Below, one piece after another: positions 1 through 64,000 of a DNA stretch of 64,000 bases. Both the position numbers and the translations under genes were made by a program. This stretch comes from Waddliaceae bacterium (lineage in GTDB: Bacteria; Chlamydiota; Chlamydiia; Chlamydiales; Waddliaceae). The stretch lies in NCBI GenBank assembly GCA_963724325.1, contig CAVRUH010000005.1:1-64000 (forward strand). Reading direction: 5' to 3'. The notes beneath the pieces are model-generated. The model saw nothing but the letters and a program-made list of their open reading frames with translations. It ran no database searches and was not told where the DNA came from. Every line of letters starts with the position of its first letter. Within the stretch, counting starts at the first letter, position 1.

Positions 1-173
1 CGCCTCGAAGGAGAGGTGAAAAAGCTCCAAAGGGAAAAGAGAAACTGCTTCAGTACGAAATTGACAGCTTCGAAAACCCCATTCGCCTCTATGGAATTAG
101 CTCATCAGCCAGAATTCAGTCACATGAAATACCCAATCATTAAAGATGTAATTATCATCAAATATGTAGTTGA
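1..173 (+). CDS. ftsL: 3' part of FtsL-like cell division protein (CT271-like), truncated by window edge, apparent indels
   Basis: Stitched translation ...LQYEIDSFENPIRL.ELAHQPEFSHMKYP...; position directly upstream of ftsI-murE-amiA, as in Chlamydia. Confidence 0.55.
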
Positions 174-189
174 TAATAATCTCTAAAAG

Positions 190-2177
190 CTCTCACTGGA
201 TACTACTATTTATCACTTGTCTTATTGATGTTTACCCTTTTTTTATATTGATATTTCAGTTTTACAAAATCCAAATCGTGAAGAAGAAAAATGAATTAAT
301 TTAGGCCAACCACAACATTTTTTTGAGGTGACCGAGCCCTTTCTACGTGGCAAATTTCTATCCAATACCTCCATCAAAAAAGGACATCCCGAAGATCCAC
401 AGTATTTTGTTCTCGATATCCAAAAATACCATCTGTATATCGACCCTATGTCCATTCCTGAAAAACATCAGGAGGTCATTTCTAAGCAACTCATTAATAG
501 GTTGGATTTAACACCGGAAGCAGCGGAAAAACTCAAGGCTCAATTTAACTTCGAAAGCCGCAGCCGTAAACTGGCAATGTGGCTCGACAGCGAAACCAAA
601 GAAAACATACAGGCTTGGTGGGTCCACTTTGCTTCTAAAAATAAAATTCCGCGCAATGCAGTCTATTTTGTCAGCGACTATCAACGTTCATACCCATTCG
701 GAAAGCTTTTAGGGCAAGTATTGCACACTGTGCAAAATAATAAAGATGAAATTACAAAACAAGCAATCCCCACAGGGGGTCTAGAATTGCAACTGAATTC
801 ATATTTGACTGGTAAACTTGGAAAAAGGGTCTTGAAACGATCTCCGCGACATTCTTTTGAAACCGGAACAATGATCGAACCTCCTGAAAACGGAGCTGAC
901 ATCTACCTTACTATCAATCACGTCCTTCAAACAATCGCAGAAGAGGAGATCGAAAAAGGAGTCATCAAATGCAAGGCAAAATGCGGTTGGGCAGTGATGA
1001 TGGACCCCAAAACTGGGAGATACTCGCGATGGCGCAGTATCCTTTTTTCAATCCAAACCACTATGCAGAATACTTTAATGATCCAGTAAAAATCGAACAC
1101 ACTCGCCTCAAAGCTGTCACGGATGCAAATGAACCCGGATTGATGATGAAAGCGATTACAGTGGCTATTGCTCTGAAAGCTAATAAGGTTCTAAAAGCAA
1201 AAGGGGAGAAGCCCTTTTTTGATCCAAATGAAAAAATGCCTACAGCTGACGGCAGCTTCCCTGGAAGGCGAAAACCCATTAAAGATACGAGTTTCCATAA
1301 GTATCTTAACATGAACATGGGGGTTAAACGCTCGAGCAATATTTATATGGCAAGGCTTGTACAGAGAATTATCGTCGTTTAGGGAACGATTGGTATCGCA
1401 ATGAGCTCGAGGAAACCTTCGGATTCGGAAAAAGGACCAATGTAGAACTGCCTTCAGAAAGCAATGGTGTTTTGCCTAAACCCGGAAAAAAAGCACCCGA
1501 ATGGACAATTGGAATGGTCAAAGCCAACTCCCTTTTCAATGGCTATGGGACATAATATTCAAGTTACCAGCCTGCAGATGTTAAAAGCCGTCGGCATTAT
1601 TGCCAATGGAGGATATGCAATTCAACCGACAATTATCAGAAAAATTGTCAAAACAGCTCCAGATGGGCATCAGGATATTCTTCTTGACAATACGCAAGCG
1701 AGATCATTCGAACGGATTTTAGATGAAGATGTAACTCGGGATGTAATTAATGCCATGAAATATGTGACCAAAAAGGGTGGAGGTGGTGCTAGGGCAGAAA
1801 TATGGGGTTACACAGAAGCAGGCAAATCCGGAACCGCAGAAAAAATCGTGAATGGAACCTACTCAAAAACACTAAACGTATCTAGTTTTATTGGTTTTAC
1901 TCCTGCAAAAGACCCAGTATTCATTCTCTTGGTCTGTATGGATGAACCCGAATTCAAATACATTCCGGGAGTCGGAAAGAATCAAATGGCAAGCACTTGC
2001 GCTGCGCCTGTATTCCGCGAAATTGCACGACGTTCTTTGGATTTTCTAGGGATCACTCCAGATGATCCGCACGGATACCCAAAAACCGATCCCCGTTATG
2101 ATGAACAGAAAGCAGATTGGATAACCGAAAGCATACAGTTGCAAGAAATGTATGAAAAATGGAATAAAGCAGTATAA
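190..2177 (+). CDS. ftsI: Penicillin-binding protein 3 (FtsI), split by several frameshifts; start approximate
   Basis: ORFs 328-1089, 969-1382 and 1464-2177 join into a class B PBP: RSYPFG, GGLE, EPG..K region, SSN and KSGTAEK motifs. Confidence 0.85.
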
Positions 2178-2195
2178 AGGAATAATCAGGAACTT

Positions 2196-3687
2196 ATGAA
2201 ATTAAAAAAAATATTAAAAGATATTCCCACACTCCATTAAAGGATCCAAAGAGATCGAGATCACCGGAATATGCGCCAATTCCAAATTGGTCGCCCCAGG
2301 AAATCTGTTCGTGGCCAGGAAAGGAAAATTGGATGATGGCTCCAAATATATTCCCGAGGCTATTCAGCAGGGGCCGTGGCCATCCTGACAGATATTTACG
2401 ATCCCTCTTTCAAAGACACTCCCAAATCATCCACCCTGATGGGAACGCTATCGAAGGCCTTCTCGCAGCGGTTTATTAACAATTTCCTCAGACGAAACTT
2501 GTTCATGGTGGGCATCACGGGCACCAACGGAAAAACAACCGCCTCATACTTATCAAACATGTTTGGACGATCTCAAGGGCCCGTGCGGGCTTATCGGGAC
2601 CATCGAATATCATTATTGGGTAAGCACCGATACCAGGCCCGAGAACCACGCCGGATGTGGCAGAAATCACAGATGCTGCGGGAAATGATCAACAGGGGTG
2701 TCTGTCCGCAGTCATGGAAGTGACTTCTCATGGCCTGGACCAGAACCGGGTCCAGCATGTGGATTTCAATGCCGCAGTCTACACCAACCTTTCTCCGACC
2801 ATCTGGATTATCACACTCCAATGCAAAACTATTGTCTGGCAAAAAATCGGCTGTTTGCAAAATTCCGTGACCCCCGAGTCGAAAGAAGAAAATTAAAAAT
2901 AATCCCAATAATAGCCATCGTCAATACGACGCCCGTGGAATAGACAGATCATTTCCGGCTGTCCCGCTCCCTTACTGACTTACGGAATTCAGGAAAATGC
3001 AGACTTCAGGGCAACAGACGTAAAACTCACAAACGAATCGGGCCAACATTTCAACCTGAACTATAAAGATCAAATCACAACCTTAAAGTGCCTCTTATCG
3101 GACGTTATAATGTATATAACGGCCTTAGCTGCCATAGGTGTAGGCCTGTCCTACGCGATCCGCTCCAAGATCCATTTGGACATCTTTCGATCCTTTCACG
3201 TTCCAGGCCGCCTCGAACCCGTCCCTAATACCTAGGGCTGACAATTTATGTCGACTTCGCACATATCCGTGACGCTCTATACAACGTTCTCAATTGTCTT
3301 AAAGAGTTCAAAAAAGGGAAGATCATCACCTTATTTGGCTGCGGTGGCGACCGCGATGCTGTCAAGCGTCCGAAAATGGCTGAAATTGTTGAACAATTTT
3401 CGGATGCTACGATTGTTACTACAGATAACCCCCGTTCCGAAAATCCAGAATTGATCATTAACGCTATTGTAAAGGGGTTTAAAAATCCAAATAACTATTA
3501 CGTTGAAATAGATCGACGAAAAGCTATTGAAAGCGCTATCACTATGGCTGAGCCGGATGATATTGTTTTGCTTGCAGGTCGTGGACATGAACCTTATCAA
3601 ACATTTGCGTTTTATACACTAGAGTTCGATGATCGGAAGGTAGCAAGCGAAATATGCGAACAACTTCAGCAATCAGGTAAGAAATGA
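2196..3687 (+). CDS. murE: UDP-MurNAc-tripeptide ligase MurE, multiply frameshifted
   Basis: GITGTNGKTT, VMEVTSHGLDQNRV, DHLDYH, FGCGGDRD, DNPRSE and LAGRGHE motifs spread over different frames. Confidence 0.88.
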
Positions 3688-4355
3688 ATCTTAAAAATAT
3701 TATATTGCACGCACTTATTATTTTATTCACTGCTTCATGCTCGCCAGGAAGGCATGGCACGCCTCTTCCTCCAATGAAAGCGAGCACTCCAACGAAGACT
3801 CGCAGCACAAAAATATTTGTCGATCCAGGCCATGGAGGAAAAGATGATGGTGCCAAATCTTCTAGCGGACAACAATGTTTTGAAAAAAGTCTAAATTTAA
3901 CTACCGCTATGAATTTGGAAAGGTATCTGAAGGATTATGGGTATGAGACTGTGTTAACTCGAGGGGATGACACTTTTGTCCCTCTAAGATTGCGTTCAGC
4001 ATTTGCGAATGGAAACCGGGCCAATCTTTTTGTCAGCGTCCACTATAATGCTTCAGAAAACCCTAAAGCTGAGGGTATCGAAGTTTACTATTACGATAGC
4101 AACGATTCTCGTGCTGCTGAATCAAAAAAATTGGCTCTCCTAGTGATGAATCGGCTCGGAACGAACACGAAGCTAAAACCTAGAGGTGTCAAGCATGGAA
4201 ACCTAGCTGTGATCCGTGATGCAAAAATGCCAGCCATCCTCGTCGAAGGAGGATTCATGACCAACAGCACTGAAATAGAGAAAATCAAAGAACCCGAGCA
4301 TATGAGGCTTATCGCCCAAAGCATTGCCCAGGGTATCAATGATTACCTGAAATAA
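3684..4355 (+). CDS. amiA: N-acetylmuramoyl-L-alanine amidase (Amidase_3), lipoprotein-like N-terminus
   Basis: VDPGHGGKDDGA, EKSLNL, FVSVHYNA, AILVEGGFMTN. Confidence 0.93.
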   Translation: MNLKNIILHALIILFTASCSPGRHGTPLPPMKASTPTKTRSTKIFVDPGHGGKDDGAKSSSGQQCFEKSLNLTTAMNLERYLKDYGYETVLTRGDDTFVPLRLRSAFANGNRANLFVSVHYNASENPKAEGIEVYYYDSNDSRAAESKKLALLVMNRLGTNTKLKPRGVKHGNLAVIRDAKMPAILVEGGFMTNSTEIEKIKEPEHMRLIAQSIAQGINDYLK

Positions 4356-4356
4356 A

Positions 4357-4429
4357 CGTCCTCGGCGCGAATCGAACGCGCGACCTGTTGCTTAGGAGGC
4401 AACCGCTCTATCCCCTGAGCTACGAGGAC
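4357..4429 (-). tRNA. tRNA-Arg (anticodon CCT)
   Basis: Reverse complement GTCCTCGTAGCTCAGGGGATAGAGCGGTTGCCTCCTAAGCAACAGGTCGCGCGTTCGATTCGCGCCGAGGACG folds as a cloverleaf with GTTCGA T-loop; no encoded CCA. Confidence 0.95.
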
Positions 4430-5547
4430 AAATTCCTCTATACGATAATGGATGTACTTGTTTTTAACAATGGTTTTTTCATCTTTTTCCTTCTTATCCT
4501 GCTTATCATGCCGCGCCTCGCGATCATGCATATCCTGTTATTTTTTCCCAGAAAATGAACAGGATATGCATGATCGCGAGGCGCGGCATGATAAGCAGGA
4601 TAAGAAGGAAGCTTTATATTATCTTGATTACAAATCTATCCCCTGAGCTACGAGGACAAATTCCTCTATACGATAATGGATGTACTTGTCTTTAACAATG
4701 GTTTTTTCATCTTTTTCCTTCTTATCCTTCTTATCATGCCGCGCCTCGCGATCATGCATATCCTGTTATTTTTTCCCAGAAAATGAACAGGATATGCATG
4801 ATCGCGAGGCGCGGCATGATAAGAAGGATAAGAAGGAAGCTTTATATTATCTTGATTACAAATCTATCCCCTGAGCTACGAGGACAAATTCCTCTATACG
4901 ATAATGGATGTACTTGTCTTTAACAATGGTTTTTTCATCTTTTTCCTTCTTATCCTTCTTATCATGCCGCGCCTCGCGATCATGCATATCCTGTTATTTT
5001 TTCCCAGAAAATGAACAGGATATGCATGATCGCGAGGCGCGGCATGATAAGAAGGATAAGAAGGAAGCTTTATATTATCTTGATTACAAATCTATCCCCT
5101 GAGCTACGAGGACAAATTCCTCTATACGATAATGGATGTACTTGTTTTTAACAATGGTTTTTTCATCTTTTTCCTTCTTATCCTGCTTATCATGCCGCGC
5201 CTCGCGATCATGCATATCCTGTTATTTTTTCCCAGAAAATGAACAGGATATGCATGATCGCGAGGCGCGGCATGATAAGAAGGATAAGAAGGAAGCTTTA
5301 TATTATCTTGATTACAAATCTATCCCCTGAGCTACGAGGACAAATTCCTCTATACGATAATGGATGTACTTGTTTTTAACAATGGTTTTTTCATCTTTTT
5401 CCTTCTTATCCTTCTTATCATGCCGCGCCTCGCGATCATGCATATCCTGTTATTTTTTCCCAGAAAATGAACAGGATATGCATGATCGCGAGGCGCGGCA
5501 TGATAAGAAGGATAAGAAGGAAGCTTTATATTATCTTGATTACAAAT
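4407..5547. repeat. Tandem array of five 228-bp units (starts 4407, 4635, 4863, 5091, 5319); each has the tRNA 5' 23 nt, its promoter and a 53-bp inverted repeat with 18-nt loop
   Basis: Direct comparison of units; three variable positions; first IR arms 4487-4539 and 4558-4610. Confidence 0.97.
4442..4470 (-). promoter_or_regulatory. Putative sigma66 promoter of tRNA-Arg (repeated in each 228-bp unit)
   Basis: TTGTTA-17 bp-TATCGT, 12 nt upstream of the tRNA 5' end. Confidence 0.55.
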
Positions 5548-5588
5548 GTGAAATCAGTCATGATTTTATATAAATAGAGGGAGGCTTT

Positions 5589-7007
5589 ATGTCGGATGCT
5601 GATATTGGTTTAATTGGTCTTGCCGTAATGGGGCAAAATCTGGTGCTAAATATGAACGACCATGGATTCACAGTGGTTGTGTTCAACCGCACCGTTGCAA
5701 AGGTAGATGAATTCCTTGATGGATCTGCTAAGGGAACCAAAGTCATCGGAACACATTCCCTCGAGCAATTTATCAAAACCCTAAAGCGCCCTAGAAAAGT
5801 TATGCTCATGGTCAAAGCCGGAGAGGCCGTTGACGAATTCATCGATATGCTGCTTCCATTTCTTTCCCCCGGCGATGTTATTATTGACGGCGGAAACAGC
5901 CTCTACACCGATACCAACCGCAGAGTTAAATCACTAAAAGAAAAAAATATTATTTTTGTCGGCACAGGAATTTCAGGGGGAGAAGAAGGGGCTCGCCATG
6001 GACCCTCTATCATGCCTGGAGGAAATCCCGATGGATGGCCTCTAATCAAAGAAATATTCCAAGCAATTGCCGCAAAAGTGGAATCAGGAGAACCTTGCTG
6101 CGAATGGGTTGGGGAAAACGGTGCCGGTCACTACGTGAAAATGGTCCACAACGGCATTGAATACGGAGACATGCAACTCATTTGTGAAGCCTATCAACTC
6201 TTAAAACAGGGTCTAGGACTCAACGCACAAGAACTTCATGACGTGTTTACTCAATGGAATAAAGGATCCCTCAATAGCTACCTGATCGAAATCACTGGTC
6301 GCATTTTTGCCGTCAAAGACACTGATGGAAAACCACTCGTAGATAAAATTCTCGACGTCGCCGGTCAAAAAGGCACTGGAAAATGGACAGCTATCGATGC
6401 TCTGGACATGGGAATCCCTCTCACACTAATCGGCGAATCAGTCTTTTGCCGCTGTTTGTCATCACTAAAGGATGAAAGAGTCGAAGCAAGCAAGATCATT
6501 CATGGAATTCAATCCAAATTTGAGGGAGATCGTGAAAAATTCATCGAAGCGATACGCCAAGCCCTATATGCATCGAAAATCATCAGTTACGCTCAAGGAT
6601 TCATGATGATGCGTCAAGCTTCCGATGATTATAAATGGAACATCAATTTTGGCGGCGTTGCCATGATGTGGCGCGAAGGTTGCATTATCCGAAGTGGCTT
6701 CCTAGGTAAAATTAAAGAGGCCTATGATAAAAATTCCAAACTGAAAAATCTTCTCCTCGATCCCTATTTCAGCAACGAAATTCAAGAAGCTCAATCGGGA
6801 TGGCGCCAAGTGGTCTCCAAAGCTGTTGAAATGGGAGTACCTGCCCCTTGCTTGAGTTCTGCTATATCCTTCTTTGATGGATACCGCAGTGCCGTCCTGC
6901 CCGCGAATCTTCTTCAGGCTCAACGGGACTTCTTCGGCGCCCACACCTATGAGCGCATTGATTCCCCCCGTGGTAAATTCTTCCATACAAGTTGGTCAGA
7001 AGGATGA
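5589..7007 (+). CDS. gnd: 6-phosphogluconate dehydrogenase, decarboxylating
   Basis: IGLIGLAVMGQNL, ISGGEEGARHGPS, YVKMVHNGIEYGDMQ, QAQRDFFGAHTY. Confidence 0.98.
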   Translation: MSDADIGLIGLAVMGQNLVLNMNDHGFTVVVFNRTVAKVDEFLDGSAKGTKVIGTHSLEQFIKTLKRPRKVMLMVKAGEAVDEFIDMLLPFLSPGDVIIDGGNSLYTDTNRRVKSLKEKNIIFVGTGISGGEEGARHGPSIMPGGNPDGWPLIKEIFQAIAAKVESGEPCCEWVGENGAGHYVKMVHNGIEYGDMQLICEAYQLLKQGLGLNAQELHDVFTQWNKGSLNSYLIEITGRIFAVKDTDGKPLVDKILDVAGQKGTGKWTAIDALDMGIPLTLIGESVFCRCLSSLKDERVEASKIIHGIQSKFEGDREKFIEAIRQALYASKIISYAQGFMMMRQASDDYKWNINFGGVAMMWREGCIIRSGFLGKIKEAYDKNSKLKNLLLDPYFSNEIQEAQSGWRQVVSKAVEMGVPAPCLSSAISFFDGYRSAVLPANLLQAQRDFFGAHTYERIDSPRGKFFHTSWSEG

Positions 7008-8134
7008 AACGGATCTCTATTCTAGGTTCTACGGGCTCTATTGGAGTTAATACTTTAAATGTCATCCGGCATTTAAAGTTACAAATTGCTGCCCTTGCTG
7101 CGCACTCAAATATCGATCTTCTTGAACAACAAGCCAAAGAATTTTCTCCGAAATTAATCGCGGTATATGACGAATCAAAGGCTTTAGAACTGAAACAAAG
7201 ACTGCCGCATATCGAAGTGGTAGGCGGCATTGAGGGTCTAAAAGCTGTTGCAACCCATTCCGATGCTAATTTTGTCGTTTCAGCTATTACCGGCACACTA
7301 GGACTCATTCCCACTGTTGCCGCTATCGAAGCCAATAAAGACATCGGTCTCGCCAATAAAGAAGCACTGGTATCCGGCGGAGCCCTCGTAACAGCCTTGG
7401 CTGCGAAGCATGGTGTTAAGCTTATTCCTATTGATAGCGAACATAGTGCGATCTTCCAATGTCTGAATGGAGAAAAAAAAGAATCGATCAAAAGGCTAAT
7501 TTTAACAGCCTCCGGAGGACCTTTTCGTTCGTTTTCTCAAGAACAATTGGAACAAATAACTGTCGACCAAGCTCTTCGGCACCCCACCTGGACAATGGGT
7601 CCTAAGATAACAATCGATTCTTCGACATTAATGAACAAAGGTCTTGAAGTGATAGAGGCTCGCTGGTTATTCGACATGCCGGTAGATAAAATCGATGTGA
7701 TTATCCACCCGCAAAGCATCATTCATAGCATGGTCGAATATGTAGACAATTCCATTATTGCCCAAATGGGATACACCGACATGAAAATTCCCATTCAATA
7801 CGCATTAACCTACCCAGACAGATTTCCCGGTCTTTTTGAATTATTTGATTTTACGAAGCATTCTACACTTCAGTTTTTTGCTCCCGACCTAGCAAGATTT
7901 CGCTGCCTCGGCTTGGCATTTGAATCTCTTAAAGTCGGGGGAACATTGCCATGCTACATGAATGCAGCCAACGAAGTTTTAGTTAGTCGATTCATCAATC
8001 GCCAATTATCCTGGCAATCCATTGGTCAAAAACTTGAACTTCTAATGACCAAACACTCATCTCAACCCATTACATCTCTAGATTCTATCCTCTATGCAGA
8101 TGCATTAGCACGAGAACAAGCAAAAATAGCGTAA
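7004..8134 (+). CDS. dxr: 1-deoxy-D-xylulose 5-phosphate reductoisomerase
   Basis: ILGSTGSIG, LANKE, PIDSEHSAIFQ, HPTWTMGPKITIDSSTLMNKGLE; ATGA overlap with gnd. Confidence 0.98.
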   Translation: MKRISILGSTGSIGVNTLNVIRHLKLQIAALAAHSNIDLLEQQAKEFSPKLIAVYDESKALELKQRLPHIEVVGGIEGLKAVATHSDANFVVSAITGTLGLIPTVAAIEANKDIGLANKEALVSGGALVTALAAKHGVKLIPIDSEHSAIFQCLNGEKKESIKRLILTASGGPFRSFSQEQLEQITVDQALRHPTWTMGPKITIDSSTLMNKGLEVIEARWLFDMPVDKIDVIIHPQSIIHSMVEYVDNSIIAQMGYTDMKIPIQYALTYPDRFPGLFELFDFTKHSTLQFFAPDLARFRCLGLAFESLKVGGTLPCYMNAANEVLVSRFINRQLSWQSIGQKLELLMTKHSSQPITSLDSILYADALAREQAKIA

Positions 8135-8204
8135 AAAATAATAGCGCTTTTACTTGGTATTGTGGCATAATCAATTCGACAAAAGGTAACATGCAAAGGG
8201 TAAA

Positions 8205-10154
8205 ATGATCTCTACCATAATATACACAATATTTTCCATTCTAGGCTTAAGCTTCCTTATATTCATCCATGAACTCGGCCATTATTGGATGGCACGCCGT
8301 GTTGGCATGCGTGTGGAGGTATTCTCTATCGGTTTTGGACATCCCATCTATTCATGGCAACGAAATGGCGTCAATTGGAAATTAGGCTGGCTCCTCTTTG
8401 GCGGATACGTCAAAATTGCAGGCATGAGCGGAGAAAAAGACGAAGATCCATACTCTATCCCCGACGGTTTCTTTGGTAAAAAACCCTTTGACCGCATCAA
8501 AGTTGCCTTTATGGGCCCCTTTGTGAATCTTCTTTTTGCTATTGTCGTCTTCTCAGGACTTTGGCTTATGGGCGGCAGAGAAAAAAACTTCAGTGAATAT
8601 ACTCACATCATCGGTTGGGTCGATCCTAAATCAGAACTATATCTTCAAGGAATCCGTCCAGGGGATGAAATCCTCTCATATGATAATAGAAAATATCGCG
8701 ATAGTACAGACCATCTCTTTGCCCCGCTTATTGCAAAAGATGAAATCACTGTTAAAGGCAATAAGGTCAATTATGCAACTGGAGAAAAAACTCCTTTTGA
8801 AGTCAAGGTAAAGCCATATCATAATCCACGCTTTTTCGATAAAAAAATCAAAACCGCAGGCATCTTAGAATCTGCTCGGTATGTAATTTACAATCGCCTT
8901 CCAAATGGCAAAGATAACCCAATCCCTGCTAATTCTCCAATTGCCGATAGCGGCTTACAATATGGCGATCGTGTTTTGTGGATTGATGGGGAAGTAATTT
9001 TTTCTCGTGAACAAGTCGATCATCTTCTAAATGATAACAGAATTCTACTTACCGTCAAAAGGGGCGATAAAATATTTCTTCGACGCATCCCTCGTGTACA
9101 TGTGATAGAGTTAAAACCCGATGCAGCATTTCGTGAGGAATTGGTTGATTGGCAGCATGAAGCCGATTTAAACGGAGTTAAATTTGATGATCTTTATGCC
9201 ATTCCTTATACGCTGACACATGATTGTGCTGTGGAACAGGCCTTAAAATTTATTGATAAGGATAAAGAAGATGAAGTTTTTCAAGAACATCCTTTTTCCG
9301 ATTTGGAATTTCCTTTACAACCTGGAGACCATATCATAGCTGTCCAAGGTGTTCCAGTCGATCATTCGTATCAGATTCTTTCACAAGTTCAACAAAAGCA
9401 CGTTAATGTGATTGTTGAAAGAGATCCTTCCGCTATATCACTTATACCTTGGAACGCTTTGGAAGGCAGCTTTATTCAAAAATCTGATTGGGAGAATTTA
9501 GGAAAGATTTCACGTTATATTGGAACAAGCAAGCAAATATCCGATTTAGGCACTTTACATTTGCTCCATCCGATAACTCCTATAAAAAGAACAGAAATAG
9601 CAGGCACGCCTGAAGAAAAAGCCTGGATGACAACAGAACTGCAAGAAACAAGACGCAAAATTGAGCAGATTGAAGATTCTGAAAAGCGAGCTTTTGAGCT
9701 TTCCACATTTGATCATGTAATTAATAGTGTAGTTTTAGGCATCCCTAATTTACAAGATCGACATGTGACATTTAATCCAAGGCCGATTGAATTATTTGAT
9801 CATTTGGCTACCCAAATATATCGGACGCTTTATGCAATGCTGACAGGAACTTTGAGTCCAGAGCATCTTGCAGGCCCGGTTGGAATTGTTCGCATTGTTC
9901 AAGGGTCTTCGATGGTTAGTTTGAAGGAGGCATTGTTTTGGCTTGGTGCTATTAGTTTGAATTTGGGAGTTTTGAATCTCCTCCCAGTGCCAATGTTGGA
10001 TGGTGGGACGATTATTTTCTGTTTATTTGAGATGGTCACAGGCTATCGAATAAAGCCCAAAATAATGGAAGCTATTATCATGGTATTTGCCACTCTCCTG
10101 GTTATCTTCTTCCTTTTCGTCACCTACAATGATATTCTTAGAATTTTCAATTAG
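8205..10154 (+). CDS. rseP: RIP metalloprotease RseP (M50, PDZ-containing)
   Basis: HELGH, GGYVKI, NLLPVPMLDGG; follows dxr. Confidence 0.95.
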   Translation: MISTIIYTIFSILGLSFLIFIHELGHYWMARRVGMRVEVFSIGFGHPIYSWQRNGVNWKLGWLLFGGYVKIAGMSGEKDEDPYSIPDGFFGKKPFDRIKVAFMGPFVNLLFAIVVFSGLWLMGGREKNFSEYTHIIGWVDPKSELYLQGIRPGDEILSYDNRKYRDSTDHLFAPLIAKDEITVKGNKVNYATGEKTPFEVKVKPYHNPRFFDKKIKTAGILESARYVIYNRLPNGKDNPIPANSPIADSGLQYGDRVLWIDGEVIFSREQVDHLLNDNRILLTVKRGDKIFLRRIPRVHVIELKPDAAFREELVDWQHEADLNGVKFDDLYAIPYTLTHDCAVEQALKFIDKDKEDEVFQEHPFSDLEFPLQPGDHIIAVQGVPVDHSYQILSQVQQKHVNVIVERDPSAISLIPWNALEGSFIQKSDWENLGKISRYIGTSKQISDLGTLHLLHPITPIKRTEIAGTPEEKAWMTTELQETRRKIEQIEDSEKRAFELSTFDHVINSVVLGIPNLQDRHVTFNPRPIELFDHLATQIYRTLYAMLTGTLSPEHLAGPVGIVRIVQGSSMVSLKEALFWLGAISLNLGVLNLLPVPMLDGGTIIFCLFEMVTGYRIKPKIMEAIIMVFATLLVIFFLFVTYNDILRIFN

Positions 10155-10199
10155 GGATCGTTGGGGATAGTCAGTCTTCGTATTCGATAACCCAAAATG

Positions 10200-10310
10200 T
10201 CTTTTACCGCAGAGAGCACAAGAGAACACAGAGTATAAAATAGTTCTCTCTGCTCCTGTGTTTTCTCGGTGAACTTGGTATTAAAAATTTTTTTAAGTTG
10301 ATGCATATGC
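10200..10310. repeat. Degenerate palindromic element, family 3 (GAGAACAC repeats plus GTTGATGCATATG end motif)
   Basis: accgcagagagcacaagagaacacagag...ctctgctcctgtgttttctcggt...aagttgatgcatatg; same motifs at 60187-60256 and 63742-63813. Confidence 0.6.
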
Positions 10311-10315
10311 CTTTA

Positions 10316-10406
10316 TTTACTGCTGTAGCGGTAAAATCCAGGGAAATTTGATAATTTCACTTTCACTTAATTAATTAATGTGATATTTTACTGTTATAGC
10401 GGGAAA
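10316..10406. promoter_or_regulatory. Two imperfect palindromes, probable HipB operators
   Basis: TTTACTGCTGTAGCGGTAAA (10316-10335) and TTTACTGTTATAGCGGGAAA (10387-10406) just upstream of the HTH gene. Confidence 0.6.
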
Positions 10407-10409
10407 AAT

Positions 10410-10637
10410 ATGAAGAATCACATCTTAGAGCTGGGTAAAATTATTCTGTTCCATAGGGAAAAGAGTGGATTGTCGCGCGGAGAGCTTGCAAAACTTGCAG
10501 GAGTCGGCAAAACTTTCATATTTGATGTAGAACATGGCAAAATTTCCATCAAGTTGTCTACTTTGCAACGAATTTTGGAAGTTCTAAATATTTCCCTGAC
10601 TTTTAAAAGCCCTTACATGGACGAATATTTTAAATGA
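10410..10637 (+). CDS. hipB: HTH (Xre) antitoxin/regulator, HipB-like
   Basis: REKSGLSRGELAKLAGVGKTFIFDVEHGK HTH; first gene of an overlapping 3-gene unit. Confidence 0.8.
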   Translation: MKNHILELGKIILFHREKSGLSRGELAKLAGVGKTFIFDVEHGKISIKLSTLQRILEVLNISLTFKSPYMDEYFK

Positions 10638-10945
10638 AAAAAGCAAAAGTCTTTGTTGACGGCACATATGCTGGCATTTTAGAGGAACTAGCAAGGGGGA
10701 CGCATTATCGATTCATCTATGATCCGAATTATCATGGCATGCCTGTCTCCTTACTGATGCCTTTAAGTCTTAAATCCTTTGAATATGCCTCTTTTCCTCC
10801 ATTTTTTGATGGCTTGCTCCCTGAAGGAATGCTGCTCGACGCATTGCTAAAAGGGGCAAAAATTGATGCTGATGATCTACTCAGTCAATTAATCACTGTT
10901 GGTCACGATTTGATCGGAAATGTCACTATTGAGGCTTATGAATGA
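10634..10945 (+). CDS. hipS: HipA N-terminal-domain protein (HipS-like)
   Basis: AGILEE..YRFIYD..VSLLMP..FPPFFDGLLPEG..DLIGNV. Confidence 0.8.
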   Translation: MKKAKVFVDGTYAGILEELARGTHYRFIYDPNYHGMPVSLLMPLSLKSFEYASFPPFFDGLLPEGMLLDALLKGAKIDADDLLSQLITVGHDLIGNVTIEAYE

Positions 10946-11867
10946 ATCGATGTCCTATCACTTATGAACCTTGTGGAAAGGATAAATATTCACAGAATGG
11001 TTTGAAGCTACTTTCTAAAAATTTAAAAGAAACGCTTTTGTTTCCTTATACAGCACAAGAACAGCTTAATCTTGCAGCCCAATATGCAACCAAACTTTCC
11101 ATTCAAGGAGTACAAGCCAAAATTAAGCGTAAGATTAAGCGCCTCTAAACACTGTTTTGAATTGGTTGAATCTAAAGGAACTTTCATCATTAAGCCGCCA
11201 AACCCTTTTTTTAGTGAACTACCACAAAATGAAGATCTTACTATGAGACTTGCCGCGATGATTGGTTTGGAGATTCCAATCCATGGCATGGTTTACGCGG
11301 AAGATGGGTCTTTAAGTTATTTCATAAAACGCTTTGATCGATATGGTCATTCAAAAAAACTGCCTGTTGAAGATTTTGCCCAGCTTTCTAATGCCTCAAG
11401 AAGAACGAAATATGACAGTAGCATGGAGAAATTGATTCCAATTATTGATCAGAACTGTTCTTTTCCAATGATTGAGAAACTGAAATTATTTAAAATTACA
11501 CTTTTTTTGCTTTCTAATTGGCAATGAAGACATGCATCTAAAGAATTTTTCCTTGATAAGGCGACCTGAAAAAATTGAGTTATCACCGTGCTATGACCTT
11601 ATCAATTCAAGTATTGTTTTGCACACCGGTGAAGAGCTTGCATTACCGTTAAAAGGAAAGAAAAGCAATTTGCACAAAGAACATCTAGTCGATTACTACG
11701 GTCTGGATAGATTGAAACTAAACCCAGCGGTGATAAATACTGAATTAGATCTTTTGCGAAAAATCCAACCCGAATGGTTAGACCTCATTAAAAAGAGTTT
11801 TCTCACAAAAGATCTTCAACAAAGTTATGTTGACCTTCTTAAAAAACGGTCTGAAATACTTTTTTAG
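10942..11867 (+). CDS. hipT: HipA-family kinase toxin (HipT-like), two frameshifts
   Basis: LSIQGVQ[P]KL, NEDLTMRLA, KRFDR, EDFAQL, GNEDMHLKNFS and LSPCYDL are restored by removing single extra bases near 11116 and in the T-run near 11505. Confidence 0.8.
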
Positions 11868-12126
11868 GGAAAATAAAATCTTAGGTTTTTTACACTTCCG
11901 CAGTCCTAAATTAATTAAAATTGAACTTGATGATAGACTTGCAGAAATGCGTTTAGGTGAATTGGATGACCTTACTTCGCCGGGGATTATTAAAGAATTT
12001 TGTGCAATAACAAAATATCTTGCTCTGAAAAGCCAAGAAAAATAAAATCTTTGACAAATTAATATTTTTATTTGATAATATAGGTAGAGATAGGTGAGTA
12101 TAATACAAGCCATCTTGGAGGTAGTT

Positions 12127-12438
12127 ATGTTTAAGAAATTATGTCCAGTGTCACTTGGATTATCCGGTGCTGCCGTGGGTATTTTGTTTGTAGTTGTTGT
12201 GGGTGTTTTAGGCTCATTTGGATTTTTCAAAGAAATGATCGAAATGGTGCAAAAAATGCATCCTAGTTTCGTTCTAACTGTTGGCGGGGTTGCCGTAGCT
12301 GCTGTTGTAGTGGGCGTTAAATCGTTCATATACTTCTTCCTATTAGCATGGTTTTATGACTTTTTTGTTGGTAGGTTGCCACATTCAATGTGCTGTGGTT
12401 GCAGTGATAAATCCTGTAAGCCAGGAGATATGAAGTAG
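12127..12438 (+). CDS. Small membrane protein of unknown function with Cys-rich tail
   Basis: GGAGG RBS, two hydrophobic segments, C-terminal MCCGCSDKSCK. Confidence 0.65.
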   Translation: MFKKLCPVSLGLSGAAVGILFVVVVGVLGSFGFFKEMIEMVQKMHPSFVLTVGGVAVAAVVVGVKSFIYFFLLAWFYDFFVGRLPHSMCCGCSDKSCKPGDMK

Positions 12439-12445
12439 CAGATGC

Positions 12446-13489
12446 CTACTCCTCAACGTTATTGATATGTAACGGAATGGGGGGTGGGTTTTTTATTTTC
12501 ATATTGAGTTTATTGCAAATTGCAGAGAGTATTTTACTTACGTGCTCGTGAGTGTTGTCAATGAAATAGCTGTATCGGTTTTGGGTTCCCCCTACCATAT
12601 TTCCCAGCAAGAATACTGATGGAACTGTGCTTTCCATGGTTACAGAGTCAAAATAAGGACTTTCATCCTCTGGATTTAGCTTCAATCCTATCTTTTTACA
12701 CAGTGACATGTTTGCTTTGAATCCAATATTTTTGATGATAAAATCTGTGTCGACCTCGATGCTTATTTTTTCCCCAATGCGTCTCATAGCCACTTTTTCG
12801 TTAAAAATTTCAACCAATTCGTAGTCAAAATAGCCTGTTATTTTCCCCGATAGGATTTTTGATGACATTTCGGGGTAGAGCCAGTATTTTACGTAATTGG
12901 GATCAATTTGGGTTCTTCGGTAGACGATTGATACATGGGCGCCTGCATGAAGGCATCTGAGGGCCGTCTCAACAGCTGAATTTCTACCCCCGACGATCAT
13001 GACTTTTTTTCCAAAGTACCGGTGGGGGTCTTCCATAGAGGCGGAGACGTGATTAAGGTTTTCCCCTGGGATATCTAGGGTTCTCGGGACGGATGTAGCA
13101 CCAGTGGCTAAAATGATAAAATTGACTCGATATTCATTTTTAGTTGTTTTTATATTGAAATGGCCATTTTCTCTCTTATCAATGCTTAAAACTTCCTCAT
13201 AGCTATTAATTTTTAGGTCATAGCACATAATAAGTGATCGTAGATAGGCAAGGTAGTCTTCCCTAGAGCAGTTTTGTTGGTCGATCGTCTGGATGGGGAT
13301 TCCTGCCAGGCTAATTTTCTCTGGGGAGCTAAAGAACTTCATCTGCGGGGGAAAATTGTAGATCATTTGACCAATTTGTCCCTTATCGAATTGAAAAAAG
13401 GAGAGCCCTTCCCTTTTCAGGGCAATTGCCATTTCAATGCCCAAGGGGCCAGCGCCTATGAGGCCAACTTGGGCCTCTAAAGCTTGCAT
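12446..13489 (-). CDS. FAD/NAD(P)H-dependent disulfide oxidoreductase, YpdA-like
   Basis: IGAGPLG, FPPQMKFFSS, LATG, VGGRNSAVETAL, VKYWLYP; no CxxC. Confidence 0.8.
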   Translation of the reverse strand: MQALEAQVGLIGAGPLGIEMAIALKREGLSFFQFDKGQIGQMIYNFPPQMKFFSSPEKISLAGIPIQTIDQQNCSREDYLAYLRSLIMCYDLKINSYEEVLSIDKRENGHFNIKTTKNEYRVNFIILATGATSVPRTLDIPGENLNHVSASMEDPHRYFGKKVMIVGGRNSAVETALRCLHAGAHVSIVYRRTQIDPNYVKYWLYPEMSSKILSGKITGYFDYELVEIFNEKVAMRRIGEKISIEVDTDFIIKNIGFKANMSLCKKIGLKLNPEDESPYFDSVTMESTVPSVFLLGNMVGGTQNRYSYFIDNTHEHVSKILSAICNKLNMKIKNPPPIPLHINNVEE

Positions 13490-15933
13490 GGAATAATTCC
13501 CCAGATTTTTTCGGCATATTCTCGAATCGAACGGTCCGATGAGAACTTACCAATGCGTGCGACGTTGAGAATGGACTTTCGTGTCCATTCGGTTTGGTCT
13601 AAGTAGGCAACATCTACAAGATCCTGACATTTAATGTACGAGGCATAATCGGCAAAAAGCATGTACTCGTCTCTATACAAAAGGGAGTCGACAAGGTTTC
13701 TGAAAATGTTTGAGAAGCGACCTTGATCGATCGCGTTGATAACTTCCCTTAAGTCGGCATTCATATCGATATAATGACGTGGATTATATCCTCGGGATTT
13801 TGTTTCTCTCACCTCTTCTGCTGAAAGTCCAAATAGGAAGAAGTTGTCTTCACCGACGGCGTTGCGTATCTCGATATTAGCCCCGTCAAGTGTTCCTATG
13901 GTGAGTGCGCCATTCATGGAGAATTTCATGTTGCCTGTTCCGGAAGCCTCTTTGCCTGCCGTTGAAATTTGTTCTGAGAGATCTGCAGCAGGATAAATAT
14001 GGTGAGCGTGCTTAACATTGAAATCGGGGTAAAAGAGTACTTTCAATCTGCCTGCGACATCAGGATCATTATTTACGACTTCAGCGACGTTATTAATAAG
14101 TTTGATGATCAATTTTGCCATGTAGTAGCCGGGAGCTGATTTCCCTCCGAATATTACGGTTCTGGGGACAATCTGAGCCTGTGGGTTTCTTTTAATTTTG
14201 AGATATTGTGAGATCACGTGGAGGATATTGAGATGTTGTCGTTTGTACTCGTGAATTCTTTTAACTTGGATATCAAAAAGGGAATGCGGATCTATGATCA
14301 TTCCGGTGCGGTATTTGACATCTCGGGCGAGTCTTTCCTTATTTTCAAATTTAATGCGCTGCCATTCCTTTTGAAATGAGGGGTCTTTTGAATAGGCTTC
14401 AAGCTTTGGAAGGTGCTCTTCCATGTTTCTTATCCAGCCATCGCCAATGGAATCGGTAATTAATTTTGACAAACGAGGATTGCTCAACATCACCCATCTG
14501 CGTGGGGTAACGCCATTAGTGATATTTATGAATTTATCGGGTTGTAATTGGTAGAAGTCATGCATGACATCTTGTTTTAATAATTCTGTATGGAGCTCGG
14601 CGACCCCATTGACAGCGTGACTTCCTATGGTTGCCAGATTGGCCATTCTGATATATTTTTCACCACTTTCATCAATGATTGACATCCGCCGAATCGCTGC
14701 GTCGTCGACGGTTCCAAGGGCACGAATTGAATTAAGAAAACGTTGATTAATTTCATAAATAATTTCAAGATGACGAGGGAGAAGGTTTTGAAATAGTGGT
14801 AAGGACCACTTTTCTAATGCTTCGGGCAATAGGGTGTGATTGGTATAGGCGAATGATTTCTGGGTGATATCCCAGGCTATATCCCACTCTAGATTGTGTT
14901 CATCGATCAACAGGCGCATCAATTCGGCAATTGCGATAGATGGGTGAGTGTCATTCAACTGGACGGCGTAGTTATTATGGAATTCAGTTATGGGATTGCC
15001 TCGGAGGATGTTGACACGGATCATATCTTGTAGAGAACACGAGACAAAAAAGTATTGTTGTTCAAGGCGAAGTCTTTTTCCTGCAATTGCCTCATCATTG
15101 GGGTAAAGGACTTTGGTGATATTTTCTGAATCCACTTTGTCTTCAACGGCTCTCCAATAATCACCAGCATTGAATGCTTGGAAGTCGAAGTTTTCGGTAG
15201 CATCGGCTTTCCATAATCGTAATAGATTCACTGTATTTACTTTGTATCCCGGAGCTGCGGTGTCGCAGGCTACTCCTCTGGTGGTCCTTTTGGGTATCCA
15301 TTTAACGATGAGATGGCCGTTTTCAGTCTTTCGTTCTGTGTAGCCTCCGAAATTGACGTTAAAGGCTATTTCGGGACGGATAATTTCCCACGGATTACCG
15401 CGGTGCAGCCAATTGTCTGCTAGTTCGACCTGCCATCCGTCTTTAATCGTTTGTTTGAAGATGCCGAATTCATACCGGATGCCATAACCAACTCCTAGGT
15501 ATTCTAATGATGCCATAGAATCGATATAACAGGCAGCAAGCCTTCCAAGGCCTCCGTTGCCGAGTCCTGGTTCTTGTTCTTCTGTAAGAAGTAATTCGAA
15601 ATTTTGACCTAAATTGGTCACAGCCTGGCGGACTTGGTCGTAGATGCCGAGATTGATCATATTACTAACCAGTTGTGGACCAATAAGGAATTCTGCTGAA
15701 AGGTAGCAGACGGCTTTATTGCGCTTATTGACGTATGTATCAATGGTTTGCATCCATCGCTCAAGGATTCGGTCTCTTACGGTGTAGGAGATGGCTAGAT
15801 ACCAGTCATGATGGGTGGCTGTCTGCGGAATCCTTCCCTGTAGTAGATATAAGTTGTCACGTATATCTTGTTCAATTGATTCTGGTAGTAGACCTGTCCT
15901 AACGCTTTCTTTTTTTTGGAACCAACTGACCAT
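13477..15933 (-). CDS. glgP: Glycogen/starch phosphorylase
   Basis: LGNGGLGRLAAC, QLNDTHP, KRIHEYKRQ, EASGTGNMKF (PLP lysine). Confidence 0.98.
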   Translation of the reverse strand: MVSWFQKKESVRTGLLPESIEQDIRDNLYLLQGRIPQTATHHDWYLAISYTVRDRILERWMQTIDTYVNKRNKAVCYLSAEFLIGPQLVSNMINLGIYDQVRQAVTNLGQNFELLLTEEQEPGLGNGGLGRLAACYIDSMASLEYLGVGYGIRYEFGIFKQTIKDGWQVELADNWLHRGNPWEIIRPEIAFNVNFGGYTERKTENGHLIVKWIPKRTTRGVACDTAAPGYKVNTVNLLRLWKADATENFDFQAFNAGDYWRAVEDKVDSENITKVLYPNDEAIAGKRLRLEQQYFFVSCSLQDMIRVNILRGNPITEFHNNYAVQLNDTHPSIAIAELMRLLIDEHNLEWDIAWDITQKSFAYTNHTLLPEALEKWSLPLFQNLLPRHLEIIYEINQRFLNSIRALGTVDDAAIRRMSIIDESGEKYIRMANLATIGSHAVNGVAELHTELLKQDVMHDFYQLQPDKFINITNGVTPRRWVMLSNPRLSKLITDSIGDGWIRNMEEHLPKLEAYSKDPSFQKEWQRIKFENKERLARDVKYRTGMIIDPHSLFDIQVKRIHEYKRQHLNILHVISQYLKIKRNPQAQIVPRTVIFGGKSAPGYYMAKLIIKLINNVAEVVNNDPDVAGRLKVLFYPDFNVKHAHHIYPAADLSEQISTAGKEASGTGNMKFSMNGALTIGTLDGANIEIRNAVGEDNFFLFGLSAEEVRETKSRGYNPRHYIDMNADLREVINAIDQGRFSNIFRNLVDSLLYRDEYMLFADYASYIKCQDLVDVAYLDQTEWTRKSILNVARIGKFSSDRSIREYAEKIWGIIPCKL

Positions 15934-16000
15934 GATTTTACCCCTTTTTTTGCATCATAATCTTTTTTGCATTTTCAGGGTAAAAAATTTGTGGTCTGCA

Positions 16001-16146
16001 TGAACTGTGGCCTGCTGTCGGAGACAGCAGACCACAGTGGTCCGCTCTCTCCGAGAGCGGACGCCTGCTGTCGGAGACAGCAGACCACAGTGTCCGCTCT
16101 CTCCGAGAGCGGTCGCCGGCTGTCGGAGACAGCAGGCCACAGTTCA
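16001..16146. repeat. REP/BIME-like cluster, family 1 (three A and two B hairpins), bounded by 19-bp inverted repeats
   Basis: tgaactgtggcctgctgtc ... gacagcaggccacagttca; same hairpins as 32039-34041 in reverse orientation. Confidence 0.9.
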
Positions 16147-16168
16147 AGAGAAGACCACGGGAGAAGTA

Positions 16169-18126
<1,958 letters not shown>

Positions 18127-18131
18127 TTATT

Positions 18132-18665
18132 TTAATTTTTTTCAGATACTTCTTCTTTAGGCGCTACCGACACCTTCACCCTTGCGGGGCGGAGCGGCTT
18201 ATCGCCCATAGTATATCCACGGATATTTTCTTCTATCACTACACCTGTCGGATGCTCCGTTGTGGTAATCATCTCGACAGCTTCATGTAAATAGGGGTCA
18301 AATGGTTTTCCTAGTGCGTCGATAGCTTTGACTCCATTATTAACCAATACGTCTTTGAATTGATTCAGGATCATTTGAAATCCAAGGGCCCAATGTTTGA
18401 CTTCAGGCGACGCATCCTGAGTATATTTCAAAGCATTTTCCAAGTGGTCTATCGGATGAAGGAAATCTACTAGCAATCCTCGAAGGGCGTAATCAATCAT
18501 TTCACCTTTCTCTTTTTGCAGTCTTTTCTTTGCATTCTCGTTATCCGCTAGCGCTGTCAGATACTTATTCTTGTATTCATTAACCTCCTGTTGAAGTTTC
18601 TCTACTTCACTTTCGGTTTTTTCCGGTTCTACGGGTTGTTGTTCATCCATTCCTTCTTCCTTCAT
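18132..18665 (-). CDS. grpE: Nucleotide exchange factor GrpE
   Basis: ADNENAKKR, FDPYLHEAV, GYTMGDKPLRPARVKV; lies between hrcA and dnaK. Confidence 0.96.
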   Translation of the reverse strand: MKEEGMDEQQPVEPEKTESEVEKLQQEVNEYKNKYLTALADNENAKKRLQKEKGEMIDYALRGLLVDFLHPIDHLENALKYTQDASPEVKHWALGFQMILNQFKDVLVNNGVKAIDALGKPFDPYLHEAVEMITTTEHPTGVVIEENIRGYTMGDKPLRPARVKVSVAPKEEVSEKN

Positions 18666-19789
18666 GTTTTATCCTCCAATAAAATCAAGGGGGACTGTCC
18701 TATTAACTTGGTCCCTTCTTGTGGTTGGCGGAAATTAATTTTAAATTTAAAAATATTTCTTGTTAATGCTTCGCTAATTCCTTCCGAAAAGGCATGCAAA
18801 ATCCCAAATACTTTGGGATAGGGCATTCTCGAGGGGCCTAGAATGCCAACAGCTCCAATAGTTTGCTGGTTAATTCGATAGGGTATCGCTGCTACTGCGC
18901 AATGTGGAGTCGATGTTGCATATGAATTGAGGTCCCCGCCTATCCAGAAGCGAGTTCTATTTGTTTTCATGCATTCTCTTAGAAGCAACCTCATTCCATG
19001 AGCGTTTTCAAAGAGAGATAAATTTGTGGCTAGCGAAACTGGATCATGAAATTCGGGGTAGCTAAGGAGTTTAGAGAATCCAGTGCGGAAAATTTCTTCG
19101 TCGATGAAATTTGAATAGCCTACAATATAACGGACCATAAGCTCATTGTATAATTTTTGAGCCAAAGCCTCCTCGGCAGGGGAAAGATTATCGGGTTTTT
19201 CGGCTCTGGAAAGGCGCCAATCGATGTAAGATTCGAGTCTTTTGACCGCAAAAGCGCTCATTTTCTCTTCAGTGCGGATGATTTCCGTTTGTATGACGCC
19301 AAAATCAGTGATAACGGCACAAAGGATGCGGAAAGCATCGAGATGAACAAGTTTGATTTCGATGATGAAATCCTGGTCAAAGCGAGGGGCAGACATAAAA
19401 ACGGCACAATCGGTCAATTTTCCGAGTATTTCAGCGCTTCGTTGGAGGAAGGAGGCGACTTCTTTTGTTTCTGCGTTCTTTAAGGGGAGGAGGAGTTCTT
19501 CGTTTTCAGGGTTAATTTGTTTGGATTCGATCTTTTCCTGGGCATAAAAGCGGAAGGCTTGTTCGGTTGGAATTCTGCCTCCGGAGGCATGCTGTTGTTC
19601 AAGGTAGCCTTCTTCTTCTAGGTTGGCGAAATAATTGCGGATGGTGGCAGAGCTGATGTCATTGAGGCCTGTTTCCTTAAGCGTGTTGGAACCTACCGGT
19701 TTGCCGGTTTCAATGTAATGCTCAATAAGTGCAATAAGCACATTATATTGCCTTTCTTCCTTGACAGATGTTCTTCTTGGTGCGTTCAA
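18662..19789 (-). CDS. hrcA: Heat-inducible transcription repressor HrcA
   Basis: YIETGKPVGS, SSATIRNYFANLEEEGYLEQQHASGGRIPT, GILGPSRMPY. Confidence 0.96.
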   Translation of the reverse strand: MNAPRRTSVKEERQYNVLIALIEHYIETGKPVGSNTLKETGLNDISSATIRNYFANLEEEGYLEQQHASGGRIPTEQAFRFYAQEKIESKQINPENEELLLPLKNAETKEVASFLQRSAEILGKLTDCAVFMSAPRFDQDFIIEIKLVHLDAFRILCAVITDFGVIQTEIIRTEEKMSAFAVKRLESYIDWRLSRAEKPDNLSPAEEALAQKLYNELMVRYIVGYSNFIDEEIFRTGFSKLLSYPEFHDPVSLATNLSLFENAHGMRLLLRECMKTNRTRFWIGGDLNSYATSTPHCAVAAIPYRINQQTIGAVGILGPSRMPYPKVFGILHAFSEGISEALTRNIFKFKINFRQPQEGTKLIGQSPLILLEDKT

Positions 19790-19816
19790 GGTAGAATCCT
19801 CCTTATTTCTACCCCC

Positions 19817-19846
19817 ATTATAAGCAAATCAGCAATTTTTGGTCAA
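19817..19846 (-). promoter_or_regulatory. sigma66 promoter of hrcA-grpE-dnaK
   Basis: TTGACC-18 bp-TATAAT on the minus strand. Confidence 0.8.
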
Positions 19847-19852
19847 GAAAAT

Positions 19853-19879
19853 TTAGCACTCGATTGATTAGAGTGCTAT
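19853..19879. promoter_or_regulatory. CIRCE operator
   Basis: TTAGCACTC-gattgatta-GAGTGCTAT matches TTAGCACTC-N9-GAGTGCTAA, just upstream of the -35 box. Confidence 0.95.
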
Positions 19880-19887
19880 ATTGGCGC

Positions 19888-21183
19888 TTATCCCATAATT
19901 TTTACGGGTAAAGTCACAAAGAAGGTGGAACCTTTTTCCAGCTCGCTTTCAACACGTACGGTGCCTTTATGTTCTTCTACAATTTTTTGGACAATAGCCA
20001 ATCCCAAGCCTGTTCCTCGTTCCCCGTGAGTACCAGTGTTTATTCCTTTCACAAATGGCTGAAACATTCGATCTTTTATTTCTGCTGGAATTCCAGTGCC
20101 ATGATCTTTAATACTTATTGTTATTTCTAATTTGGAATGGGCCAATTCTATTATAATTTCACTTCCGGGATGAGAAAATTTGATAGCGTTTGTAATGAGA
20201 TTGGAAAGGACCTGAACCATCTTATTTGGATCGCAATGAATTTTTACATGTTCATCAGTGGAGACAAGCTTAACTTGAATTTGCTTCTTATCAGCCACTG
20301 TATTCAGATATTCTAAGGCGTCTTTTATCAAAACGGGGAGGTTAACTTCTACAATATTCAAATTAATGGTTCCAGATTCGATAACCGATATATCAAGCAA
20401 TTCATTAATCATATTGAGCATAAAGATACTCGTGTTTTTGATGCGCTCAATGATATTTTGAGACTTAGGGTCAAGTTTATCAATTAGCTGTGAAAGTAGT
20501 AAATCGGAGAACATTCCAATGGCTCCGAGGGGATTTCTCATGTCATGTGCAGCCATACCTAAAAATTTATTTTTCTGGTCGACCAGTTCCTTTAATTCGT
20601 TATTCTTTTTCTTAACCTCATCATATAGTTGATTCATTCTTCTATTGGCTGTTTCCAGTTCAGTATTTTGTTGTACTGCATTCGAATAAGTTGAGAGGAG
20701 GAGCTCGGCGATTTGTGCATGAACTACTTGGATATGGTGTTTTTTCCCATCAAAGTAAAACTCCATTTCAGTTTGTGGCTTTTCGACATTATTAAGATCT
20801 ATATTTTCTATACTATTTTTCATAGTGGATAATAGGATTTTACTGTTGCAGGGTTTAGTCAAGAAGCCGTTGGCGCCGCATTCAATACCAAGAATAGCAT
20901 CCATTGGATCCTTGAGCCCAGTCAGCAAGATCACTGGAATATGTTTGATCTTAGGATCCATCTTGATTCTTTTACACAATTCATATCCATTCATTCTTGG
21001 CATTTCAATATCGCTGATAATGATTTGAGGCTTGCTATTTTCAATGATCGATAATGCTTCAATGCCATCGACAGCTGCTTTAACCTTCATATCATGCGTT
21101 TCAAGCAGTTCTTTGAGAAGCAAAGATTGAGTAGCACTATCCTCAACTATTAGGACATCGATATTGTCTAATTTTATCGTCAT
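19888..21183 (-). CDS. Hybrid receiver-histidine kinase (output of chemosensory cluster)
   Basis: N-terminal REC (LIVEDS, ISDIEMPRMNG), H-box AAHDMRNPL, NLITNAIKFS, GTGLGL. Confidence 0.92.
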   Translation of the reverse strand: MTIKLDNIDVLIVEDSATQSLLLKELLETHDMKVKAAVDGIEALSIIENSKPQIIISDIEMPRMNGYELCKRIKMDPKIKHIPVILLTGLKDPMDAILGIECGANGFLTKPCNSKILLSTMKNSIENIDLNNVEKPQTEMEFYFDGKKHHIQVVHAQIAELLLSTYSNAVQQNTELETANRRMNQLYDEVKKKNNELKELVDQKNKFLGMAAHDMRNPLGAIGMFSDLLLSQLIDKLDPKSQNIIERIKNTSIFMLNMINELLDISVIESGTINLNIVEVNLPVLIKDALEYLNTVADKKQIQVKLVSTDEHVKIHCDPNKMVQVLSNLITNAIKFSHPGSEIIIELAHSKLEITISIKDHGTGIPAEIKDRMFQPFVKGINTGTHGERGTGLGLAIVQKIVEEHKGTVRVESELEKGSTFFVTLPVKIMG

Positions 21184-22244
21184 AAACGTCTCACATTTTT
21201 TGATATCAAATAATTTAATGTAATTGGGATTTGATCTAAAGGTAACACTATATGAGCAGCCCCTAATTTAATCGCCTCTGCCGGCATTCCAAATACTACG
21301 CAACTTTTTTCATCTTGTGCTATTGTGTAGGCCCCTTTTTCCTTCATTAATAGCAATTCTTTTGCACCATCTTTACCCATTCCGGTCAAGATTACTCCCA
21401 CGCAGTTCTTTCCATACGTCTCGGCCATTGATTTAAATAATTGGGTAACAGAGGGCTGAATTCCTTCATCTTTTGCATAGTCTAATGAGATCACATTATT
21501 TTTATGGATTTTCATGTGACAATTTTCTGGAGCCACATAACAACATCCAGGCATAGCTATCTCTTGATTTTTTGGTATCACAATCTTAAGTTTTGTATAT
21601 GTTTGCAGCCAGGTGACTAATCCTTGAGTAAACCCTGGAACTATGTGTTGTACAATAAAAATAGGTACCGAAAATTCCGGATTCAATTGTGATATCAACA
21701 AAGCAAGTGCTGCGGGGCCTCCTAAGGAGGTTCCGATTGCTACAGCCTCAATTTTTTCGGAGAAATCGATTCTTCCCACTTGGGGAGAATGTACAAAATT
21801 TGGACTTTTGGCTACTTTTAGACGCCTAATAGGTGTAACATGGCTTATATTTTTGATTGTTTGAGTAATTTCTTTAGCTTTTTGATCGAAATGTGAATTC
21901 CCAAATCCGACGGGCTTTCCAAGGATAGCTAGAGCACCCGTTTCAATTGCTCGAAACCCCTGCATAGCATCCATAGGATTAAATGCCGATGTAATAATTA
22001 CAATCGGCATCGGTTTTGTCTCCATAATTGTCCGTGTGATATCGAATCCATTGATTTTTGGCATGATGACATCCATAGTGATTACGTCTGGTGTGTTCGA
22101 TTTCAACCATTTAATGGCTTCATCACCCCCGCCGCACATGCCAATGACTTTAAGGTCTGGATCGTTATCGATAATATGCTTTAATAGCTCTCTGGCCACT
22201 TGTGAGTCATCTACGATCAATACCTTAATAGGTTTTTTTTCCAT
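21180..22244 (-). CDS. cheB: Chemotaxis methylesterase CheB (WspF-like)
   Basis: REC plus GTSLGG, VQH, LTGMGKDGA, VVFGMP. Confidence 0.93.
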   Translation of the reverse strand: MEKKPIKVLIVDDSQVARELLKHIIDNDPDLKVIGMCGGGDEAIKWLKSNTPDVITMDVIMPKINGFDITRTIMETKPMPIVIITSAFNPMDAMQGFRAIETGALAILGKPVGFGNSHFDQKAKEITQTIKNISHVTPIRRLKVAKSPNFVHSPQVGRIDFSEKIEAVAIGTSLGGPAALALLISQLNPEFSVPIFIVQHIVPGFTQGLVTWLQTYTKLKIVIPKNQEIAMPGCCYVAPENCHMKIHKNNVISLDYAKDEGIQPSVTQLFKSMAETYGKNCVGVILTGMGKDGAKELLLMKEKGAYTIAQDEKSCVVFGMPAEAIKLGAAHIVLPLDQIPITLNYLISKNVRRL

Positions 22245-22252
22245 AAATTGAT

Positions 22253-24052
22253 TTATTTTCTTTTTATGAGTTCTTTTCTTTCTTCACCATCAAGATTATT
22301 CAGTTTATACTGATCGGTCAATCCCTTTAATGAAGTGCTGACTTTACTCAATGCGCTAACGGCGTCTTCAATTTTCTTTAATTTTTCGACATGCTGCTGA
22401 GTGGCTTCATTAATATTGGACATAGCGATAGAAATTTGTTCTGTACCTATAGATTGTTGTTGGTTTGAAAGAACAATTTGATTTGCAGATTGGGTAACTT
22501 GCGTCATATTTCCAGTCAGATTTTTGATGGCTTTTGTCGTTTGATTAGACTGCTCTACCCCTTTTGCAACAGCCTTAGAACCTTGCTCAGTAGCCATGAC
22601 AGCAGAGTTCGTGGCGCCTTGAATTTCATTTAACAACGAACGCACCTGTACTGTAGCCCCCTTTGACTGCTCAGCAAGAGTTCGAATTTCTTGTGCTACT
22701 ACACTAAAACTTCTACCCTGTTCGCCCGCCTTTGCAGCTTCGATGGCAGCGTTGACAGCAAGTAGATTAGACTGTTCAGCAATTTCATTCACACTATTCA
22801 TGATTTCGGCGATAAGCAGGCTTTTTTCGCTCAATTTAAGGATGCTTTCTGAAATAATTTGCATCCTATCTCGTATTTGATTCATATCCTCTATAACCGA
22901 TTGGACAGACTTTGCGCTAGCATCCACAGTTTGAAGTGTTTCTTCTGCGCTTGCTAAAACTTCTTTGGCCTTTTCGCTAGAAACGTGAGCGGTTTGCTTA
23001 AGCTCCTCTAGTGTTGCTGTTGTTTCAGTAACAGCAGTTGCTGACTCAGCTGTTCCGGAGGAAAGCTGAGATAATGAGGCCATAATTTCATGCGAAGAAG
23101 ATGTAAGCACATTCACTTCGTTCTTGATTTCACCTATCATGGTACGCATTTGACTTGACATTTCATTTAAAGAAATTCCAAGAATGTCCCTATCTGATCT
23201 GGGAGAAGCCTTGTTTGAAAGGTCTCCTGAAGCATATTCAGCCAAGATGGAACTCATTTTTTCGGTGCTGACATTCATATTTGAGATTGATTTAAGCAAT
23301 TGACCTAGCTCACCCCCAGCCTCTAAATGAATATTCATTGAGGTATCTCCCTCAGCCATGCGATCGACATTTTGTACGACATATTTTAATGGTTGTACGA
23401 TGCTTCGGACAATTACATAGGAAAAAATTGTATAAATACTAAGGGATATTAGCAAACTGATAACCATTAGTAGTCCAAATTTTTGAGATTGATCCTTAGC
23501 TTCGATGAAGTCCTGATCGACATTATTCATGTGAAGCTGAATAATTTGCTGGAGAGTTTCTGCGATGGGTTCAAAAATTGGATAGACATCATTTTTTAGT
23601 ATTGAGGTGATTTGCTCTTTATCATTTTGCTGCAGAGCATCCTTTACCTTGCGGAAAAAATCATCACTATTTTTTAATAATTGATTGATCTGTTCTACTT
23701 TTGCATTTCGTTGATTTAACAAATTATTTGTAAGATAGGGATCCTTGCTTAAATAGTCATTCCATTCCTCTAGAGATTTTGTGCGTGTTTGTTGAATCAA
23801 ATTGAGGGCTTCTTCAGGTTTTAGTAATTCATTTCTCGCCTTTTCTAAATTGGAAATGATAACCCATCCTAAGTTATTTTTGATTCTAATAAGTTGCTCT
23901 AATTTGTTGACCCCTCCGAAATAAACTTCATCAACTTTATTATTTTGAAATTTGGTTCCAAGATAACCGAAACATCCCAATGCTAATAGCGTGGTCCACG
24001 TCACAATGATTAAAACTGTTAACCGCATACGAACCGATAACTTATTTAACAT
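22253..24052 (-). CDS. Methyl-accepting chemotaxis protein (WspA-like)
   Basis: Two TM segments, periplasmic helical sensor, HAMP, IAEQSNLLAVNAAIEAAKAGEQGRSFSVVAQEIRTLA. Confidence 0.95.
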   Translation of the reverse strand: MLNKLSVRMRLTVLIIVTWTTLLALGCFGYLGTKFQNNKVDEVYFGGVNKLEQLIRIKNNLGWVIISNLEKARNELLKPEEALNLIQQTRTKSLEEWNDYLSKDPYLTNNLLNQRNAKVEQINQLLKNSDDFFRKVKDALQQNDKEQITSILKNDVYPIFEPIAETLQQIIQLHMNNVDQDFIEAKDQSQKFGLLMVISLLISLSIYTIFSYVIVRSIVQPLKYVVQNVDRMAEGDTSMNIHLEAGGELGQLLKSISNMNVSTEKMSSILAEYASGDLSNKASPRSDRDILGISLNEMSSQMRTMIGEIKNEVNVLTSSSHEIMASLSQLSSGTAESATAVTETTATLEELKQTAHVSSEKAKEVLASAEETLQTVDASAKSVQSVIEDMNQIRDRMQIISESILKLSEKSLLIAEIMNSVNEIAEQSNLLAVNAAIEAAKAGEQGRSFSVVAQEIRTLAEQSKGATVQVRSLLNEIQGATNSAVMATEQGSKAVAKGVEQSNQTTKAIKNLTGNMTQVTQSANQIVLSNQQQSIGTEQISIAMSNINEATQQHVEKLKKIEDAVSALSKVSTSLKGLTDQYKLNNLDGEERKELIKRK

Positions 24053-24070
24053 AAAATTCTCCTACAAATT

Positions 24071-26275
24071 TCATAATAATTTCTGTGTAATACTGACTAA
24101 TGACTGCTGGGTAAATGAACTCTTATCCAGATAGGCATTGGCGCCAATTTCTATTCCTCGTGCTCTATCTTCTTTTGACCCGCGTCCTGTACAAATAATG
24201 ATCGGAAGATCCTTAAACGTGGCCATGCTTCGTATTTTTTCTGTTAAAGTAAAACCGTCCATACGAGGCATATCAACGTCTGTCAATAATAGATCTACGC
24301 TATTGCTAAGAAGGATTTCAAGTGCTTCAACACCGTCGACGGCAGTTTTTACCTCATAACCAGATTCTTCAAGAATATTTTTAATGAGCAATCGCGTAGT
24401 GATGGAATCCTCAGCCAGAAGAATATTCTTTTTGGCAGAAGAACCCTCGTGTACCTCAGAAGAATGTACTATTATAGTTTTACCTTTTGAAGCTGATCGA
24501 ATGAGATCAATTGGATTAAGTATTGGTATTACCTTTCCCCAATCCATTATTGTTGCTGCCATCACATATTTAACGCGTGTACATTGACTTCCTAGGCTTT
24601 TAAGCAGGACTTCATGCTCTTGATAAATGTAATTTACACCGAATGCAATCGTTTTTTCTTCAGCTTCCACAATTAGTGCGAAGAGGTTTTCTTTTGATTC
24701 AGTTTCTTTTTTTGCTATTCCAAGTAGATCTGAAAGCCTTAAAAAGGAAAAAGTATGATCATTAATAGTCAAGATCTCACAATTTTCAACGGATTTTATA
24801 TTGCCATCATTAATTTTAATCACGCGTTGAACATTGTGTGCGGGGATAATAAAGTCTTCACCTTCAACAGAAATATGGATTCCTCTAAATGTGGCCATAG
24901 TTAATGGAAGATTCAGCTTAAATGTTGTGCCCTTGTCTGGTACAGACTCGACATTCACATGACCGCCTAATTTATCAATTTTTTCCGTAACAACGCCTAA
25001 GCCAATTCCTCGGCCAGAAATTTCTGTGATTATTTGGCTTGTGGATAGTCCAGGTTGAAATGCCAATTTTATGGCATCTTCTTGAGATAAATTATCAGCT
25101 TCTTTTTGGGTAATCATTTGTTTTTGAACAGCAATTTTTTTTATCGTTTCTGTATCGATGCCTCTTCCGTCGTCGCTAATTGTAAGTTCGACGCTGCTCC
25201 CACGGCTCTCCCTGGTACTGATGACGATTTTACCAATGGAATCTTTATTTTTTTTCCTCCTTTCCTCAGGAGATTCAATGCCATGATCGATTGCATTTCG
25301 GATAATATGGATAACCGGATCTTTCATATCCTCCAATATTCTTCGGTCCACCTCAATGTCATCTCCATTGAACTCCAACTTAATTTCCTTATCTAGTTCT
25401 CTGGAAATATCCCTCACCATTCTAGGTAAAACTTCATACAGAGTGGATACGGGCTGCATTAGTATTTTCTTCACATCTTCAAGTAGAGTATCTACCATAG
25501 AACCAACAAAATGGGCGTTTTGCTCCGAAGCTTTCATGATTTTATTCAATCCTGCACCTAACAATTTAATGCTATCAGGATATTTATCCAGGAACGATTT
25601 CATCTTTTTTAAGAGTTCCTGTTCTTTTAGATGATCTTCACGTAATAACTGGCATTCTGAGGTAAATTTTGTCAGTTCTTTTTCTATTTTTGAAAATTTA
25701 CCAAGTAGATTTTTTATTTCACTGGATTCCTGTTGTGCTGTCAATTTGATCATTAATAACTCTTCAACTTCTTGAAATAATGCATCCAATTTAGACAATG
25801 AAATTCGAATAGTTTTTTCTGAAGGCTCTTGCCGCAGTTCTGCAGGTTTTAAAGCTTTTTTTGCTACTGGTTGTGCATCTAAAACTTTTGAGGGCGAACT
25901 AAGTAATGATATGATTTTCGAAATTTTGTCAGGATTAGATTCACCTGCTAGTTCAGACACAATAAGATCTACAGTTGCATGCAATGTATCGAATAACTCA
26001 GGGGTTAACGTGAGAGAGTTATGTCTTAATTGAGACAAGACATTTTCAAGTGCTTGACAAACCTCTTGAATCGTTTCATGATTTACCGAGCGCGATGCCC
26101 CTTTGAGGCTGTGAGCTTCGCGAAATATTTTTTCGATAATCTCTTGGTGACTTTCAGGTGATAAATTATCTTCAAGTTTGAGAAGTCCCTCAGAAATAAT
26201 TTTGAGATGTTCTTCAGCTTCTATGCGAAATATCGCACGCAATTTTTTTAGAAATTCTTCATCATGAGAATTCAT
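24071..26275 (-). CDS. cheA: Hybrid CheA-receiver kinase (WspE-like)
   Basis: HPt FREAHSLKG, HIIRNAIDHGIE, SGRGIGL, CheW domain, C-terminal REC. Confidence 0.95.
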   Translation of the reverse strand: MNSHDEEFLKKLRAIFRIEAEEHLKIISEGLLKLEDNLSPESHQEIIEKIFREAHSLKGASRSVNHETIQEVCQALENVLSQLRHNSLTLTPELFDTLHATVDLIVSELAGESNPDKISKIISLLSSPSKVLDAQPVAKKALKPAELRQEPSEKTIRISLSKLDALFQEVEELLMIKLTAQQESSEIKNLLGKFSKIEKELTKFTSECQLLREDHLKEQELLKKMKSFLDKYPDSIKLLGAGLNKIMKASEQNAHFVGSMVDTLLEDVKKILMQPVSTLYEVLPRMVRDISRELDKEIKLEFNGDDIEVDRRILEDMKDPVIHIIRNAIDHGIESPEERRKKNKDSIGKIVISTRESRGSSVELTISDDGRGIDTETIKKIAVQKQMITQKEADNLSQEDAIKLAFQPGLSTSQIITEISGRGIGLGVVTEKIDKLGGHVNVESVPDKGTTFKLNLPLTMATFRGIHISVEGEDFIIPAHNVQRVIKINDGNIKSVENCEILTINDHTFSFLRLSDLLGIAKKETESKENLFALIVEAEEKTIAFGVNYIYQEHEVLLKSLGSQCTRVKYVMAATIMDWGKVIPILNPIDLIRSASKGKTIIVHSSEVHEGSSAKKNILLAEDSITTRLLIKNILEESGYEVKTAVDGVEALEILLSNSVDLLLTDVDMPRMDGFTLTEKIRSMATFKDLPIIICTGRGSKEDRARGIEIGANAYLDKSSFTQQSLVSITQKLL

Positions 26276-26787
26276 ATTGCCACCGTTTCATCAACAACTA
26301 TTTGTTTACATAAAAGTAGTTTTTTTCCATCTAGAAGGACAATTCCATCTGGTGTCACACCTTTTAAAAATTCTTGTTTGATTCCTGTCAAAGTAGGCAA
26401 TGAAGTTTGCAATTTATTGATAGGAATTTGCATAATTCCTTCAAATCCATTACTTAGAATCCCAAATTCCTTTTCAATATATTGAAGAATAATGATTTTA
26501 CCATCATCATGGGACCCTTCAGGCAATGAAAATAAGACTTTTAGATCTATCACAGTCAATATTTTTCTTCGCACATTAATCATTCCAAAAACAAACTGCG
26601 GAGCACATGGAATGGGTGTATAGTCCTTCAAAGGATAAACCTCTCGTACATATTTTGTTTCGATAGCATATCTCTCATGAGCAAGTCTAAACACCAAGAC
26701 TTCAAAATTATCAGCTTCTGCAACCTCATGCTCTTTAGGTTTTGCAAGTTGTTTTGCTCGGTTTTTTAAGATTTCTTCTGTTTTCAT
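26272..26787 (-). CDS. cheW: CheW adaptor
   Basis: YAIETKYVREV, TPIPCAPQFVFGMINVR. Confidence 0.9.
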   Translation of the reverse strand: MKTEEILKNRAKQLAKPKEHEVAEADNFEVLVFRLAHERYAIETKYVREVYPLKDYTPIPCAPQFVFGMINVRRKILTVIDLKVLFSLPEGSHDDGKIIILQYIEKEFGILSNGFEGIMQIPINKLQTSLPTLTGIKQEFLKGVTPDGIVLLDGKKLLLCKQIVVDETVAI

Positions 26788-28304
26788 TGATACCTCTTAA
26801 GTGCATTCTCAATAAGATCCCTTACCTTTGAAACCGTAAGCTCTTCTGCTCCTAATAATTCCTCATCAGGTTCAAAATCCTGTATCAATTCTAAAACTGT
26901 TCTGAAATTTCTGGCCGCTTCCTTATAGTTCTTCTCTTGTAGTTCAACTGTTCCTAGCATGTAATACGCTGCAACATAATTTGGTTCTAAAAATAAAGCT
27001 TTCTTAAACGATTTGATGGAATCATTAAGATCCCCTTGGGCTAAATGTATCGTAGCATGCATGTAATGGAGATTTATATTTAATTGATCTTCTTTTAATG
27101 CCTCATTGCATAATGCTAGGCCATCTGAAAGATTTCCCAAATTTGCATATGTACGAATAAGCATCAAAACCCTTTCGCTATTGTCCTTAAAAAATTCAGG
27201 ATCATTTTGTAAGGGTTTTAATATTGAAACAATCTCTCGGTATTTTTTTCTCTGATAGAGTTCGTTGAAATCAATATTTACTTCCTGTTGCAAAATTTCT
27301 TCTTTGAGATTTTCAGGATAAATATGAAAATCCATAACAGGTTGTTCTAACTTGATAAAGTCAGGAAATACAACTTTAAATAGAGCTATGTTTTCGTTGA
27401 TTGGGATTTTTGGCTCATGTTTAATAGGTTTAGACGGGATGATTCTTTCGTTTTGATTAAATTCAGTCTTTTTAAAGAAAACAGCGCCCTCAAAATTTTT
27501 CGTTGATAAGTGAGGATCTTTTACAAATGGCGTCTCAGTTGCCGATATACTAAGCCATCCATCACTAATAAGTCCTGAAGTCAATTTGTGGATGGTATTT
27601 TCAATTTGTCTTGGAGAAAAATATATCAGAACATTATGGCAAAGAATAAGATCCATGTTCTTATAACTGTCTGAAAAGCTGTCATCTATAAGATTGAAAT
27701 AAGATATTTTCACCATTTGTTTTATCTTAGGGAGCAAACTAAAGAGGCCATCCTTATGTTCTGTAAAGTACTTGGCTTGTACCTCGTGCGGAGTAGCTCG
27801 AAAGGACCATTGCCTGTAATTTCCCAATTGTGCTTTTCGTAAGAATTCTTTGTTTATATCCGAGCCAATAATTGAAATATCCCATTTGTTCAAATTTGGA
27901 ATAAGACGATGTAACATGATTGCTATCGAATAAACCTCCTCACCTGTGCAGCAACCAGCAGACCATATCCGTATCTTTCTATCACTGTCATGACGGCTAA
28001 TAATTTCCGGAAGAATATCTTTTTCTAAGGTCTCCATTCGAGGGCTATCACGAAAAAAGTAGGTTTCACCAATCGTTAAATGGTAGGCTAGAATTGCAAT
28101 CAAATCTTCATTTAAAGGACCATTCATCAATGAAAGAATACAATCCATTAAATTGTTGTATCCCATTTGTTTAGATGCAGGTATCATTTTTTTTTCGAGA
28201 TCACCCCAGCGTTCTTTAGTATATTGAAGTCCCAATCTCTCCTCAAGGTATGAAGAAAATTTTTTCCTTAGATCATCAGATATTTTATTTTTTAATATTG
28301 TCAT
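26784..28304 (-). CDS. cheR: CheR methyltransferase with C-terminal TPRs (WspC-like)
   Basis: TIGETYFFRD, IWSAGCCTGEEVYS, CHNVLIYF, TPR tail. Confidence 0.93.
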   Translation of the reverse strand: MTILKNKISDDLRKKFSSYLEERLGLQYTKERWGDLEKKMIPASKQMGYNNLMDCILSLMNGPLNEDLIAILAYHLTIGETYFFRDSPRMETLEKDILPEIISRHDSDRKIRIWSAGCCTGEEVYSIAIMLHRLIPNLNKWDISIIGSDINKEFLRKAQLGNYRQWSFRATPHEVQAKYFTEHKDGLFSLLPKIKQMVKISYFNLIDDSFSDSYKNMDLILCHNVLIYFSPRQIENTIHKLTSGLISDGWLSISATETPFVKDPHLSTKNFEGAVFFKKTEFNQNERIIPSKPIKHEPKIPINENIALFKVVFPDFIKLEQPVMDFHIYPENLKEEILQQEVNIDFNELYQRKKYREIVSILKPLQNDPEFFKDNSERVLMLIRTYANLGNLSDGLALCNEALKEDQLNINLHYMHATIHLAQGDLNDSIKSFKKALFLEPNYVAAYYMLGTVELQEKNYKEAARNFRTVLELIQDFEPDEELLGAEELTVSKVRDLIENALKRYQ

Positions 28305-28310
28305 ATCAGA

Positions 28311-28706
28311 TTAATTGGTTAATATTAAATGTTCAGGAATTAATTTTTCTAAATCACACAAGAATGTAATTTCTTCATTTAGAATACATTGAATAGATGA
28401 AGAGTCTGCGGTGAAATTCTCACATATTTCGACTCTTTCTACATGATCGACAAGCAGGGCAATTCTTTGGTGTTGTAATTTACATAGTATCATCCGATCT
28501 GTCGTAGCAAGTTCTTTCGAGGGGATGCCTAAAAGTTTGCGAATATTGACTACGGGAATAATTTTTCCATGAACATTAATTACACCTAATACATATTCAG
28601 GATTATTTGGGATAGATGAGCATTCCACGGCTAATATACTACGTTCTACAACATTGAGATTCAGGGCAAATTTTCGATCTTCAATAGTAAAAATGAGTAT
28701 TTGCAT
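28311..28706 (-). CDS. cheW: Second CheW adaptor
   Basis: IPNNPEYVLGVINVHGKIIPVVNIRKLLG, IALLVDHV. Confidence 0.85.
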   Translation of the reverse strand: MQILIFTIEDRKFALNLNVVERSILAVECSSIPNNPEYVLGVINVHGKIIPVVNIRKLLGIPSKELATTDRMILCKLQHQRIALLVDHVERVEICENFTADSSSIQCILNEEITFLCDLEKLIPEHLILTN

Positions 28707-28818
28707 AATATATGCCTCCCCTTTAATTTATATATTTATATTTTTAATTAAACACAAGTTATATAGGTGCAATAAAGTCCTCAGTCTCGTATAATGTATT
28801 CAAAAAAGGTGCTTTAAA

Positions 28819-29925
28819 TTGAAAGATCCATTACCCCGTATTTTTGATGAAAAATTGTTGATTTTGGCCGCTTTTGCCGGAGGAACCAAGATCCGTCCGA
28901 TTGCAGTCAATGGTGCTCTCCTCTATCAAATAACCGAACAAATCAAAGACAAAGCCATCCATAAGAACCTTACCCAGACCGAATGTCTTAATTTGATTTT
29001 AGGTAAATTAGTTCCCATGCACAAAAAAGCCATATTCTTTACATCGGAAGGAGATTACCACCTTTTTGCAAATAAAAGAGGGGAAATAACCATAAAATCA
29101 AAACCCCCTACCAAAAAAATGCTGAATATCTCCCATAACCGAGAAAAGAAATACATTCTCAAAGAGGGTGAACCACTGCCATTTTTAATCGAACTTGGCC
29201 TCATGAACTCCCAAGGGAAAGTGCTCAAGGAAAAAATGGCAAAGTTTAGGCAGATTAATCGATTCCTAGAAATGGTCGACGATTCTCTTCCAGATTGCTC
29301 TGAAACAATTCGAGTCATCGATTTCGGCTGTGGGAAAGCCTATCTTACTTTTGCCCTTTACCACTATCTCACGGCAGTTAAAGGCTTGGTTGTTCACATG
29401 AAAGGTTTGGATCTAAAAGAGGATGTAATTGCTTTTTGCACCAAACTGGCTCGCAAATTAGGATATGTCGACCTCAATTTTTCTGTCGGAAATATTGCAG
29501 ATTATACTCCACAGGAATCCGTAGATATGGTCGTTGCCTTGCATGCTTGTGATACAGCAACAGATGCAGCCCTTGCACAAGCTGTTCGTTGGAAGGCAAA
29601 GACAATTCTAGCTGCACCATGCTGCCAGCATGAACTTTTTAAGCAGATTACCTCTAATCCACTTGCAGCCATTTTGCAATATGGTATTCTTAAAGAACGA
29701 TTCGCTTCCCTGACTACAGATGCCGCCAGAGCTCAAATTCTCGAAATGCATGGCTATTCAACCCAAATTCTCGAATTCATTGAACCCGAAGAAACTCCAA
29801 AAAACCTTCTCATAAGAGCCACCCTCGGCAACTCCCAAGCCAATCGTGACCGCGCCAAGCTACTCTATTCCGCCCTAAAAGAGTCCTTGGAAATCAACCC
29901 AATGTTAGAGTCGCTATTATTGTGA
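28819..29925 (+). CDS. SAM-dependent methyltransferase (Methyltransf_32-like)
   Basis: KFRQINRFLE, IDFGCGKAYLTF, ALHACDTATD, APCCQHE, TPKNLLI. Confidence 0.88.
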   Translation: MKDPLPRIFDEKLLILAAFAGGTKIRPIAVNGALLYQITEQIKDKAIHKNLTQTECLNLILGKLVPMHKKAIFFTSEGDYHLFANKRGEITIKSKPPTKKMLNISHNREKKYILKEGEPLPFLIELGLMNSQGKVLKEKMAKFRQINRFLEMVDDSLPDCSETIRVIDFGCGKAYLTFALYHYLTAVKGLVVHMKGLDLKEDVIAFCTKLARKLGYVDLNFSVGNIADYTPQESVDMVVALHACDTATDAALAQAVRWKAKTILAAPCCQHELFKQITSNPLAAILQYGILKERFASLTTDAARAQILEMHGYSTQILEFIEPEETPKNLLIRATLGNSQANRDRAKLLYSALKESLEINPMLESLLL

Positions 29926-30001
29926 TTTTTAAATGTTTGACAAAATTATGCCCTTTAGGTAGCATCTCAAAGCAATAAAATCTTCAACCTCGGAGGTATT
30001 C

Positions 30002-31309
30002 ATGTTCTGTTCCAGACCTGCCTATTTTACTCACTTTTATAATCTTAGTAGATTGAAATTAGAAAAGGGATTGACCAAAAAGGAACTCAGTTGCTTAGAC
30101 ATCAATAACGTATCCAGAACTCACGAAGAAGAATTGGCAAAGTTGATTTTAACATCAAAAGTCAGAATGAGTTCTGTAGAATTTTTCAGAGCTTGTAATG
30201 TTGTTGTATCAAACCATAGTGGTTCGGATAAAATGGTTCAACGCGTAAATTTAATATCTCATCTTATCCGCGTTCCAGATATCACCGACGAGATTTGTCA
30301 GGATCAAGAGGTTAAAGATGTTCTGAAGCGAGTAATCGAAGGAGGGAATTACCACCTATTCAATCCAGTAAACAAGCGAGAATTAAAAGAAAAATTAATA
30401 AAAGAACTAGGTAAAAAAGATGCCTCCTTGCTGACTAAAAAGGTTAATGCTTATTTTAAGGATGGATTTTATGGACTCGAAAACTTAGGATTAGCACGCG
30501 AAATCAAATGGCGCGAAAGAAAGGAGCGATTTCTAGAAAAAAAATTGAGTGCAGTCTGTCCATTCTATTTTCTAAAACTCTATCGCGAAGACTTAGCCTT
30601 TATGGAAAATCAAGTCTTTGCAAAGTATGTTCGCGAAACTTTTAACTTGTTAGCGAAACACAATTCATTAGGACTATTATTCCAAACAACCGAAGAGATT
30701 TATCCAGGACAAATGTGTGAAGTGCACCCGCTCTTAAGGAATATCAGAACCCGTTTTGAGAATAAAACCTATAGAACTTTTGAGAGTATTGTTCCCTATC
30801 TTAAGGCCTTAGCAAACCGGAATTTAGGGACACTTAAAGAATATTATTATAAATCAAAAATCGACGGCCTTCAACAAGGAATCGTATTTTATGATAATGA
30901 AATCAAACGCAATGAAATTGAGTCTATGAAGGGTAAAGAAATAGCCAGCATGGTGTCCCATGACATAAGACATGGAGATTTTAAATTTGTGAATGATAAT
31001 AATAGACGCAATATTCTCCGGAAAGCATATGAAACTATGGAGAAGTTTAAAGCTTGGAAAATGTTTAACGAAGGTTTTCGTAATGGCAAAGATTATTTGA
31101 CTTGTGTAGATCCCATATATAAAATTGTGACAGATGAACTCGACGAAAGAGGTCTGACTAGTAGTGAAATTGGGTATGTTATGTGGAGAATGAGGGACGT
31201 TCATGAAAATGGCTGGAATAAGTTTGTCCTGAAGTTTATTGAAAGTGAACACAACAAGCAAGGTGTTGTTTCCCAAATGCAAATTCAATACAAGCGCCTT
31301 TTGGGATGA
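30002..31309 (+). CDS. Hypothetical protein (possible effector)
   Basis: 435-aa ORF with GGAGG RBS; no recognised full-length family. Confidence 0.75.
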   Translation: MFCSRPAYFTHFYNLSRLKLEKGLTKKELSCLDINNVSRTHEEELAKLILTSKVRMSSVEFFRACNVVVSNHSGSDKMVQRVNLISHLIRVPDITDEICQDQEVKDVLKRVIEGGNYHLFNPVNKRELKEKLIKELGKKDASLLTKKVNAYFKDGFYGLENLGLAREIKWRERKERFLEKKLSAVCPFYFLKLYREDLAFMENQVFAKYVRETFNLLAKHNSLGLLFQTTEEIYPGQMCEVHPLLRNIRTRFENKTYRTFESIVPYLKALANRNLGTLKEYYYKSKIDGLQQGIVFYDNEIKRNEIESMKGKEIASMVSHDIRHGDFKFVNDNNRRNILRKAYETMEKFKAWKMFNEGFRNGKDYLTCVDPIYKIVTDELDERGLTSSEIGYVMWRMRDVHENGWNKFVLKFIESEHNKQGVVSQMQIQYKRLLG

Positions 31310-31312
31310 GAT

Positions 31313-31366
31313 GTGGTCGGCTGTCTCCGACAGCAGACTTCCGGCTTTCTTTGAGAGCCGGACCAC
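31313..31366. repeat. Single diverged REP doublet, family 1, between convergent genes
   Basis: gtggtcggctgtctccgacagcagacttccggctttctttgagagccggaccac. Confidence 0.85.
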
Positions 31367-31957
31367 TTATCCCTGTGGCTTTAGATGTTGCCATAGATCG
31401 ATATCGAAGTGTAGGAATAGTTCATAGACGGTATTGATCGGGAGGCCAACGACGTTGTAGTAACAACCTTCAAATGAATGAATTAATAGGCCTCCAGCTT
31501 GCTGAATACCATAACCTCCAGCTTTGTCTGCCCAGGATTGAGTTTTGATGTAATGTTCAATTTGGGAATCTGTAAGCTTGTTAAATAATACTTTTGTTTC
31601 CTCAGCTTTAGAAAATTCTTGCATCCCTTTCTTAAGGGTCACTGCCGTATATACAGAATGCCATTTTCCGGAAAGAGCCGATAACGTTGCAAAAGCATCT
31701 TTTGGATCTTTAGGCTTTGCATAGCTCTTGCCGTCCAAATAGACAATGGTGTCTGCCGTTAAAATCAATGTTTCTGGGAACCTGTGAGCAAGTGAGTCAG
31801 CTTTCCCTTTAGACAAATGACAAGCAAAAGCTGCAGGATCCCCTGAAAAGGCGATTGCATCTTCATCAAAATCGGGACTAACCCTTTCAAAAGGGAGATC
31901 GAAGTAACTTAAAATTTCCCTTCGTCGCGGAGACTGTGATCCTAATATGTAACGCAT
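31367..31957 (-). CDS. maf: Maf nucleoside triphosphate pyrophosphatase
   Basis: ILGSQSPRRREIL, ADTIV, DKAGGYGIQ, NVVGLP. Confidence 0.96.
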   Translation of the reverse strand: MRYILGSQSPRRREILSYFDLPFERVSPDFDEDAIAFSGDPAAFACHLSKGKADSLAHRFPETLILTADTIVYLDGKSYAKPKDPKDAFATLSALSGKWHSVYTAVTLKKGMQEFSKAEETKVLFNKLTDSQIEHYIKTQSWADKAGGYGIQQAGGLLIHSFEGCYYNVVGLPINTVYELFLHFDIDLWQHLKPQG

Positions 31958-32308
31958 GGTAATAATGGTATCAGTTTTGCAATTTTGGATTCAAGTGCTC
32001 TAATAAAGAACACTTTGCGGCCTGCTGTCTCTGACATTGTGGCCTGCTGTCTCCGACAGCAGACGTCCGGCTCTCGGAGAGAGCCGGCCACAAGTGGCCT
32101 GCTGTCTCCGACAGCAGACGTCCGGCTCTCGGAGAGAGCCGGCCCAAGTGGCCTGCTGTCTCCGACAGCAGACGTCCGGCTCTCGGAGAGAGCCGGCCAC
32201 AAGTGGCCTGCTGTCTCCGACAGCAGACGTCCGGCTCTCGGAGAGAGCCGGCCACAAGTGGTCTGCTGTCTCCGACAGCAGACGTCCGGCTCTCGGAGAG
32301 AGCCGGCC

Positions 32309-33794
32309 CTCAAGTTTGGCGGTTTCTCATATTTTTGAGAAAAAACTTTCAAAAAAAAGAGAAGACACATAATATTTTTGTTTTTCACGCAAATGAGGAC
32401 AAAAAAATATGTGCCTTCTCGAAACTTTTCTATCACTAGTCTCCCTATGGAGACCAGCATTTTGTAAACAAGACACCTTTAGAAGAGTCAAAGATCACGC
32501 TGTCGCGACTGTTTGCTCCTTGGGACGCCATACGATCACAAATCTTATCATTTGGCTTGGAAAAGATCAATTAGATCCTACAGCCGATTATAGATTATAC
32601 AATGAATATAAGTGGAATGTCGAGGATCTTTTTAACCCTTTATTGGAAAAGGCAATGCCGTTTTTTGGAGATGATTATGTTGTTGTTGGAGCCGACGACA
32701 CTCGTATTCGCAAAAGAGGAAAGAAGATCCCTGGAACATCTTGGGGAAGGGATCCATTATCACCCCCATTTCAAGTTAATTTAATGTGGGGGCAAAGATT
32801 TCTTCAATTTTCATTTCTACTTCCTATGTACAATCATTCATCAGTCAGTGCACGAGCATTGCCTATAAGATTTATTCATACTCCTCCTTTAACAAAACCT
32901 GGTAAAAGAGCAAATGCAGCAGAAATATTAACATACAAGAAATTATGTAAGACTCAAAATTTATCGACTCGGTATATAGAAGAGGTAAGAAAATTGAGGG
33001 AGCATTTAGATGCAATAGGGTGTACAAAAAAACAACTTATGGTCACTGACGGTAGTTTCTGTAATAGAATTTGCATGAATTTAAACATGCCAGGAGTTGA
33101 AGCACTAGCACGCGCCAGAAAGAATTCAAAACTATGTTATCGGGCTGAAGGCAATGGTAGACGCACATATGGGGTTAATAAATTCACTCCAGAGCAAGTA
33201 CGTCAAGATGATAGTATACCATGGCAGTCTGCAATTTTCTTTTATGGTGGTGAATGGAGAAGAATAAGATTTAAAGTATTGCGAGATGTATTATGGCAAT
33301 CTGGCACAAAGACTAGACCGATGAGATTATTAGTCGTAGCACCGTTGCCTTATGTGAAAAATGGGATTAGAAATTACCGCCAACCCGCCTATCTATTAAC
33401 AACTGATCTCGAGGCCACAGCAGAATTCCTTCTTCAGAGTTATTTAGACAGATGGCAGATAGAAGTAAACTTCAGAGAGGAAAAATCTGTATTGGGTGTT
33501 GGAGAGGCCCAAGTATGGAGTGAAAAGTCAGCTGAAAGACAGCCATCATTTAGGGTTGCAGTATATAGTGCCTTATTATTGTCTAGCATTCTGAAATACA
33601 AGGATGTGCCACCAATTGATGAAGAGATTCCGAAATGGAGAGACAAGCCACAAAGAAATACCTGTAGAGCATTAATAGGGATGATTAGAAGTGAAACTCT
33701 AGAAAATATAGAAAGTATAATAGATTTAGAATTAACTAGGCCGATGTTATCGGCAATTTTTCGAAAAGCAGCCTAAAAAACCGCCAAACTTGAG
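32309..33794 (+). mobile_element. Insertion sequence, 1486 bp, IS4/IS701-like DDE
   Basis: Perfect 17-bp TIRs CTCAAGTTTGGCGGTTT / AAACCGCCAAACTTGAG; flanking 25-bp direct repeats 32284-32308 and 33795-33819. Confidence 0.93.
32409..33776 (+). CDS. DDE transposase
   Basis: GADDT, VTDGSF, YLDRWQIEVNFREEK (Y-2-R-3-E-6-K motif); intact 455 aa. Confidence 0.92.
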   Translation: MCLLETFLSLVSLWRPAFCKQDTFRRVKDHAVATVCSLGRHTITNLIIWLGKDQLDPTADYRLYNEYKWNVEDLFNPLLEKAMPFFGDDYVVVGADDTRIRKRGKKIPGTSWGRDPLSPPFQVNLMWGQRFLQFSFLLPMYNHSSVSARALPIRFIHTPPLTKPGKRANAAEILTYKKLCKTQNLSTRYIEEVRKLREHLDAIGCTKKQLMVTDGSFCNRICMNLNMPGVEALARARKNSKLCYRAEGNGRRTYGVNKFTPEQVRQDDSIPWQSAIFFYGGEWRRIRFKVLRDVLWQSGTKTRPMRLLVVAPLPYVKNGIRNYRQPAYLLTTDLEATAEFLLQSYLDRWQIEVNFREEKSVLGVGEAQVWSEKSAERQPSFRVAVYSALLLSSILKYKDVPPIDEEIPKWRDKPQRNTCRALIGMIRSETLENIESIIDLELTRPMLSAIFRKAA

Positions 33795-34128
33795 GTCCGG
33801 CTCTCGGAGAGAGCCGGCCACAAGTGGTCTGCTGTCTCCGACAGCAGACGTCCGGCTCTCGGAGAGAGCCGGCCACAAGTGGTCTGCTGTCTCCGACAGC
33901 AGACGTCCGGCTCTCGGAGAGAGCCGGCCACAAGGCCTGCTGTCTCCGACAGCAGACGTCCGGCTCTCGGAGAGAGCCGGCCACAAGTGGCCTGCTGTCT
34001 CCGACAGCAGACGTCCGGCTCTCGGAGAGAGCCGGCCACAAGTGGACAGCAACCACAAATTATTTGATTGACCAATTCGATTTATTATTTTATTGTGGGA
34101 CCTATAAAAAAATGGAATCTGGTGGTAC

Positions 34129-34218
34129 ATGCAGACTGAATTTCAAATAGCTGGAGCTGGGGTTGTATTAACTTTGATCTATCTTGTCTATGCACTTCTA
34201 TACCCGGAAAAATTTTAA
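34129..34218 (+). CDS. kdpF: K+-transporting ATPase subunit F (29 aa, absent from ORF track)
   Basis: MQTEFQIAGAGVVLTLIYLVYALLYPEKF*, ending 1 nt before the kdpA ATG. Confidence 0.9.
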   Translation: MQTEFQIAGAGVVLTLIYLVYALLYPEKF

Positions 34219-34219
34219 T

Positions 34220-35863
34220 ATGTCGATTATAGAACTCGTAATTTTTTTTGCTGTACTTATCTCCCTGACACCCCTAATGGGGATCTATATGGCAAAGGTA
34301 TTTACTGGCGAATATGTCGTGCTAAGTCGATTTGAAAACCTATGCTATACCATTGCAGGTGTAGATCCAGAACAAGAAATGACTTGGACTTCCTATGCCA
34401 AATCCCTTTTGTGGTTCAATTTGTGCGGGTTTTCTGCTGTATTTTTCATTCAACTTTGTCAATATTATCTCCCATTAAATCCACAGCAATTACAAGCTCC
34501 TTCCCTGGACCTTGCATTCAATACAGCCATAAGCTTTGTTACAAATACCAACTGGCAGGCATACTCCGGAGAAAATACACTGAGTTATTTCACCCAAATG
34601 GTCGGACTCACCGTACAGAACTTTCTAAGCGCTGTCACAGGCTTAGCTGTTTCCTTGGTGCTTGTTCGTGGATTTGCAAGAAAAACTTCGTTAACAATCG
34701 GAAATTTTTGGGTAGATATCGTTCGTTCAACATTTTATATTTTTCTCCCTCTTTCCATCATAGTTTCTTTAGTTCTTGTGTGCAATGGAGTCGTGCAAAC
34801 TTTTGCTCCTTATGCTGAAGTGACAACGTTAGAAAATACGAAGCAACAGATTCCTCTGGGTCCAGTGGCTTCGCAGATAGCAATAAAACAACTGGGAACA
34901 AATGGTGGAGGTTATTTTGGAGCAAACAGCGCTCACCCCTTTGAGAATCCTAATCTTATCACTAATTTTATTGAAATGCTTGCCATTTTATTGATCCCTG
35001 CAGGGCTTGTCTATTCGTATGGGATCATGATCGATAATAAAAAACATGGGGTGCTGCTTCTGCTCATTATGTTCAGCATGTTAGCATTTGGATTGGCTGT
35101 TGGACTACCTGCAGAAATGGGAAATTTAGAAGGAAAGGAAACTCGATTTGGTATAGTCAACGATATGCTTTGGACGCTTTCGACAACTGCAACTGCTAAC
35201 GGATCTGTCAATGCTATGATCGATAGCATGTCTCCTTTAAGCGGGGGTATTGCTATGTTCAATATTATGCTTGGAGAATTGATTTTCGGCGGAGTTGGTG
35301 TTGGTTTGTGCAGCATGTTATTATTTATTCTTCTAACAGTGTTCCTTTCGGGATTGATGGTAGGAAGGACCCCAGAATATTTAGGAAAAAAAATCAGAAG
35401 AAAAGAAATCCAATGGGTTACAGTAGCAATATTGGCCCCGGGAGCTCTTATTCTTGTCGGTTCAAGCCTCTCATGTGTATCGCACGATGGCCTATCCAGC
35501 CTAGGAAATAAGGGGCCGCATGGTCTTTCTGAGATACTTTATGCCTTTACTTCATGTGCAGGAAATAATGGAAGCGCCTTTGGTGGGCTGAATGTTAATA
35601 CTCCATTCTATAACATATCTTTAGGCTTTGTCATGCTATTGGGAAGAGTAGCGATTGTCATTCCTAGCTTAGCTCTTGGTGGACTGTTTGCAGCAAAGAA
35701 AATATCTCCTCCTTCGGCTGGAACGTTTTCGACAGACACATTGTTGTTTGCGATCCTTCTCTTAGGAGTAATTGTTATTGTCGGCGGCTTGACCTTTTTT
35801 CCTGCTTTGGCACTTGGTCCTATTGTTGAGCATTTGCTTATGCTTCGAGGAGTTGAGTTTTAA
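34220..35863 (+). CDS. kdpA: K+-transporting ATPase subunit A
   Basis: [43 protein letters not shown]. Confidence 0.97.
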
Positions 35864-37938
35864 TGAAAAATAACATTTCCCAATTTTTTGATTCTAAATT
35901 AATTTTTGGATCCATACAAACTTCATTCTTCATGCTCAATCCCCGTATTCAGTTCAAAAACCCAGTGATGTTTGTTACCTATATCGGAGCTATTGCGTGC
36001 AGTATTCATCTCTTTATAGATTATTTTTCATCTTTCAACCTTCAAATCACTTTGTGGCTATGGTTTACGGTACTTTTTGCAAATTTTGCACAAGCTATTG
36101 CAGAGAGTCGAGGAAAGGCGCATGCGGCTAGCTTGAAAAAGTCTAAAATTGAAGCCTATGCAAGACAACTTGTCGATGGTACTGAAGTAAAGGTCCCTTC
36201 TTTTGAATTAAAGCGAGATGACATGATCGTTTGTGAGGCCGGAGATATCATTCCAGCCGATGGCGAGGTAATCGAGGGAATAGCCACGGTGGATGAGTCA
36301 GCAATTACAGGGGAGTCAGCTCCAGTGATTCGTGAAAGCGGCGGCGACCGCAGCGCTGTTACGGCCGGGACAAAAATTTTAAGCGATCGTATTGTTGTTA
36401 GAGTGGTCTCAGAACCCGGAAATAGTTTTCTCGATCGAATGATCAACCTTATCGAGGGTGCTAAGCGGCAAAAAACACCAAATGAAATTGCATTACATAT
36501 CTTATTGGCCGGCCTAACCATTATTTTTCTCATTACAACAGCATCACTCAAATTATATGCAGATTATAGTGCCCTTGCAGCTAAAGAAGACCTGAGCGGG
36601 ATCATCACCCTTCCCATTTTGGTATCACTTTTGGTTTGTTTGATTCCAACGACAATAAGTGCACTTTTAAGCTCTGTGGGAATTGCTGGAATGGATCGAC
36701 TCGTTCGACGCAATGTTATTGCCAAAAGCGGTCGATCAGTGGAAGCTGCTGGAGATATCGATCTCCTCATCTTAGACAAAACCGGTACAATCACTATCGG
36801 AAACAGGCTGGCCTCAGAATTCTTACCTGTGAATGGGGTTTCAGATAGAGAATTTGCGATTGTAGCACAATTAGCTTCTTTATCTGACGAAACTCCAGAA
36901 GGTCGCTCAATAGTCGTACTAGCAAAGAACAAATATGACTTACGTGCGGAATCCCTAAATATTTCCAATACCAAGTTCATCCCATTTTCAGCAAAAACGC
37001 GTCTAAGCGGACTTGACTTCTTGGATTCGACTGGAAACATTATTAGAAGCGTCCGTAAAGGAGCCCCTGACTCAATCAAGAATTTTGTGAAAAATTATCA
37101 AACTCATATCCCAACGCACCTTGATGATTCCATTAGAACCATCGCCAATACAGGCGGCACCCCTCTGCTAGTTTGCGATGATAAAAGAATTCTTGGTATC
37201 ATACACTTAAAAGATGTGATCAAAGGAGGCCTCAAAGAACGTTTTACTGAACTGCGTCGGATGGGAATTCGCACCCTTATGGTTACCGGAGATAATCCTC
37301 TTACAGCTGCGGCTATTGCCGCTGAAGCTGGCGTCGATGACTATATAGCTGAAGCTACCCCTGAAATTAAATTGGACCGCATTCGTAAAGAACAAGAAGA
37401 TGGTCGACTTATCGCCATGACAGGCGATGGCACTAATGATGCACCAGCCCTTGCACAAGCCGATGTTGGTGTTGCCATGAATACCGGAACCCAAGCTTCG
37501 CGCGAAGCAGGAAATATGGTCGATCTTGATAGTAATCCAACAAAACTCATTGATATTGTGGCAATAGGGAAACAGCTCCTGATGACCCGTGGAGCTCTCA
37601 CAACATTCAGCATCGCCAATGATGTTGCGAAATATTTTACTATTATCCCAGCCATTTTTAGTCAGCTATACATACAAAATAATGAAGGTCCACTGGCAAT
37701 TCTTAATCTGATGAAACTCCATTCTCCTCAAAGTGCCATTCTCAGCGCTGTCATTTTCAATGCTCTCATCATTGTCGCACTTATTCCTTTGGCATTGCGC
37801 GGAGTTAAGTATCACGCCGAGTCAAGCTATTATCTTTTGCGCCGAAATATTCTGATCTATGGCTTAGGTGGTATTCTATTGCCATTTGTAGCAATTAAAT
37901 TCATTGATCTTATCATTACCTTTCTAGGTGTAGCATGA
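35863..37938 (+). CDS. kdpB: K+-transporting ATPase subunit B
   Basis: [29 protein letters not shown]. Confidence 0.98.
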
Positions 37939-38456
37939 GGAAAGAAATGTTTGCAGCTTTGAGATTATTTTTGTGGATGACTTTTATCCTAGGTGGTGCC
38001 TACCCTTTGTTGATCACAGGTATCGCACAAATTACCATGAATCATAAAGCGAATGGATCACTTATAGGAACAGTGGGGTCCAACCTGATCGGTCAAAAAT
38101 TTGAAAACGATAAATACTTTTGGGGACGCCCATCAGCTTCCGATTATAATGCCGTACCATCAGGTGCCAGCAATTTAGGACCTACCAGTAAGGCTCTTAA
38201 AGAGGCTGTAGAGAAACGTAAAGCCAAAGTTGGAGCAAATGCCCCACCTGAACTTCTTTATGCTTCTGGAAGCGGTTTAGACCCTCACATATCACCAGAA
38301 ACAGCCATATATCAAATTGATCGCATCATTAAGGCACGAGGCCTAAATGAAACCACTGATAGAGCTATCCTCGAAGAATTAATTCGAGAAAATACACATT
38401 TTCGTACCGTTAATGTTTTGCAATTAAATCTAAGTCTAGGAGTTAGCCGTGAATGA
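37935..38456 (+). CDS. kdpC: K+-transporting ATPase subunit C
   Basis: [34 protein letters not shown]. Confidence 0.97.
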
Positions 38457-41103
38457 AGATAATCAAACTGATGCAGATGCTCTTCTTAAGGCAGTCAAGC
38501 AACAGGAAAGTACACTTAAAAAAGCAAAGCTAAAGATTTTTTTTGCTATGGCAGCTGGCAGTGGAAAAACCTATGCAATGCTCCAAGGCGCCCAGGTACT
38601 CAAAAAAAATGGCATTGATGTCATTGTAGGCCTAGTCAATACCCACGGCCGTTCCGAAACGGCAGCGCTGCTTAATGGATTAAAAGTTATCCCAGAAAAA
38701 CCTGTAGAGTATAAGGGCATTGTTTTGACCGAATTTGATATTGACGAAGTCCTGAGGCTAAAACCACAAGTCGTTCTAGTTGATGAGCTCGCTCATACAA
38801 ACGTTCCTGGTTCGCGTCACCCCAAAAGGTGGCAAGATGTAAAAGAACTCCTAGAAAACGGTATCGATGTCCACACGACGCTCAACGTCCAACATGTGGA
38901 AAGCCTAAAAGATATCGTCGAAGGAATCGCCGGCATCACTATTCGCGAAACCGTTCCGGATTCCATCATCGAAGAAGCAGCATCTATTGAATTAATAGAT
39001 ATTACAACAGATGAACTTTTACAAAGACTCAAAGAAGGAAAAGTTTATCTGGGAGATAAATCGGAAGTCGCCGCAAAGAATTTCTTCCAAGAAGATCGCC
39101 TCACCGCCCTGCGTGAAATTGCTCTTAGGTATGCAGCAGAAAAGGTTGATCACGAACTACAAGGTATGGTTACATCAGTGGGCCGTCTAGGGGAATGGAA
39201 GCCTCGCGAGCGACTATTGATTGCTGTAAGCCAAAGTCCCTATTCACAGAAGCTCATTCGCATGACACGTCGACTTGCCTCGAATCTTCACTCTCCGTGG
39301 ATTGCCGCATATATTGACGATGGATCCACCCTCAGCATTGAAGATAATAATTTGCTCACTAAAAATCTTGCCCTAGCTAGAGACCTTGGCGCCGAAATTA
39401 TTGTCACAAATGATTCAGATATTGCTGACGGAATAAAAAGAATTGCTAAACAGCGGGGAGTAACACAAATTATTTTGGGAAGACCACCCAGAAAAAGGTT
39501 CCTAGGACTGTTTGATAGTGAATCTATTGTCGATCGCTTGTCACGCGAATGCATAGACATCGATATACATGTGATTAGACAGGAAATGCAGCTTACTAGG
39601 CACCACAAAAAATTAATAGCATTGCCAAAAGAAAAATCATATTCATCATACATTATTGCGATAATCACCGTTGCCATCCTGGGAGGATTAAACTGGTTCC
39701 TACTTTCGATGATCGGTTACAAAGTAATAGGTGTTATATTCCTTGTTGGCATACTTGGACTCAGTTTATTTCTCAGAAAAGGCCCCATTTTTCTTGCGAC
39801 ATTCCTTTCCGGATTCATTTGGGACTTCTTCTTTGTGCCTCCAACAGGATCTCTAGAAATCGATTCAACAGAAGATGCAGCTCTTCTCATTGTATATCTC
39901 CTCACAGCTATTTCAACAGGCATTTTAGTTGACAGAGCCAGACAAAAGAAAGATATTTTAGAAAAAAGGGAAAAGAATGCACAGGCCCTTTATGATATAA
40001 TTAGAAATATTGCTAATACCCGTAGAAACGATACCTCCTTTGACAAAGTAAAGGAGAAATTGGGTCAAATCTTTGCAGGCACTTTCGACATTGTAGTTAA
40101 AACCTACGATGGCGGCCTTCCTATAGATAAGTCAGGTACTCTCCTATCCGATGAAAAAGAGAAAAATGCTTGCATTTGGGTATTTGAGCACGGCAAAGAG
40201 GCTGGATGGTCAACTGACACTCTTCCACTCTCACAAAATTTGTATATTCCAATGGTGGGACTTCAGGATACAGTAGGGGTTCTTATTTTCAGACCAAAAT
40301 TAGACAAAGTTCTTTCACTCGACGATATGAATTTTCTATTCACAGTGACTCAACAACTTGCTAAGTTCTTTGAAAGACGTCTTTCTGATGACAAAATTAA
40401 AAGAATGGAAGAAAATAAACAGATGGAAAGCATGCACACGATGATTTTAAATCGAATATTGCATGTCCTCCAACATCCCATATCAGTTTTTGAAACTTCC
40501 ATTGTAAATATTAAAATTTTATTGAAACCAACATCAGAACCTGCTTTGATAACTGAAATAAATAAAATAGAAAAAGCTAAGGAAAATTTAAAGATAATTC
40601 TTACTAATGTTTCGGAAATGGCCAATTTGAGCGGCGGATTTGTTTCTCTTGACATCAGCCTGCACAACATTAAGGAAGTTGTGAATATATGTTGCAAAAA
40701 TGTAAAAGATATAGCATTCGATCATATATTGACAATAAAAGTTGAAGATAATTTACCTCTCGTACCACTAGACGTTTCTCTCATCGAAGTGCTCTTGTTC
40801 AACTTAATGACCAACGCAATTTATTACTCACCCAAAAAATCGACTGTTCTTATCGAAGCTAAAAAATGGGATAAATATGTTCTTATTTCAGTTGCAGATG
40901 AAGGGAAAGGGATCCCTGAAGATCAAATTGATGCTATTTTTGAGAAATTTTACTCAATTGCTGATGAAGCAACCCGGAACATCGGCTTGGGGCTAGCCAT
41001 CGCAAAAGCTGTCGCAGAACTACACCACGGCCGCATCACCGCCGAAAACCGCCCTATCAAAGGTGCAATCTTCTCAGTATTCCTTCCCTTCAATAACGAA
41101 TAA
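38449..41103 (+). CDS. kdpD: Sensor kinase KdpD with atypical H-box
   Basis: GKTYAML, LVDELAHTN, KRWQDV, RETVPD, Usp, 4-TM, GAF and HATPase domains. Confidence 0.93.
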   Translation: MNEDNQTDADALLKAVKQQESTLKKAKLKIFFAMAAGSGKTYAMLQGAQVLKKNGIDVIVGLVNTHGRSETAALLNGLKVIPEKPVEYKGIVLTEFDIDEVLRLKPQVVLVDELAHTNVPGSRHPKRWQDVKELLENGIDVHTTLNVQHVESLKDIVEGIAGITIRETVPDSIIEEAASIELIDITTDELLQRLKEGKVYLGDKSEVAAKNFFQEDRLTALREIALRYAAEKVDHELQGMVTSVGRLGEWKPRERLLIAVSQSPYSQKLIRMTRRLASNLHSPWIAAYIDDGSTLSIEDNNLLTKNLALARDLGAEIIVTNDSDIADGIKRIAKQRGVTQIILGRPPRKRFLGLFDSESIVDRLSRECIDIDIHVIRQEMQLTRHHKKLIALPKEKSYSSYIIAIITVAILGGLNWFLLSMIGYKVIGVIFLVGILGLSLFLRKGPIFLATFLSGFIWDFFFVPPTGSLEIDSTEDAALLIVYLLTAISTGILVDRARQKKDILEKREKNAQALYDIIRNIANTRRNDTSFDKVKEKLGQIFAGTFDIVVKTYDGGLPIDKSGTLLSDEKEKNACIWVFEHGKEAGWSTDTLPLSQNLYIPMVGLQDTVGVLIFRPKLDKVLSLDDMNFLFTVTQQLAKFFERRLSDDKIKRMEENKQMESMHTMILNRILHVLQHPISVFETSIVNIKILLKPTSEPALITEINKIEKAKENLKIILTNVSEMANLSGGFVSLDISLHNIKEVVNICCKNVKDIAFDHILTIKVEDNLPLVPLDVSLIEVLLFNLMTNAIYYSPKKSTVLIEAKKWDKYVLISVADEGKGIPEDQIDAIFEKFYSIADEATRNIGLGLAIAKAVAELHHGRITAENRPIKGAIFSVFLPFNNE

Positions 41104-41222
41104 CACTCCCTATCCTCCGTATCCTGCCGCTTGCGATCCGCACATCCTGTTAAATGCTTGTGCTTAATAAGTTAACAGGATGTGCAGGATCGCAAGCGAC
41201 AGGATACGGAGGATAGGAAGTG
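41104..41222. repeat. ~50-bp inverted repeat pair, family 2 (AGGAT-periodic), between convergent genes; may act as terminator
   Basis: Arms 41104-41153 and 41172-41222; related to arms at 4487-4610 and 63561-63703. Confidence 0.88.
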
Positions 41223-41227
41223 ATATG

Positions 41228-42394
41228 TTAGTTGGGAGGATGCTCTAGGATTTCTTGAAAGGTACGAAATTTGTTGTCGTTCTCACCATCGAGGATGCCA
41301 AAGGCAACCATTTTGAATTGTCCTTGAAATTCTTTTTTTCCTAATACATCTTTGAAAGCCGTTGCGACAATTCTAGGATCATTCTTGAAAGCTCCACAGC
41401 CCAAAGCACCCAAGACAACAGCATCATGATCCGTTTTAACTGCCAATCTTAATATATTCTTGATCTTTTTTTTTATTCCTTTGAAATAATTCTCAGGGCT
41501 AGCTGGTGCATCATATGCCCCAGCACTCAGGTTGTAGCCAGCTGCAGCAATGAAATCTACCTCAAAAGGCTTTATAAAGCGATAACCCTCACTTTCAGTT
41601 TCTCTTAATATCTCTACATGAGGTGTATATATCGCACCAAATTCGGGAATCAAATATTCACCATTCAATTGCTTATGCAATTTTGCATTATATTTTACAT
41701 TGAGCCCAAAACAGTAGGTGCTCCTTCGAAATAATTCTTCTTCCTGAGCCATTGCTCCACGGGTGACCCCGCCTCCAACGCGATTTTTATTTGCAAAATT
41801 GAGAGCCACAGGACGATATCCTTCTTCTTGCAACTTCCTTGTTAAATGAATAGTATCCATTTTAAATACTTTTACTTCCGTTGTCGAATATTTACCCAGT
41901 TGCTCTAATGGAGATAATGATTCTACAACAAATGTTCCATGCTGCATCTGCGCTATTTTTTGAGGAGTGCACTTCTCTGTAGTTCTATATCCATAGATGC
42001 ATGCTGCTTTAGTCTCTTCGTATACACGTGCACGTATTTTTCTCTTTTCTTCTGTATCTGTAATTTGGTGAAAGCGCTCTCCTGTACAACAAATTTCTCG
42101 AGGAAAAAAAATATAGCCAAAAGAGTCTTCCCATGATTTTTTTAGGCATTCAGACATATTTGGGCCGATCATCTTATTCAATTCTATCTGATCGACAGCA
42201 TCATAAAAACAATCTCTTGAATTATTATGTGCATCCAGCTCCTTATTGATCGTAGCCACAGCATCAGAAGATATCTGATTGCGCCTTTGAAGAACCTCCA
42301 AGATGAAATTATAATGGACTTTTGAATCTTCAAGACGCGCTTCGAAGTAAGGATCAGCGAAAAGAAGAGAACAAAACAACCCAAGCTTAATCAT
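41228..42394 (-). CDS. Bacterial PARG-type macrodomain (TIGR02452/DUF2263-like) with possible signal peptide
   Basis: ALNFAN..GGGVTRGAMAQEEELFRRS (GGG-x7-QEE), IYTPHV, VVLGALGCGAFKND; probable start MIKLGLFCSLLFA at 42394 overlaps the upstream stop. Confidence 0.88.
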   Translation of the reverse strand: MIKLGLFCSLLFADPYFEARLEDSKVHYNFILEVLQRRNQISSDAVATINKELDAHNNSRDCFYDAVDQIELNKMIGPNMSECLKKSWEDSFGYIFFPREICCTGERFHQITDTEEKRKIRARVYEETKAACIYGYRTTEKCTPQKIAQMQHGTFVVESLSPLEQLGKYSTTEVKVFKMDTIHLTRKLQEEGYRPVALNFANKNRVGGGVTRGAMAQEEELFRRSTYCFGLNVKYNAKLHKQLNGEYLIPEFGAIYTPHVEILRETESEGYRFIKPFEVDFIAAAGYNLSAGAYDAPASPENYFKGIKKKIKNILRLAVKTDHDAVVLGALGCGAFKNDPRIVATAFKDVLGKKEFQGQFKMVAFGILDGENDNKFRTFQEILEHPPN

Positions 42395-52049: not shown

Positions 52050-53079
52050 TAAGCTTCCTCAACATTTCAAAACTGTAAATTCCTGTGGAACATCCGGTCG
52101 AAAACTTAAATTTTAATGCGTATTTTCCCACTTGAGTTATATTTTCAACTTCAACGTTTCCTTCTGCACTTCCCCTATCCACACATGACGCACAAGGGCA
52201 TTTCTTTTGTAAATCGCTGTAGAGATATTCACTATTTTTTCCATCAGCCCAAACAACACAGAGCGTTCTCGGATCCTTCTGAAATATTTTTTCAATGACA
52301 GGCACTTTTTCCATTTTTTCAACGCGATCGACAACAGCTCGTGCAAAATGATCAATCGCCTCATTGGTATCCTTTCCAAAATCATGCTTACCAATATCTG
52401 CAGAGGCACATAATTGAGGATCTATAGGTATCTGCCCCAACAATGGAACACAACTCTCTCTCGATAACTTGTCACCACCACCCTTGCCGAAAATATAAAC
52501 GAAATCCCCACTCTTTTCATGAAAATAATAACTCATATTTTCAACAACACCCAAAATACCAACCTGCACCTGACGAAACATGTCTATAGCCTTTCGAACA
52601 TCCATCATTGCAACTTCCTGTGGAGTCGTGACCATAATCGCTCCCGTCAAATTGGCCTGCTGTGCTATTGTGAGCTGGATATCTCCTGTTCCCGGTGGAA
52701 AATCAATCAACAGAAAATCAAGCCCGCCCCAATCAACTTGTTTAATAAACTGAGCAATAATTCCATTCGCAATCGGCGCCCTCACTACCGCTGCCTCATT
52801 TTCTTTTCGAAAATAAGCCATAGAAATCATTTTAATTCCCTGGCAAATTGCAGGCTTGATGATCTCGCCAATCTGCTCAGGCGGACTTTCTTCCGGCAGC
52901 ATTTTTCTTACAGAAGGTCCATATAAGTCGGTATCCATCAATCCAACTTTGTAACCCAATTTTTTTAATGATAGCGCTAGATTCACAGCTATCGATGACT
53001 TTCCGACCCCACCTTTTCCAGCGGCAATCGCTATAGTATATTTCACACTTTCTCGAGCTTGGAACTGTCTTAATGGCAT
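52042..53079 (-). CDS. mrp: Mrp/ApbC Fe-S carrier ATPase with C-terminal DUF971-like domain
   Basis: GKGGVGKS, DLYGPS, DFPPGTGDIQL, VTTPQ, GVVENMS; tail CPCASC..VGKYAL..TGIYSF. Confidence 0.9.
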   Translation of the reverse strand: MPLRQFQARESVKYTIAIAAGKGGVGKSSIAVNLALSLKKLGYKVGLMDTDLYGPSVRKMLPEESPPEQIGEIIKPAICQGIKMISMAYFRKENEAAVVRAPIANGIIAQFIKQVDWGGLDFLLIDFPPGTGDIQLTIAQQANLTGAIMVTTPQEVAMMDVRKAIDMFRQVQVGILGVVENMSYYFHEKSGDFVYIFGKGGGDKLSRESCVPLLGQIPIDPQLCASADIGKHDFGKDTNEAIDHFARAVVDRVEKMEKVPVIEKIFQKDPRTLCVVWADGKNSEYLYSDLQKKCPCASCVDRGSAEGNVEVENITQVGKYALKFKFSTGCSTGIYSFEMLRKLNV

Positions 53080-53280
53080 AGCAACCTTTTTAGTTTTTCA
53101 CGATTATAATAGTTGACGATTGGAATGAAATCAATGGTCGAATGATATCAACGATGAAAAAAAATAAAAAACATTTTGCGAAAAATTCGGAAACATGGTT
53201 TACTTATAAATGCATTTTCAAAACTATTAAGGTGGTGTCACCTTTGAATGTTTAAGTAACAACAATAAGGAAGGTTAACT

Positions 53281-53796
53281 ATGAATAATTCTCAAGGGAA
53301 ATTTAAAACAGATAGTCAGGAATTAGAGAATCTAATTACAAAAGCCGTAAAAAAAATCGGTGCAAAAAAAGAAAACGATATCTGTAGATATCTACCCGGC
53401 GGATCAGGCGGATACATCCACCATTTTACTATGCGTAAAATGAAAGGCGAAAATCCTGATAACCTCGCAAACATGATCAAAAAATTTATTTTGGATCCAA
53501 CAGATCCTAAGTCCGTACCCCCAAAATCAAGAGCTCCTCGTGGATCACGCAAACGCCGCGATCAATTCCTGTTCACAAAACAAGATATTGACCGTCTCCT
53601 CCACCTCGCACGCGCATCCGGCGATCGCGAAATGATCCGTAAATTGACCCCAAGAAAAGACCTCCGCACAGTAAAAAAAGAACTCCTTTCTTCCATCAGA
53701 AGAGGTCAAGTCGACCAAGAACTTTGGAATTGCTACGCAGAAGCCGTCGTTGCAGCAGCAAACGCTCCTCAGCAAGTCGAAGCAGTCGCAGCTTAA
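53281..53796 (+). CDS. ddbA: Chlamydiae-specific CT066/DdbA-like DNA-binding protein
   Basis: KENDICRYLPG..GGYIHHFT, RAPRGSRKRRD, ELWNCY; synteny with npt1 and the ytg operon. Confidence 0.8.
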   Translation: MNNSQGKFKTDSQELENLITKAVKKIGAKKENDICRYLPGGSGGYIHHFTMRKMKGENPDNLANMIKKFILDPTDPKSVPPKSRAPRGSRKRRDQFLFTKQDIDRLLHLARASGDREMIRKLTPRKDLRTVKKELLSSIRRGQVDQELWNCYAEAVVAAANAPQQVEAVAA

Positions 53797-53815
53797 TCTA
53801 GCTCCAATTTCGTAA

Positions 53816-53838
53816 GACACCTCCATTCGGGGGTGTCG
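53816..53838 (+). terminator. Stem-loop after ddbA
   Basis: gacacctcc-attcg-ggggtgtc; weak U-tract. Confidence 0.5.
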
Positions 53839-53981
53839 TAATCATATTAGATCAGTAAGTATTGACAATTAATATTGAAATTTGATAAATTGTTTCTATT
53901 AAGGTCGTTATTGGCGTTTTTTTATTGCTGAGCAACCGGCTAAAATTTTTGAAAATACAACAACTAAGGAAAAATAAACAT

Positions 53982-55526
53982 ATGAGTACAAAAGAAGCAA
54001 CAGCTCCGGAATTTACCGGCTGGAGAGCGGCATTGTGGCCGATTCATGGGTATGAATTAAAGAAATTTCTCCCCCTATCTCTAATTATGTTCTGTCTATT
54101 ATTCAACTACACAATCCTAAGGGATACAAAAGATACATTGGTTGTTAACTCAGCCGGCGCAGGCGCAATCACATTTCTTAAACTATACTGTGTGACCCCC
54201 GCAGCTATCTTATTCGTTCTAATTTATGCTAAACTCACTAACGTCCTTAAACGCGAAACCGTATTTTATGCCGTAGTAACTCCTTTCTTAGTGTTCTTTG
54301 GAGCATTCGCATTCTTTATTTATCCAAACCTCCATATGGTGCATCCATCACAGGAAACAGTTCAGGGACTTATTGCAAATTATCCCCGTTTGACCGGATT
54401 TATCGATCTCTACGCCTACTGGGCATTCTCACTGTTCTATGTTCTCTCCGAAATCTGGGGAAGCGCGATGATCGCCCTAATGTTCTGGCAATTTGCTAAC
54501 TACGTCGTTCGCATGAAAGAATCCAAAAGATTCTACGGACTCTTCGCTGTAGTAGGTAACCTTGCACTTATCCTTTCAGGACAAGTAGTCGGTTTCTCTT
54601 CCGGATTCATCCAACAATTCTACGCAACTAAAGAAGAAGCTTGGGGAGTTTCCCTCTACCTATTAATGGGCGCTGTAGTACTATTTGGTGTTATTTCAAT
54701 GGGTCTCTACCGCTGGATGCATACTAACGTTCTAACAGACAAGAGATTCTTTGATCCTGAAGAACAAACCGGCAAAGTAAAGAAGAAGAAAGAAAAACTA
54801 ACTCTTCTCGAAAGCGCCAAAATGATCATGACTTCAAAAGAACTCGGTCTCATCGCTATGTTAATCATGGCCTATGGCGTAACAATCAACCTGATCGAAG
54901 TACAATGGAAACACCAACTCGGTCTCTGGTATGCAGGCGATAAGGGCGGATACAACTGGTTTATGGGACAATTCTCAACATTAACCGGTATCACAACTAT
55001 CTTATTCGGATTATTTGCAGGTTCTAACATCTTACGTCGCGTAAGCTGGTACAAAGCTGCTATTATTACACCACTTGTTATCGCAGTCGGCGGAGCCATC
55101 TTCTACGGCTTCATCTTCTCCGAAACATTTGTTAATTTCATCTTAAATAACGTAGCTTCCGTAAGCGCAGTTACTGCCGCAACCATGCTCGGTGCTATCA
55201 TCGTTATCATGAGCAAAGCAATTAAGTACATCTTGTTTGATTCTACAAAAGAGATGGCCTACATTCCTTTGGATGACGAATTGAAGACAAAAGGTAAAGC
55301 AGCTGTTGACGTTATCGGCGGAAGAGCAGGAAAAGCCGGTGGTGCCTTTACACAAAGCACACTTCTCATCCTGTTCGCCACGAAAGATGTGGTCACGATT
55401 GCTCCACAAGCCTTCGTTATCTTTGCTGTAGTATCGTTTGGATGGCTCTTTGCCGTTAAAGCGCTTTCACGTAAAGTAGACGAAGCTGTAAAACGTACAC
55501 AATCTGCAGCTCCAGTAACTGCCTAA
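53982..55526 (+). CDS. npt1: ADP/ATP translocase (NTT/TLC family)
   Basis: ELKKFLP, LRDTKDTLVV, SEIWGS, FWQFAN, KEMAYIPLD, KGKAAVDVIG. Confidence 0.92.
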   Translation: MSTKEATAPEFTGWRAALWPIHGYELKKFLPLSLIMFCLLFNYTILRDTKDTLVVNSAGAGAITFLKLYCVTPAAILFVLIYAKLTNVLKRETVFYAVVTPFLVFFGAFAFFIYPNLHMVHPSQETVQGLIANYPRLTGFIDLYAYWAFSLFYVLSEIWGSAMIALMFWQFANYVVRMKESKRFYGLFAVVGNLALILSGQVVGFSSGFIQQFYATKEEAWGVSLYLLMGAVVLFGVISMGLYRWMHTNVLTDKRFFDPEEQTGKVKKKKEKLTLLESAKMIMTSKELGLIAMLIMAYGVTINLIEVQWKHQLGLWYAGDKGGYNWFMGQFSTLTGITTILFGLFAGSNILRRVSWYKAAIITPLVIAVGGAIFYGFIFSETFVNFILNNVASVSAVTAATMLGAIIVIMSKAIKYILFDSTKEMAYIPLDDELKTKGKAAVDVIGGRAGKAGGAFTQSTLLILFATKDVVTIAPQAFVIFAVVSFGWLFAVKALSRKVDEAVKRTQSAAPVTA

Positions 55527-55549
55527 TTTTTGTAAAAATTAGCAGTGAA

Positions 55550-55588
55550 AAAACGCAAGAGCGACAAACTCTTGCGTTTTCTTCTTTT
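55550..55588 (+). terminator. Intrinsic terminator after npt1
   Basis: aaaacgcaagag-cgacaaa-ctcttgcgtttt followed by cttctttt. Confidence 0.75.
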
Positions 55589-55647
55589 AAGTTTCGGTGA
55601 AATCTGGTATTCTCCAATACAAAAAAATTCAATAAGGGTGACCCAAT

Positions 55648-58600
55648 ATGGAAAAGCAAAAACGATGGCAGTTTTATTTGATTCTAGCAGTGGTTGTTTT
55701 GACACTGATCAATATACTTCCTACAATATTTTACTACACCAAACCTCTGAAGCATCCCATTGATGAAAAAAGAGCCGAAAATGTCGCTCAAGGTATCATC
55801 GAAAGGGTTAATCAACTCGAAGGAGATTCTAAAGAATGGATTTATTCCTTCTGCAACCTTCTAGGAACGCATCCGAAGTCGGTAGAGCTTAAAAAAGAGG
55901 ATCCAGGAATATTCGTGGTGACATTTGGCAATGCCAAAGATGCCGAACTATTTAAGAGATTTCTCCCTAAAGCCGGTATGCTGATCCCATTTATTCCATC
56001 TCAACTAGAATTGTATCCTGGAGAAAGCGCTGAACCAGAACAAGTACTCATCGCCAGACAAATTAATGCTCATCTCGACCCTAGCCAAACCAACCAGCAG
56101 TTCAGCTTCTTTTCCAAAATGGAGAATGGAAAAATTTCACCCAAGTATCGTGAATTTATTTACGACAGAGCATCTGAAGTCATCCTAGGCCTCACCGGAC
56201 AAAGTCAGCAAGGCGCCGAACTATTGATGATTTCTAAGAATCCTAATAAAGAAACAGTGTTGACCCTTGCTCGTGAAATCAAAGATGTCACAACAGCATT
56301 TGGCGAAATCAGCCCGATTACCAAAAGATACTTTTCAAGCTTTAGTAGAGTCAGCGGTGCCTCTGCTGAAGAGCTAATACAGAAGTTTCAAAGTGGTATT
56401 GACAAAGTTAAAGCAGATCTCGAAAAAGAGAAAAACACAGCTACATCAGATCAAAGAATATCACTCATTGATTCCGAAATCAAAACGTTGGATCAAGTTT
56501 CCGCTATTGTCAAAAGGAATACTTCTGATTTCAAAGTTGGTGGAAAACCTTTAACAGAAAAAGAAATTCAAACTGCTTTGAAAAATGCAGAGAAATCGGA
56601 AAAGGATAATATCCAAACAGTAAGTCTGATGGGCCGCAATCCTTATATTGAGTCATTAGAGATCAATTGGGGCAATGACACCATCACAGTTAAGTTTTAT
56701 AATGATGTAGAAAAAGTCCGAGCAGGTGAAGGTAAACGAGAAATTGATGTCATATCACGTGATAAAATGAACAATTTTATCATTAATGAACTCGCTCGTG
56801 TTTCTAGAGAATCTAATGAAACCTTTGCACCTGAAGGAACGCAATTTGCTATAGCATTAAACCATTTGACCAACGCACAAAGCTTCCTTAACTTCAACCT
56901 TCCTTTCCTTGCCGAGAAACTCAGCGGTCAAGTTAAGGAATTAATTCTTTCTTCATGGTTGCCAAACCATCAAGATCTATCAGGAAATAATTATCCAGTC
57001 ATCGATTACAACACATACAAGACATTGGGTGCCCAAGAGAAAAAATTAGGACTAGTGGTATACGCCCCCGTAACAGCTAAGTCTGATACACCAGAAGGAT
57101 TCCGCAACACCTCATTGTATGTAATCGCCAAAGGGATGAATACTCTTGTTCAAAAGTACCAGGCAAATCCCGATTCTCCAGAAAATCAAAAATTGAAAAA
57201 CGAAATCGGTCGATTGGTGCAAATTATGCAACAAAGAGGCTTTATCGTCTATCCAGGTTCTTCCCTAGGTATCGCCCCTGAATTCAGCAATGACTTTATC
57301 TTTGAATTGAACGACTACTATGCAAATCTATTGGCTGCCACACGCGAAGATTTCTATGTAAAAGGAAGCAAGCGCAATGCAACCCTCGATTTCACAGATG
57401 TCGAACAAAGAATAACCGCACTCAATAACATTGATGACAAAATTCAAGAGGATCTTGTTAAATCGAGAGACGAATATAGCTCAGCCCAAGTCGATATGAG
57501 TGTCACCCGTCGCTATGAAGTGCCTGCCCCGATTAGAAATGTCTACCTAGCAAATATGAAGTTGAGCTTCGTTAAGTACTTCCGTGGCGATGACCGCAAA
57601 ATCCTCAGATGGGGTCTCGACCTCTCCGGAGGAAAAACGGTCCGCGTTGGACTAAAAGACCAAAATAATAAAGTCGTCACAAATCCCGATGACCTCAAAC
57701 AAGCTGTAAATGAACTGTATACCCGTATTAATAAAATGGGAGTATCAGAAAGAACCATCAGAATTGAGAATAATAACATCATTCTCGATTTTCCAGGTTC
57801 TCAGTCCCTTTCAGCTTCTGAATTGATTAAATCCTCAGCGATGTATTTCCATATTGTGAATGAAAAATATTCACTCAGAAATAATGAGCTCAGAGAAACC
57901 GTCAACCAATTCCTCCAAAACGTCTGGAATGAAGCGGTAGTCACCAATAGAAAAGATGCCCAAAGCATCAATCTTATCGCATGGCAACACCTCGGTGGTG
58001 ATGAAGGGGCAACTCCAAGAAGCGAAGCGGCAAAAGCTCTCTTTGACCACGGTCTGAGGCTTGCTGGACCAGATCAAGTTTCAAGAAGCACCTCATTCAA
58101 TGACACTCTATCAGCCATTGGCGTCATGAGAGGACAAGAATTTACAGAATGGAATGGTCAAACCCACCCATTAATGGTAATCTTCCACAACTACGCCCTC
58201 GAAGGCGCTAGCCTCACAAATATTTACGTAGGCTTTGATGTATCCCAAGGAAATTCTCTTTCCTTCTCTGTAAAAAGCTCACACGGCAACACCAGAAAGG
58301 GAAACCCCCAAGAGGAATTCTTCGCATGGACATCACAATTTGCTGAAGATCGTATTGCAGGCACCCCAAAAGAAGCATATTCACAAGGGACAGGTTGGAG
58401 AATGGCTGTTGTCTTAAATGACACAATTATTACCTCGCCAGCCCTCCGTTCAGCCCTCCGTGAAGGTGGTACAATTAGTGGTCACTTCACTCAACGTGAG
58501 ATCAACCAACTCGCCGCCGACCTCAAAGCTGGATCATTGAGCTTTACACCGCAAATCCTCTCTGAACAAAACGTCAGTGCTGAATTGGGAACCGAAGAAC

Positions 58601-60123
58601 GTGCCAGAGGCATCGCCGCTTCCATAATGGGAATGGTCCTCGTGGCAACAGTCATGATTGGCTATTACCGTTTTGCAGGTGTCGTTGCAACATGCGCCGT
58701 TCTCTTCAACTTGCTAATTATGTGGGGAGTCCTCCAGAATCTTGGCGCAGCTTTGACCCTGCCCGGAATCGCAGGTATCGTTCTGACGATCGGTATGGCC
58801 GTTGATGCCAACGTTCTGGTCTACGAACGCATAAGGGAAGAATTCAAAATCTCAGGAAGAATTGCCTCAGCAATTCAAGCCGGCTATAGAAAGGCCTTCA
58901 GTGCTATTTTTGATTCTAACATCACAACGATCATTGCCGCCCTGATTCTGATTCAATTTGACTCAGGACCAATTAAAGGCTTCGCAACAACATTGATCAT
59001 CGGTCTTGTTTCATCGATGTTCTCAGCCCTATTCCTAACACGTTACTTCTTTGCTGGATGGGTCCAAGATCCTAAACACAAAGAATTGAAGATGGCAAGT
59101 TTGATCGGTGAAACGAACTATGACTTCCTAGGAAAAGCTAAGATTGCCTTTTCAATTACATTGGCATTCATAGTAATCGGAAGCTTCTTCTTCATCAAAG
59201 AACGCAATACGATGCTGGGTATGGACTTTACAGGCGGTTATTCGTTAACTGTTGAGCTCAAAGATAAAGGAAATGATTTCCACTATCGCACAGTAGCTGC
59301 AGATGCTCTTTTAGCTCATGGAGCTACTGCCAATGATTTTGAAATCAGACAGTTGAGCAAACCCAACCAACTGCGTATTCAGTTAGGTCTGGGCATGGAA
59401 GAGGCTGGACACCCCTTCTACAACATGGCCAAACTTTCTGAAGAAGGACAATATGCTTATAAGTATCAACAGAACCCACGTATCAATTGGCTTGTGTCAT
59501 CATTGGCTGAGGGCGGACTGCAGATTAAAGATTCAGAATTGTCAAGCCTCGATACAGACTGGTCAGTGATGAGCGGTCAATTCTCAGAAACCATGCGACA
59601 CAACGCCATCTGGGCACTGTCATTGGCACTACTTTGCATCCTGATCTATATTTCGATACGCTTTGAGTTCAAATATGCCGTAGGTGGTGTATTGGCCCTA
59701 GTCCATGACGTGGTAATTACCGTAGGGCTATACTCAATGCTAGGTTGGATGGGAGTTCCCGTTCAAATTGATTTGACAGTGGTTGCAGCGATCATGACGA
59801 TTCTTGGATATTCTTTGAATAATACGATTGTTATTTTTGATAGAATTCGTGAGGACATGAAATTGTATCGCAAACTTTCGTTCCAAGATATCATCAATCA
59901 CTCAATCAATATTACATTGAGCCGAACGATCTTGACCTCATCGACGACGTTAGTGGCGATTCTGCCGTTTGTAATATTTGGCGGGACATCGATTTTCGAT
60001 TTCTCCTTGATTATGGCGATAGGTATCGTGGTGGGTATATTCTCTTCCCTCTTTATAGCGGGTCCCATCATGTACTACTTCCACAAGCGTGAGGAAAACG
60101 GCACCGCTCATGCCCATGTTTAG
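55648..60123 (+). CDS. secDF: Fused SecDF with long chlamydial N-terminal extension
   Basis: WGLDLSGG, LTLPGIAGIVLTIGMAVDANVL, GMDFTGG, GYSLNNTIVIFDRIRE. Confidence 0.96.
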   Translation: MEKQKRWQFYLILAVVVLTLINILPTIFYYTKPLKHPIDEKRAENVAQGIIERVNQLEGDSKEWIYSFCNLLGTHPKSVELKKEDPGIFVVTFGNAKDAELFKRFLPKAGMLIPFIPSQLELYPGESAEPEQVLIARQINAHLDPSQTNQQFSFFSKMENGKISPKYREFIYDRASEVILGLTGQSQQGAELLMISKNPNKETVLTLAREIKDVTTAFGEISPITKRYFSSFSRVSGASAEELIQKFQSGIDKVKADLEKEKNTATSDQRISLIDSEIKTLDQVSAIVKRNTSDFKVGGKPLTEKEIQTALKNAEKSEKDNIQTVSLMGRNPYIESLEINWGNDTITVKFYNDVEKVRAGEGKREIDVISRDKMNNFIINELARVSRESNETFAPEGTQFAIALNHLTNAQSFLNFNLPFLAEKLSGQVKELILSSWLPNHQDLSGNNYPVIDYNTYKTLGAQEKKLGLVVYAPVTAKSDTPEGFRNTSLYVIAKGMNTLVQKYQANPDSPENQKLKNEIGRLVQIMQQRGFIVYPGSSLGIAPEFSNDFIFELNDYYANLLAATREDFYVKGSKRNATLDFTDVEQRITALNNIDDKIQEDLVKSRDEYSSAQVDMSVTRRYEVPAPIRNVYLANMKLSFVKYFRGDDRKILRWGLDLSGGKTVRVGLKDQNNKVVTNPDDLKQAVNELYTRINKMGVSERTIRIENNNIILDFPGSQSLSASELIKSSAMYFHIVNEKYSLRNNELRETVNQFLQNVWNEAVVTNRKDAQSINLIAWQHLGGDEGATPRSEAAKALFDHGLRLAGPDQVSRSTSFNDTLSAIGVMRGQEFTEWNGQTHPLMVIFHNYALEGASLTNIYVGFDVSQGNSLSFSVKSSHGNTRKGNPQEEFFAWTSQFAEDRIAGTPKEAYSQGTGWRMAVVLNDTIITSPALRSALREGGTISGHFTQREINQLAADLKAGSLSFTPQILSEQNVSAELGTEERARGIAASIMGMVLVATVMIGYYRFAGVVATCAVLFNLLIMWGVLQNLGAALTLPGIAGIVLTIGMAVDANVLVYERIREEFKISGRIASAIQAGYRKAFSAIFDSNITTIIAALILIQFDSGPIKGFATTLIIGLVSSMFSALFLTRYFFAGWVQDPKHKELKMASLIGETNYDFLGKAKIAFSITLAFIVIGSFFFIKERNTMLGMDFTGGYSLTVELKDKGNDFHYRTVAADALLAHGATANDFEIRQLSKPNQLRIQLGLGMEEAGHPFYNMAKLSEEGQYAYKYQQNPRINWLVSSLAEGGLQIKDSELSSLDTDWSVMSGQFSETMRHNAIWALSLALLCILIYISIRFEFKYAVGGVLALVHDVVITVGLYSMLGWMGVPVQIDLTVVAAIMTILGYSLNNTIVIFDRIREDMKLYRKLSFQDIINHSINITLSRTILTSSTTLVAILPFVIFGGTSIFDFSLIMAIGIVVGIFSSLFIAGPIMYYFHKREENGTAHAHV

Positions 60124-60127
60124 CCCT

Positions 60128-60168
60128 AAAAGGACCTAAAAACACATTTAGGTCCTTTACTTTCTTTT
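60128..60168 (+). terminator. Intrinsic terminator after secDF
   Basis: aaaggacctaaa-aacaca-tttaggtccttt followed by T-rich tract. Confidence 0.7.
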
Positions 60169-60186
60169 CGGGATAGGTCGATTATG

Positions 60187-60256
60187 CATATGCATCAACT
60201 AAAAATTTTTTAACGCTGAGTTCACAAGTAAAAAATATTTTAGGTTGATGCGTATG
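60187..60256. repeat. 70-bp IR-bounded element, family 3
   Basis: catatgcatcaactaaaaattttt ... aaaaatattttaggttgatgcgtatg. Confidence 0.7.
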
Positions 60257-60262
60257 GGTCAA

Positions 60263-60778
60263 TTAGGTATTGATTAATGGTAATTCTTTGAGATCGTTGA
60301 GGCCAAAGTGTTTCATGAAGTCCTTCGTGACACCAAAGAGAGTGGGTCTGCCAGCGACTTCTAGCTTGCCTGCAGATTCAATTAACTGCCTCTCAAGCAA
60401 AGTATAGACTATTCCTGAAGAATCTACGCCGCGTACCTCATCAATCTGTGCACGTGTAATAGGCTGCTTGTACGCTATAATTGCAAGCACCTCTAGCGCC
60501 GCATGCGACAACCGGTCTTTCCTGCTCCCATTATGCAATATCTGAATGTAAGGACTATATTCTTCACAAGTACGCAAAATATATCCTTTTCCAATCTCAT
60601 CCAAACGGAAAGCCCTATTTTGCTCGATATATTCCTGACTTAGCTCCTGAATGATATCCAAAAGCTCATCATTGCTTATAGGTTGGATCGATTCAATGAT
60701 CTCCTTAATTTTTCTGAGAGGAATTGGATCGCTGCTTGTGAATAAAAGTGCCTCAATAGTCTGTTTGATTTGTATCAT
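60263..60778 (-). CDS. scpB: Segregation/condensation protein B
   Basis: IEALLF, LSHAALEVLAIIAYKQPITRAQID, GRPTLFGVT. Confidence 0.96.
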   Translation of the reverse strand: MIQIKQTIEALLFTSSDPIPLRKIKEIIESIQPISNDELLDIIQELSQEYIEQNRAFRLDEIGKGYILRTCEEYSPYIQILHNGSRKDRLSHAALEVLAIIAYKQPITRAQIDEVRGVDSSGIVYTLLERQLIESAGKLEVAGRPTLFGVTKDFMKHFGLNDLKELPLINT

Positions 60779-60782
60779 GATT

Positions 60783-61499
60783 TTAACCTTGTGATATGAT
60801 TACGACTTCACCCGTCTCATTATTTTTTACTACCGCTCCTTCACCCAATTTCATCAATTCCAAAACCGCCAAAAAGGTGACAATGAGCTCACTTCTTTGC
60901 TTTTCAGGTGTAAACAATTCCTTAAAGAATATTTTCTCCTGCTTCTGGAATAGGTTGCGAATGTATTTTAACTTATCGCTCACCTTCCAAGCGTCCTCTT
61001 GAATCATCCCTCTTTCCGCTGGGGCTCTATTTAATACATCCTTGAATAGTTCAGCAATGTCCTCAAGAGAGAGATGTTCAATGCCCAAATTCTTCTTTAC
61101 TTCAGGAAGTTCTCCAATGGATCGCAAGTGAAAACTACTTTGCTGGCGCTCTAATTCTCCAAGGTCTCTTGCAACCTCCTTAAACTTGCAATAAGCAAGC
61201 AACTGGTGAATAATTTCAAAGCTTGGGTCCAATTCCTCTTCTTCACCTGTAGTCTGCTCGTGCTTCGGAAGCAGCATCTTACTCTTCATCCACAAAAGAA
61301 AAGCAGCCGTCCCAATAAAGTCAGCCCCGTTTTCTACCGATGGGAGAAGTTCCTTTAATTTGACCAAGTACTGCCCAGTGATTTTTTGTATGGGTACATC
61401 ATAGATGTCTATTTCATCCTTTTGGATCAAATGCAGCAAAAATCCTAAGGGACCAGAAAAATTTTCGAGAGCAAAGTTGTCTTGTTCTAATGTATTCAT
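60783..61499 (-). CDS. scpA: Segregation/condensation protein A
   Basis: FSGPLGFLLHLI, KSKMLLP, IVTFLAVLELMK. Confidence 0.95.
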   Translation of the reverse strand: MNTLEQDNFALENFSGPLGFLLHLIQKDEIDIYDVPIQKITGQYLVKLKELLPSVENGADFIGTAAFLLWMKSKMLLPKHEQTTGEEEELDPSFEIIHQLLAYCKFKEVARDLGELERQQSSFHLRSIGELPEVKKNLGIEHLSLEDIAELFKDVLNRAPAERGMIQEDAWKVSDKLKYIRNLFQKQEKIFFKELFTPEKQRSELIVTFLAVLELMKLGEGAVVKNNETGEVVIISQG

Positions 61500-61573
61500 A
61501 CTAAAAAAATACTATATTTCTCATTTACTGATATAGCAAAAAGTGTTAAACAGCTGATTAGAGGGAATAACAT

Positions 61574-64000: not shown

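What the first reader, a model, noticed from the sequence alone, without database searches (positions are those of the whole stretch)
4357..5547. Five-fold 228-bp array amplifying a tRNA promoter, the tRNA 5' 23 nt and a long hairpin
Seen: read on the minus strand, each unit is [53-bp IR hairpin][TTGTTA-17-TATCGT promoter][GTCCTCGTAGCTCAGGGGATAGA]. Only the last unit continues into the intact tRNA-Arg(CCT). The junction lies in the D-arm and has only 1 nt of microhomology. Inference: four extra promoters could each produce a chimeric RNA (tRNA 5' fragment plus 124-nt hairpin) or change dosage of the AGG-decoding tRNA. The array looks like a palindromic element amplified together with its flanks, as proposed for REPIN/BIME arrays. 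It also lies directly upstream of the divergent gnd-dxr genes.
Basis: partly seen in the sequence, partly recalled or inferred. Interest (0 to 1): 0.7.

Follow-up and report, generated by a model that had tools for sequence, protein, structure and literature searches.

The report
Nuclease-linked hairpin array copies tRNA promoter
A hairpin-forming repeat that is scattered through this environmental chlamydial genome was copied five times in a row together with its neighbouring DNA, so the tRNA promoter and tRNA fragment are likely passengers; the notable point is that this repeat's arms elsewhere enclose a small uncharacterised nuclease gene (GxxExxY), which likely plays the part that RAYT transposases play for known REP repeats.

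Summary
The array is as described: five 228-bp units (4407-5547), each with a 53-bp-stem hairpin, a plausible tRNA promoter and the first 23 nt of tRNA-Arg(CCT), joined with 1 nt of microhomology. It is not tRNA-specific. The hairpin belongs to a genome-wide palindrome family (272 arms, 91 loci). That family accounts for 25 of the genome's 56 near-perfect tandem arrays, and sister arrays captured ends of tdk, menB, menA and a nucleotide-transporter gene in the same way. Selected tRNA dosage or a functional chimeric RNA is unsupported. No RAYT was found bracketed by this repeat. Instead the arms bracket a clade of GxxExxY PD-(D/E)xK nuclease genes: 14 of 29 homolog loci versus 0 of 9 other-clade genes, plus an intact copy in this genome. 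The repeat is therefore REPIN-like but tied to an unrelated enzyme. My literature searches found no description of this link; this scan noted it before on other DNA (237 notes). Added here: these palindromes form flank-capturing arrays whose junctions lack the RAYT C|T signature. Nuclease action is inferred, and no reads span the array.

The parts
4356..4430 (-). Intact tRNA-Arg(CCT), single copy in the assembly
4407..5547 (.). Tandem array, 5 x 228 bp plus 1 shared base; three variable positions per unit (56, 95, 190)
4442..4470 (-). Native tRNA promoter candidate TTGTTA-17-TATCGT; copies at 4670-4698, 4898-4926, 5126-5154, 5354-5382
   Evidence: sequence, comparison with 33 other tRNA upstream regions; function not tested
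4487..4610 (.). Hairpin 1: two inverted arms of the genome-wide CAGGAT-box palindrome family; G:C variant of the variable stem pair
4635..4657 (-). Duplicated tRNA 5' 23 nt (also 4863-4885, 5091-5113, 5319-5341), not followed by the rest of the tRNA
4715..4838 (.). Hairpin 2 (T:A variant)
4943..5066 (.). Hairpin 3 (T:A variant)
5171..5294 (.). Hairpin 4, mosaic (G opposite A mismatch), consistent with exchange between units
5399..5522 (.). Hairpin 5 (T:A variant)
5536..5564 (+). Candidate gnd promoter TTGATT-17-CATGAT; only its -35 lies inside the repeated unit, so it stays single-copy
   Evidence: function not tested
3684..4355 (+). N-acetylmuramoyl-L-alanine amidase gene, convergent on the tRNA
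5589..7007 (+). gnd, divergent from the tRNA

Best explanation
The array is five tandem copies of one dispersed palindrome plus 80 nt and 24 nt of the DNA beside it; the palindrome's arms are the same arms that enclose GxxExxY nuclease genes elsewhere, so it is likely a gene-less derivative of such a cassette, the first duplication was likely started by a cut from that nuclease near the hairpin, and the tRNA promoter and fragment are likely passengers. Steps: (1) a palindrome landed between the back-to-back tRNA and gnd promoters (inferred from relatives that lack it). (2) The intact GxxExxY gene at G000:C1:338313-338720 supplies the enzyme in trans (gene, catalytic residues and fold shown or predicted; activity inferred). 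(3) A break near the extruded hairpin was repaired by re-copying hairpin plus flanks and joining with 0-1 nt of homology, which made the first tandem copy (inferred). (4) Unequal exchange between the 228-bp copies expanded the array and mixed its variants (mosaic haplotypes shown; mechanism inferred). Because tRNA and gnd are close together, any flank of this size reaches into the tRNA. Extra transcripts would be by-products: predicted to read through (no U-tract on that strand), to mispair with the real tRNA's acceptor stem and to offer RNase III a 53-bp stem.
For: Family: 272 arms at 91 loci; all 10 array arms score 37 bits on a profile built without them. Arrays: 25 of 56 near-perfect tandem loci carry this family, which with 150-nt margins covers 1.9% of the genome. 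Passenger controls: 5 x 206 bp carrying the last 36 nt of tdk and first 37 nt of the next ORF; 3 x 248 bp carrying the last 43 nt of menB and first 30-34 nt of menA; 2.8 x 214 bp carrying the last 48 nt of an NTP/NDP transporter gene. Relatives: tRNA to gnd start is 29-154 nt in 9 of 10 loci measured, against 246 nt for one unit here and 122 nt without the hairpin. Nuclease link from the repeat side: 10 of 102 metagenome and 4 of 108 genome loci fetched by the repeat carry a GxxExxY gene within about 300 nt, none a Y1 gene. From the protein side: 14 of 29 close homolog loci have an arm within 300 nt, 7 on both sides and pointing inward, versus 0 of 9 other-clade GxxExxY genes; 3 or more CAGGAT-type boxes on one side in 20 of 30 versus 0 of 9, and most control genes carry their own different repeats. 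In several cassettes the arms are in frame with the gene ends. The G000 gene is TIGR04256, is bracketed by family hairpins, keeps E33, D72, E82-x-K84 and Q96/Y100, and its model (pLDDT 90.9) matches SSO0001, LHK-Exo and lambda exonuclease. An other-clade cassette with its own inverted arms sits between dxr and the next gene in G001 and is absent at that site in the window.
Against: No experiment shows the nuclease binding or cutting these repeats. 17 of 34 genomes with 2 or more pattern hits gave no close homolog, among them G268 (132 hits, 95% complete, 210 contigs), G050, G138 and G202. 15 of 29 homolog loci have no arm scoring on the profile. The four clean junctions share no motif and no fixed distance to the hairpin, and their microhomology (1, 0, about 4-6, and one unscorable) is close to chance (55% zero, 28% one), which host repair alone would also give. 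Arrays also form at three other repeat families, one of them beside a RAYT gene, so flank-capturing amplification is not specific to this nuclease. No reads span the array.
Confidence: 0.5

Rival explanations
1. Same real passenger array of a GxxExxY-linked palindrome, but the duplication needed no element enzyme: the 53-bp hairpin stalled replication, a slip or template switch with 1 nt of homology made the first copy, and host recombination expanded it.
For: Junctions look random in sequence and spacing; arrays occur at all four palindrome families of the genome; long palindromes are known replication obstacles (general knowledge, not from a call).
Against: It does not explain how the family reached 91 loci or why its arms track one nuclease clade; at the G000 gene a hairpin plus about 25 nt of flank is itself repeated on both sides of the gene.
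Confidence: 0.28
2. The array is kept by selection because extra promoters raise tRNA-Arg(CCT) output or make a functional tRNA-fragment-hairpin RNA.
For: Each unit holds a complete plausible promoter and no terminator-like site was found, so read-through into the tRNA is possible. Tandem duplication can adapt tRNA dosage in Pseudomonas (PMC10954465, passages read).
Against: Sister arrays capture useless gene ends in the same way; the array is absent from the relatives examined; AGG is 12.4% of Arg codons and a TCT tRNA is present (wobble reading of AGG is recalled knowledge). In equilibrium folding of a read-through RNA the duplicate 5' piece takes the acceptor stem with probability about 0.89 (-159.9 against -152.8 kcal/mol with the cloverleaf enforced), which predicts misfolded precursors. 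The published adaptive cases duplicate whole tRNA genes.
Confidence: 0.08
3. The five-fold copy number is an assembly or consensus artefact, and the genome has one unit or another number.
For: The array lies 4.4 kb from a contig start whose first 3.8 kb overlap the end of contig C3 at only 90.8% identity, with a frameshifted murE.
Against: The two contigs agree almost fully from 3300 to 3820; the amidase and gnd genes are intact; the units have no indels and fall into four haplotypes that include a compensatory stem pair; the hairpin's core variant occurs nowhere else in the genome; 24 sister arrays of this family with other periods exist, and another genome has a 3.3 x 173-bp array of it.
Confidence: 0.08
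4. It is an ordinary REPIN array made by a RAYT (TnpA-REP) that is missing from this 85%-complete assembly or was lost.
For: Doublets in both orientations and tandem arrays with flanks match P. fluorescens REPINs (PMC3116915 passages; PMC3337134 parts 1-2 of 3); the left donor site reads C|T on the plus strand; the genome has one RAYT-like gene.
Against: That gene is flanked by a different repeat family. No Y1 gene bracketed by this repeat in 61, 19 and 31 Y1 loci scanned (overlapping sets), and no Y1 hit in 210 repeat loci. The arm has no GTAG/GTGG foot. The junction reads A|T, whereas TnpA-REP joins a 3' C to a T (PMC8266576, passages read).
Confidence: 0.06

Closest known systems
Tandem REPIN clusters of Pseudomonas fluorescens SBW25 and E. 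coli BIME arrays with their RAYT/TnpA-REP (PMC3116915, PMC3337134, PMC3333891, PMC8266576)
   Same: Hundreds of inverted doublets forming hairpins, both orientations present, variable spacers, near-identical tandem units that include flanking DNA (up to five in SBW25), and a single-copy gene bracketed by the cognate repeat, each gene clade with its own repeat.
   Different: The bracketed gene is a PD-(D/E)xK nuclease (GxxExxY), not an HUH Y1 transposase; arms are built from CAGGAT boxes about 9 nt apart, lack the GTAG foot and can be in frame with the gene ends; the junction is not C|T; here the flank reaches into a tRNA gene.
GxxExxY proteins (TIGR04256 / PF13366 PDDEXK_3)
   Same: The G000 gene is a full member, with intact catalytic residues and a Cas4/lambda-exonuclease-like fold.
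   Different: The family is listed as function 'Unknown' in PMC3424549 (passages read); no link to repeats appeared in my searches.
MITEs
   Same: Gene-less inverted-arm units that look like internal deletions of a gene-bearing element.
   Different: No consistent target-site duplication among 39 isolated doublets and no DDE transposase with these ends was found beside the repeat.
Adaptive tandem duplication of tRNA genes in P. fluorescens (PMC10954465 passages; PMC7661048 search listing only)
   Same: Tandem duplication at a tRNA locus, some junctions without homology.
   Different: Those duplicate whole tRNA genes on kb to Mb segments under selection; here only a promoter and 23 nt are copied.

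Membership tests
REPIN/BIME (RAYT-mobilised) | Two inverted REP-like arms forming a long hairpin | tested here: met
REPIN/BIME (RAYT-mobilised) | High copy number, dispersed, doublets in both orientations | tested here: met
   272 arms at 91 loci; 24 and 15 isolated doublets of the two orientations; extragenic position checked for arrays only
REPIN/BIME (RAYT-mobilised) | Tandem units that include flanking DNA | tested here: met
REPIN/BIME (RAYT-mobilised) | GTAG/GTGG tetranucleotide at the foot of the REP stem | tested here: not met
   arm consensus: the short inner stem is preceded by GGAT or TGAT
REPIN/BIME (RAYT-mobilised) | Cognate Y1 transposase gene bracketed by the same repeat | tested here: not met
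   best cases were one weak single arm and one doublet 1.6 kb away; assembly is 84.6% complete
REPIN/BIME (RAYT-mobilised) | Junctions at C|T cleavage sites | tested here: not met
   left donor C|T, right donor and junction A|T; the other three arrays share no dinucleotide; only four arrays
GxxExxY-bracketing palindrome (no published name found) | Same arms enclose GxxExxY genes in inward orientation | tested here: met
   14 of 29 versus 0 of 9; 10 of 102 and 4 of 108 repeat loci
GxxExxY-bracketing palindrome (no published name found) | Intact cognate nuclease gene in the same genome | tested here: met
   G000:C1:338313-338720
GxxExxY-bracketing palindrome (no published name found) | The nuclease cuts or moves the palindrome | not testable with these tools
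   needs biochemistry
MITE | Target-site duplication of fixed length | tested here: not met
   39 isolated doublets, no consistent duplication
CRISPR array | Repeats separated by unique spacers | tested here: not met
   whole units are 99% identical
Island integrated at a tRNA gene | Duplicated tRNA piece bounding cargo DNA with an integrase | tested here: not met
   no cargo or integrase ORF between the copies

The most novel reading that the evidence does not exclude
GxxExxY nucleases are the mobilising enzymes of a second, RAYT-independent class of palindromic replicators. Each nuclease clade spreads its own gene-less hairpins and can amplify them in place along with whatever lies beside them. 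This locus records the process multiplying a host tRNA promoter five-fold, a route by which such repeats could retune expression of neighbouring genes.
Probability: 0.4. Interest if true: 0.8.

Novelty: new variant of a known kind. Interest (0 to 1): 0.55.

Why it matters
How tandem arrays of palindromic repeats form was called unexplained in PMC3337134, and the one model I read invokes the RAYT enzyme (PMC3333891). Here the same array architecture arises in a repeat family with no detectable RAYT and with junctions that do not fit RAYT chemistry, and the family is tied to a widespread nuclease family of unknown function. That gives GxxExxY proteins a concrete substrate to test and gives the array question a discriminating experiment. 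The tRNA capture itself is probably incidental, but it shows that such arrays can multiply a complete promoter.

Tried and rejected
Rfam: only the tRNA passes its threshold; the miRNA hits are generic hairpin matches below their cut-offs. Promoter/terminator scan: nothing listed. Sequencing runs: no RNA holder listed; five DNA runs held 12-14% of the words. Four of the five were laid: a few 151-nt contigs match the flanking genes exactly, but none covers 4519-5610, so they say nothing on copy number. RAYT search: the genome's only Y1 gene belongs to another repeat family; widely spaced arm pairs in G001, G163, G268 and G050 enclosed host genes or other repeats, not a Y1 gene. Target-site duplications: none consistent. 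A conserved junction motif or flank length: none in four arrays. A single-sequence fold of the nuclease failed (pLDDT 38) and was replaced by an alignment-based one. No solved relative by sequence; the wide structural search was not run. The tree is the quick tree only and is used just to separate the two GxxExxY groups. Literature: nine searches. 'GxxExxY' returned 2 listed papers and 'PDDEXK_3/PF13366/TIGR04256' 2; by title and abstract start none concerns repeats, and only PMC3424549 was opened. Most subscription journals are not covered and no supplements were read.

Full report
Observation. The array spans 4407-5547 as five 228-bp units plus one shared base. On the minus strand each unit reads hairpin, promoter-like site, first 23 nt of tRNA-Arg(CCT), and only the last runs on into the intact tRNA at 4430-4356. 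The hairpin is 124 nt with a 53-bp stem. The units differ at three positions, giving haplotypes TGC, CTA, CTA, TGA and TTA. Positions 95 and 190 face each other in the stem: G:C in unit 1, T:A in units 2, 3 and 5, and a G/A mismatch in unit 4. That pattern fits real copies that have exchanged sequence. The promoter call is reasonable: it sits 11 nt before the tRNA like the sites ahead of other tRNAs, and 3.4% of shuffles score as well. The candidate gnd promoter has its -35 inside and its -10 outside the unit, so it is not multiplied.

Host. The genome is 2.37 Mb in 11 contigs and 84.6% complete. I call it an environmental chlamydia because most full-arm matches to its repeat lie in records titled Chlamydiales or Parachlamydiales and earlier notes on this genome say the same. 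In relatives the tRNA lies 29-154 nt from the gnd start (9 of 10 loci measured; the tenth was missed by my pattern) with no hairpin. One unit here gives 246 nt, or 122 nt without the hairpin, so the hairpin is most simply an insertion. In the one same-genus genome (G001) gnd lies about 12 kb away, and a different palindrome family (61 matches there, none in G000) sits upstream of the same tRNA as a 2 x 145-nt repeat.

The hairpin is a dispersed repeat. A profile of its arm finds 272 arms at 91 loci. An 18-nt pattern hits 214 times in G000 and at least once in 46 of 301 genomes of the order, with one hit for the reversed control pattern across all of them. Of 56 tandem loci with period 40 or more, 93% or more matches and 1.9 or more copies, 45 carry one of four palindromic repeat families (labelled by my own motifs) and 25 carry this one, which with margins covers 1.9% of the genome. 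Three sister arrays captured neighbouring gene ends: tdk and the start of the next ORF (5 x 206), menB and the start of menA (3 x 248), and an NTP/NDP transporter gene (2.8 x 214). Capturing 23 nt of a tRNA is the same event in a tight intergenic space. Tandem REPINs 'including the flanking sequences' are the commonest higher-order form in P. fluorescens SBW25 (PMC3116915, passages read), with up to five copies and no mechanism offered at the time (PMC3337134, parts 1-2 of 3 read).

It is not a RAYT repeat. The only Y1 gene in G000 is flanked by a different family. Scans of 61, 19 and 31 Y1 loci (overlapping sets) found no bracketing: one weak single arm, one 17-nt fragment, and one doublet 1.6 kb from a gene. 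None of 210 loci fetched by the repeat held a Y1 hit. TnpA-REP cuts at C|T and needs a 3' C to join (PMC3333891 and PMC8266576, passages read). The junction here is A|T, from a C|T left donor and an A|T right donor. The other three clean arrays share no motif, and microhomology is near the chance level.

It is tied to GxxExxY nucleases. Clustering the ORFs beside the repeat showed a recurring GxxExxY gene. It lies within about 300 nt in 10 of 102 metagenome loci and 4 of 108 genome loci, two of the latter probably being the same short piece. In several the arms overlap both gene ends in frame, and the array's arm is nearly identical to those arms. G000 has an intact gene of this clade at C1:338313-338720, bracketed by hairpins of the same orientation as those in the array. 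Starting from the protein instead, 14 of 29 homolog loci have an arm within 300 nt, 7 on both sides pointing inward, against 0 of 9 other-clade genes; a tenth control gave no alignment and was dropped. A looser box count gives 20 of 30 (G000 included) against 0 of 9, and most control genes carry their own different repeats. Across 300 other genomes the clade was found in 17 of 34 with two or more pattern hits and 13 of 266 with fewer (counts copied by hand; kin are not independent; one single-hit genome was left out of the one-hit version of the table). The 17 repeat-bearing genomes without a close homolog, some repeat-rich, count against strict dependence. The protein keeps the PD-(D/E)xK residues, and its model resembles SSO0001, LHK-Exo and lambda exonuclease (that SSO0001 is a Cas4 protein is recalled). 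The family is listed as 'Unknown' in PMC3424549 (passages read). I reached this link, before looking it up. The look-up showed that this scan has noted it on other DNA in 237 findings from at least 221 genomes; those are unchecked notes, not support, and I borrowed the wording 'gene-less' from them. Two further look-ups that added tandem-array terms returned no note holding all the words.

Likely working. Shown: array, family membership, flank capture at sister loci, the repeat-nuclease pairing and an intact cognate gene. Inferred: insertion of the hairpin between two divergent promoters, a nuclease-started first duplication joined with almost no homology, and expansion by unequal exchange. 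I put about 0.8 on the shared core (a real passenger array of a GxxExxY-linked palindrome), split 0.5 for nuclease-started and 0.28 for host slippage alone.

Effect on the tRNA. On the minus strand the hairpin is followed by an A-rich stretch, not a U-tract, so upstream promoters could read through. Equilibrium folding predicts that the duplicate 5' piece then captures the acceptor stem (probability about 0.89), although this ignores tertiary structure and folding during transcription. An RNase III gene is present. AGG is 12.4% of Arg codons and a TCT tRNA exists. I find no support for selected dosage or a functional chimera.

Caveat on the assembly. The first 3.8 kb of this contig overlap the end of C3 at 90.8% identity, with most differences between 2100 and 3300 and near-agreement after 3300. 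No public run covers the array. The exact copy number is therefore unverified, though the haplotype pattern, the locus-specific core variant and the sister arrays argue that it is real.

Verdict. Observation confirmed; the tRNA-centred reading is mostly incidental. The locus is a clear example of flank-capturing amplification by a REPIN-like repeat whose partner gene is a PD-(D/E)xK nuclease, not a RAYT. I class it as a new variant of a known kind, interest 0.55.

Noticed in passing
window 1-3820 and G000:C3:22126-25937: The contig start overlaps the end of contig C3 at 90.8% identity; the penicillin-binding-protein-like gene (named from its sequence, not tested) and murE here are broken into frames, which looks like low-accuracy consensus and not true pseudogenes.
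   Followed up: partly
window 41113-41213 and 63563-63701: Two more doublets of the same palindrome family, one in each orientation.
   Followed up: partly
window 16010-16143, 32039-32308, 33795-34045: Tandem arrays of a second family of short palindromes with a GTGG foot, i.e. canonical-looking REPs; no cognate RAYT was seen in this assembly.
   Followed up: no
G000:C5:207304-209473 (L001): The genome's single RAYT-like gene (79.3 bits against a cut-off of 80) lies beside arrays of about 5 x 106 and 10 x 112 bp of a third repeat family, which also forms arrays of up to 13 x 215 bp elsewhere.
   Followed up: partly
G000:C1:24025, C1:440991, C7:232069, C7:259182: Arms of the palindrome family are interrupted at the same position by one shared foreign sequence, in line with earlier notes on a serine-recombinase element that targets a roughly 200-copy repeat.
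   Followed up: partly
L377 (G001:C1:650865-651212) versus window 8134-8205: In G001 an other-clade GxxExxY gene with its own inverted arms sits between dxr and the next gene; the window has only about 70 nt there, a presence/absence pair for a whole cassette.
   Followed up: partly
G000:C5:248284-248640 (L379): A second, other-clade GxxExxY gene with a different repeat upstream and no clear downstream arm.
   Followed up: no
L040:13890-14225 (G001): An unrelated palindrome family occupies the upstream region of the same tRNA as a 2 x 145-nt repeat, suggesting that this site tolerates such insertions.
   Followed up: partly
window 10380-11867: A small HTH gene followed by ORFs that look like a HipA-type toxin-antitoxin module in pieces; label recalled from the sequence, not tested.
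   Followed up: no
G000, 60 hairpin loops listed: Many loops are 12 nt with a central CTAG- or TTAA-like core, as if they were the joined outer ends of two gene-type elements; the array's loop is an 18-nt variant.
   Followed up: partly

Follow-up and report, generated by a model that had tools for sequence, protein, structure and literature searches.

An insertion sequence (IS) in the genome of a Waddliaceae bacterium is bracketed by two copies of a 25-bp direct repeat (DR), each of them one whole hairpin of a REP array, raising the question of whether the target hairpin itself dictates where the element inserts and how much of the target is duplicated. The element lies within the 64,000-nt stretch of DNA analyzed here (hereafter the window), and its features are listed in Table 1. 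The first-pass annotation of this DNA had described a DDE element whose DR is exactly one REP hairpin, and had stated that removing the element with one repeat restores a perfect 55-bp unit. Both descriptions are accurate: the repeat surrounds a 1486-bp element, and in silico excision of the IS plus one 25-bp DR yields nine contiguous 53–55-bp units, the interrupted one being a perfect 55-mer. The window repeats fit the REP definition (short tagged intergenic palindromes in dimers and clusters), and the array units match the layout of GTAG-type REP dimers, with family naming after PMC3733652 as given in the excerpted text of that paper.

Table 1. Features of the insertion sequence and the surrounding REP array (window coordinates).
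Feature	Position	Strand	Description
REP array, left part	32039..32308		five 54–55-bp units; unit is an inverted pair of GTGG-tagged hairpins
Left DR, 25 bp	32284..32308		one whole hairpin; 9-bp perfect stem, 3-nt loop, +2 nt each side
Insertion sequence, 1486 bp	32309..33794	+	
Left TIR, 17 bp	32309..32325	+	perfect
DDE transposase, 455 aa	32409..33776	+	intact; D96/D97, D214, E352; Y345-R348-E352-K359; Tn5-like predicted fold
Right TIR, 17 bp	33778..33794	-	perfect
Right DR, 25 bp	33795..33819		same sequence as left DR
REP array, right part	33820..34039		four further units, 53–55 bp

Two placements of the element ends had been offered earlier, 17-bp TIRs with a 25-bp DR or 18-bp TIRs with a 23-bp DR. 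Other copies of the element carry G/C or T/A beside its ends, which rules out the latter and bears out the former. The hairpin is not part of the element, since identical IS copies bear different hairpins, and insertion at the hairpin loop is ruled out by the presence of a full hairpin in both flanks. The DR ends had further been equated with the base of the stem; the window DR is indeed centered on the hairpin, but it runs 2 nt past the 9-bp perfect stem on each side, across a T·C mismatch to an outer G:C pair that marks where the neighboring hairpin ends. Contigs from two public runs, X1 and X2, both possibly including the source sample, have breaks at positions 32309 and 33794, in line with 17-bp TIRs and a 25-bp DR. 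No joint corresponding to an empty allele or a circle junction was found at the locus in contigs of four public runs, and the locus was not found at the DNA level in 20 related genomes, short pieces excepted.

The REP array is preceded by a Maf-family gene (Pfam) and followed by a gene that we take, from its translation, to be kdpA, the first of a presumable kdpA-B-C-D operon read from translations at 34184–41103. This kdp-type operon is divergent from maf, and the IS and REP array occupy the upstream region common to both. Further copies of the same REP family, without an IS, lie at 16012–16140 and 31313–31346, and a 435-aa ORF at 30002–31309 (+) has no Pfam match and only weak NCBIfam matches.

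The source genome contains eight full copies of the IS, at most one substitution apart and one of them with a frameshifting 1-bp insertion; the expansion to eight copies is recent. The first-pass annotation had proposed checking whether other copies are likewise flanked by duplicated hairpins with DRs of hairpin length, and hairpin-centered DRs of 22–27 bp are present at all eight, seven of them exact (25, 23, 23, 23, 27, 22, and 22 bp) and one of 23 bp with a single mismatch. These DRs fall in two unrelated REP families, the 22-bp ones belonging to the second, which has a 4-nt loop. Of a ninth event, 29 bp of the left end survive (G000:C1:879427–879455), enclosed by a 22-bp hairpin DR. The rest of that copy was apparently deleted via a 3-base microhomology at the right junction, and a run X1 contig continues from the same flank into 401 IS bases, which could be a full-length allele or an artefact of the graph. 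With 566 perfect hairpins (stem ≥ 8 bp) in the 2.37-Mb genome, the chance of a random insertion landing ≤ 3 nt from a hairpin foot is ∼0.17%, against the eight of eight copies observed. The nine events occupy six separate arrays, with three copies in one array and two in another; each insertion leaves two hairpins, so that the same array can be struck again.

Because the window copy sits inside a 55-bp tandem array, its long DR might have arisen when an insertion with an ordinary short DR was later altered by recombination, deletion, or slippage between units. Such arrays do rearrange, as the single DR mismatch in the genome equals a variant of the neighboring unit. Exchange between 55-bp units, however, shifts a DR by multiples of 55 only, and the 27-bp DR in the three-copy array begins with two bases from the end of an older neighboring IS copy that are absent from array units, so this DR was made at insertion. 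Lone, non-arrayed hairpins are duplicated in the same way in relatives of the element. Array rearrangement is thus already contradicted, and we regard it as an exceedingly improbable origin of the repeats.

The transposase has at least 4237 homologues among 7997 scored candidates. A search with a 37-protein alignment recovered loci at 42–56% identity from genomes (at least 80) and metagenomes (at least 80), and among the matches listed their titles include Parachlamydiaceae, Acidobacteriota, Verrucomicrobia, Gemmatimonadales, Syntrophobacter, and others. A genome with a locus titled Parachlamydiaceae belongs to the same order as the source genome. Element ends were called from TIRs alone, with an end pattern picked after a first look at the data, and this defined the ends of 114 of 160 homologue loci. 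Within 3 nt of 91 of 105 left ends and 98 of 104 right ends (189/209 together) a perfect hairpin (stem ≥ 6) begins, leaving 14 left and 6 right ends without one, compared with 102 of 10,056 shifted positions and 49 of 6270 shuffles (∼1%).

To these homologue loci we added copies from five genomes and the eight own copies, giving 134 placements, of which 120 were unique with both flanks; many come from a few acidobacterial genomes, so that the elements are kin while the insertions are separate events. Six loci with uncalled ends (L181, L191, L201, L206, L214, and L218) were omitted; four of them have DRs of 22, 19, 21, and 22 bp, L206 has none, and one end of L218 is altered. At the distant loci L209, L211, L212, L222, L226, and L230, neither ends nor a DR could be called.

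Among the 120 placements, 56 have an exact DR, 12 a near DR (≤ 2 mismatches), and 52 none. The exact DRs span 13–34 bp (median 22) and comprise 53 distinct sequences, yet their center coincides exactly with the hairpin axis in 53 of 56 cases, the other three being off-axis. DR length follows hairpin length (Spearman 0.85), as the first-pass annotation had anticipated when it suggested that the hairpin sets the duplication, and it does so in relatives of 39–56% identity from several phyla. Relative to the perfect stem, the DR most often extends by one nucleotide on each side (+1/+1 in 29), followed by 0/0 in 10, −1/−1 in 6, +2/+2 in 4, and −2/−2 and −4/−4 in 2 each, with 3 asymmetric cases. The DR ends are symmetric about the axis, as the joining at the hairpin base first suggested would predict, but their commonest position lies 1 nt outside the stem rather than at the foot itself.

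An enzyme reading a degenerate sequence and cutting ordinary duplex with a long, flexible stagger would also produce variable DRs, with hairpins enriched since intergenic palindromes are tolerated as insertion sites. The clustering of DR lengths at 20–23 bp (34/56) and the G/C-rich DR termini are compatible with this account. It fails to explain why DR parity equals loop parity in 54 of 56 cases or why DR length tracks the stem over the whole size range, and the DR sequences, at 23–87% G+C, differ widely in composition. Selection, moreover, would be unable to center a DR on a hairpin axis. We consider a flexible stagger on duplex DNA very unlikely.

The same set of DRs shows that hairpins are targeted irrespective of their sequence, with REPs as the commonest supply. 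A GTRG or GGAG tag lies near the stem in only 23 of 56 DRs, and in a Parachlamydiaceae genome the targets include AT-rich, terminator-like hairpins. The specific targeting of REPs proposed in the first-pass annotation thus stands insofar as REPs are hit, but has to be widened to hairpins generally.

Short DRs at non-palindromic sites, which the same annotation had associated with recombination or deletion in the array, are nearly absent. None of the 120 placements has a DR of 4–11 bp, and a single case emerged by reconstruction: two loci of one genome (L186 and L206 in G402) have swapped flanks, and re-pairing these gives a 21-bp hairpin DR and, at a site that has no hairpin, a DR of 7 bp. The element thus sometimes inserts off target, with a short stagger, and the targeting is not absolute. 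Placements without a DR are concentrated outside the hand-picked long-contig assemblies (9/58 versus 43/62 in the rest, which are mostly short contigs but include six loci on 50–350-kb contigs). In the homologue-locus set, two different hairpins flank 34 of 50 no-DR loci, a pattern that fits collapsed assemblies or exchange between copies; the partner flank was traced at another copy in only two pairs. Exchange between copies has been described for ISRm22 in the accessible portion of PMC1525189.

We then considered which enzyme carries this behavior. The window transposase scores barely above the cut-off for DDE_5 in Pfam, and its best whole-protein NCBIfam match is NF049999 (transpos_IS701_3), at 137 bits and short of the cut-off of 170. 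Other IS701 models score lower (NF033540, 41 versus 150; NF049921, 17 versus 250), IS4 models reach 28–32 bits, and an IS30 model is not among the NCBIfam or Pfam matches. The predicted structure (pLDDT 80) is most similar to Tn5 transposase (Foldseek E 5e-9; Z 21.1, rmsd 4.3, 347 aligned). The DDE residues are separated by spacers of about 116 and 137 residues, of which the first slightly exceeds the IS4 range D(60–110)D(100–150)E. The Y-R-E-K motif is conserved in 33 of 34 aligned clade proteins, with C for Y in the remaining one, and its K is replaced by R in three aligned outgroup proteins (L010, L224, and L227).

In a FastTree phylogeny of 38 proteins, rooted on one distant protein and omitting five distant loci without a usable ORF, all hairpin-duplicating elements, including a branch at 39% identity, separate from a group at ∼25% identity, with a support of 0.97 on that branch. 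The 39%-identity branch scores 183 against NF049999, above the cut-off, and the ∼25%-identity sister group scores 273–348 bits and has its element-end signature in common with the hairpin clade. All seven sister-group loci with a DR (L224, L225, L227, L228, L229, L241, and L253) have 5–6-bp DRs at non-hairpin sites. Hairpin duplication is thus restricted to one clade, the boundary of which is drawn by the sampled loci. One IS701_3 member of the sister group, in genome G319 (L010:1399–2952, L015, and L249), is present in three copies without DR, and its flanks are inverted repeat arms, 6 and 20 bp perfect; this may reflect a sequence-specific insertion whose flanks were exchanged, or replacement of a loop.

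Most relatives (102/114) have >300 bp upstream of the transposase gene, with a small ORF. The one scanned in the main acidobacterial branch, L042:249–584, has a HARE-HTH match. Another, L186:1301–1588, has a weak MazE/AbrB-like match (E 0.027), and in the L186 branch the upstream ORF and the transposase frame overlap at a run of A residues, a possible site of frameshifting. The window element and ∼10 relatives have only ∼100 bp in this region, which rules out a requirement for an accessory gene. As the window element has no such upstream ORF, no element-encoded protein other than the transposase is needed.

A host protein could nevertheless contribute. The main rival to our reading is that a junction resolvase, a RAYT, or a REP-binding protein opens or cuts the cruciform and the transposase joins the element into the prepared site. 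Several observations in the source genome are in keeping with this. All nine events lie in REP-family hairpins, which make up 149 of the 566 genome hairpins and 136 of the 253 most stable ones, so a mild additional REP preference is possible there, judged on six sites only. A RAYT-like tyrosine transposase gene (L223:1327–1869 (−), G000:C5 ∼207300–207850), scoring 79.3 bits against NF047646 at a cut-off of 80, adjoins an array of the second, GGAG-tagged family rather than of the window's REP family, in a genome that is 85% complete. Four of the six insertion sites lie between convergent genes compared with 23 of 58 arrays of both REP families, which gives no clear orientation signal; in a rough ORF prediction from which frames passing through arrays had been excluded, none of the 58 lies inside a long ORF. 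The commonest stems across relatives are also short, at 8 bp. Against a host factor, the trait tracks the transposase clade across phyla and is absent in sisters, including those in genomes of the same order. The 33 of 56 DRs without a nearby REP tag argue in the same direction, as does the cut being symmetric about the axis when the tag is one-sided, and a single DDE strand-transfer step accounts for cutting and joining together. On balance, we judge preparation of the site by a host protein to be unlikely, though clearly less so than the two alternatives considered above.

We therefore favor, as the probable explanation, a transposase that recognizes its target by shape and joins the element ends at the 5′ feet of the hairpin, with repair copying the hairpin to both sides. 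DRs result from staggered attack by the two element ends on opposite target strands. If the positions of attack are symmetric about the axis and shift with stem length, pairing within each strand is required, which points to a cruciform or to paired hairpins in a bubble. The transposase would capture or induce a small cruciform at the target hairpin and, on each strand, join an element end at the 5′ foot, probably attacking ∼1 nt outside the stem, with both strands presumably extruded when strand transfer happens. Gap filling and repair would then copy the whole hairpin to both sides, and the YREK motif and predicted fold suggest cut-and-paste end processing as in Tn5. Stems of 8 bp would extrude poorly unaided; they may be extruded by the enzyme itself, or opened by supercoiling or host proteins. 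The first-pass annotation had already pictured an extruded cruciform joined at its base, an image that agrees with the hairpin-length, axis-centered DRs, while the cruciform and the joining chemistry are deduced from them. A stronger version, to which we give about even weight, is that this widespread, unclassified clade of Tn5-fold transposases has become one of junction-targeting integrases. Such an enzyme would, unaided, capture or induce a four-way junction and, in the act of joining the element, cut this junction diagonally in the manner of a Holliday-junction resolvase.

The closest precedent is IS1630 of Mycoplasma fermentans, an IS30-family element reportedly described by Calcutt, Lavrrar and Wise in 1999. 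One legend sentence in PMC2853133 gives its hairpin-linked DRs as 19–26 bp, and on that account its hairpin-duplicating behavior is the same as in the window clade. IS1630 has an IS30-type enzyme and is known from one species, whereas the window clade has an IS4/IS701-type enzyme with a Tn5 fold and spans several phyla; the trait has likely arisen twice. Hairpins of unrelated sequence are also the targets of IS1272 and TnSha1 (IS1182 family), for which a cruciform model was proposed in the available sections of PMC5678879 and PMC4923244. These elements delete the stem-loop and produce no DR, unlike the window element, which duplicates its hairpin; in these two elements, the earlier statement that long palindrome-linked DRs are described mainly for IS1182-type elements does not hold. 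The geometry of the window clade corresponds to pathway b in Fig. 13 of PMC5678879, hypothetical for IS1272 in the text around that figure, in which joining at the 5′ foot duplicates the whole stem-loop.

Placement among established families is less direct. The window element resembles IS701 in its single-ORF DDE transposase, TIRs, and size (1486 bp, within 1400–1550 bp). The IS701 definition in the excerpted PMC2266710, however, specifies a 4-bp DR and absence of YREK, while the window element has a full YREK, 22–27-bp DRs in its own genome, and scores below NCBIfam cut-offs. Members of NF049999 that pass the cut-off resemble the window element at their ends (CTCGACTTTG-type) and form the nearest outgroup of the window clade. 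The ISPepr1 subgroup of IS4, described in the same excerpts by the end signature YT-AA-YTT---A, a 7–8-bp DR, and a size of 1500–1600 bp, shares the full YREK and is close in size; by eye, and relative to published subgroup descriptions rather than member sequences, the window end matches 7 of 8 signature positions. At position 4, most relatives have G instead of A. The lone 7-bp DR at a non-hairpin site is in the ISPepr1 range, but the other DRs, at 13–34 bp, are of hairpin length and unlike those described for ISPepr1. By fold, Tn5/IS50 is the best match of the window transposase.

Several ISs target REPs, namely ISRm22 (IS4), ISPsy8 (IS3), and ISPpu9/ISPpu10 (IS110), according to the accessible parts of PMC1525189 and bioRxiv 10.64898/2026.03.19.712850. 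As described there, these cleave a particular REP sequence at a constant internal position, give 0–6-bp DRs, and do not duplicate a hairpin; for RNA-guided ISPpu10, the target stem-loop adds specificity in the covered text of the same preprint. We found no description of a hairpin-duplicating IS701- or IS4-type clade in the literature searched, with ISfinder and most subscription papers lying outside the search. The behavior is therefore a known one, from IS1630, found here in another enzyme family, where it obeys a sharp geometric rule and where a sister group makes short DRs.

IS classification makes use of DR length, which is regarded as fixed for a given DDE transposase; in this clade, the target sets it. 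The hairpin clade and its sister group with 5–6-bp DRs form a natural pair for identifying the residues that switch between duplex and junction targets. Two further questions come within reach of experiment: do short REP and terminator palindromes form cruciforms in living bacteria, and how does the same target structure end in duplication for the window clade and IS1630 or in deletion for IS1272? As a single 455-aa enzyme that uses intergenic hairpins as targets and leaves a hairpin intact on both sides, the transposase could provide a simple safe-harbor integration tool. If these enzymes are indeed junction-targeting integrases, elements could be directed to any designed hairpin, and each natural insertion would record a cruciform formed in vivo.
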